Source of the DNA: Podarcis erhardii | Lineage: Eukaryota | Direction: 5' to 3' (one strand) | NCBI GenBank assembly: GCA_964252035.1 | Contig: OZ176212.1 | DNA length: 64,000 bases | In this document: positions 1 to 64,000 of the stretch, piece after piece | Layout: the number at the start of each line of letters is the position of its first letter | Numbering within the stretch: the first letter of the stretch is position 1 | Made by a program: the position numbers and the translations under genes | Notes under the pieces: model-generated | Seen by the model: only the letters and a program-made list of their open reading frames with translations | Databases searched by the model: none | What the model was told of the DNA's origin: nothing

Positions 1-995
1 AGGATGTCTAGACAGCGGAAAAGATGCAAACCTTATTAAGTAACAGATCCCTAGGAAGAGAGATTGAGTTGTAGCTCTGTGTAGGGAATAGTGCTCTCCT
101 AACAGCTCTCTGTTCTTGTTTTATTTGTGGTCAAGGACAGTTTTTAACTCTTTCATTTGTACAGTTGTAAATTTTCAGAACGTATTTTGTATAGCCAGCC
201 ATCCAGCTATATCTGTATCTTACTGTATTTGATTCCTTTGCTATGGTTTGTGGCTGACGCAAATAAAGATTTTATATATCTCTCTGCACACTTAACAAAG
301 TACATTTCTCAGGAATCAGAATTATTTGGGGGAAAGCCATGAAGGTTTAAAGTGATATGATACTGCTTTAAATTAGAGCAGATGTGGCCTGCATATCATT
401 AAATTAAAAAATATATATTTCTGAAGACTGAAAGAAAAATGTGCCCCACTTTCAAGGCTGTCTCCTGTACATAAGATTCTGTTACTGCTCAATTATTGTT
501 CAAGCAGAATCACATTACTAGACATATTTTTTGGCAGAAATAAAATGTTCTAACGGTGAACTCTTCCATTACCTGGCTAGGATCCATAGAATTGTTTATG
601 CGAGGCCCTTGCTCTTCTGTCCTAGGATAATTGCTGACTCCCCACCCCCTTTGAACCCATGATATAATCACCAACTACTTCTGAACCTCCCATCAGTTTC
701 AAAATCAGATTCCCATGCAGCTGGGGAGGGTGCTTTTGGACTTTCATCTAAATACTTCCCTATTGGGCTCAGGGAACTAGTTTGATCACAGAACTCTGGC
801 TCCTAGCTGCAGAAGTTTTCTTTTTATTCTGCTTCTGCCCATTGATCCACAGAATTTGAACCATGGTGTGTATTATGACCCTGGTGCCTTTTCTGATAAG
901 ATACTTTTAAAAACAGTAACTTTCTGGCATTCTGTGCTAACATTTAAGTGTTTCTATTTTTACTAGGAGAGCGATCTCTTCATTTTAACTCTTGA

Positions 996-8428
<7,433 letters not shown>

Positions 8429-8452
8429 CTGTGACAAATGTAATACAAACAA

Positions 8453-8462
8453 AATAAATAAA
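8453..8462 (+). terminator. FH polyadenylation signal (two overlapping AATAAA)
   Basis: AATAAATAAA 25 nt after the stop codon. Confidence 0.7.
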
Positions 8463-8769
8463 GTGTATAAAGTAAACAATTTTATCATCTGTTTCTGTTA
8501 TGAAACCCATTGCATTTTGTCTCTGAAGTGGTGGGGCCTTCTATGGTAGATATATAACTTTGTATGTACTTCAAATATCCTGATGAAAATGCATCTTGTT
8601 TACAGAGAGCAGTGTTTTTAAAACGGCCCCCAAATTATTGCGAAGTTGAATTTATAGGGCTGTTTGTATTCATAAAATCAATAACATGCTAAAGTCAACA
8701 TGTCTTTACTAAAAATATACACATTCATAAGCAGCAGCACACAGATGCAGTTAATCGCAGTGGAGGTTA

Positions 8770-8935
8770 AAACAGACACTCCTTAAAAAGCTGGATGATG
8801 TCCCCTACCTTTAGACAGACACCAACACTGTATAGCTTTGCTTTATCCTGAAACAAGTTTTGGTGCCTGATGAACCCATAAAGGGAGGGCATTCCACAAA
8901 TGGGGCACCACCACAGAGAAGGCTCTTATCCTGCA
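8770..8935 (-). mobile_element. Old L2 LINE 3' fragment
   Basis: gggagggcattccacaaatggggcaccaccacagagaaggc is the reverse of the L2 3' motif gccttctc..ggtgg..cc...tggaat. Confidence 0.55.
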
Positions 8936-9517
8936 TCATTGTTATAAATGAACTTCATCTGCATAGAACTCAGAAGAGCTGCCTCCTCCTCCTCCAGGTT
9001 TGTCGCTGAACTTGTACAATCAAGAGAGATAACTATGTTTAACAGTGTAAAGGCGCACTAGAAACCTGCATTGTATTTCATGTTTGCTGCAAGACAGGGA
9101 TTAGCCAACCTGTGCTTTTGTCACTCATCTGCAGGACAATTACTCCATCACTGTGGGGGAGAAAGAGTGATCTCTTGGAAGACGGTGGTGGTAGTAGGGA
9201 ATACAATATTGGGAGAAGAACAGGTGGCAAGGGCTGCTCTGAATATCTGCAAAGCACCACTGCAGCACTGTGACAGCATACAAACTGCTTGATTCTGCTC
9301 CACTCTGGCAGCCATTTTGTGACTGGCGCCCACAGATTTTTCAAATTTTGTAACACACCCACTGTTGAAAAAGACTGGTTTACTCCCTGTGACAAAGGCA
9401 TATTAAAAATTATTTGTGGAGGGAGTGGTTAGGAAAAGCCTCAACAATAATACTACAAGCCAAGCTTGTCCAAAGAGGCTGAGAGAGGATTCGGGACAGA
9501 CACAAACTAGTCTGCTT

Positions 9518-9767
9518 GAGAGCCAGGGTGCCACAGTGCTTAAAGTGTCCAGCTCTGGCCTAGGGGAGACCAGGGTTCGAATCCCGCCCCCCACACTCGG
9601 CCATCCTGAAGTTCGCTGGTTTTGCCCTTGGGCCACGGTCGCCTAACCTACCTCACAGGGTTGTTGTGGAGGATTAAATGAGAAAGGGGGGGGGAGGCAG
9701 AGAGAACCTTGAGCTCCTTGAAGAAAAACAGGCGGGATATCTTAATGCAATAAATAATAATAACAAC
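9518..9767 (+). mobile_element. tRNA-derived SINE, Squam3/MIR-like
   Basis: Head gagagccagggtg, B box ggttcgaatcc (9574-9584), core cctcacagggttgttgtggaggattaaatg, (AAT)n tail. Confidence 0.8.
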
Positions 9768-10192
9768 ATTCCTCGATCACTGCCAAACAGTCTCCCCCCC
9801 CTCTCTATAGGTCGGATTCCCATAACAGAACTTATTCGTGTCCCACCTGCGGCATTTCAATAAGGCACAACCACGTCATTCTAGGGCAGTCCAAGCAAAC
9901 GGCAACAATAAATACACAGTAAATAAATAAGGCATATATAGTGTAAATAGAGCCCCTTCCCCCGAGGGCAGGGCGGGCGCGTCGCTTCCTCTGCGCGAGG
10001 CTCCTTCCTTCCGCCTTTCCTTAAGGCGTCGCTTTCGATGACGTAAAGCATCACGTGGCATCCCTGTCCCCGCTTCTGATTGGCGGGTGCCGCCGGTTGC
10101 TTCCGGGTTCGGTGTGTTGCTGTCGGCGGCGTCGCTCTTCCCGGAGGGGCCCCCGCTGCGATCTTGCTCGTCCCGCGGCGCCTCCCGCCAAG

Positions 10193-16184
<5,992 letters not shown>

Positions 16185-17785
16185 CTTCTCTAGCTCAGAA
16201 GGACTGCTGCTTTTCATCTTTCTTAAGAAGAATACCATTGGTGGTGCAGATAAAGCTTTCCAGTACCACTTGATATCACTACATAACAGAATGTAGAGTG
16301 AATGAGTGACAAATTCCCCTCCTTTTGAAGACATTTTATTACTAGCTTTTGTATTAACAGCAAGAAATTGGTACAACTCTTTCCTGCAGTGGGATCTGTT
16401 CACAAGTTCTGAAATTTGGCTTCATCACTCCTGTAGTGTTGTAGTATTATTCTGAAAATTACTTTGGGCTATTTATGGTTTTCTTTGATTTATATTTCTC
16501 CGGACTACAAAGGGCACTGTGATGGTATTTCTTAGACTAACTTTATTGTGCTTGCTTTAATCATGCATATTTTCTAATAATGCTACCATTTGCCATTTAT
16601 TGTGGATATATTTGCTATAGCCCTTAAATGTAGCTGAGTAACAAAAAGAAGCAAAGGAGATTACATTGTATAATCCATTTTGACCTAAATTATATACCAT
16701 TTAGGGTTGCTTGATCTCTATAGTGTTTTTTTTTTTTAAGATGCAGTTCCTTCTGTCTCAATTATTGTTAAATATCAAGATGCCAACTTTTAGATGTCAT
16801 TGGTCTCCAGCCGGTTACAGGTGCTTGTGAAACTATGGTTTCTTCCATTTCTACATAGGAACTATTTATGTGTTTCGGAATCCACAAATTTCAAAAAGCC
16901 TGAAGACCTTTGTCCCTCCCCGTGTCTTAGTTTAAAAGCCTGGTCAGTAGCTCATTTTATTGGAGGGCCACTTTGAGGAGGGTGGGACAAGTGGGCCCCC
17001 AAGAGACAGTAAACCAGTCCCATTGTCAAAGCCACTACTCCCTCTGTGTACGTTGGTGTGGGTTGGCAGCTGGGACTTGACCAGCTGCTAATACTCAAAG
17101 GGCTGGACTTGGCCAGGTAAAGGAAATAATCCACATTGCTATGTCACCTGCCATCTCTTCCTGCAAAACATATCCTCATTAAGTTAAACAGGATACACTT
17201 GTCCAAAGTCAGTGTGAATAGGCTTCCACCCCAATGAGACAGTTTCTATTTGTGTGGTCTTTTTGTGTAGAAATTTGATGTTGCACTTTAATAAGTTCCA
17301 TCTTGTGAAATGATGAATATGGACAATTCCCTGCAAGGGGTTGTTGCAGATGACTGTAGGGTGAGTGATGTCTTCAGCAGCCATGATGATTCGGGAAGGA
17401 CTCCCTAAAAGGTAGCAAAGATTGACCGTGATTCCTTTAGGAAACTAGATAATGTTCAATAAAAACCAGTTGGCTGGCTGGCAAGGGAGGTATCACAGGT
17501 AATAATCACATATGCGCCATAAAATGGTATGCTTATTTACCAAGACCGTTCCTGTTCAGAAATAAAACTGGTGAAGCTTTTTGTGACATGGAAGCAGGGC
17601 AGGCACTGGGGGAAAGTGCTCATTCTACATTTCTGTGTGTCAGGCTGCTGTTAAAGGCACAAGAGCAGCACCAAACACACAAACCCCAAATTCTTCTGCA
17701 TAGACAGGGAAAAGCTGTCTGAAACGTCATATTCCCTCTTTCGAACATGCTCAGGTTCAGAGATCTTCAGAGGGGAAGCCTCTGC

Positions 17786-18030
17786 CCTGCCACCCTCACA
17801 GGCACACTCGGTGGGCATGTGGGAGAGGGCCTTCTCGGTGGTGGCTGCTCCCAGACAACTTTGGAACTCCTTCCCTGGAGAAGACAGTGCTCCCTCCTTG
17901 CTGTCCTTCCGCTGGCAGGTGAAGACCACCTCGTTCCAACAGGCTGCTGGGAACAAACTGCTTCGAATGAAAGGGCTGGTGCTGTGCCCGTTTTTGGTGG
18001 ATTGTATGGTTTTAATAAAAAATAATAATA
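17786..18030 (+). mobile_element. L2 LINE 3' fragment
   Basis: gagagggccttctcggtggtggctgctcccagacaactttggaactccttccctgg...gtgaagacc motif followed by an A/T-rich tail. Confidence 0.65.
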
Positions 18031-18344
18031 CTGTAGATAGATACACATTTAAGTTGTGTGCATTTAGCTTTACCTGCTTGGCAGAAGAACCTAAATGGCA
18101 GGTGTCTGGAGAAAAAGAATGGCAGTCTCACCTGCCAATATGTTTTGAATGTATGTGCACTCCTTGGAATGTAACCCCTGCGCAAGTCAAGAGTTACCTG
18201 TAATCACAAAAATAATAGTGTACTGTAGAACCCCCTTGTTCCCAACAGGCTTTTAGGAACGGGCTGCTTCTAATGAAAGGGCTGGTACACTGCTTTTGTT
18301 GTGATTGACTGTTTTCAAATATTATTATATAGTTTTAATTCTGT

Positions 18345-18745
18345 TACACAGCTCAGGACCTCAATACCTCTGCATACGAACCAACCGGACCCCTGCACTT
18401 GTCACCCAAGGCCCATCTGTGTGTGTCCCCTCCGGGGGGGGGGGGGGGAATGGCCTTTTCTGTGGTGGCTCCTCATGGTGGAATGCTCTTCCCAGGGAGG
18501 CTCGCCTGGTGCCTTTGCTACATCTGAGGCCCAAAGGGAACACATTCCTCTTCCCCCAGGCCTTCAGCCATTGAACAGTCTGGCCTTTTAAATGGGGTGG
18601 GGAATTTCAAGAAATGGTGATTTCTTGTCATTGCTTTATTGGGTGTTTTTTTTATTTTATTATACCATATGAATTACATTTTTAATGTTGCACACCGCCC
18701 TGTGATCTTCGCAAGAAGAGCAGTATATACATTGAATTAATAATA
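18345..18745 (+). mobile_element. L2 LINE 3' fragment
   Basis: ggccttttctgtggtggctcct...tggaatgctcttcccaggga motif and terminal caccgccctgtgatcttc...gcagtatata tail. Confidence 0.65.
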
Positions 18746-18934
18746 CTGTAAAGGATGCTTGAAAAATAGTTTCCCATCCACCCCAAACATTTCTTAGCAG
18801 ATCTTATTTTTAATCAGTACAGCCGCCTTCGGCCCCTGTGAGGGGGGGCGGTATGAGAATAAAAACAAGACAATAAATAATAATAGGGAATAATAATAAA
18901 TGATAATGAGAGATGCTTCAAAGTAGGTCAATAA

Positions 18935-19400
18935 ATCAGCCAGCCCGCGGCGTCTCTCCCGTCTATCCTCGGGGTCTCGGGGCGGGAGGCGCGGCTCTCC
19001 CGTCGGGCTCCGGCTGCTCCTCCTCCTCCTTCCCCGGCCGGCAGCTTCCGGCGCCGGAGGGCGGCACTCGGCGCGGGCTCCGGGAGGGCGAAGCGGGGCA
19101 TGGCGGGGCCCGGAGGCGGCGGCGGGGGCTCGGCCCTGACGGTGACCGTCACCTACGGTGAGAGCGCGGGCGGGCCGGGCGGGGCGGGGCGGGGGGCGAG
19201 GCCGGGGCTTCGGGCCTAGCGGAGGCGAGCGGGGCTCGAAGGGGCGGCCTCCCGGTCCGGCCCTCCCCCGTGGATGTCGCCCCGCTGAGGGAAGGAGACG
19301 AGACGGGGGGCGACCCCACAGACGCCTTCGCGCCCCCATCCCTCCCCCCATGCAGTTGTGCACTCATGCACTCATCCACCCGTGCATTCACACGTACATC
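18935..19400 (+). promoter_or_regulatory. BAG1 CpG island / promoter-first exon region
   Basis: Very high GC and CpG density around the ATG at 19100; tandem GC boxes 19168-19196; ETS-like cttccgg ~19045. Confidence 0.8.
19100..19157 (+). CDS. BAG1: BAG1 exon 1 (coding part; start could extend upstream)
   Basis: ggc[23 protein letters not shown]+G|gtgaga. Confidence 0.88.
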
Positions 19401-22400
19401 CATCCGTGCATTTGTACATCTGCGTGTGCTTTCCTCCATCCATCCATCCATCCATCCATACATAGCTTGACCCCATTCCTGAAACCCAGGAGGTTCCAAG
19501 GCTAGAGTGCCTCAGAGCACGTGTGAATGTGCCCAGTATTAGGAACCTCTGAGAAGAAGAAGTGGCTCTTGCCGATTTCTGTGATGTCACAATATCCTTT
19601 GGCAGCCAGAGGTGTCATCGTTCCTCTGCTGGGATGTCGGTGGGTGTCCCTGGGCAGCTGGGCAACGGGTGACTCGGAGAGACTGTAAAGAGACTGAATT
19701 TTACCTCCGCAATGAGCTCAGCAGGGTGACCCTAAGCAAGCTGTTCTTGCCCTCCTCCCAAAATCTGTTTTACAGGGGTGGGGAGAGGATATTGAACTGA
19801 AGTTAGAGGATTTTTTGGAAGTGCCACTGAAATTATATACAAATGGCTCAAGACATTCAAAGTCATTCTCTTGTATTATCAGCCACTGTATATACCGTAT
19901 TTTTTGCTCTGTAAGACTCACTTTTTCCCTCCTAAAAAGTAAGGGGAAATGTGTGTGCGTCTTATGGAGCGAATGCAGGCTGCGCAGCTATCCCAGAAGC
20001 CAGAACAGCAAGAGGGATTGGTGCTTTCACTGCGCAGCGATCCCTCTTGCTGTTCTGGCTTCTGAGATTCAGAATAATTTTTTTCTTGTTTTCCTCCTCC
20101 AAAAACTAGGTGAGTCTTGTGGTCTCGTGCGTCTTATAGAACGAAAAATACGGTACATGTTTTTTACTAGGAGTAAGGTCAGTAAGAGAACCTCTGCAGC
20201 ACAATCTGATAAATGTGGGTAATGCAAGCAGTGAATTCAGGGATGAGAAGGACCTTCATGGCTCTACTGGGGTCAGTAATAAAGACTGGCCACTGGATAA
20301 CAGTCTTGTAGCAGGGGGGAGATGGCAATTTGAGGGATGCAGGCAGAGACCCCGATGTGGGTTGAGAGGCCTTTGGGTTCATTCCAGCCTTCTTTGTTGT
20401 TCTGGCTGCGGCTGATGGGGTTGTAGTTCAGAGGCACCAGGATGGCAAAGGCTGAGCCCCTGGGAGTGTGCGCTAGGGGCCATATTCAACTAAGTCATCA
20501 TATTCAGAATAGACCCACTGAAATCAATGGACTTAAAGTTACCCACACCTGTTTATTTCAGTGGGCCTGCTCTGAGTATGATTATGGTTGAACCTTTCAT
20601 GTGTGAAGCTTTACCCCATTGCTTTATCTCCATGTAAACTTTATTTGTTAAATACTTGCTTGTAAGACTGTAGTTTGCAGAACATATGGGCTGAGCTAAA
20701 CCCAGTTTGTAATCTGAATATATTTTCATTGTGGTATTTTCAGGTAGTGAAAAACACAGTCTTCAGGTTGCTTCTCAAGATGAAGACAGTCAGCCAACAG
20801 TACGTGATATGGCTCTCTTAATTGAACAAGTAATGGGAGTTCCAATTTCTTTTCAGAAACTGATATATAAAGGTAAGTAACGCGTTTATATTTGCAGCAC
20901 AATCCTATGCATGGCGACTCAGAATTAGGCTCCACTGAGTTCAATGGGGCTGATTCTCGTGTGTATAGGATTACATGCAAAATATCAGTTAGAACTGGTC
21001 TTAAATAACCATATACAATTGGGTGAGGATTTATTTTTGCTGAATAGCTATGCTAATTTCATCTCTTTTTTAAAATTGATTCATCCAGAGAACAGATCAT
21101 AAATCAGTTAAAACTACAAAGTGAGTTTTATTCATCACATGCTGAAGTACGTGCATGTATTGTGAGAGAGAACAATTAATCACCAATATTCATTCTTCTG
21201 TTTTTCTTACTAATATATTTGCCCAGGCACTGTGTATTTGAGTCAAGCTTACACAACTTTGGGCTCATCAACCAGAACATAGCCTACTAGGCATGTATTA
21301 TACAGGAGATATGAGAGGCTTGTTGAGCCCATGATAAAGAGCTATAATGGATGGTGGGCATTGTTCACATTAATGGGCTACAGTGTGCTGGGTCAGTTTT
21401 AGTGTTTCAAATTTATTATAGTGCATGTAGTTTGAAAAGGAACATGAATGGTATTACTGCTACACTAATTTCCGGGATTCTCGTAACCATTTTAAGGTAT
21501 TAGGAACCTGTGAGAGAAGAATAACAGGCTCTTGCCAATTGTTGAATTTTATTTTATTTTATTTTATTTTATTTTATTTTATTTTATTTTATTAAACTGA
21601 GTATCAAAGTAACGCTAAAAACCTTTTCAGATGATTTCATTTGTCTTCTGTTTCCGTTTTGTTTTGAAAAAGTTTTGTTTTGTGCTTTCCTTTTAAAGAG
21701 AACTAAGCTGGATATTTTATCAAATAAATAGAGCCTCTTAAAAATTATGTTTAATGAGCACAGCCTGTTCTAGTATAAGCAGCTGATTCTCTGTGATGTC
21801 ATAATATACTTTGCAGTCAGAGGTGTCATAGCTCCTCTGCTGTGATGTCGGTGGGTGCTTGGACAGCTGGGCAACTGACTCAGAGAGACCGCAAAGACCT
21901 TCGAATGTGAATTTTGAAATCTATGAACAACTGTTGTTATGTCATTAAGGTGTGCCATAGGCTTCCAAGTGATACCTTGTATCAATATCAACAACGAGCA
22001 TTTTTGGAGCCTTTTATGTTAATCAGGTGACGCTTTCAGCTTTATGCTGGTATAGGTGTATAAAAGGTATGTAAGTTGTTCCATATTTGTAAATGAACGT
22101 AAAACTGACTCTTCATTTTGTTTGCTGAAGTTTCCCAAGTAAATTTGTAGGTTTCTTTGTTTTTCCTCCTAGGAAAATCCCTGAAAGAAATGGAACAGCC
22201 TTTGGCAACATTTGGAGTTAAAAACGGTTGTAAAGTCATGCTGATTGGAAAAAGGGTAACTTTCATTTTATGAAGGCTGTGTCTCTCTTTTCCCTCTCTC
22301 TCTCCCTCCACACACACAAACACACATGGATGAACATGTATCGTTGAGCTTCCTAATATGAGAAGTCATATTTTTCCCCCTTGGTATTCAATAAAACATT

Positions 22401-25400
22401 TTTTTTAATAGATTTTTATTAAGATTTTAAAAGTTACATGAATAAAAAAAATAACAAAAGAAAAACACCCAATTAAACAAAAAAGAAAAGAAAACAATAC
22501 ATAAAAACAAGTCACATCAAAGAAAAAAAAGAAAAAAGAACAAATCAAACCTTTACATAATTTTCTTTCTTTAGCTTATTTCCTTGACCTCCTCACACCT
22601 CCCCTCTTTGTATTCTGGTTCAGTTAGATATTTCAGCAAATCCTTCATCTTTGTTTTTATCCTAATAATTTATCTTAATATACTGTAATTTTACATTCTC
22701 TTCTTTCACCAATTAACCATCCATTTTTACTTTATTTAATCTTATTTCTCATTAAAACTAATATATTTGAACTTAATTTCTTAAGACATTTCCCCTAGGG
22801 TCATAAAAATTTCATTCCACGATTTTTCCATCTCTCATTAATTTTTTAAAAAATCTCCATTTATACACTTTATTTTTTTTTTATAAATATTTATTAAGAT
22901 TTTAAAATATAAATGCACACATAATAAACAATCTTATTTCTGTCATAACAATTTCATCACTTCTTTGGACTCCCTCACGTCTCCCGCTCCCATTTGCATT
23001 GTTAAAAATTTTTCCACACAAATTATCAACTTGTTTTCAATCTCATGTCCATTCATTCAAATATAATCTAGCACTTCTTCCCAAAAAATTTTATATTTTC
23101 TTTAGTCTCACTTATCATCAAATTTAGATCTAATTTAGTGGTGAGCAGTTTTTTTATAATCCAGCATCCTTCTTAAAATTCAACCAAATTACAATGTTTT
23201 TGTAAATACATTTTGAATTTCTCCCAGTCTTCCTCCATCTTCTCTTCTCCCAGATCACGGATTCTGCCGGTCATCTCGGCCAGTTGCATATAGTCCATCA
23301 GCTGCATCTGCCACTCTTCCAGTGTGGGTAGATCTTGAGTTTTCCAGTTTTTTGCGATAAGAATCCTTGCTGCTGTTGTTGCATACATGAAAAATGTTCG
23401 ATCCTTCTTTAACACCTTCTGGCCGACAATACCCAGGAGGAAGGCCTCTGGTTTCTTTGTGAAGGTATACTTAAATACCTTTTTCAGTTCATTATATATC
23501 ATTTCCCAGAAGACCTTCACCTTAGGGCATGTCCACCAGAGGTGAAAGAATGTTCCTTCATTTTCTTTACATTTCCAACATTTATTATCAGACGAATGGT
23601 ATATTTTAGCAAGTTTAACTGGGGTCATGTACCATCTATATATCATTTTCATAACATTTTCCTTCAGAGCATTACATGCGGTGAAGTTCAGCCCAGTGGT
23701 CCACAACCTTTCCCAGTCCTCACATAATGTTATGCCCAATGTCCTGTGCCCATTTTATCATAGCCGATTTAACCATTTCGTCTTGTGTATTCCATTTTAA
23801 CAGCAAGTTATACATTCTAGATAGAACCTTAGTCTTTGGTTCTAACAATTCAGTTTCTAACTTCGATTTCTCCACCTGGAACCCTAACTTTTTATCATTT
23901 TTAAAAACTTCTTTAATCTGAGCATAATGTAACCAGTCTCGCACCTTATCCTTCATTTTCTCCAAACTCTGCAATTTCCAATTGTCTCCATCTTTTTCTA
24001 ATATTTCCCAATATTTTGGCCATTTGGCCTCCATATTGGGTCTTTTTAGGGCCTTAGCCTCCAGAGGTGAGAGCCACCTTGGAGTTTTATTTTCCAGTAA
24101 GTCTTTTGTCCAGACATTAAACACTGCTTTCCTGACAATATGGTTCTTAAAGGCCTTATTGATCTTAACTTTATCATACCATAAGTATGCATGCCAACCA
24201 AAAGCATTGTTAAAACCTTCCAGGTCCAGCACGTCAGTGTCTTCGAGAAGTAGCCAGTCTTTTAGCCAGCAAAAAGCTGCGGCTTCATAGTACAACTTTA
24301 AGTCTGGCAGGGCAAAGCCCCCTCTTTCTTTCGCATCTGTTAATATCTTAAACTTAATTCTGGGCTTTTTGCCCTGCCAGACAAATTTAGATATATCTTT
24401 CTGCCACTTCCGGAAGCACTCCGTTTTGTCCACAATCTGCAATGTTTGAAACAAAAACAACATTTTTGGCAATACATTCATCTTAATAGCAGCAATTCGG
24501 CCTAACAAAGAAAGCTTCAATTTTGTCCAACTATCCAAGTCTCTCTTAATTTCAGACCAGCATTTTTCATAGTTATCCTTGAATAGACTCAGGTTTTTTG
24601 CTGTTATGTTTACCCCTAGGTACTTTACCTTTTTAACCATAGTTAATTCTGTTTCTCTCTGAAACCGTTCCGACTCTATGTCTGTCAAATTTTTTCCCAA
24701 CACTTTGGTTTTCTGTTTGTTTAATTTAAATCCCGCCACCCGACCAAAGTCCTGTATCAATTGTAATACTCTTTTCGTACTAGATTCTGGCTCCTGCAGG
24801 GTCAAAACTAGGTCATCTGCAAAAGCTTTAAGTTTATATTGTTTCGCTCCGACCTGAATCCCTTCCACCAACCGGTCCCCTCTGATCATGTTCAAGAGCA
24901 CCTCCAGAACCGAGATAAATAACAGAGGGGAAATCGGGCAGCCTTGTCGTGTTCCTTTTTCAATTTTGAACTCTTCTGTAACCACATTATTAACTATCAG
25001 TTTGGCCTTTTGTTCTGAATATATAGCATCAATCCCATTCTCAAACCCCCGTCCCACTCCCATTTCTTTCAAATTTCCCTTCATAAATTTCCAAGAAATA
25101 TTATCGAAGGCCTTCTCCGCATCTATAAAAATTAACACAGCTTTTGTGTTTATGTCTGTTTGCAGAAGTTCCAAAATGTCAATAATGTTCCTAGTATTAG
25201 CAAACATATGTCTACCTGGGAGAAAGCCTGCCTGGTCTTTATGGATTACTTCATTAAGAACTCTTTTATACACTTTAAATTCCCAATTTTCTTCCACCGT
25301 CTCCCCTCCCGGGTCTCGGCCCCTGCCATCAGTTCCATCAACCTCCTACAGTCCATCAACCTGGAGATCTTATATCCGAGGCTCTTAACTCTTCTTAACT

Positions 25401-28400
25401 TCCCTTCTGCCGATCATTTTGATAATCTTTGGTGCTAAAAAGCAGATCTCGGGGGAGCTCCAACACAACAATGCTTATATTCCTTCTTAACAGGTCTGCC
25501 AGATTTCCATAGTTAAAGCTAGGGCCCATAAAGTATTCCAAATCTTGTTTCACAATTCTTCCAAGTCCAAAGGCCCCAAAAGCTCCAATCTCCTCCTGGC
25601 TCAAATTCATATCCCAAAATCATTTGATCCCTGCACAAGGGGATCTCCCCACCTTTCCTTTTCCAGATCAGGCCAGGTTCCCATCTTCAAAAATTGGCTT
25701 CTCCTAATTACAGTCATATAAGGCCTCAAGTTGTAATCCTCCATTTGCCTCTGTAGGGTTAAGGCTCCCCCTTGTATTGCTTTATACTCAACAACAGCAA
25801 CTTTCTCCTTCTCTGATTCATCAATTTGTTCAGTTGAGAAAGATTCCTGTGCCGGGTTCTTGTCGACTTCTATGCTGATGCCCACTTTTGTTCCCAAAAT
25901 ATCAATATTAGTAGCCATGACATCTATCTGTTTATGCAGCTTTCCCAACAGATAGATTGTCCTATTCAATAAAACATTTGCTCACTTGCTATTTCTTCTC
26001 AGGCGCAGAGCACTTGCTCTCCAGTAAGGAAAACTGACTATGCTTTTGTTTCCCTGTTTTTTCACTTTTGGAGGGGGTAGTTTTATCCGATCCCTGGCTT
26101 GGATCCACTATTTGCACTGCTGCACAGCCTCTTGAACAAGCATGAGCAGACGATGTCTCTCCGTGCAGCACTGCAATGTGTTACAGGATGAGATGTGGTA
26201 AATAAGGAAGGCTGCAGCACATAAACCCTAGTGGATCACAAAAAGATTTTGAAAAGGAGCTTGCACAAGCAGATGAACTTCTCTAGATTTAGTGTCAGCT
26301 ATCCTGCAATACTCCTCCACTAACTTAGAAGCAGCTCTTCCACTCAAGCCCCTGATTTTAGTGGGACTTAGTGCCTAACTTGCTGTGGATTCTTTTCCCT
26401 TTTTCTAATGTCTTTTCTGCCTTCTGTCCTCTCTGTTCTTCCCATGTTGCTCTTTTTTTGTTCTGTTTATCTTAAAATGTATTATTTTGCCTTTTAAAAA
26501 ACCATTCACAAGGCAGTACGCAAAACATCTTCAAATAATGGAGCCTTAATTAACCAATAACCTTCTTTTACTGTACTTGTTCCTACCCAATAAACTCTCT
26601 GTTCTCTACTGAAATTTTTATGTGCATTGCATATCTGTGATAACTTCTCAAACAGAACTGGAAGGAACCCAAATCATCTAGATTGGGGTGGGGAACCTGT
26701 GCCCCCGCTCCCCTTGATGTTGTTAGAGTACAACTCATATCATATTTGAACATTGGCCAGGCTGGCTGGAGCTGATTGAGTCCAGCAACATCTGGGGGAC
26801 CACATATTTTTTACCCCTGATCTAAATAAACTTGTTTTTTGAAAAGGAACCCCTCCTTTTCCTAACGATGCAATTTAAAATACATGCATCTTCCAAAATC
26901 TTAACTCTAGCTGTGTGCTACTGCTCTTGATACTGTTTTCTTTTGCCGAAGAACATAAAATAATAACTTCTAGGTACATATTAGTATTTGCCAACAGCAG
27001 TAACCATCTTTACTTGGTTGCACATCCATTGAAATAGTGAGTCTATTGATTTTTAAAAAAAAACAACACCAAGCAAATTGATAACTGTTAGAAGTAGAGA
27101 GAAGCAAGGGTGCTGAATGGAGTAATAGCAAGCTTCTAAATCTTTGTTATTGTATGCTAGAATAAATGTATCATAAATGTTAGGATTGATGTAAACCTGT
27201 GCCATCTTGTTCTAAATTACCCAGAATAGTCCAGAAGAAGAGACTGAATTAAAGAAATTGAAAGATTTGGAGAAATCTGTGGAACAAATAGCAAAAAAAA
27301 TAGAAGATGTTAATAAAGAGCTTGGAGGTATTCAAAAAGTAAGTTGATTTCTTATTTCAATAGTTTACCTAGCTTTATAATTTTTAATTGTTGATACTAT
27401 ATTTCCTAATTTAAATGAATTTACCTCAAAAGATCGGTCACTTATCTTGATATTTATGCCTCTTCTAGAAAAATGCTCTAGCTATTTCTTGACTCCTCTT
27501 TTAATCCTTCAAAATAATAAAGGGTATATAATAGTATTTTGATAAACAACATGATAAATTATATTATCTAGATAAGATGTCTTCAGGTATGCTATGAGTA
27601 AATTTTTATGAGAAATTACAATTTCCATACAGGGATTTCTAGCAAAGAATCTTCAAACTGAAGCTCTTAACCAGTTGGACAAGCGGATCAAGGGAACCGC
27701 TGAACAGTTTATGAAGATTCTGGAACAAATTGATGCCATTGTGAGTAAACAATTATAGCAATAAGTTGTTGATCTCTGAAAGAACGTTTAGTTGTACTTT
27801 CAAGTAATATTGGCTTCGGAATAGTAGGCTTTCCTAGTCACTTAGTAGACACCAAATTAATGGCTTTTTAGGGCTCTTTTATGAACCCGTTGTTTCCCCA
27901 CTGATAAATAGGTATCTCTGTTACCCTGCCCATTTTCTGTAACACAAAAACAATAGTTCCATATACACTTTCTGCATAAGGCATCCTATTATCATTTATC
28001 AAATTATTCACTATATTCAGTTTACTAATGTTCCCACTCCAGAAAAGCGACACAGCCGTCCCCCCCACCCACCCACGCAGAGGTTTGTGCATAAATGAAA
28101 TCACGTCAAGTGGGGAGGACCTTCTAAAAAGCCTCTAAATGCCTGTTTTTCCCCTACTCTCCAGCTCTCCACACAACTCTCTCTCTCTTCAAGTAGTTGA
28201 AGTTCTGGGGCCGGCTGGAGGACGCGTGGGACAGCGGTGGCTGCTACACTGCCCCATGTGTCAGCTGGTAGGTGGGGAGGCTCAGCAGCCTAAACAAAGC
28301 CCCACTGCACCTCAGGTCTCTTTGGGGCTTCCTCTGCCCTCACTGACGTCCTCTTCAGGCTCTGGAGAGGGCCTCCTTACGAGCCACGAGGACTCTCTAG

Positions 28401-31400
28401 CTCTATCCCACCATTTCCTTGTATTTATTTATTTTCTGGCGCTGCACATATGCACATATGCACAGTTGTGCGCGGGTAGAACACGCGTAAGTGGGGGTAA
28501 GGCTGTATACATACAGTTACCCTCATGCATCAGAGGCATTTTGAACAGTGGTTTCCCTTTCCGCTAACTGGGAAGATGGTACCAGAACTCTGGAAAGGAG
28601 GCAGGAATAAGCACCTTTCAAAGCTGTGTTGATGAGCTGCTAGTGTTCTAAAGAAAAATAGCTTTCTTGCACTTTTGGAACTTCTCATGTACTCTTCCAG
28701 ACTAGCGCCCAAAACTTACAAATTCAAATGCAATTTGTCCTCATAGAAGCAGAACATTTTCTTCTACATATGTTTAACGTTTTGCTCACAAATGGCAGAA
28801 AAGACAAAGAAAAGTGAATCCTGTTTTTATTTATTTTTATTTTTTTCAAAAAAAACTTTTTAAAAGTTGGAAGGACCATTTCATGCACAGTGATTTCCCC
28901 ACACCAATATAGCTTCTCTGTAGGAAAAAGTGTTTGCATTGTGTTTATCATAACATAGCAATTGGCAGAATGTGTCTGTTTCACCAAAGGTATACATGAT
29001 AGAAGTCTGCAGTGCACCACAGCTTCTTACCATGTACATATGCAGCAAAATAGGTACATAACATGTTCCTAATGAGTGTATCTGTTCTTTCTTGCACAGA
29101 AATAATAACTGAGTCTTAAGCTGTTATATTATAATGTGAGAGGTTTTCTTCTGCTAAGCTTGTGGGATTCTGGGTCCATTTGAAGTACAGTCTATTACAC
29201 TGGCTCGGGCTTCAATAGCTTTAAGAGAACTAGGTTTTTGTCAATGTTTTAGTTAGGAAGACTAAAACATAGCGAGGTTCAATATCCATCTGTAACTACA
29301 AAATCAGATTCAGGTTTTCATTTATTACAGTGTGCATGCTAAATATTAGCTCTTTTTGTCCACAAAGAAATTGGGAGATAGTTTCCTATAAGTAGTTATT
29401 TTTTACAAAACATTTGTAAAATGTTCCTAGACAGCTTACAAGTAGATCAAACGTTTAAATGCCAAAACTTCCATTCCTTTTATCATTTCGTAGAATACAT
29501 ATTTTAGAACCTTATTTATAGGTTGCAAATCATTCATTCCTTTAGGTATTCAGCTAATTTTTATTCAGAGTAGACCCACTGCAATTAATGGATCTTAGTC
29601 TTATTCATTAATTTCAATGGGTCTTCTCTGAATAAAAATTATCTGAATACCACACTGAAAGTCATGATTAATTACATTCTAGCTCCAACAGAGCTAGGAG
29701 AATGAGATCAAACACTTTTGTGTTAATAGCCAGTCATTGTGTTCCTCATTTATACTTGAAGAACTTGTTTAAACATGCATTAGTAAATTTAGAAAAATGA
29801 ATTGATGTGCTTATGCAACTTCCTTAGCTAGACTTTGCAGATACGAGGGGGTGTCTGTAAGACTGCTTATTAAAAAGATGCACATTTAAATAATTAGATA
29901 ACTGGTTTTTGTGAGCTTTTCAAAATATTTTGGAGATGAAAATACTACTTTTGTAACCTTTAAAAACCGATTTTCTCTTTCAAATATTGGACTAAATTAA
30001 GTTCTGACCATTTATAACTTAGAGATGTTATAAATTTATTACTTAGTTAACTAAACTTCTTTTTTCTTCCAAAAGCGCCCAGCGCAGCAAACATCAAAAT
30101 ATTAAAAAAGAATAAAAACATATTTGAGATATTGTAAAGCTAATTAGGAACCAGCTAAAAAACATTTCAAAGCACTTAAAGGTAAAGGTACCCCTGCCTG
30201 TACGGGCCAGTCTTGCCAGACTCTAGGTTTGTGCGCTCATCTCACTCTATAGGCCGGGAGCCAGCGCTGTCTGCAGACACTTCCAGGTCACGTGGCCAGT
30301 CTGACAAAGATGCATCTGGTGAGCCAGCGCAGCACACGGAACGCCGTTTACCTTCCCGCTATAAAGCAGTACCTATTTATCTACTTGCACCCGGGGGTGC
30401 TTTCAAACTGCTAGGTTGGCAGGCGCTGGGACCGAACGACGGGAGCGCACCCCGCCGCGGGGATTCGAACTGCCGACCTGACGATCGGCAAGTTCTAGGC
30501 GCTGAGGTTTTACCCACAGCGCCACCCGCGTCCCAAAGCACTTACAGCATCTAAAATCTTTAAGAGAGGGTAATGTGGGTTTTCCATAAAATTTTGAACT
30601 GGAAAATCTCTGATAAAGTTACACTGCTCAACTGAAAGGGATGTGACTTAGTATTTTTATTTGACTTACATTGGTTTAAAAAAGGCATTTAAAAAGTAAT
30701 GCTGATTTTACATGCTGTGTAAAATCTGAAAAGTTTTTCCAGTAGCCTAAAGTAGTTGAAGTATTTGCTTAATCTGTACTTGGTGCAATTCAAAAAGATC
30801 AAATTCTTCAGTTGGAAATGATTTTTATTGGAATGTTTTAAGAAGGCATAGACCTTGGGAGTTGCATAATGTAGTGTTTAGCATAATAATTAATAATGCA
30901 GAGTTGTATGGAAGGGCACAAACTGGAAGATGAACTTGAAGTCCAAACAGATGAACCCATCCCAACATTTTTATATTTCATTATCACTAATGTAGCAGTC
31001 CTCTTCGTCACTACAATAGTTCTGTGATGTAGGCTAGTTATTCCCACTGTAAGATGGAGAACTGAGATCGACTTGCCTACAAACCATCCAGGGAGCCAGG
31101 CCTGAGAGAAAAAGGATTGAACTCTGGTCCAAGTCCAAAATATCTGTTGGACCACACTGGCCAATATGGATCATAAGAAGGTTCTGCAACAACTATGTGA
31201 GATACAGCTTGGTACAGATCAGGGAGAAATTGCCTTTCCGCCCCTAAAAAAGCAGTGATCATAAAATGATAATTATAAAAGCAACAAATCCAGAAAATAA
31301 AAAGCAACAGGGACAGCACACTCAGAATAGATAACACATTCAAGAATGCCTTGCTGAAAAATTCATTCGAATAATATTGTTGTTAATTGAAGCCTGAAGA

Positions 31401-34400
31401 TAAAGTGATCCGGCCTGATATCTCAAGGCAGAGACTAGTTTCATAGCTTGGCCACAACCACCAAGGTGCACCTCTGATGGTAGTAAGATGCAGAACCTTC
31501 TCTGGAGACTGAAGTGTGCAGACAGGTTCATATGGGTAGAGGGAGGTTCTTTAGATATCAAAGTCCCAAACCAGCTCTGAATTGAAATAGCCCATCTGAA
31601 AACATTCCAAATGAATAATGAACCAGGCTCCCTCTGCAAGATGTTGCTATCACCAAGCCCTTAAATTGCAGTTGGTGACAGGGTCTTGCACAAGCATCCC
31701 AAGCATTAAATTATTTTTATTGATGAACTTTATTTTAATTGAATATTCAAATGTTATTGTAACTCAAGGTGTATTGCTAACTTCACCTCTTAAAACCTTG
31801 AATAGTTGGACAACGTATTCCTGGAGAGGAGACGTAAGCTGACTTAAGGTAAAAAGGAAAGATGGTGAGATCTGATTTGAATGTTACTGTAATGTTTTTC
31901 TCACACCACCAACTCAGAGTTGGTGACATTAAGATCTGTTTGGTGCTGTGATCCTGTGTTTGCCAGTTGCCTAGTGAATATGAGCTTTCAAAACACAGTC
32001 TTGGGGATCTTGCTGAGTGTTCACAACCAGGGCTATTTCTGAGCGGATTCCTTAAGTAATTGATGTAAAGCCTGTAGTTATGACAAAATTACAAATGTCA
32101 TGTTCCAATCATATATATTATCTATCTATATAGAAGAGGCATAAGGTGCCCTTAAAATATTCTTGGACCAGCTCTTATCAGCTCCTGTAAGCATAGCCAA
32201 TGGTCAAGGAGTTTCTTTATTAATTGAATTTATATCCCACCCTTCCTTCCAGAGGAGCCCAGAGTTGTAGTCTGACAACATTCAGTGGGCCACAGGTTCC
32301 CCATCCATGGTTCAATACTGACATAACAATTTGTTTCTCCCTATCATTTTTAACAAGCTTCCCTTGGTTCCCTGTAATGCACTTTTGAATTATCTATGAC
32401 AATTAAGTGAGCTTCTTGTATTACTTTGGAAATTCTTAATTGCGTTTTCCTCTTGCTCGGCACAGTGTTCCCTGCAAAATGCAGGCCTTCCTCTTCCAGA
32501 AGGTAAATTGTGTTTTAGAACTCTCCACTGAGGGAAACGTTTAACCTAACACAGTCCCTATTTTCGGAATAGAATAAACTTGCCATAACACCATTTCGGA
32601 TCCAGAATGGTTCAGAGGATACTTCTTGGACAGTCTGATGTATGCTTTGGTGGCTAAGAGTATGAGCCAGGAAATCACTGGTTCAAGTCTAGCCTCAGTC
32701 ACAAAGTCACCAGGTGGACTTGGGCATGGAAGTGTCTCAGCTGTGTCCTCCATCAGCAGTATGGGATGATAGTACTCTAGGACGTTGTATTGAGCACTTG
32801 AGAATCCTTGATATTTATCTATTTTATTTAAGGGCTGTATATCCTGCCTTTCAACAGGCTCCCAGGGTCTCTTACAAAAAGTTAGAATTACAGTGGCTGA
32901 TATTCAATGTTCATTATACTCAGACTCATTGAAATTAGTGGACTTTCCATTTCAGTGTGCCTGTTCTTAGTATGTTTAAACATTAAATATTACCCAAAAA
33001 ATGTAAAACAACCACTTTGAAATAACCACAGTATGAAAGAGCATTGTTATTTAAGTAATCTTTGTGCCCAAATACATTTGTGCAGTCAGTAGATTTTTCA
33101 CCATATCAGTCTAATTTGGCAGACTGAGGCAGACTCTGAACCATTTTGTTCCACTTGGATAATACATCAATCCTTCTCCAAGTTAATAATTTTATGTCTC
33201 TTGCTTATCAATAGTATCTACCGTATATATACTGTGCACTAATAATTCTGTGCCAAGATAATTCTCATAATTCTGTGCCAAGAAATCTGGGACCTGTATA
33301 TATTTTAATATTTTTTTAATACAGTGGTGCCTCGCAAGACGAAAAGAATCCGTTCCGCGATTCTCGTCTAGCGGTTTTTTCGTCTTGCGAAGCAAGCCCA
33401 TTGACGGCTTAGTGGATTAGCGCTATTAGCGGCTTAGCGGATAAGCGCCTTAGCGCCTTAGAAAAAGGGGGGAGGGGGGGGGAGTCGGAAAAACTCGCAA
33501 GACATTTCGTCTTGCGAAGCAAGCCCATAGGGAAATTCGTTTTGCGAAGCGCCTCCAAGACGGAAAACCCTTTCGTCTAGCGGGTTTTTCGTCTTGCGAG
33601 GCATTCGTCTTGCGGGGCACCGCTGTACCTTGTTTTTAATAATTCTGCTGTTTCCAGTTATGTGGTAGGTTAAGAACTATGCTTGCCCGTGATGCCTTGT
33701 GCCGACAGCTAAAAATCCATCCCAGTCCATCCTCTGATTTAGGTTTCAAAGTGTGGGGGTCACTTTCTCCATTCTTCACAATATTGGAGGCTAGCAGTAT
33801 TTAGCAGGGAAGGACGGCTGAGAATTTAATACCTGGTGAAAATTTTCAAGTTGGTCAGGCATAATTGTAAAATATACAAATATATATATATGGATATATA
33901 TATATAGGCGATCATTGTTGAAAACCTGTGTAGCATAGATTTTAAATCCCAAATGAAAGGTCAATATTTCATCCATATTTGTTCATTCTGAAAAGTTGTT
34001 ATTTAAAAAGGAAATCTCTGTGGAAATCACTGTGATATGTCTGCACCATGATTTCTATAATTAGCTAACATTTCTGGACCCATAATTTGGCCTAAGCAAA
34101 ACTAAGGTGACACTAGTGTCAGCTTATATTCAAAAGAACTCTGTGTTTAGAGTTAAATGGTTATTCAAAATTAGCTTGTAAATGACAAGGAGGACATTTT
34201 TTGCATTTGAAATATATAGATTCAGGAGAGAAAGAATTAACACAAGACTATCCAGGGTTTAATGAACACAATTTGGGTGTGTAATAAATTTTAGGGTCTG
34301 CCTACAGAATAAATTCAGGAGAAGGCACACTCCTCTGTCAAGTTTAACCAAGAGCCTCACATGTGGACCTGAATTCCACTTTCATAGCACTTTGTGTTGC

Positions 34401-36388
34401 TTGATGAGGGACTTGTGTGAAGAGGAACTTGGCATTCTGGTTTTTTGGCATTCTATTCTTTTGAAAGCTAGGTGGCGGCTGCTTCCGGTGGAAATGTTAA
34501 GAGCTCTAGTATCTATTGTAACTGAGTTTTTCATTTTGGTAAGCCTGCTTTGCAGATGCTGTAACTCTTCAAATGGCCTAGGATTGCACATAACTTGTAA
34601 GAAGACACACAAAGTCCTATCTATCTGCTCTGCAGTAATTTATGGCAGAGGCGGGGAACGGGATCCAGCTGGCAGACAAGATAATCATCCCCCCAACAGG
34701 CCAACTTTGACAGGTGGACAGTGCTACCCACTTGTCAGTTTCCTGACACCACAGTGGAATCGTGTGTCCATTTTTTGACCACTGCAAAGCATTTTGCCAG
34801 TGCCAAAATTAGCTGGTTATCAAAACTTGTGAAGGCAGATGTATGGCACAGTGCATGACCTGATTTGGGGTTCTTGCGAAGCCCCTTGCACATCACTTTG
34901 TAGGTGTGGTCAGTGCTGCTGCGTCACCTACATGGAGAGGCCAGGTGGGTTCTCCATGGCTGGTGTGTAGAGTGTGCTAGGCATGCAGCAGTATAAACTA
35001 GCAGTGCCATTGGACTGAGAGTTTAATGAATTTAGATTATATAGGTGATTGGTTCTGTTTAGGCTGTCGTTAGAATTGTGCATATACCTACTGAGGTACC
35101 TATTGCAAGAACCATATTTGGACATACAACTTTATATATTGCTTTTATAATTAGACACCATCCATTTTGTTTTGCCACAGACTCTCCCAGAAAACTTCAG
35201 TGACTGTAAACAGAAAAAGAAGGGGCTAGTGAAAAAAGTTCAGGTAAGTCCCTGTACCAAGTGTAACTGTGTTCATCTGATTAGGAAGTGGAACTTCCAA
35301 GTTTCTTGAAAAATCATGTGACCTCTGTTAAAATCTCAAAAACAAAAGTTCAAACTTTCAGTCCTTTTATATGCATATAGACAATCTCATTAAGAAACAG
35401 AGAAATAATTTTTAAAAGCAAATAATTATGTACATGTTTTTATCAAGAAGTGAAGAAAAAACAAGCATCATCCTAGCTATGTGTTTATTACCATTTGTAT
35501 TGGTTACATTTCCCATGCAGGACCTTGGAATTGCATTTTAAATTTCAGAAAATATAAACAAAATAGTAGTCCAGAATAGCGTGCTGTTTGACAAAAGCAC
35601 CTAGAAGTCACATTGCTCATCTGTCTCAGGCTCTCTCCCACTCCTCAGAGGAGCATTCGGTAGTTGAACACCTGATCATCTCTTTTTTCCTTGCAGACTT
35701 TCTTGCAGATAGCAAACATTTATATTTGAATAGCTGAATGGCAACCATTTCATGGATCCCCAGCGTTAATCTACTGGTTCCTAAGTAGTCAAACTATTGC
35801 TTGCAAACTGGGAGTGAGCCTTGGGAATGCATGTGTTCCCTTCCGGGTGTGTCTTAACCCCTCCTGTTCCTGTTCCTTTAACTGTGGTTTTGCATTACAT
35901 TTGCACCCTTGCCTAATTTTGGTAAACACTAATCATGCTCCCTCTCAGCTGTGATTTACAAGCCCACTATCAGTTTGATCTCTTGGTCAAGATGGAAACC
36001 ATGATTTTCAGATGTAAAACTTTGGTTAAGAAGAACAGGAAGGGTGGGTTCAATTCAAATTAAAGAGGGTAAAGAAAGTTGGGGGAGGGAGCACCCATTC
36101 CTGAGGCCGGCTTCCAAATCACAAACTGGCTATCGCTACACCAGATCTTAGGTATGTTTTATAAAAAGAGTTACTTGTGCCTATAATTCATAAGCTAAGT
36201 TGTTCTTGCTGTCTTTTCTATATATATAAAAAAATACTATGCTTGGTTTTTAGATACCCTATTGCATTAAGCCTCATTGTCCTTAATTTTGCTTTTAGGG
36301 TTTCCTTGCACAGTGTGATACAGTGGAAGGCAGTATTGGTCAAGAAATTGATAAACTGCAGTTGAAGAACATGGCCCTGGCAGAATGA
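19100..36388 (+). CDS. BAG1: BAG family molecular chaperone regulator 1 (ubiquitin-like + BAG domain), 214 aa from the first in-frame ATG
   Basis: join(19100-19157,20744-20872,22173-22255,27225-27338,27633-27740,35181-35243,36299-36388) = 645 bp. All introns [46 protein letters not shown] and FLAQCDTVE...MALAE* match recalled BAG1. Confidence 0.96.
19434..19460. repeat. (CATC)n microsatellite with degenerate flank
   Basis: ccatccatccatccatccatccatac. Confidence 0.85.
19895..20153. mobile_element. Tc2/pogo-type MITE (CCGTATTTTT ends)
   Basis: TA TSD (19893-94, 20154-55); ends ccgtattttttgctctgtaagac / gtcttatagaacgaaaaatacgg; same family as 55691-56054 in the opposite orientation. Confidence 0.85.
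20744..20872 (+). CDS. BAG1: BAG1 exon 2
   Basis: cag|SEKHSLQV...[11 protein letters not shown]+G|gtaagt, 129 bp. Confidence 0.95.
21547..21591. repeat. (TTTTA)9 microsatellite
   Basis: Perfect pentanucleotide array. Confidence 0.95.
22173..22255 (+). CDS. BAG1: BAG1 exon 3
   Basis: tag|[27 protein letters not shown]|gtaact. Confidence 0.95.
22402..25962 (-). mobile_element. 5'-truncated retroposed element with L1-type 3' UTR and a degraded ORF of unknown type, split by a nested L1
   Basis: 17-bp TSD TATTCAATAAAACATTT at 22385-22401 and 25963-25979; poly(A) tail (T8 on + strand, 22399-22406); about 1.16 kb once the nested L1 is removed; ORF remnants in 25275-25962. Confidence 0.85.
22873..25264 (-). 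mobile_element. 5'-truncated L1 LINE (ORF2 RT and C-terminal CCHC region, 3' UTR, poly(A))
   Basis: RT motifs [33 protein letters not shown]; C-terminal [15 protein letters not shown]; frameshift near 23725; 13-bp TSD TTTATACACTTTA at 22860-22872 and 25265-25277; T10 tail 22873-22882. Confidence 0.95.
26684..26819. mobile_element. Old hAT-type MITE
   Basis: Ends tggggtggggaacctgtg / ttttacccctg; imperfect 8-bp TSD atctagat / atctaaat. Confidence 0.6.
27225..27338 (+). CDS. BAG1: BAG1 exon 4
   Basis: cag|[20 protein letters not shown]...GIQK|gtaagt. Confidence 0.95.
27633..27740 (+). CDS. BAG1: BAG1 exon 5
   Basis: cag|[12 protein letters not shown]...[13 protein letters not shown]|gtgagt. 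Confidence 0.95.
29545..29651. mobile_element. Palindromic MITE-like element
   Basis: 46-bp inverted arms with 4 mismatches around a 15-nt spacer; related decayed copies at ~20480-20590, ~20900-20980, ~48205-48285. Confidence 0.7.
30179..30533 (-). mobile_element. Sauria SINE (Squam1), full length and young
   Basis: Reverse strand starts gggacgcgggtggcgctgtggg, B box gttcgaatc, ends ggggtacctttaccttt; CpG-rich; 11-bp TSD CAAAGCACTTA at 30168-30178 and 30534-30544. Confidence 0.95.
31330..31575 (-). mobile_element. Old L2 LINE 3' fragment
   Basis: caggttcatatgggtagagggaggttctttagatatc...ccaaacc resembles the reverse of an L2 3' coding end. Confidence 0.5.
33322..33625. mobile_element. Tc1/mariner-pogo (Tigger-like) MITE
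   Basis: TA TSD; TIR cagtggtgcctcgcaagacgaa / ttcgtcttgcggggcaccgctg; internal TTAGCG(G/C) repeats. Confidence 0.9.
35181..35243 (+). CDS. BAG1: BAG1 exon 6
   Basis: cag|[21 protein letters not shown]|gtaagt. Confidence 0.95.
36299..36388 (+). CDS. BAG1: BAG1 exon 7 (to stop)
   Basis: tag|[32 protein letters not shown]. Confidence 0.95.
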   Translation, partial: GFLAQCDTVEGSIGQEIDKLQLKNMALAE

Positions 36389-37799
36389 GGCATTATTTTA
36401 AGTAACTAGGAGAAATAATTGCTCTGTGAGCAAGAGGAAGAGTTTGCTCTTGATTTTGGAGCACCTGTTTAGTATTCAAAATTTTATTTTAAGCAGAGTC
36501 CAGTAATCCTGTTGCATGTTGACCATTGCTTACTGGTTGTCACGTGTTCTGCTTAGATGTAAAGCTCTTCTTTCCAAAAAATAATACAACACATTCTGCT
36601 GTTTTTCTTGACTGTATTTCAAAACATGCCTTTGTGTGATCATATTTGTTTCAGCTAAACTACATGTTGCTTTCCTTCATTAATCGTTCAGAGCAACTAC
36701 TGTAACTATGATGCTGTTAAGTAAAATTGTGTGTGTTCTCAGATGCAGGAAAGATTTAACCACCTGAGGTTTTATCTGTCTTACTTTCAGGATGCCTAAA
36801 TTTGAATGTACTGTAAGATGTATTGTGCTTTTAACTAGTGGCTGAACATCGATAAGGTCCTTGATGGTCATTTTTACATATTTGTGATATATTGTGTATA
36901 TGTTCTGTGTTCTCTTTGGGTAGTGTAGGACATTCTGGAGCAGGAAATTCCCATCAGACTTCCTGTCTTCTATGGTGGGGGAGGGGGGCAGAGTTAGTCA
37001 CATGAATGATGAATGTGACACAACAGCCTCACAAGAGTTTGGCCTACGCCAGGTACTTGGTTAGCCGCGTGCTTCTCAGCTGTGGAGGCTGCTGAGCAAA
37101 ACATTGATTCCCCTGTGCAGCACCTCCCACCCCACCTATCCCAGAGTCTCTCCTCCATACAGCTAGCAAAGGCACGGAAATACACCAAAACCAAATCCTG
37201 AGGAGAATTATGGGTCCTGTAGTGCCTAGATGCTTCACTTGCCTAGGCTGGTGAGGATAATGTGTACAGTGGTGTCAGTTTTACACATAGCTACCCTTAG
37301 GAAGTCTCAGCAACATGCAGGCAAGCAGCTTGGCATGTGTGCCTGGCCAGTGCGGGGAGGAAGCAACATAAGCAGCAACTGCTCAGGATGACCCCCTCCG
37401 CTCTCTGATGGTATCCATTGGAAAGGTTATGGTGTGGGGGGGTCCATTCTAATGCCCTCCAGCTACTGGGCACCACAGGGGTCTACACCTTGACCACAAA
37501 GTGCACAGCCCTGCAAAAATTCAGTTAGAGGGAAGAGGGTGTGATTGCTGGTGATTGCTTTCCTGCTGCATTAAGATGACAGACGGTTCTTTTCTTAACA
37601 TTGCATGCTGCTGAATCAGGCTAAGCTAAGCAGCAGCAGTGGGCTGAGAACATTGGTGTAAGCAAAAAGTGGCAGGTTGTCTCACCTGCTTCTCACCCAC
37701 CCCTCTGTAAGGAGATGAGGAAGCCCTTTCCATAGTGTAACCTGGTGTTAGAACCTATTACAAGCAAGGAGGAGGGAGAGCTCTCTGGGAGGAAGCCCA

Positions 37800-39100
37800 G
37801 AGAACCAGAGTCTACGTCTACCTCTTTATTTGCCCCAGAGAATTTCCAAGCCCTGCTGCTCAAAGCAGTTATGAAGCCTAGAGGTGGCAAGTAGATGTTT
37901 GCAAGTGAGGGGAAGCCTGTGAAGGAATTTGTAATCCTAGCTGGAACTCTGTGAATCTCAAATGAAAGGGAAAGGAGTGGGATTCCCCTACCCCTTTTAG
38001 CAAATCAACTCAGGAATGATCATGTTATACTACCTACCCAAGAGCTGTCCGGAGACCTTTCCTTCCAAGAAAGGAAAGGGGTTGCAAGGGACTGAACAAA
38101 TGAATTTGCCCTCTGCAAATTCCATGAGGCTTCTGCCATCTGCAATGTCCTCAGCAGCTTACTCCTCTTTTCACCAAGGCCTTAACAAGTTCTTTTAATT
38201 CTCCACCAGAGCAGTGGACTGAGGTGTCTTACTCAGATGCAAGTTTCAGCTCAGAAAGTTGGTCAGTAGTCCAGGCTTCAACTAAATTCAAAGTAGCCAC
38301 CCCCCTTGATGCCACTTGAGGAAAATCTTAAAGATATAAAAACAAAAGACTGAAGTACTGTAGAAGGCACAACCTTTAGTCTTACAACATCTTCCTCAAA
38401 TTAAAGTGTATCGGAGGCACTCGTGGCCAAAGAGGGGGTGGCCTTACCAGCAGCAGTGTTCTCCAGTCACAAAGTGTTGGTCAGACTCCTGGGGTCGGGG
38501 GCAATAGCAAATGGCAGGCTGTCACCAAAGGGAAAAGGATGTTGACAAAATTCTACCTGGTATAAGACTAGCATATTCCAGAGACTATCGGGTAAGGAAA
38601 TGGTAAACAACAGATAGGTGCTTGATTTCCCCTCCCCCCTGATTTGCTGGAGCTTCCTTCTCTCATGACAGAGCCACCAGGAAAATATACCTGCTGCTAG
38701 CTGTTATCTCATTTCATGAACATCAGGGTGATAGAACCAGTACCATCCAAAGAGAACTTCTTTGGCATTTTATATATTTTACAATGCGAAAAAATATGGA
38801 AACTGGAGAGCCATTCTGGATCTCAAAACTCTTGAATAAACGTCTAAATTGTAAGTGGAAACTTTTGAGATCTGTAACACACACACTAAAAGCAAACTAC
38901 TTTTTGGTCTCCACAAAGGCCAACTCCACATGCCTGTTCTCCCATGTTCCTATAGCTTCAAAATGCATTTTTGAAACAAAGCTGTGCTTCAGCCTTGCCT
39001 CCACCCAGAGACTGTTCACCAAGATCATGGTGTCAGTTGCAGCAAATCTCTGACTCCACTACCTGGAAGACACTATCAGGTCTTAAGAGTGTGGGGACTG
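37800..39100 (+). mobile_element. Degenerate DIRS-type (tyrosine-recombinase) retrotransposon relic
   Basis: Frameshifted RT motifs IEPVP (38731), KKYGNWRAILDLK (38789-38827), LCFSLASTQRLFTKIMVSVAANL (38981-39050) resemble DIRS1 RT (PKKDGxxRPILDL; LPFGLxxAPRxFTK); gag-like LFAPENFQALLLKAV at 37826. Confidence 0.65.
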
Positions 39101-39460
39101 CGAGACAAGTGTGCAGTGTCTCCAAAGCCGTGGTTTCCTTATAAAGAAGATAAAAGTTGCTTCCTGCAGTGAAGTGCCTGTCATACCTGTGAAGTCATCT
39201 TCAGCACTATTCAGTATTAATTGTTCCTGTTTCAAGAATGATAGAAAAGGAGGGAGACACGACTCTGATCCATGAGACTAGGTTAACTCCTTTCCTAGTG
39301 TTGTGACATTATTATTTTTTAAACAAATTCCAGCAAGCTTTTAATTTCCCTACTTGGGGCTTTTGTTTGCTTTAGGCTTGCGTTTCTGCTGTTTGTTAGT
39401 CATAATGTTTTACTGTGCATTCAAGAGAACAGTTCTGGTTTCTTTCAGTCGGTGCCAATA

Positions 39461-39780
39461 CAGTGGTGCCTCTCAAGACGAAATTAATCCGTTCTGTGAG
39501 GCTCTTCGTATAGCGGTTTTTTCGTCTTGCAAAGCAAGCCCATTGACAGCTTAGCGGATTAGCGCTATTAGCTGTTTAGCAGCTTTTAGCGGATCAGCTG
39601 ATAAGCGGCTTAGCGGCTTAGGAAAAGGGGGGAAAAAACCCGTAGGAACTCGCAAGACATTTCGTCTTGCGAAGCAAGCCCATAGGGAAATTCGTTTTGC
39701 GAAGCGCCTCCAAAACGGAAAACCCTTTTGTCTAGCAGGTTTTCCGTCTTGCGAGGCGTTCGTCTTGCGGGCCACCACTG
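39461..39780. mobile_element. Tc1/mariner-pogo MITE, same family and orientation as 33322-33625
   Basis: TA TSD (39459-60, 39781-82); TIR cagtggtgcctctcaagacgaa / ttcgtcttgcgggccaccactg; high internal identity to the 33322 copy. Confidence 0.9.
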
Positions 39781-41028
39781 TACGCTAAATGCTTTTATAC
39801 CTTTAGCTGCTTTGGGAATCTCCAATCGGGGAGGAAAAGCAGGTTACAAATATGAATAAAATGTGAGCCTCAGAATTGTACTCTTGCTACCAGGAGTTGC
39901 TAGAACACTCATGTCAACCAGTGAGGTGCACCAGGAAGAAACACTACTAATGCAAGTAGGCTGAGGTCCACACTCTCTCTATTGGAGGTGGAGCACATCA
40001 GGGAATATATTTAAATGCAAGGAAACCCGCCCCCTCCAGTCCTCATCACAGACTTCTTTTGAAACTCCCTCTGTTCTATGTCCAGGGCTGCTATATGAGG
40101 AAACCAGTCAAACCAATTCCTGCAGAATTAGTAACAGTTCTTTGGAGACACAGCAGAAATTAAATGGCAGGATTCTGCAACAACATTGAAAGTAGCACTA
40201 TAGGCAACAAAAAGACTCGTCATACTAAATCACAAACCCGGAAAAAAGAAGTTGTAAATGCTAGGATGCTGAGCTGGAGAGATTGTGGTCCAGGTCCAAC
40301 TCAATGAATGGATGTGGCTGGGTCCACAGCCTGGTGGGGGGGAATAATGTAGCCTTTTTGTCTGAAGATTGAACTCTACATGAGCGGAACACAGGGTTCT
40401 GTGGCTCTTGTAGGGTTAATGAGGATGTTTATGAAACTCCTCAACGTGTTCAAAGAACAAAAACAACTGATAAGAAATTATTGTTAAACTCAGTGGTACC
40501 TTTCAATAAACATGCCTGGGAGAAGGCAACTAATTAGCCTGCTCTTAATTAACAAAATGTGTATATAAACCAATTGATTGTAAGAAAATCTCAATGCAGT
40601 TTACAGAAATATAAAACATTAGCACGTTCAAGTTAAAAAATTACTGTATATAAAAATGTTCCAAGGTATTATTAAAACCAACAGTAGCTAAAAAGAAATA
40701 AAACACATGTACCTTCTGTTTTAAGTAATCTTATGCATGTATCCAAAGAAAAGAAAAGTTTGGAAGCTTGTGAGCCCTCAAGATTTTCTTTCCTGGGAGA
40801 AAATTTCTTTTGAAAATCAGTGATGATTACACATTCTAAAACTACAGCCAGCTTCATGTTTGCTTTGGTAGCACATATACTAGTAATGCTTTTTCAAAAC
40901 AAATCAAAATACAACAGTTTCGGTCTATTGTATGTATTGCACTTTAACTGGCATATTTCTTTTTAAATATGTAAAGAGTGTTGTTCATCACTTGGGGGGG
41001 GGGCAATCATTGGGCCAACCTTTCCCCT

Positions 41029-41029
<1 letters not shown>

Positions 41030-41059
<30 letters not shown>
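41030..41059. repeat. (GT)n microsatellite
   Basis: About 15 perfect dinucleotide units. Confidence 0.95.
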
Positions 41060-41062
<3 letters not shown>

Positions 41063-42059
41063 AAACTATACAATATCATACCATACTATATGCAGGAAGC
41101 AGGCTTTAGCTATTCCTTGTACGCAAACAACTCTGAAAAGAATCTGGTCTGTATTGCAATCAGATAAGATCATTATTATTATTATTATAAATTATTATTA
41201 GGTTGCAACAATAAGTAGGGGGAAACCATTATAGGTCAAACATTCTCATCCCCCCCCCCAAAAAGTGAAAAGGGTAGAATAAAAAAAGGAAAGGACATAT
41301 GAAGAGGGGAGAGAGACTACATAATGATGAAACTTTATAATGCCAGGAATTATTTAAAAGGAAAAATGTTCATAACTTACTTTTGTTTTTCCAAAAATGT
41401 AGAAACAAGGACACACCTCTTAATAAATTTGGTTATTTATCATTAACTCTTGCATTTTTCTTGCATGCAAGTTTAACCATTAAGTTAGTTTGCGAAGCTT
41501 TCCTTAAGCAATCAGTTATGGTGAGGGGAATATTTATTTTTCATAGTGGGAATGCAGTTGTTTTTGCTGCCATTAGCAGTGCAGTAATCAGCTGTAAATC
41601 ATCATTAATGATTTCAGAATGAGTTGTTTCAGAGTTTCTTGAGAGATCAGTAATTCCAGACCACAAACCCAAACCCAGCTTCAGGGCCTAGCCATTGCAT
41701 TGCCAGGGCTGCCAGGAGACATTCATTATTATTCATTTCATTTCATTTCTATACTGCTTTATTTTTTTTAAAAAAAACCTTAAAAGAGATTTACAACCTA
41801 CATTAAGACATCAAACAAAGCAATCTAGAATGAAAGACAAACAAAATTTACCATTCAAAGCAACATAACAGGAAACTAAAATATGATTTTTTTATATTAT
41901 TACTGTACAAAGGACACCTACAGAATGCTCATTCAACGCAGCTAAGCTAACCCAAAAATGATTCAAAAAGAAACACCACTAAAGGAAGTCCAGTACAAAA
42001 CGTGCATTTAAAACAGTGTCATTAACAACACAATAAAATATTACCCCACGCACAAGACC

Positions 42060-42560
42060 TCTCTCTAACATCACTTCCGGGGAGCATCTCAAAAGGGGCG
42101 TCCGAAGGAACAAGGAAGTCCCGCCTCCAGTCACTCAACCGGCTGCTCCGCTTCTTCCGGCCTCCGCGGCGGTTGCTAAGAAGCGGGCGGGGAGAGAGAG
42201 AGGCGTCAACGTCACTGTCTGTGACGCGATTTCTTCGCGACGAGCGAGGCTGGGTGACGCGCTTTCCGGTGCGCCCGCTTCCTCGGCGGCGGCGGCGGCT
42301 ATGGCGGCTTCGGGTCCGGCGGCCGGGAGGCCTCGGGGGCGGCCGGCGGGGGCGGCGGCCTCGGTGGGGCAGGAGGAGCTGCGGCGGCTGATGCGGGCGA
42401 AGCAGCGCGAGGCGGCGGCCGGAAAGAAGAGGAGGGTCGACTCTCCCTTCGCCAGATACCCTTCCTGCGCAGGGGGGGGCGGGGGCGGGGGCGGGGGGGG
42501 GTCTCCTGCTCTGGGCTCCCACAGCAGCGCGGTGAGGTTTGCGGCTGGGATGGAGACGGG
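42060..42560 (+). promoter_or_regulatory. ZNF830 CpG-island promoter / exon 1
   Basis: Dense CpG; ETS motif ACTTCCGG 42073-42080 plus further ttccgg copies; TGACG half-CRE motifs 42200-42262. Confidence 0.8.
42301..42455 (+). CDS. ZNF830: ZNF830 exon 1 (coding part)
   Basis: MAASG...[13 protein letters not shown]...DSPFA+AG|ataccctt (U12-type donor). Confidence 0.9.
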
Positions 42561-45500
42561 GGGGTGGGGGTGGGAAGGGGTTAGGAAAGAACTCTGCAGC
42601 CGCTGCTCCCCTCCTCGTTGCCAGAGTGGGACCCAACACGGCCTGCAAATAATACTAAGAACAGCTAGAAACACAGGAGGGAGGCAACAGTAATTAAAAA
42701 ACAGTCAAACATTGAGAGAATTAAGCTAAATATGAATACAGAATACCTTCTGAAACCATGCAGATAATCACAACAACAAGAAGAAGAAGCATGGACCACC
42801 CCTTTCATTAGCAGCAGTCAGCTCCCAAGAAGACCCCCCCCCATAAAATCTCAGAACCAGGAGAGGTTCATTATGAAGTCTCTCAGAGAGGTTTAGCCTA
42901 AGACTTATTCGTTGTTCCATCAGTGATTATGATGTTACCCAGGTTGCCATAACCATTTCTATGTCTCCTTTCCTCTCCCTGACTCGTTGAAACAAGCAGG
43001 GCTCAAGACCTGCAGCTGTAATACATTGACTGGGGGGGGGGGGGAGGTATGGGTTTGGTCCTGTCCCTTGTGAGGGGGCATTGCCAACTTCTTAGCCTCT
43101 GTTTTCTCCATTCTCGCTGCAGCTCCCAATCTTGTTTGAAAGACTGGCTGCATAGTAGTTTGTTTATTTCATTTCTGTCTCACCTTTTTGTCATGGAGTT
43201 ACATGATTCCCCCCCCCCCATTTAATCCCCACAACAACCCTGTGGGGTAGTCTAGGCTGAGAGCAAGTGACAGCCCAAGGTCACCCAGTGAGCTTCATTG
43301 CCAAATGCAGATTCAAACCTTGGTCTCCCAGTTCCTAGTCTGACACTCTAACCACTACACCACATTGGCTTTTGTTTTTGGTATAAATGACCAAAATAAA
43401 TTCATATTTCTTTAATGTGCCACCGAAACTCTTGTTCTTTGCGGAAGCAGACTAGCACAGCTACCCCTTTGGAAAATAAGCTCTTGCTGTATCTCAGTGT
43501 AATTTATATCTCAGTGGTAGCAAAGCAAAAAGTGGCTTAAAAAAACCTAAGTGTACAGGAATCATTGTTATGAAGCCAAGTCTCTTTAATAGCTTCACAC
43601 ATACAAATTTACATTTTACTTCTCACTTTTAAAAGCTATAATATGGCTTAATAATACGTATTTTAGCCAAGTTTATGTTGCATGTTCAAAGCCCACAACT
43701 GCAGTTTTTAGAGGTGGGTTATTTTTATATTTATTTCCTTGATTCCAAATTCTACATATAACAGTTTGGGAAACTTAAGCTGCTCTCTCTGCAACATGCC
43801 TGTGAAGAGTGAACTGTTGTGGCAAACACATGTGCTTGGGAAGCAACACAAAGAGGTAAGAGACAGTTCTTTTTTAAAAAAAGTAATGTGCTTACAATAA
43901 TTGTTTTATGTGTTATGTTGCAAAGCTAAGACTAATAGTTCTTTTCTTAATTACCAATCTAGAAATTGAAATGCACTGACAATGTTAATATGATTCTGCA
44001 GTACAATAATACATGAGATCTGATTATCTTACAAACTAGACATAATAGTGCCCCCCATTTTTCCCCATTTAAAACATTGACTTTTAAAAGGATGATTATA
44101 ACAAAAATGCAAAGTTGCTTCATATGCTAAATAGTCTAATTACATAAAAGTAACAGTGTCTGTTATCCCTTGTTGCAGGCTTTCTTGAATCTTTTTTGCT
44201 AATATTGCTAGTATTTTGTAGAAAATGTGCTACTTGTGAAAAGAACTTAAATTCTTCTATGTTGTAATAATTTGTTTCTTGGGAATAAAGTACAGGTGCT
44301 CATCTGTTGATTTTAATCCCCACCCCTGCAGAAAGTTGAGCAGTTGAGAAATCTTAAACAATCAGTACCAGGTCCTATTCCTGACACCTCATCTTCTCTA
44401 AAGAGGAAAACAACCAACACAGAATCTCCAGAATTGAAGAAAGCCAAAGGTATGGAAATGTTAGGCTGTGCTTACTGACCTGGTCATTTTTCTACAGTTC
44501 TTCCCCATTCCCCAGCTGTCTTGAAATCATTTGTGGATTAAATATTTTCCTTGGATGGTGTGTTGTATATAAAATTATATGAAGCTGTTAGGAGCAGTCT
44601 GTTGGAGATTTGGGGCACATTTTGAGTCAGGAGATCTGTGCACAAGCTGAACCAGGACCTGGACATACTGGTGGTCTGCGTGAGGACTAAAAACTGAGGC
44701 TGACAAGGCAGACAAGTGGTTCCTGCAGCTGAAAATTGGCGATTTTGCCTCTTCTAGGCGCACTCTCTTTGAAGGGACAGGTACACAGTTAACAGGTGTT
44801 GTTGGAACCACATTTGACCATGGATGCACATGTGGTCTCTATGGAGAAGAGTGCTAGTACAATTTGGCCACTGTGACACATGCATTGGTAACCTCACATT
44901 CTAGAATGTTGTAATGCAGTCTTTGTGGTTCTTCTTCCCTTCCAGCTGGTTCATAGGCTGCTGCTAGTGCAGAATATCATGGACCAGGTGGTGAGTGGTG
45001 CTCTTAACTGAGCACATGCCATGCCCATACTAATGGGTCTACACTAACTACCTGTCACCAAATCAATTTTAAGGAGTTGCTATTTACATATAAAGTCTGA
45101 AACAATTCCATACCAGCTTACCTGGAAGCCTGGTTAAGGACATTAAATGTTCTTGTTCACCGGGAGCATTAGTGTTACAGAATGCACTCCCTTGCTGAAA
45201 TGCATGTTGCAATGCTATTTTGCAACATTTTGCCTGCAATGCTATTTTGCTGGCTTTTGAAAATGATTCTATTACACAGGCATTTTCCCAACCCAAGTCT
45301 CCTGTTTTAAGAGAAGTAATAGGATTTTTTAATTATGGATATTTATGTATTAATGTTTCTCTACTTTTTTCTAATTGCCTAGAAGCCTACTTTAACATTA
45401 AATATAAATGAATTAATAATCAATACAAGTAGTATTCAAGTACCCATAACATGAATGCCAGGCAGATTTGCTAATAATTATAAATTAGTTTTTGATGGGT

Positions 45501-48500
45501 ACTTGCTAGGACAGAGAACAGATTGTGGTAAAATGCTGAAAGTAACCATTCATGGTTTCTAGTCAACTAGATGTGCCCTTGTATATTACACACTGTAGCT
45601 GCTGCTATGGTGCAGTGTTTAAAATGCTGGGGGGGGGGGTGTTTTAAATAAATGCATCCAAAGGGGGTGAATTTAATCTTGGTTAAAGGTCCTAGCCTTA
45701 GAGTGGAAGATTAAAGCTATGTTTAGGTAAACTACAGTTTTATGTGATTGGGAAGGCTACACAAAATTTCTTTTAACTGATTTTATATCTACTTTTTTTG
45801 TATTTTTCCTGTTGCCACATTAATTGCTTTTGTTTCTGATGTTTTTGATTGGTTGTATATTTGTTTTATGGTTCTCTTTTGTAGGCCATCTTGAAAACCT
45901 AGATTAATAAAATTATGTTTAATTTTAAAAAACACACTTTTACATAAGGAAATTTCAGCTGCTTGCAATGCCTGTGTTTCTTGGAGTAACTGTCCTATGA
46001 ATTGTTCTTTTAACATACCATCACCTGACTGTAACCACTTTAACACTGGTCAAACCTTAGCTCAATTACTTGAAAAAACCCTGTTATATTGATCTATTAT
46101 TATTTATTAAATTTGTATACCACCATTCACCCACAGTTCTAAAAGAGATGACAGTGCAATGTGGATGGAAGAAGGTGCTATTTTTCAATAGTTTTGAGGT
46201 GTCACTCTATCAAGACATATTTTAAGGCTGCATAATGTGGGTTGCTATGTCAGCAAAAAAGTAGCCTCCAAGGGATTCAATGACATCACAGTCATTGCGT
46301 CACAATCATTGGCATCATAAGTTTTTATCGTCTCCTGCACTCAGAGGTAGAGTGTGTGCTGAGAGAGAGAGACTTGCCCAGGTTGTCCCCACTGAGTGGG
46401 GATTTGAACTTGGCTTACCTTAGTCAGACGACTGATCCAGAGTTCTTCATGGGTCACTGCAGCTTGGGTGTGAAGTTCATCTTTGTGTTCTTTTTCTGTT
46501 TTAAATGTGACAGAACTCTGATAAAATGTTTTGCAGATTCAAGGGACCATCCGCAAACACTCTCTTCTGGGTAAGTTGAGATGGTTGTTATTAGCTCTGT
46601 TTTTACATTTTCTTTTTTCATAGTTATGGATATGAACAGCATGTTATATTTGTTATTCATTGCCTGAAGTTCTAACTGGTGCTGAGAAATTTGCTTTCAA
46701 ACAGGGTAGTTTGAATGTTCCCATATGGCAATTGTTCAAATGCAGTGACTGACAACATTGTTTCCATTATACTACAATTACTTCAGAGAAAATTCTTATT
46801 TCGTGGGGAGTCCCAGATGGGGACACCCAATGGAGGTGACCACCATGTGGAAAGCTGTTTGGGAAACACAAATTTGGCATGGGGAATGTCTATTTAAGGG
46901 AGGAAAGTTTTGTTTTTGTTTTTTAAATCACCTTAGGTTAGGTGTACTTGAAATAATTGTCTTGATTCTGGCTTGTATTATGATGGAATGTTTTTAAGTT
47001 GTTGTGGAAAGCCAGCCAGATGGGTGGGGCATAAATAATAAAATTATTGTTATTGTTATTATTTCATTTTTTAAGGCTGCCAGCAGATTTTTTTGGAAAA
47101 AATGAACAAGCAGAAGCAGAAAAGGCCTCTTGCAAAGCTTCAAGTGGTGGCTTATTACTTGGAGACTCTGAAGAGGAGGAGGAGGAGGAAGAGGCCGAAG
47201 AGATGGCCAAAGAAATCCAGGACAACAGCAGCAAACCTCCTTTGTCGTCCACAGTGCAGCATACAGCAACACCAGCCCACCCTCTAAAAGTAGACACCAC
47301 TGCTTTACCATCAGGTAACTCTGGGACTTTCTCTGCTGACTTTACAGTAAAAAAATATAGAGAGTTCCAAGGCCACTCCAGCTGACATGGTACAAATCAG
47401 AAGTTTTGCTTAACTTTACCTCTGAAGTTGTGTCATGTCCTCTTTTATGGCTTCCGAAGTATTGCTGTCCACATTAGGTAGGCTTATCCGTATATACTGC
47501 AGTGTGCTCCACGTGTGTCATACATGCATATTAGGTGGCTTCTCATGCCAAATGAAAACTAGCAATCATCTGCTATTGATGGTTGTAGGTGTCCAGAATT
47601 CTGTTTCCAAGTGTGACCAGCCAGATGCTTCTGAGGAACTCCAATATGGCATGGAGTTCTGTTCATTACTAGCATCTAGTATGCAGAGCCTCTGCGGTTC
47701 TCTCACAGTACAACAGCATAGCTGACCAATTCTGATATATACAATTCAAGGACTAGTACGGGGGTAGGCAACCTAAGACCCGGGGGCCGGATGCGGCCCA
47801 ATTGCCTTCTCAATGCAGCCTGCGGACGGTCCGGGAATCAGCATGTTTTTACATGAGTAGAATATGTGTTTTTGTTTAAAATGCATTTCTGGGTTATTTG
47901 TGGGGCATAGGAACAGTGGACCGGCCCATGGTTGAAAAAGGTTGCTGATCCCTGGACTAGTATGTGGTGATTTTTAAATACATGAGTCCCCAAATGGTAT
48001 TATGAACAAGCAAACAGTTTATTTTATAGCTTAGTGTATGTTATAGCTTTAGTCTACAAGGGGTGTAAATTTGGTGCTTTTCTAAAAAAAGTGCACAGTT
48101 GCGACAAATTGAGCTTCAGTGCAACACTATTCAGGATTCAGGATTAGGATAGACCTATCCTAATAAATTTTGTCTAGTCATTTTAAAGTAGTGGTCATCA
48201 CCAACATGCAGCCCAGTCCTATGCATGCGTTTACTGAGTCCAGTGGGACTACTGCTAAGTTAAGTGTGCACAGTATTTCAATCTAAGCAGTGGTGAATCT
48301 TGTAAGTTAATCATACTGTGAAGTATTTCCTTTTGTTGATACTTATATCAACTTTATTGGTTCATCACAAGGTCTGAGTGATCTCTGTTTTTCCCTCTCT
48401 GCTCATCGTTTGTGCAATTAATACATCCATTTTTAGTGACTTGGGCTTTCAAATTGTGCATATTACACTGGCAGTGATTCTTTTCTCTGTTGCAGACTAT

Positions 48501-64000: not shown

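What the first reader, a model, noticed from the sequence alone, without database searches (positions are those of the whole stretch)
22385..25979. TSD-bounded retroposon with an L1-type 3' end but an unrecognised protein-coding region
Seen: a 17-bp direct repeat TATTCAATAAAACATTT (22385-22401, 25963-25979) brackets a minus-strand element with a poly(A) tail. Removing the nested L1 leaves about 1.16 kb. Seen: the two ORF-track ORFs (25607-25969 and 25395-25610) join with a single 1-bp deletion in a T run (GAT TTT [T]GG GAT ATG). That frame continues through one TAA and three TGA to a stop at 25275-25277, giving 214 codons from ATG 25918 (228 from the truncated 5' end): ...[12 protein letters not shown]...[56 protein letters not shown]...[11 protein letters not shown]. 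All three TGA are followed by TGG. Inference: these are CpG-decayed CGA, giving repeated Arg-Trp. Established: L1 ORF2 ends in a CCHC knuckle and ORF1 has coiled-coil/RRM/CTD domains; I see neither here. Inference: a non-autonomous, L1-mobilised family carrying its own protein, or an L1 lineage with an extra ORF between ORF2 and the 3' UTR. I cannot tell whether it is already catalogued.
Basis: partly seen in the sequence, partly recalled or inferred. Interest (0 to 1): 0.8.

Follow-up and report, generated by a model that had tools for sequence, protein, structure and literature searches.

The report
Dead lizard half-L1 copy, mini-ORF1
This is a broken, front-truncated copy of a lizard "half-L1" jumping gene that has lost the LINE-1 copying enzyme but kept a shrunken LINE-1 ORF1 gene. 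The kind of element is known from mammals, and this copy is ordinary.

Summary
An exact 17-bp target-site duplication bounds a minus-strand retroposed unit of 1,156 bp. A younger 5'-truncated L1 with its own 13-bp duplication splits it.

The "unrecognised" ORF is not a new protein. It belongs to a small lizard family of 201-215 aa proteins. A profile of that family matches a bona fide Podarcis L1 ORF1, as judged by its position in that L1 (29 bits, E 9e-8; best of 1000 shuffles 8.3 bits).

Full-length relatives start about 14 nt inside an L1-type 5'UTR. They carry only this mini-ORF1, then a roughly 35-codon remnant of the ORF2 end, then an L1 3'UTR. That is the layout of a HAL1-like ("half-L1") non-autonomous element.

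The family ORF ends at ...RSPG followed by a stop. In the window this stop is TGA 25358-25356. The three TGA-TGG are therefore not decayed CGA codons. The first is the true stop, and the next two are LM codons of the ORF2 remnant read in another frame.

The window copy lacks the first 10 codons. It also has one 1-bp deletion and one TAA, so it is dead.

The scan had already noted HAL1-like elements elsewhere in this genome. I rate the family a new member of a known kind, and this locus is ordinary.

The parts
25963..25979 (-). 5' copy of the outer 17-bp target-site duplication
   Evidence: Exact direct repeat D5. It sits directly upstream of the element's truncated 5' end.
25356..25962 (-). 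Remnant of the mini-ORF1 (codons about 11-212 of a 212-codon ORF). It includes a 1-nt deletion at the T run 25616-25619, a TAA at 25397-25395 and the true stop TGA at 25358-25356.
   Evidence: 70% aa identity to P0001. 80% DNA identity to L001 over 878 bp. Codon-level alignment. Family alignment A1. Homology to L1 ORF1.
25265..25355 (-). Non-coding remnant of the last ~35 codons of L1 ORF2 (the ORF2 tip). It contains the second and third TGATGG and the 13-bp site later duplicated by the nested L1 (25265-25277).
   Evidence: Local alignment to the nested L1's ORF2 end scores 63, against 24+-4 (max 49) for shuffles. BLASTN homology to the L013 L1 starts exactly at the mini-ORF1 stop.
22873..25264 (-). 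Nested, younger, 5'-truncated L1: reverse transcriptase to the end of ORF2 with one frameshift, then 3'UTR and a 10-A tail.
   Evidence: RVT_1 E 7e-29. 96% aa identity to a Podarcis muralis RT protein. Own duplication D11.
22860..22872 (-). Second copy of the nested L1's 13-bp target-site duplication
   Evidence: Exact repeat D11.
22402..22859 (-). L1-type 3'UTR of the outer element: T-rich tract, AATAAA at 22420-22415 and a short A run at 22406-22402.
   Evidence: Outer 604-1156 is 66% identical over 585 bp to the ORF2 tip plus 3'UTR of an L1 in L013. Outer 830-1072 is 71% identical to an L1 3'UTR in L012. The last ~50 nt are 80% identical to the nested L1's end (D2). T-rich 3'UTRs are described for lizard L1 (PMC5381506).
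22385..22401 (-). 3' copy of the outer 17-bp target-site duplication
   Evidence: Exact direct repeat D5.

Best explanation
The outer unit is a dead, 5'-truncated insertion of a lacertid HAL1-like (half-L1) retroposon. The family arose from an L1 by internal deletions.

A full-length unit of about 2.0-2.1 kb has four parts:
- an L1-type 5'UTR of about 0.8 kb, which I infer carries the promoter;
- one ORF of 201-215 codons, a shortened ORF1;
- a non-coding stump of the last ~35 codons of ORF2;
- an L1 3'UTR with AATAAA and poly(A).

The shortened ORF1 keeps the N-terminus, a short coiled coil, the first part of the RNA-recognition motif (RRM) and part of the CTD. It has lost about 50 residues of the N-terminal region and roughly the second half of the RRM.

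The family has no endonuclease or reverse transcriptase. Its RNA must therefore be copied into DNA in trans by the ORF2 protein of an autonomous L1, through target-primed reverse transcription. That step is inferred. The target-site duplication, the A tail and the 5' truncation are the footprints that are actually seen.

The mini-ORF1 protein probably trimerises through its N-terminal helix and coats its own RNA, or joins L1 particles. This too is inferred.

In this window the copy was cut at codon 11 on insertion. It then acquired one frameshift and one nonsense codon, and a younger L1 later inserted into it. It has no function here.
For: Anatomy.

Family:
- phmmer against 1.84 billion representative proteins gave only 5 hits, all lizard-type Logan contigs.
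- Three intact lineages (212, 215 and 201 aa) share start, end and stop position.
- dN/dS is 0.39-0.55 at dS 0.8-1.2.
- Two different copies (L009, L014) come from one run. One of them is interrupted by a sequence that begins like the conserved lizard L1 5' end (PMC5381506).

L1 origin of each part:
- 5'UTR: L002 1-314 is 77% identical to the 5'UTR of a real L1 in L013. That L1 continues into ORF1 and the ORF2 endonuclease start.
- ORF: the family HMM scores 29 bits (E 9e-8) against that ORF1, with a best of 8.3 bits among 1000 shuffles. BLASTP gives E 4e-4 for the N-terminal part and 0.005 for the CTD part, both colinear. A colinear DNA match of 74% over 46 nt lies at the NY..L..LLRRN motif.
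- Tail: homology to the ORF2 tip plus 3'UTR.

Coiled coil:
- AlphaFold2 predicts a helix at residues 3-44, the only confident segment.
- The trimer model of P0001 1-60 scores 0.76, against 0.02 for the best of 3 controls. That mark was reached by 21 of 30 solved pairs and 0 of 23 single chains in the calibration.
- The runs agree in at least 76% of contacts, and partner pLDDT is at least 68. Contacts are in register at heptad spacing.
Against: - I could not count copies in this genome.
- The species behind the Logan runs are unknown to me.
- Homology to ORF1 rests on a single real ORF1 sequence, and part of the match is coiled coil.
- The AlphaFold2 model is poor beyond residue 44 (pLDDT 39 overall), so no fold comparison was possible.
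- Trans-mobilisation by L1 and any activity of the protein are inferred, not shown.
- The trimer pass used three copies, unlike the calibration. The tool also warns that a pass can come from memory of solved complexes, so it may reflect general coiled-coil likeness.
Confidence: 0.85

Rival explanations
1. The ORF belongs to a domesticated host gene derived from L1 ORF1, comparable to mammalian L1TD1. The window holds a processed pseudogene of its mRNA.
For: - The ORF is intact and under moderate purifying selection in three lineages.
- Very few relatives exist in the protein collections.
- L002, L003, L010 and L015 come from four runs and are 98-99.6% identical. One orthologous locus would look like that.
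Against: - The intact relative L002 starts about 14 nt inside the conserved L1 5' terminus. It still carries the ORF2 stump and a whole L1 3'UTR.
- At least two diverged copies lie in one run, one of them with a decayed A tail.
- The scan noted many RT-less ~2-kb units in this genome (unchecked).
Confidence: 0.07
2. The unit is a one-off, internally deleted L1 copy that was dead on arrival. It is not a member of a propagating family.
For: Only one copy lies in the window.
Against: The same junction, with the mini-ORF1 stop abutting the ORF2 tip, is shared by L001, L002, L004 and L005, which differ by dS of about 1. The deletion therefore predates much propagation.
Confidence: 0.03
3. This is an L1 lineage with an extra ORF between ORF2 and the 3'UTR. 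The window copy is an ordinary 5'-truncated L1.
For: An ORF2-derived stump follows the ORF.
Against: In L002, L005 and L014 the ORF is directly preceded by the 5'UTR, not by ORF2. The ORF itself is ORF1-like.
Confidence: 0.02
4. The frame is a chance open stretch in non-coding L1-derived sequence.
For: No Pfam, PDB or Atlas match. The structure model is poor.
Against: The 201-215 codons stay open in three lineages at dS of about 1, with dN/dS of 0.4-0.55 and a conserved stop position. Pfam also misses the real lizard ORF1.
Confidence: 0.03

Closest known systems
Mammalian HAL1 (half-L1) elements (Smit 1999; Bao and Jurka 2010, as cited in PMC5753468 and PMC5786205)
   Same: An L1-derived non-autonomous element that keeps the 5' and 3' parts of L1. 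It encodes only an ORF1-type protein and has no ORF2. It is presumably mobilised by L1 and leaves a target-site duplication and an A tail.
   Different: It arose independently from a lacertid L1: its 5'UTR, ORF1 and tail match Podarcis L1. The ORF1 is much reduced (about 212 aa, against roughly 360 in the L013 L1) and lacks about half of the RRM. A ~35-codon ORF2 stump is retained as non-coding sequence.
Other ORF1-present bipartite non-autonomous LINEs: HeT-A (Jockey clade) and Ag-Sponge (CR1 clade) (PMC5786205)
   Same: The same logic applies: an internal deletion derivative keeps an ORF1-like protein that may multimerise with the autonomous partner's protein.
   Different: They belong to different LINE clades and hosts. 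HeT-A has a telomeric role, and nothing of that sort is indicated here.
Autonomous lizard L1, clade 1 type (PMC5381506)
   Same: The conserved 5' terminus, the long 5'UTR, the T-rich 3'UTR, and AATAAA plus poly(A).
   Different: No endonuclease or reverse transcriptase, and a truncated ORF1.
L1TD1 (domesticated L1 ORF1 gene of mammals, PMC4161310)
   Same: An ORF1-derived protein maintained by selection.
   Different: L1TD1 is a single-copy host gene. Here the units keep L1 termini and occur as dispersed, decaying insertions.

Membership tests
HAL1-like (ORF1-only L1 derivative) | 5' part derived from an L1 5'UTR | tested here: met
   Met for the family. L002 1-314 is 77% identical to the 5'UTR of the L013 L1 and starts about 14 nt from its 5' end. 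L005 and L014 share later 5'UTR blocks. The window copy is 5'-truncated and has none of it.
HAL1-like (ORF1-only L1 derivative) | Single ORF homologous to L1 ORF1 | tested here: met
   The family HMM scores 29 bits (E 9e-8) against an ORF1 identified by its position in a real L1, with a best of 8.3 bits among 1000 shuffles. BLASTP gives E 4e-4 and 0.005, both colinear.
HAL1-like (ORF1-only L1 derivative) | No ORF2 (endonuclease or reverse transcriptase) between the ORF and the 3' end | tested here: met
   In L001, L002, L004, L005 and the window the ORF stop is followed within ~100 nt by the ORF2 stump and then the 3'UTR. The only RT in the region belongs to the nested L1.
HAL1-like (ORF1-only L1 derivative) | L1-type 3' end, A tail and target-site duplication | tested here: met
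   The A run is only 5-8 nt long.
HAL1-like (ORF1-only L1 derivative) | A propagating family: many copies share the deletion junction | tested here: inconclusive
   At least five distinct copies or lineages share the junction, and two lie in one run. No genome-wide count was possible. Scan notes list 18 HAL1-type findings in this genome, unchecked.
HAL1-like (ORF1-only L1 derivative) | Complete ORF1 architecture (coiled coil + RRM + CTD) | tested here: not met
   Alignment to the L013 ORF1 shows loss of about 50 N-terminal residues and of the stretch between ...AFR/GxxR and the CTD motif NY..L..LLRRN. This lowers the claim of a full ORF1, not the claim of ORF1 derivation.
Mammalian HAL1 families (Repbase HAL1, HAL1B, HAL1M8) | Descent from mammalian L1 lineages | tested here: not met
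   All parts match lacertid L1 sequences. The origin is therefore independent: the element works like HAL1 but is not a member of those families.
Processed pseudogene of a host gene | Matches an intron-containing parent gene, with non-TE UTRs | tested here: not met
   No host protein matched. Both UTRs are L1-derived.
Autonomous L1 | ORF2 with endonuclease and reverse transcriptase | tested here: not met
   The outer unit has only a ~35-codon ORF2 stump. The family ORF shows no DNA similarity to the nested L1's ORF2.

The most novel reading that the evidence does not exclude
The mini-ORF1, which has lost half of its RRM yet is kept by selection, is not merely a leftover. It may be a specialised parasite protein that enters L1 ORF1p trimers or particles through its coiled coil to capture ORF2p for its own RNA. 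In that case it would act as a dominant-negative brake on L1, or it could be on the way to host domestication as an L1 restrictor.
Probability: 0.15. Interest if true: 0.6.

Novelty: new member of a known kind. Interest (0 to 1): 0.3.

Why it matters
For this locus, very little: it is a dead, 5'-truncated insertion in non-coding DNA.

At family level it shows that ORF1-only "half-L1" parasites of L1 also arose in lizards, not only in mammals. The paper searches here found HAL1 described only for mammals.

The lizard version keeps a much reduced ORF1 under purifying selection. That makes it a natural experiment on which parts of ORF1p are needed for a non-autonomous RNA to be copied by L1.

There is also a practical point for annotation. 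Pfam does not recognise even genuine lizard L1 ORF1, so such ORFs will keep being flagged as unknown proteins.

Tried and rejected
- Pfam on the window ORF pieces and on the intact relatives gave nothing relevant.
- Both ESM Atlas searches scored below 0.8, which is uninformative.
- A profile of the family against PDB sequences gave only chance hits, with E above 0.6.
- The search for homologous proteins with the 120-aa piece found nothing. With P0001 it found only P0001 and P0002. The length filter applies to both.
- AlphaFold2 on the 11-row alignment gave pLDDT 39 and pTM 0.20. It was too poor for a fold search, so I ran none.
- I tested whether the ORF is a frame-shifted piece of ORF2. Alignment scores against the nested L1 were no better than shuffles, so I rejected this. 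My early impression of a likeness to the ORF2 C-terminus (QM.DY) was also dropped.
- L011 and L012 (P. lilfordi) held only 5'-truncated L1 copies. The usable full-length L1 5' half came by luck in L013.
- Bao and Jurka 2010 (PMC2923044) is not held. The HAL1 definition is taken from the papers that cite it.
Broken frames were searched as separate pieces.
Full report
**1. Observation**

Read on the minus strand, the region has these parts in order:
- the 5' copy of the 17-bp duplication (25979-25963);
- 698 bp of element;
- a nested L1;
- 458 bp more of the element, ending in AATAAA (22420-22415) and a short A run;
- the second copy of the same 17-mer (22401-22385).

The repeat finder reports this 17-mer as an exact two-copy direct repeat. 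No other direct repeat that long occurs in the 4 kb (D5).

The insert at 25264-22873 carries RVT_1 (E 7e-29) and ends in ten A. It is flanked by an exact 13-bp repeat (D11). One of its protein pieces is 96% identical to a Podarcis muralis reverse-transcriptase protein. The host is therefore a Podarcis-like lacertid, and the nested L1 is young.

Removing the nested L1 leaves 1,156 bp. The rejoined sequence is colinear with relative L001 across the join. No second copy lies in the window.

**2. The ORF has relatives, and they fix its true limits**

Pfam, the ESM Atlas and a length-restricted protein search gave nothing. An exhaustive phmmer search of 1.84 billion representative proteins gave five hits. 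The intact ones are:

| Protein | Length | Identity to the window piece |
|---|---|---|
| P0001 | 212 aa | 70% |
| P0003 | 215 aa | 36% |
| P0005 | 201 aa | 37% |

The other two hits are broken copies. All five come from Logan contigs of 1-1.9 kb and carry no names.

The intact proteins begin MA..., and those of 212 and 215 aa end ...RASDLRSPG; P0005 ends ...RASDVIDPG. All are followed by a stop at the same position.

Aligning the window copy to L001 codon by codon shows the following:
- The window copy starts at codon 11.
- It has one GAA-to-TAA change (25397-25395).
- The family's real stop is TGA 25358-25356.

Between the three intact lineages dS is 0.8-1.2 and dN/dS is 0.39-0.55. A 200-codon frame would not stay open at that divergence by chance.

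**3. What lies around the ORF in relatives**

Downstream, all relatives continue into sequence homologous to the window's tail. L005 ends in a T-rich tract, AATAAA and a decayed A-rich tail.

Upstream:
- L002 has 810 bp before the ATG.
- L005 and L014 have about 470-580 bp.
- These regions share conserved blocks.

L014 and L009 come from the same run, so one genome holds at least two diverged copies. L014 is interrupted by sequence that begins GAACTTCCGGTG. This resembles the conserved 5' terminus of lizard clade-1 L1 (GACTTCCGGTG; PMC5381506). These contigs are therefore genomic DNA that carries nested insertions.

**4. Every part is L1-derived**

I fetched Podarcis lilfordi loci through proteins that matched the nested ORF2. 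Locus L013 happens to hold, on its minus strand, the 5' half of a real L1. It has a 5' terminus and 5'UTR, then an ORF with a coiled coil and the motif NLRIRAVPE, which is ORF1 by position. Then comes the typical ORF2 endonuclease start...SWNYNGLNSP...LQETH.

(a) 5'UTR. L002 1-314 is 77% identical to that 5'UTR and begins about 14 nt inside its 5' end.

(b) ORF.
- A profile of the family hits that ORF1 at 29.0 bits (E 9e-8). The best of 1000 composition-matched shuffles scored 8.3 bits.
- The profile match runs from family positions 24-148 to ORF1 positions 101-223. That covers the end of the coiled coil and the first part of the RRM, including DFW..(D/N)L and AF(G/R).
- BLASTP of P0001 gives E 4e-4 for this part. 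It gives E 0.005 for the CTD piece (NY..L..LLRRN...L.F), colinear with the first match.
- A 46-nt DNA match (74%) lies at the same place.
- The N-termini also resemble each other by eye (MA.DG.K..EL). No call tests this point.

Compared with the roughly 360-aa L013 ORF1, the family has lost about 50 residues after the N-terminus and roughly the second half of the RRM.

Pfam does not recognise even the real L013 ORF1.

(c) Tail.
- From the stop codon onward, the window element is 66% identical over 585 bp to the ORF2 end plus 3'UTR of another L1 in L013.
- Its first ~100 nt align to the last ~35 codons of the nested L1's ORF2. The score is 63, against 24+-4 (max 49) for shuffles.
- In that alignment the repeated TGATGG of the window lines up with CTG-ATG-G of the ORF2 frame (...LMDY...). 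The first TGA is the mini-ORF1 stop. The other two are Leu-Met codons of a non-coding ORF2 stump in another frame. None is a decayed CGA.

**5. Mechanism**

Shown:
- The unit has L1 termini, one ORF1-derived ORF, and no endonuclease or reverse transcriptase.
- Copies carry target-site duplications, short A tails and a 5' truncation.
- The nested L1's target (TTT/AAAG) fits the L1 endonuclease preference. That preference is from my own knowledge.

Inferred:
- Transcription starts from the L1-type 5'UTR.
- The mini-ORF1 is translated.
- An autonomous L1's ORF2p performs reverse transcription in trans at a nicked target.

For the protein, AlphaFold2 is confident only for a helix at residues 3-44. 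A three-copy model of P0001 1-60 gives the following:
- It scored 0.76, against 0.02 for the best of 3 controls. In the calibration that mark was reached by 21 of 30 proteins solved as pairs and 0 of 23 solved as single chains.
- The runs agree in at least 76% of contacts, and partner pLDDT is at least 68.
- Contacts are in register at heptad spacing.

This supports a parallel coiled coil like that of ORF1p but does not show it. The job had three copies, unlike the calibration, and such passes can reflect general likeness.

Whether the protein binds RNA with half an RRM is unknown.

**6. Comparison with known elements, and novelty**

The closest known kind is HAL1. It is a non-autonomous derivative of L1 that encodes only ORF1p and arose several times in mammals (PMC5753468). 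It belongs to the ORF1-present "bipartite non-autonomous LINEs", together with HeT-A and Ag-Sponge (PMC5786205).

The lizard family works like HAL1 but arose from lacertid L1. It is not a member of the mammalian HAL1 families, and its ORF1 is unusually reduced.

Two full-text searches combining HAL1 with reptile or non-mammalian terms brought up no paper describing HAL1 in reptiles among those listed. Repbase and Dfam could not be consulted.

The scan itself had already noted HAL1-like units on other DNA of this genome. One follow-up reached the same "mini-ORF1" reading. I treated these notes as leads and tested the points on my own loci. I cannot show that those notes concern the same family.

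**7. Limits**

- The ORF1 comparison rests on one real ORF1 sequence.
- The species of the Logan runs are unknown.

**Verdict**

The locus is an ordinary dead insertion. The interesting part is the family, a lizard half-L1 with a selected mini-ORF1. It is a new member of a known kind and was already seen elsewhere by this scan.

Noticed in passing
window 3186-3350 (+): An exon-like ORF with a Lyase_1 hit (E 5e-12). Its sequence reads like a fumarate hydratase exon, so the window lies next to or within the FH gene.
   Followed up: partly
L014:824-1043: A family copy from run ERR13935990 is interrupted after about 118 codons by sequence that starts GAACTTCCGGTG. This resembles the conserved 5' terminus of lizard clade-1 L1, so it is a nested insertion of a full-length L1-type element.
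   Followed up: partly
L013:604-2643 (-): P. lilfordi L1 5' half with 5'UTR, ORF1 (one frameshift) and the ORF2 start directly after the ORF1 stop. Pfam Transposase_22 does not detect this genuine ORF1 at E up to 0.1, so lizard ORF1-like proteins are systematically missed by Pfam.
   Followed up: yes
L001:1-30: The contig begins with a motif (...CTTCCAACTCTATGATTCTATGA) that looks like a common sauropsid repeat. Only about 70 nt of family 5'UTR follow it. This intact-ORF copy therefore appears 5'-truncated and promoterless.
   Followed up: no
window 23720-23739 (-): The nested L1's ORF2 is split by a small deletion after ...DIGHNIM, relative to the P. lilfordi homologue P0011. This young L1 copy is therefore also dead.
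   Followed up: partly
window 22300-22345: A short GT/GA microsatellite-like tract (TGTGTGTG..., GAGAGAGA...) lies just outside the 3' target-site duplication.
   Followed up: no

Follow-up and report, generated by a model that had tools for sequence, protein, structure and literature searches.

The window, a 64-kb stretch of DNA, contains between 42301 and 57040 a ten-exon ZNF830/CCDC16 gene on the + strand. ZNF830 exons were queried one by one, with the annotated orthologues P0006 (gecko) and P0272 as full-length queries, and all ten could be placed in the window, their coding pieces totalling 1140 nt (379 aa). The gene identity given in an earlier note on this DNA, made from its letters, is borne out by matches of the exon 2 peptide to the Pfam families zf-C2H2_jaz (E=2.3e-7) and zf-met (E=3e-7) and by the identity of the exons with lacertid ZNF830, which is 91% for Podarcis, 90% for Lacerta, and 86% for Zootoca; Podarcis is the nearest protein among those sampled. 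A search of PDB chains with the exon 2 peptide and with full-length Podarcis ZNF830 gave 0 matches.

All of the exons lie on the + strand. The coding part of exon 1 (42301..42455), delimited by translation and by tblastn with P0006, runs from the ATG at 42301 to the AG of a split Arg codon and reads TTC GCC AG at its 3′ end. It is followed by intron 1 (42456..43755, +, 1300 nt, phase 2), which has AT-AC termini and appears to be U12-type, and then by exon 2 (43756..43855, 100 nt), which begins A TAT AAC at 43756, encodes a U1-like C2H2 zinc finger, and ends at 43855 and not at 43856. Exon 3 (44332..44449), exon 5 (47076..47314), and exon 6 (48496..48586) were located by tblastn, and the peptide of the short exon 4 (46537..46570, 34 nt) matches Podarcis proteins. 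Exon 7 (49079..49142) is followed by a GC donor (GCAAGT at 49143), and the gene continues with exon 8 (53264..53344), exon 9 (54564..54640), and the coding part of exon 10 (56860..57040), with the stop at 57038-57040.

The earlier note had singled out intron 1 as a minor-spliceosome intron with a variant donor, and its coordinates hold when read directly: exon 1 ends at 42455, exon 2 starts at 43756, and the split codon AG|A, an Arg, restores the conserved peptide. Four placements of this junction yield an identical mRNA (AT-AC, TA-CA, AC-AT, and CC-TA), and AT-AC is the sole recognised intron type among them. The intron starts with ATACCCTT and ends in TTCTAC, the letters that the earlier note had given for 42456 and 43755. 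Its 5′ splice site, ATACCCTTCC (42456..42465, +), has C at +4 (42459) and T at +8 (42463) and matches RTATCCTT at seven of eight positions, with C, not T, at +4. The branch-point sequence, TTTCCTTGAT, occupies 43734..43743 (+), just where it had been claimed. Its branch A, at 43742, leaves 13 nt to the end of the intron, and the segment at 43736-43743, TCCTTGAT, agrees with the consensus TCCTTRAY at all eight positions. This distance falls inside the published optimum of 11-13 nt from branch site to 3′ end (PMC3584512), and neither a DNA contig (X4) nor an unspliced RNA contig (from run X15) covering the branch site has any difference listed within it. Between the branch site and the 3′ splice site, whose terminal AC lies at 43754..43755 (+), are 12 nt, TCCAAATTCTAC, that contain no polypyrimidine tract; the earlier description of the intron as having no long tract is right for these 12 nt only, since a T-rich stretch of 25 nt precedes the branch site.

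How much weight these signals can bear depends on their combination. RTAYCCTT occurs six times in the window against nine expected, so the donor octamer alone is unsurprising, and the weight rests instead on the joint occurrence of the signals and on orthology. TCCTTRAY is found seven times on the + strand of the 64-kb window, and the chance of meeting it in the roughly 10-nt slot allowed before a 3′ end that the reading frame forces is about 1e-3. Intron 1 agrees with canonical AT-AC U12 introns (ATATCCTT ... TCCTTRAY) in its termini, in positions +1 to +3 and +5 to +8, and in its branch site, which likewise stands 13 nt from the 3′ end with no tract behind it; the difference is C at +4. These sequence signals make it very probable that intron 1 of ZNF830 is a true minor-spliceosome (AT-AC) intron.

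For comparison we fetched ten further amniote loci, leaving aside a primate-like ZNF830 fragment (P0016), which gave a set of 11 sequences with the window: three other lacertids (Podarcis raffonei, Lacerta agilis, and Zootoca vivipara), four other squamates (Rhineura, Anolis, Heteronotia, and Candoia), a turtle (Caretta), the chicken (Gallus), and an echidna (Tachyglossus). An AT...AC intron with the 5′ end ATA(T/C)CCT lies at the same codon and in the same phase in 11 of 11; from monotreme through bird and turtle to squamates, it splits the Arg or Lys codon between SPFA and YN. The comparison of donors across species that the earlier note had proposed thus finds AT-AC ends kept in all ten of the other amniotes, each with a U12-like branch motif (TTCCTTRAC-like) at a distance of 10-14 nt from the 3′ end. 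The intron ranges in length from 130 nt in chicken to 5149 nt in echidna, so only the signals are conserved. The four lacertid introns are 75% invariant overall, and we dropped conservation within lacertids as evidence for signals, since four introns this close are too similar to inform.

Two RNA runs, X15 and X16, which derive from a related species (organism H) and are not certainly the window's own, bear on the exon boundaries. GT..AG joints connect exon 2 with exon 3 (43855>44332) in both runs and exon 3 with exon 4 (44449>46537) in X16, so these runs contain spliced ZNF830 mRNA. The whole of X16 record 8 (272 nt, depth 113.2) can be assigned to pieces of 5 + 120 + 98 + 49 nt: the 98-nt exon 2 piece stops exactly at 43756 (bin depth 28.3 = 113.2 x 45/180), and the depth figures assign 49 nt to the exon 1 bin at 42361-42540 (30.8 = 113.2 x 49/180). 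The exon 1>2 joint is not among the joints listed (15 of 75), and the donor end rests on this depth arithmetic together with the record length; the spliced contig is consistent with a 42455/43756 junction. SPFARYN(S/N)LGN, a peptide that requires this junction, is present in the ZNF830 proteins annotated by NCBI for four lacertids. A word search with Podarcis muralis residues 1-95 for junction-spanning lacertid protein fragments derived from RNA found none, only fragments from birds, fish, and others. Contig depths were rejected as a basis for estimating intron retention, since the unspliced contig starts within a high-copy repeat and such depths do not reflect local coverage.

Most of this description of the intron is already in the literature. 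Lin et al. 2010 (BMC Evol Biol 10:47; PMC2831892) reported an AT-AC U12 intron in fly CG11839/CCDC16, the orthologue of ZNF830, found the orthologous U12 intron in frogs, lizards, chickens, platypus, and lamprey, and explained its absence from placental mammals by retroposition. On their account, the counterpart of intron 1 in fly CG11839 is that gene's single U12 intron, with the same gene, position, AT-AC termini, and U12 branch site, and the multi-exon gene that they describe as kept in non-placental vertebrates is matched in the 11 amniote sequences here. The central proposal of the earlier note, a U12-type AT-AC intron in ZNF830, is thus supported by the sequence hallmarks, apart from the letter at +4, and by orthology with the published fly and vertebrate intron, and it was known before. 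The same holds for its suggestion that a spliceosome factor would be under minor-spliceosome control: ZNF830 is indeed spliceosome-associated, being a member of the XAB2/intron-binding complex and a binding partner of PPIL2 (PMC6315705), but the point is made in PMC2831892, which also discusses such cross-dependence for the Drosophila SF3A1 U12 intron, likewise in the minor-spliceosome-dependent pre-mRNA of a major-spliceosome protein, though in a different gene and with GC-AG termini (PMC2831892 supplement). Its statement that the intron is lost from the mammalian copy is correct for placental mammals (PMC2831892) and too broad for mammals as a whole, since the echidna retains a multi-exon gene with the AT-AC intron. 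Intron, dependence, and placental loss by retroposition are therefore all in Lin et al. 2010, and the sole new detail is a one-letter change in the start signal of intron 1, common to the four lacertids compared.

That change is real. The donor ATACCCTTCC is identical in 4/4 lacertids, as the earlier note's reading of C instead of T at +4 would have it, and +4 C occurs in 0/7 non-lacertids, 7/7 of which read ATATCCT; the next letter is G, C, or A in Rhineura, Anolis, Heteronotia, Candoia, Gallus, and Tachyglossus; the Caretta donor is ATATCCTTT. Lin et al. 2010 gave no lizard donor sequences, to which the present comparison adds the lacertid combination of C at +4 and T at +8 against T at +4 in every other species sampled. 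Judged by these donors, the +4 C is a substitution fixed in the lacertid lineage and neither an error nor a private allele. A literature search for ATACCCTT as a U12 donor found none, the sole match being GTACCCTT of human VPS41.

What the substitution does to base pairing is less straightforward. The AAGGA box of U6atac pairs with UCCUU of the 5′ splice site (PMC2396436), and the U6atac mismatch that the earlier note foresaw at +4 follows from this; its companion idea, that C strengthens U11 pairing by exchanging G-U for G-C, is uncertain, as sources differ on whether that pairing extends from +4 to +9 (PMC11347168) or from +5 to +9 (PMC10853781). An Rfam scan of the window gave no matches, so there was no local U11 or U6atac gene against which to check the pairing. 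The predicted AAGGA pairs lie at +5 to +8 in lacertids and at +4 to +7 in their squamate relatives, with four Watson-Crick pairs in each, so that T at +8 beside C at +4 would keep all four pairs and move them by one position. Neither the fixation of the +4 C across Lacertidae nor the restoration of the U6atac pair count by T at +8 had been noticed in the earlier note. The lacertid donor is probably a working and roughly equivalent U12 donor, and the change at +4 would be near-neutral or compensated. Whether a coupled change on the lacertid stem, +4 T->C together with T at +8, moved the U6atac helix one position along at unchanged length, and perhaps the U11 helix with it, is a more specific proposal, which we regard as possible and on balance doubtful.

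A different reading of the same letter, put forward in the earlier note, is that +4 C weakens the donor by a C-A mismatch with U6atac and so slows intron 1 removal or makes it less complete in lacertids, a regulatory brake, peculiar to this lineage, on a spliceosomal protein. Position +4 does face the 3′ A of the AAGGA box (PMC2396436), U12 introns are generally spliced two- to fivefold more slowly and can be rate-limiting (PMC3584512), and record 2 of X15 is an unspliced contig across the border of intron 1 and exon 2. That contig starts in a genome-wide repeat, however, so its depth is uninformative, nor can parts of a gene be ranked by contig depth; with T at +8, four AAGGA pairs are regained in 4/4 lacertids, and the +4 C has become fixed in at least three genera in a gene that is single-copy and looks essential. 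We consider a brake improbable. Two further alternatives would remove the intron from the minor spliceosome altogether, and both seem to us very improbable. An AT-AC intron spliced by the major (U2-type) spliceosome, as in the rare U2-type AT-AC class, could appeal to an exon 1 that ends in CAG, suiting U1, to the departure of the donor from RTATCCTT at +4, and to the finding that AG at −2/−1 shifts GT-AG U12 sites towards U2-type use (PMC10853781). The features of that class are a donor fitting U1 and U6, a pyrimidine tract, and a degenerate branch site, whereas the window intron has CCC at +4 to +6, which is unsuited to U1, and its branch site is a perfect U12 match, placed at the 13 nt typical of U12 introns and not followed by a pyrimidine tract; moreover, its orthologues carry the full ATATCCT donor, and in fly and vertebrates alike the ZNF830 intron has been classed as U12 (PMC2831892).

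Against the U12 reading stands the human VPS41 intron AA|GTACCCTT, which shares the TACCCTT core with C at +4 and, although listed as minor in MIDB, has been reassigned to the U2 type (PMC10853781, Table 1). The VPS41 intron is bound by U2AF1, its termini are GT-AG, and its branch site (TTTTAAAT) is poor, in contrast to the AT-AC termini and perfect U12 branch site of the lizard intron, which leave the major-spliceosome route not readily available to ZNF830 intron 1. The other alternative, in which the main mRNA is spliced at GT-AG sites (such as donor 42532 GTGAGG and acceptor 43711, or 42537 and 43764) and the AT-AC junction is an artefact of protein homology, has in its favour that several in-frame, stop-free GT/AG combinations are present and that an earlier annotation of the fly gene made this very mistake (PMC2831892 supplement). 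Such pairs would add 20-60 unconserved residues or remove the conserved YNS, the exon 2 piece of X16 record 8 ends behind AC, not AG, and, among lacertids, no part of the intron is less conserved than the G-rich stretch that follows the donor (0.06 invariant). We are thus left with high confidence in the combined reading that the window holds a ten-exon lacertid ZNF830 gene, that its intron 1 is the gene's ancient AT-AC U12-type intron, and that its +4 C is fixed in the lacertid lineage.

If intron 1 depends on the minor spliceosome, as its signals suggest, the published model of minor splicing would have the U11/U12 di-snRNP recognise the 5′ splice site and the branch site TTCCTTGAT jointly, U6atac would then take the place of U11 at the 5′ splice site, and the AC 13 nt behind the branch A would serve as the 3′ splice site. 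That a protein of the intron-binding complex should itself need minor splicing to be expressed, in vertebrates other than placental mammals, would repeat a known theme. The lacertid +4 C and +8 T are a small natural experiment on how far the rigid U12 5′ splice site tolerates a shift: a coupled change, if true, would show compensation evolving naturally within a splice signal under strong constraint, and might measurably alter the rate at which the mRNA of a spliceosome protein itself matures, and the donor would be of specialist interest only if splicing kinetics prove changed.

AT-AC introns are still missed by some annotation pipelines. The Podarcis lilfordi ZNF830 models, which begin at a Met inside exon 2 or later, are an example.

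Intron 1 of ZNF830 (CCDC16), at 42456-43755 on the plus strand, has confirmed AT-AC ends and is very probably a U12-type intron. The open reading frame from the ATG at 42301 encodes MAASGP..., its first exon closes with the bases AG at 42455, the intron opens ATACCCTTCC directly after this, and exon 2 reads A TAT AAC AGT... from 43756. The split codon AG|A restores Arg, and the borders and AT-AC ends proposed in the earlier note are thereby borne out by direct reading and reading frame. Sliding the junction gives four equivalent placements (AT-AC, TA-CA, AC-AT, and CC-TA), of which AT-AC is the sole recognised intron type. The predicted U12 branch site, TTTCCTTGAT, also lies where expected, at 43734-43743, and its A (43742) stands 13 nt from the final base of the intron, within the 11-13 nt reported as optimal for U12 introns (PMC3584512). 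Directly 3' of the donor is a G-rich run, GGGGGGGGCGGGGGCGGGGGCGGGGGGGGG, at 42464-42506, where the lacertid copies of the intron agree least (0.06 invariant). The contigs of all runs break within it, so the donor is covered by no DNA run.

The donor octamer is by itself unremarkable, with 6 matches to RTAYCCTT against 9 expected. TCCTTRAY occurs 14 times in the window on both strands, about as often as in shuffles, which puts the probability of a copy in the roughly 10-nt slot before the frame-fixed 3' end near 1e-3. The case for a U12 intron stands on the combined signals and on orthology. If a GT-AG pair were used instead of AT-AC, several in-frame, stop-free combinations would be available (e.g., 42532/43711 or 42537/43764), but these would insert unconserved G-rich residues or delete YNS, and they clash with a contig piece ending at 43756. 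Removal of the AT-AC intron by the major spliceosome is likewise unlikely, since the CCC at +4 to +6 mismatches U1 and the branch site is of perfect U12 type at U12 distance.

None of the runs on record as RNA covers the ZNF830 stretch. The RNA-like data consist of six small runs of a related species (organism H), whose RNA nature is guessed; three of these were aligned, together with one DNA run. Exact GT..AG joints between exons 2 and 3 (runs X15 and X16) and exons 3 and 4 (X16) show that the organism H runs contain spliced ZNF830 mRNA; the exon 1-2 joint is not among the joints listed (15 of 75). One X16 contig (record 8; 272 nt, depth 113.2) has an exon 3 piece of 120 letters and an exon 2/3 joint whose shorter side, 98 letters, is 43756-43853. 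The depth of 28.3 in bin 43621-43800 equals 113.2 x 45/180, so the exon 2 piece starts exactly at 43756, and the depth of 30.8 in bin 42361-42540 equals 113.2 x 49/180, which places 49 more letters of this contig at the end of exon 1, fully explaining its length (5 + 120 + 98 + 49 = 272). By this bookkeeping of pieces, bin depths, and length, the exon 2 part of the contig stops exactly next to the AC, and the contig runs on into exon 1. The 42455/43756 junction in RNA is thus supported on the 43756 side by piece end and bin depth, while the exact donor letter is one that we infer.

Annotated proteins carry the same junction. The peptide SPFARYN(S/N)LGN, which requires it, is present in NCBI-annotated ZNF830 of Podarcis raffonei, P. 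muralis, Lacerta agilis, and Zootoca. Two P. lilfordi models named Coiled-coil domain-containing protein 16 (P0270 and P0271) begin at a Met that lies within exon 2 or in read-through of intron 3, so exon 1 was missed by that annotation, whose pipeline was apparently unable to bridge the AT-AC intron.

For ten species, the intron that separates SPFA from YN was delimited in the genomic ZNF830 locus. Every species compared, the window included, has the same codon phase, an AT start, an AC end, and, 10-14 nt ahead of the 3' end, a U12-like branch motif. Intron length ranges 40-fold, from 130 nt in chicken (623-752 of locus L009) to 5149 nt in echidna, with splice signals unchanged, so conservation is confined to the signals. 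The donor is ATACCCTTCC in the window, Podarcis raffonei, Lacerta agilis, and Zootoca vivipara; ATATCCTG in Rhineura floridana, Anolis carolinensis, and Tachyglossus aculeatus; ATATCCTC in Heteronotia binoei and Gallus gallus; ATATCCTA in Candoia aspera; and ATATCCTTT in Caretta caretta. The C for T at +4 (42459) to which the earlier note drew attention holds up in this comparison of bird, turtle, echidna, and squamates: it is common to 4/4 lacertids and absent in the amphisbaenian Rhineura and all more distant species compared. Its presence in all four lacertids rules out an assembly error or private allele. A T at +8 (42463) accompanies it in lacertids and is found elsewhere only in the turtle.

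The U6atac box AAGGA faces donor positions +4 to +8 (UCCUU) (PMC2396436). Against this box, non-lacertid squamates form four pairs at +4 to +7 with +8 mismatched, lacertids form four at +5 to +8 with +4 mismatched, and the turtle forms all five. The mismatch with U6atac claimed for the +4 C is therefore correct but offset by the pair at +8. The accompanying claim of a G-C gain with U11 at +4 would depend on a presumed U11 register. In published accounts, U11 leaves +1 to +3 unpaired (PMC3584512), its pairing span differs between sources (+4 to +9, PMC11347168, versus +5 to +9, PMC10853781), and its binding region has only four free nucleotides (U11 snRNP structure preprint). The single unspliced contig begins inside a high-copy repeat, and contig depths are uninformative on splicing speed. 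We found no paper with a U12 donor of the form ATACCCTT; the nearest case to the lacertid donor is human VPS41 (GTACCCTT), an intron whose branch site is poor and which has since been reassigned to the U2 type.

In its essentials the finding is already published: Lin et al. 2010 list the AT-AC U12 intron 1 of fly CG11839, which is CCDC16/ZNF830, in their Table 2, report the orthologous intron from frogs, lizards, chickens, platypus, and lamprey, and describe its loss by retroposition in placental mammals and many fish (PMC2831892). Since echidna retains the intron, "mammalian" in the earlier note's "intronless mammalian copy" is too wide and is to be replaced by "therian" or "placental". That major-spliceosome proteins in turn depend on U12 splicing is discussed in the supplement of the same paper, with SF3A1 as example (PMC2831892), and ZNF830 itself is part of the XAB2/intron-binding complex and binds PPIL2 (PMC6315705). 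What is new is limited to the C at +4 and T at +8 common to the lacertids, a small descriptive detail of uncertain consequence.

The gene assignment rests on window exons searched singly and on annotated orthologues used as full-length queries. The exon 2 peptide matches zf-C2H2_jaz and zf-met; exon 2 alone, searched against protein representatives, retrieved full-length gecko ZNF830 (P0006), from which a word search reached ZNF830 of about 120 vertebrates. The window exons are nearest to ZNF830 of Lacertidae (Podarcis raffonei 91%, Lacerta agilis 90%, Zootoca vivipara 86%), which assigns the window to a lacertid in or close to Podarcis. Ten plus-strand coding exons, at 42301-42455, 43756-43855, 44332-44449, 46537-46570, 47076-47314, 48496-48586, 49079-49142, 53264-53344, 54564-54640, and 56860-57040, total 1140 nt (379 aa). 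Introns other than intron 1 are GT-AG, save intron 7 (49143-53263), a U2-type GC-AG intron opening GCAAGT, with borders set by reading frame and orthologue alignment.

Contig depth in the DNA run of a related species reaches thousands to >100,000 at 43081-43440, 46861-47220, and 45781-46140, inside ZNF830 introns 1, 3, and 4, and many chimeric joints connect 43240-43370 with 46340-46410. These stretches look like high-copy, SINE-like interspersed repeats, one family having copies in both intron 1 and intron 3. On the minus strand, at about 57100-64000, ZNF830 has a tail-to-tail neighbour, a KH-domain (PCBP-like) gene. In the annotated lizard, turtle, and chicken loci (L001, L003, L004, L008, and L009) this neighbour overlaps the 3' end of ZNF830, a gene order that sauropsids have conserved.
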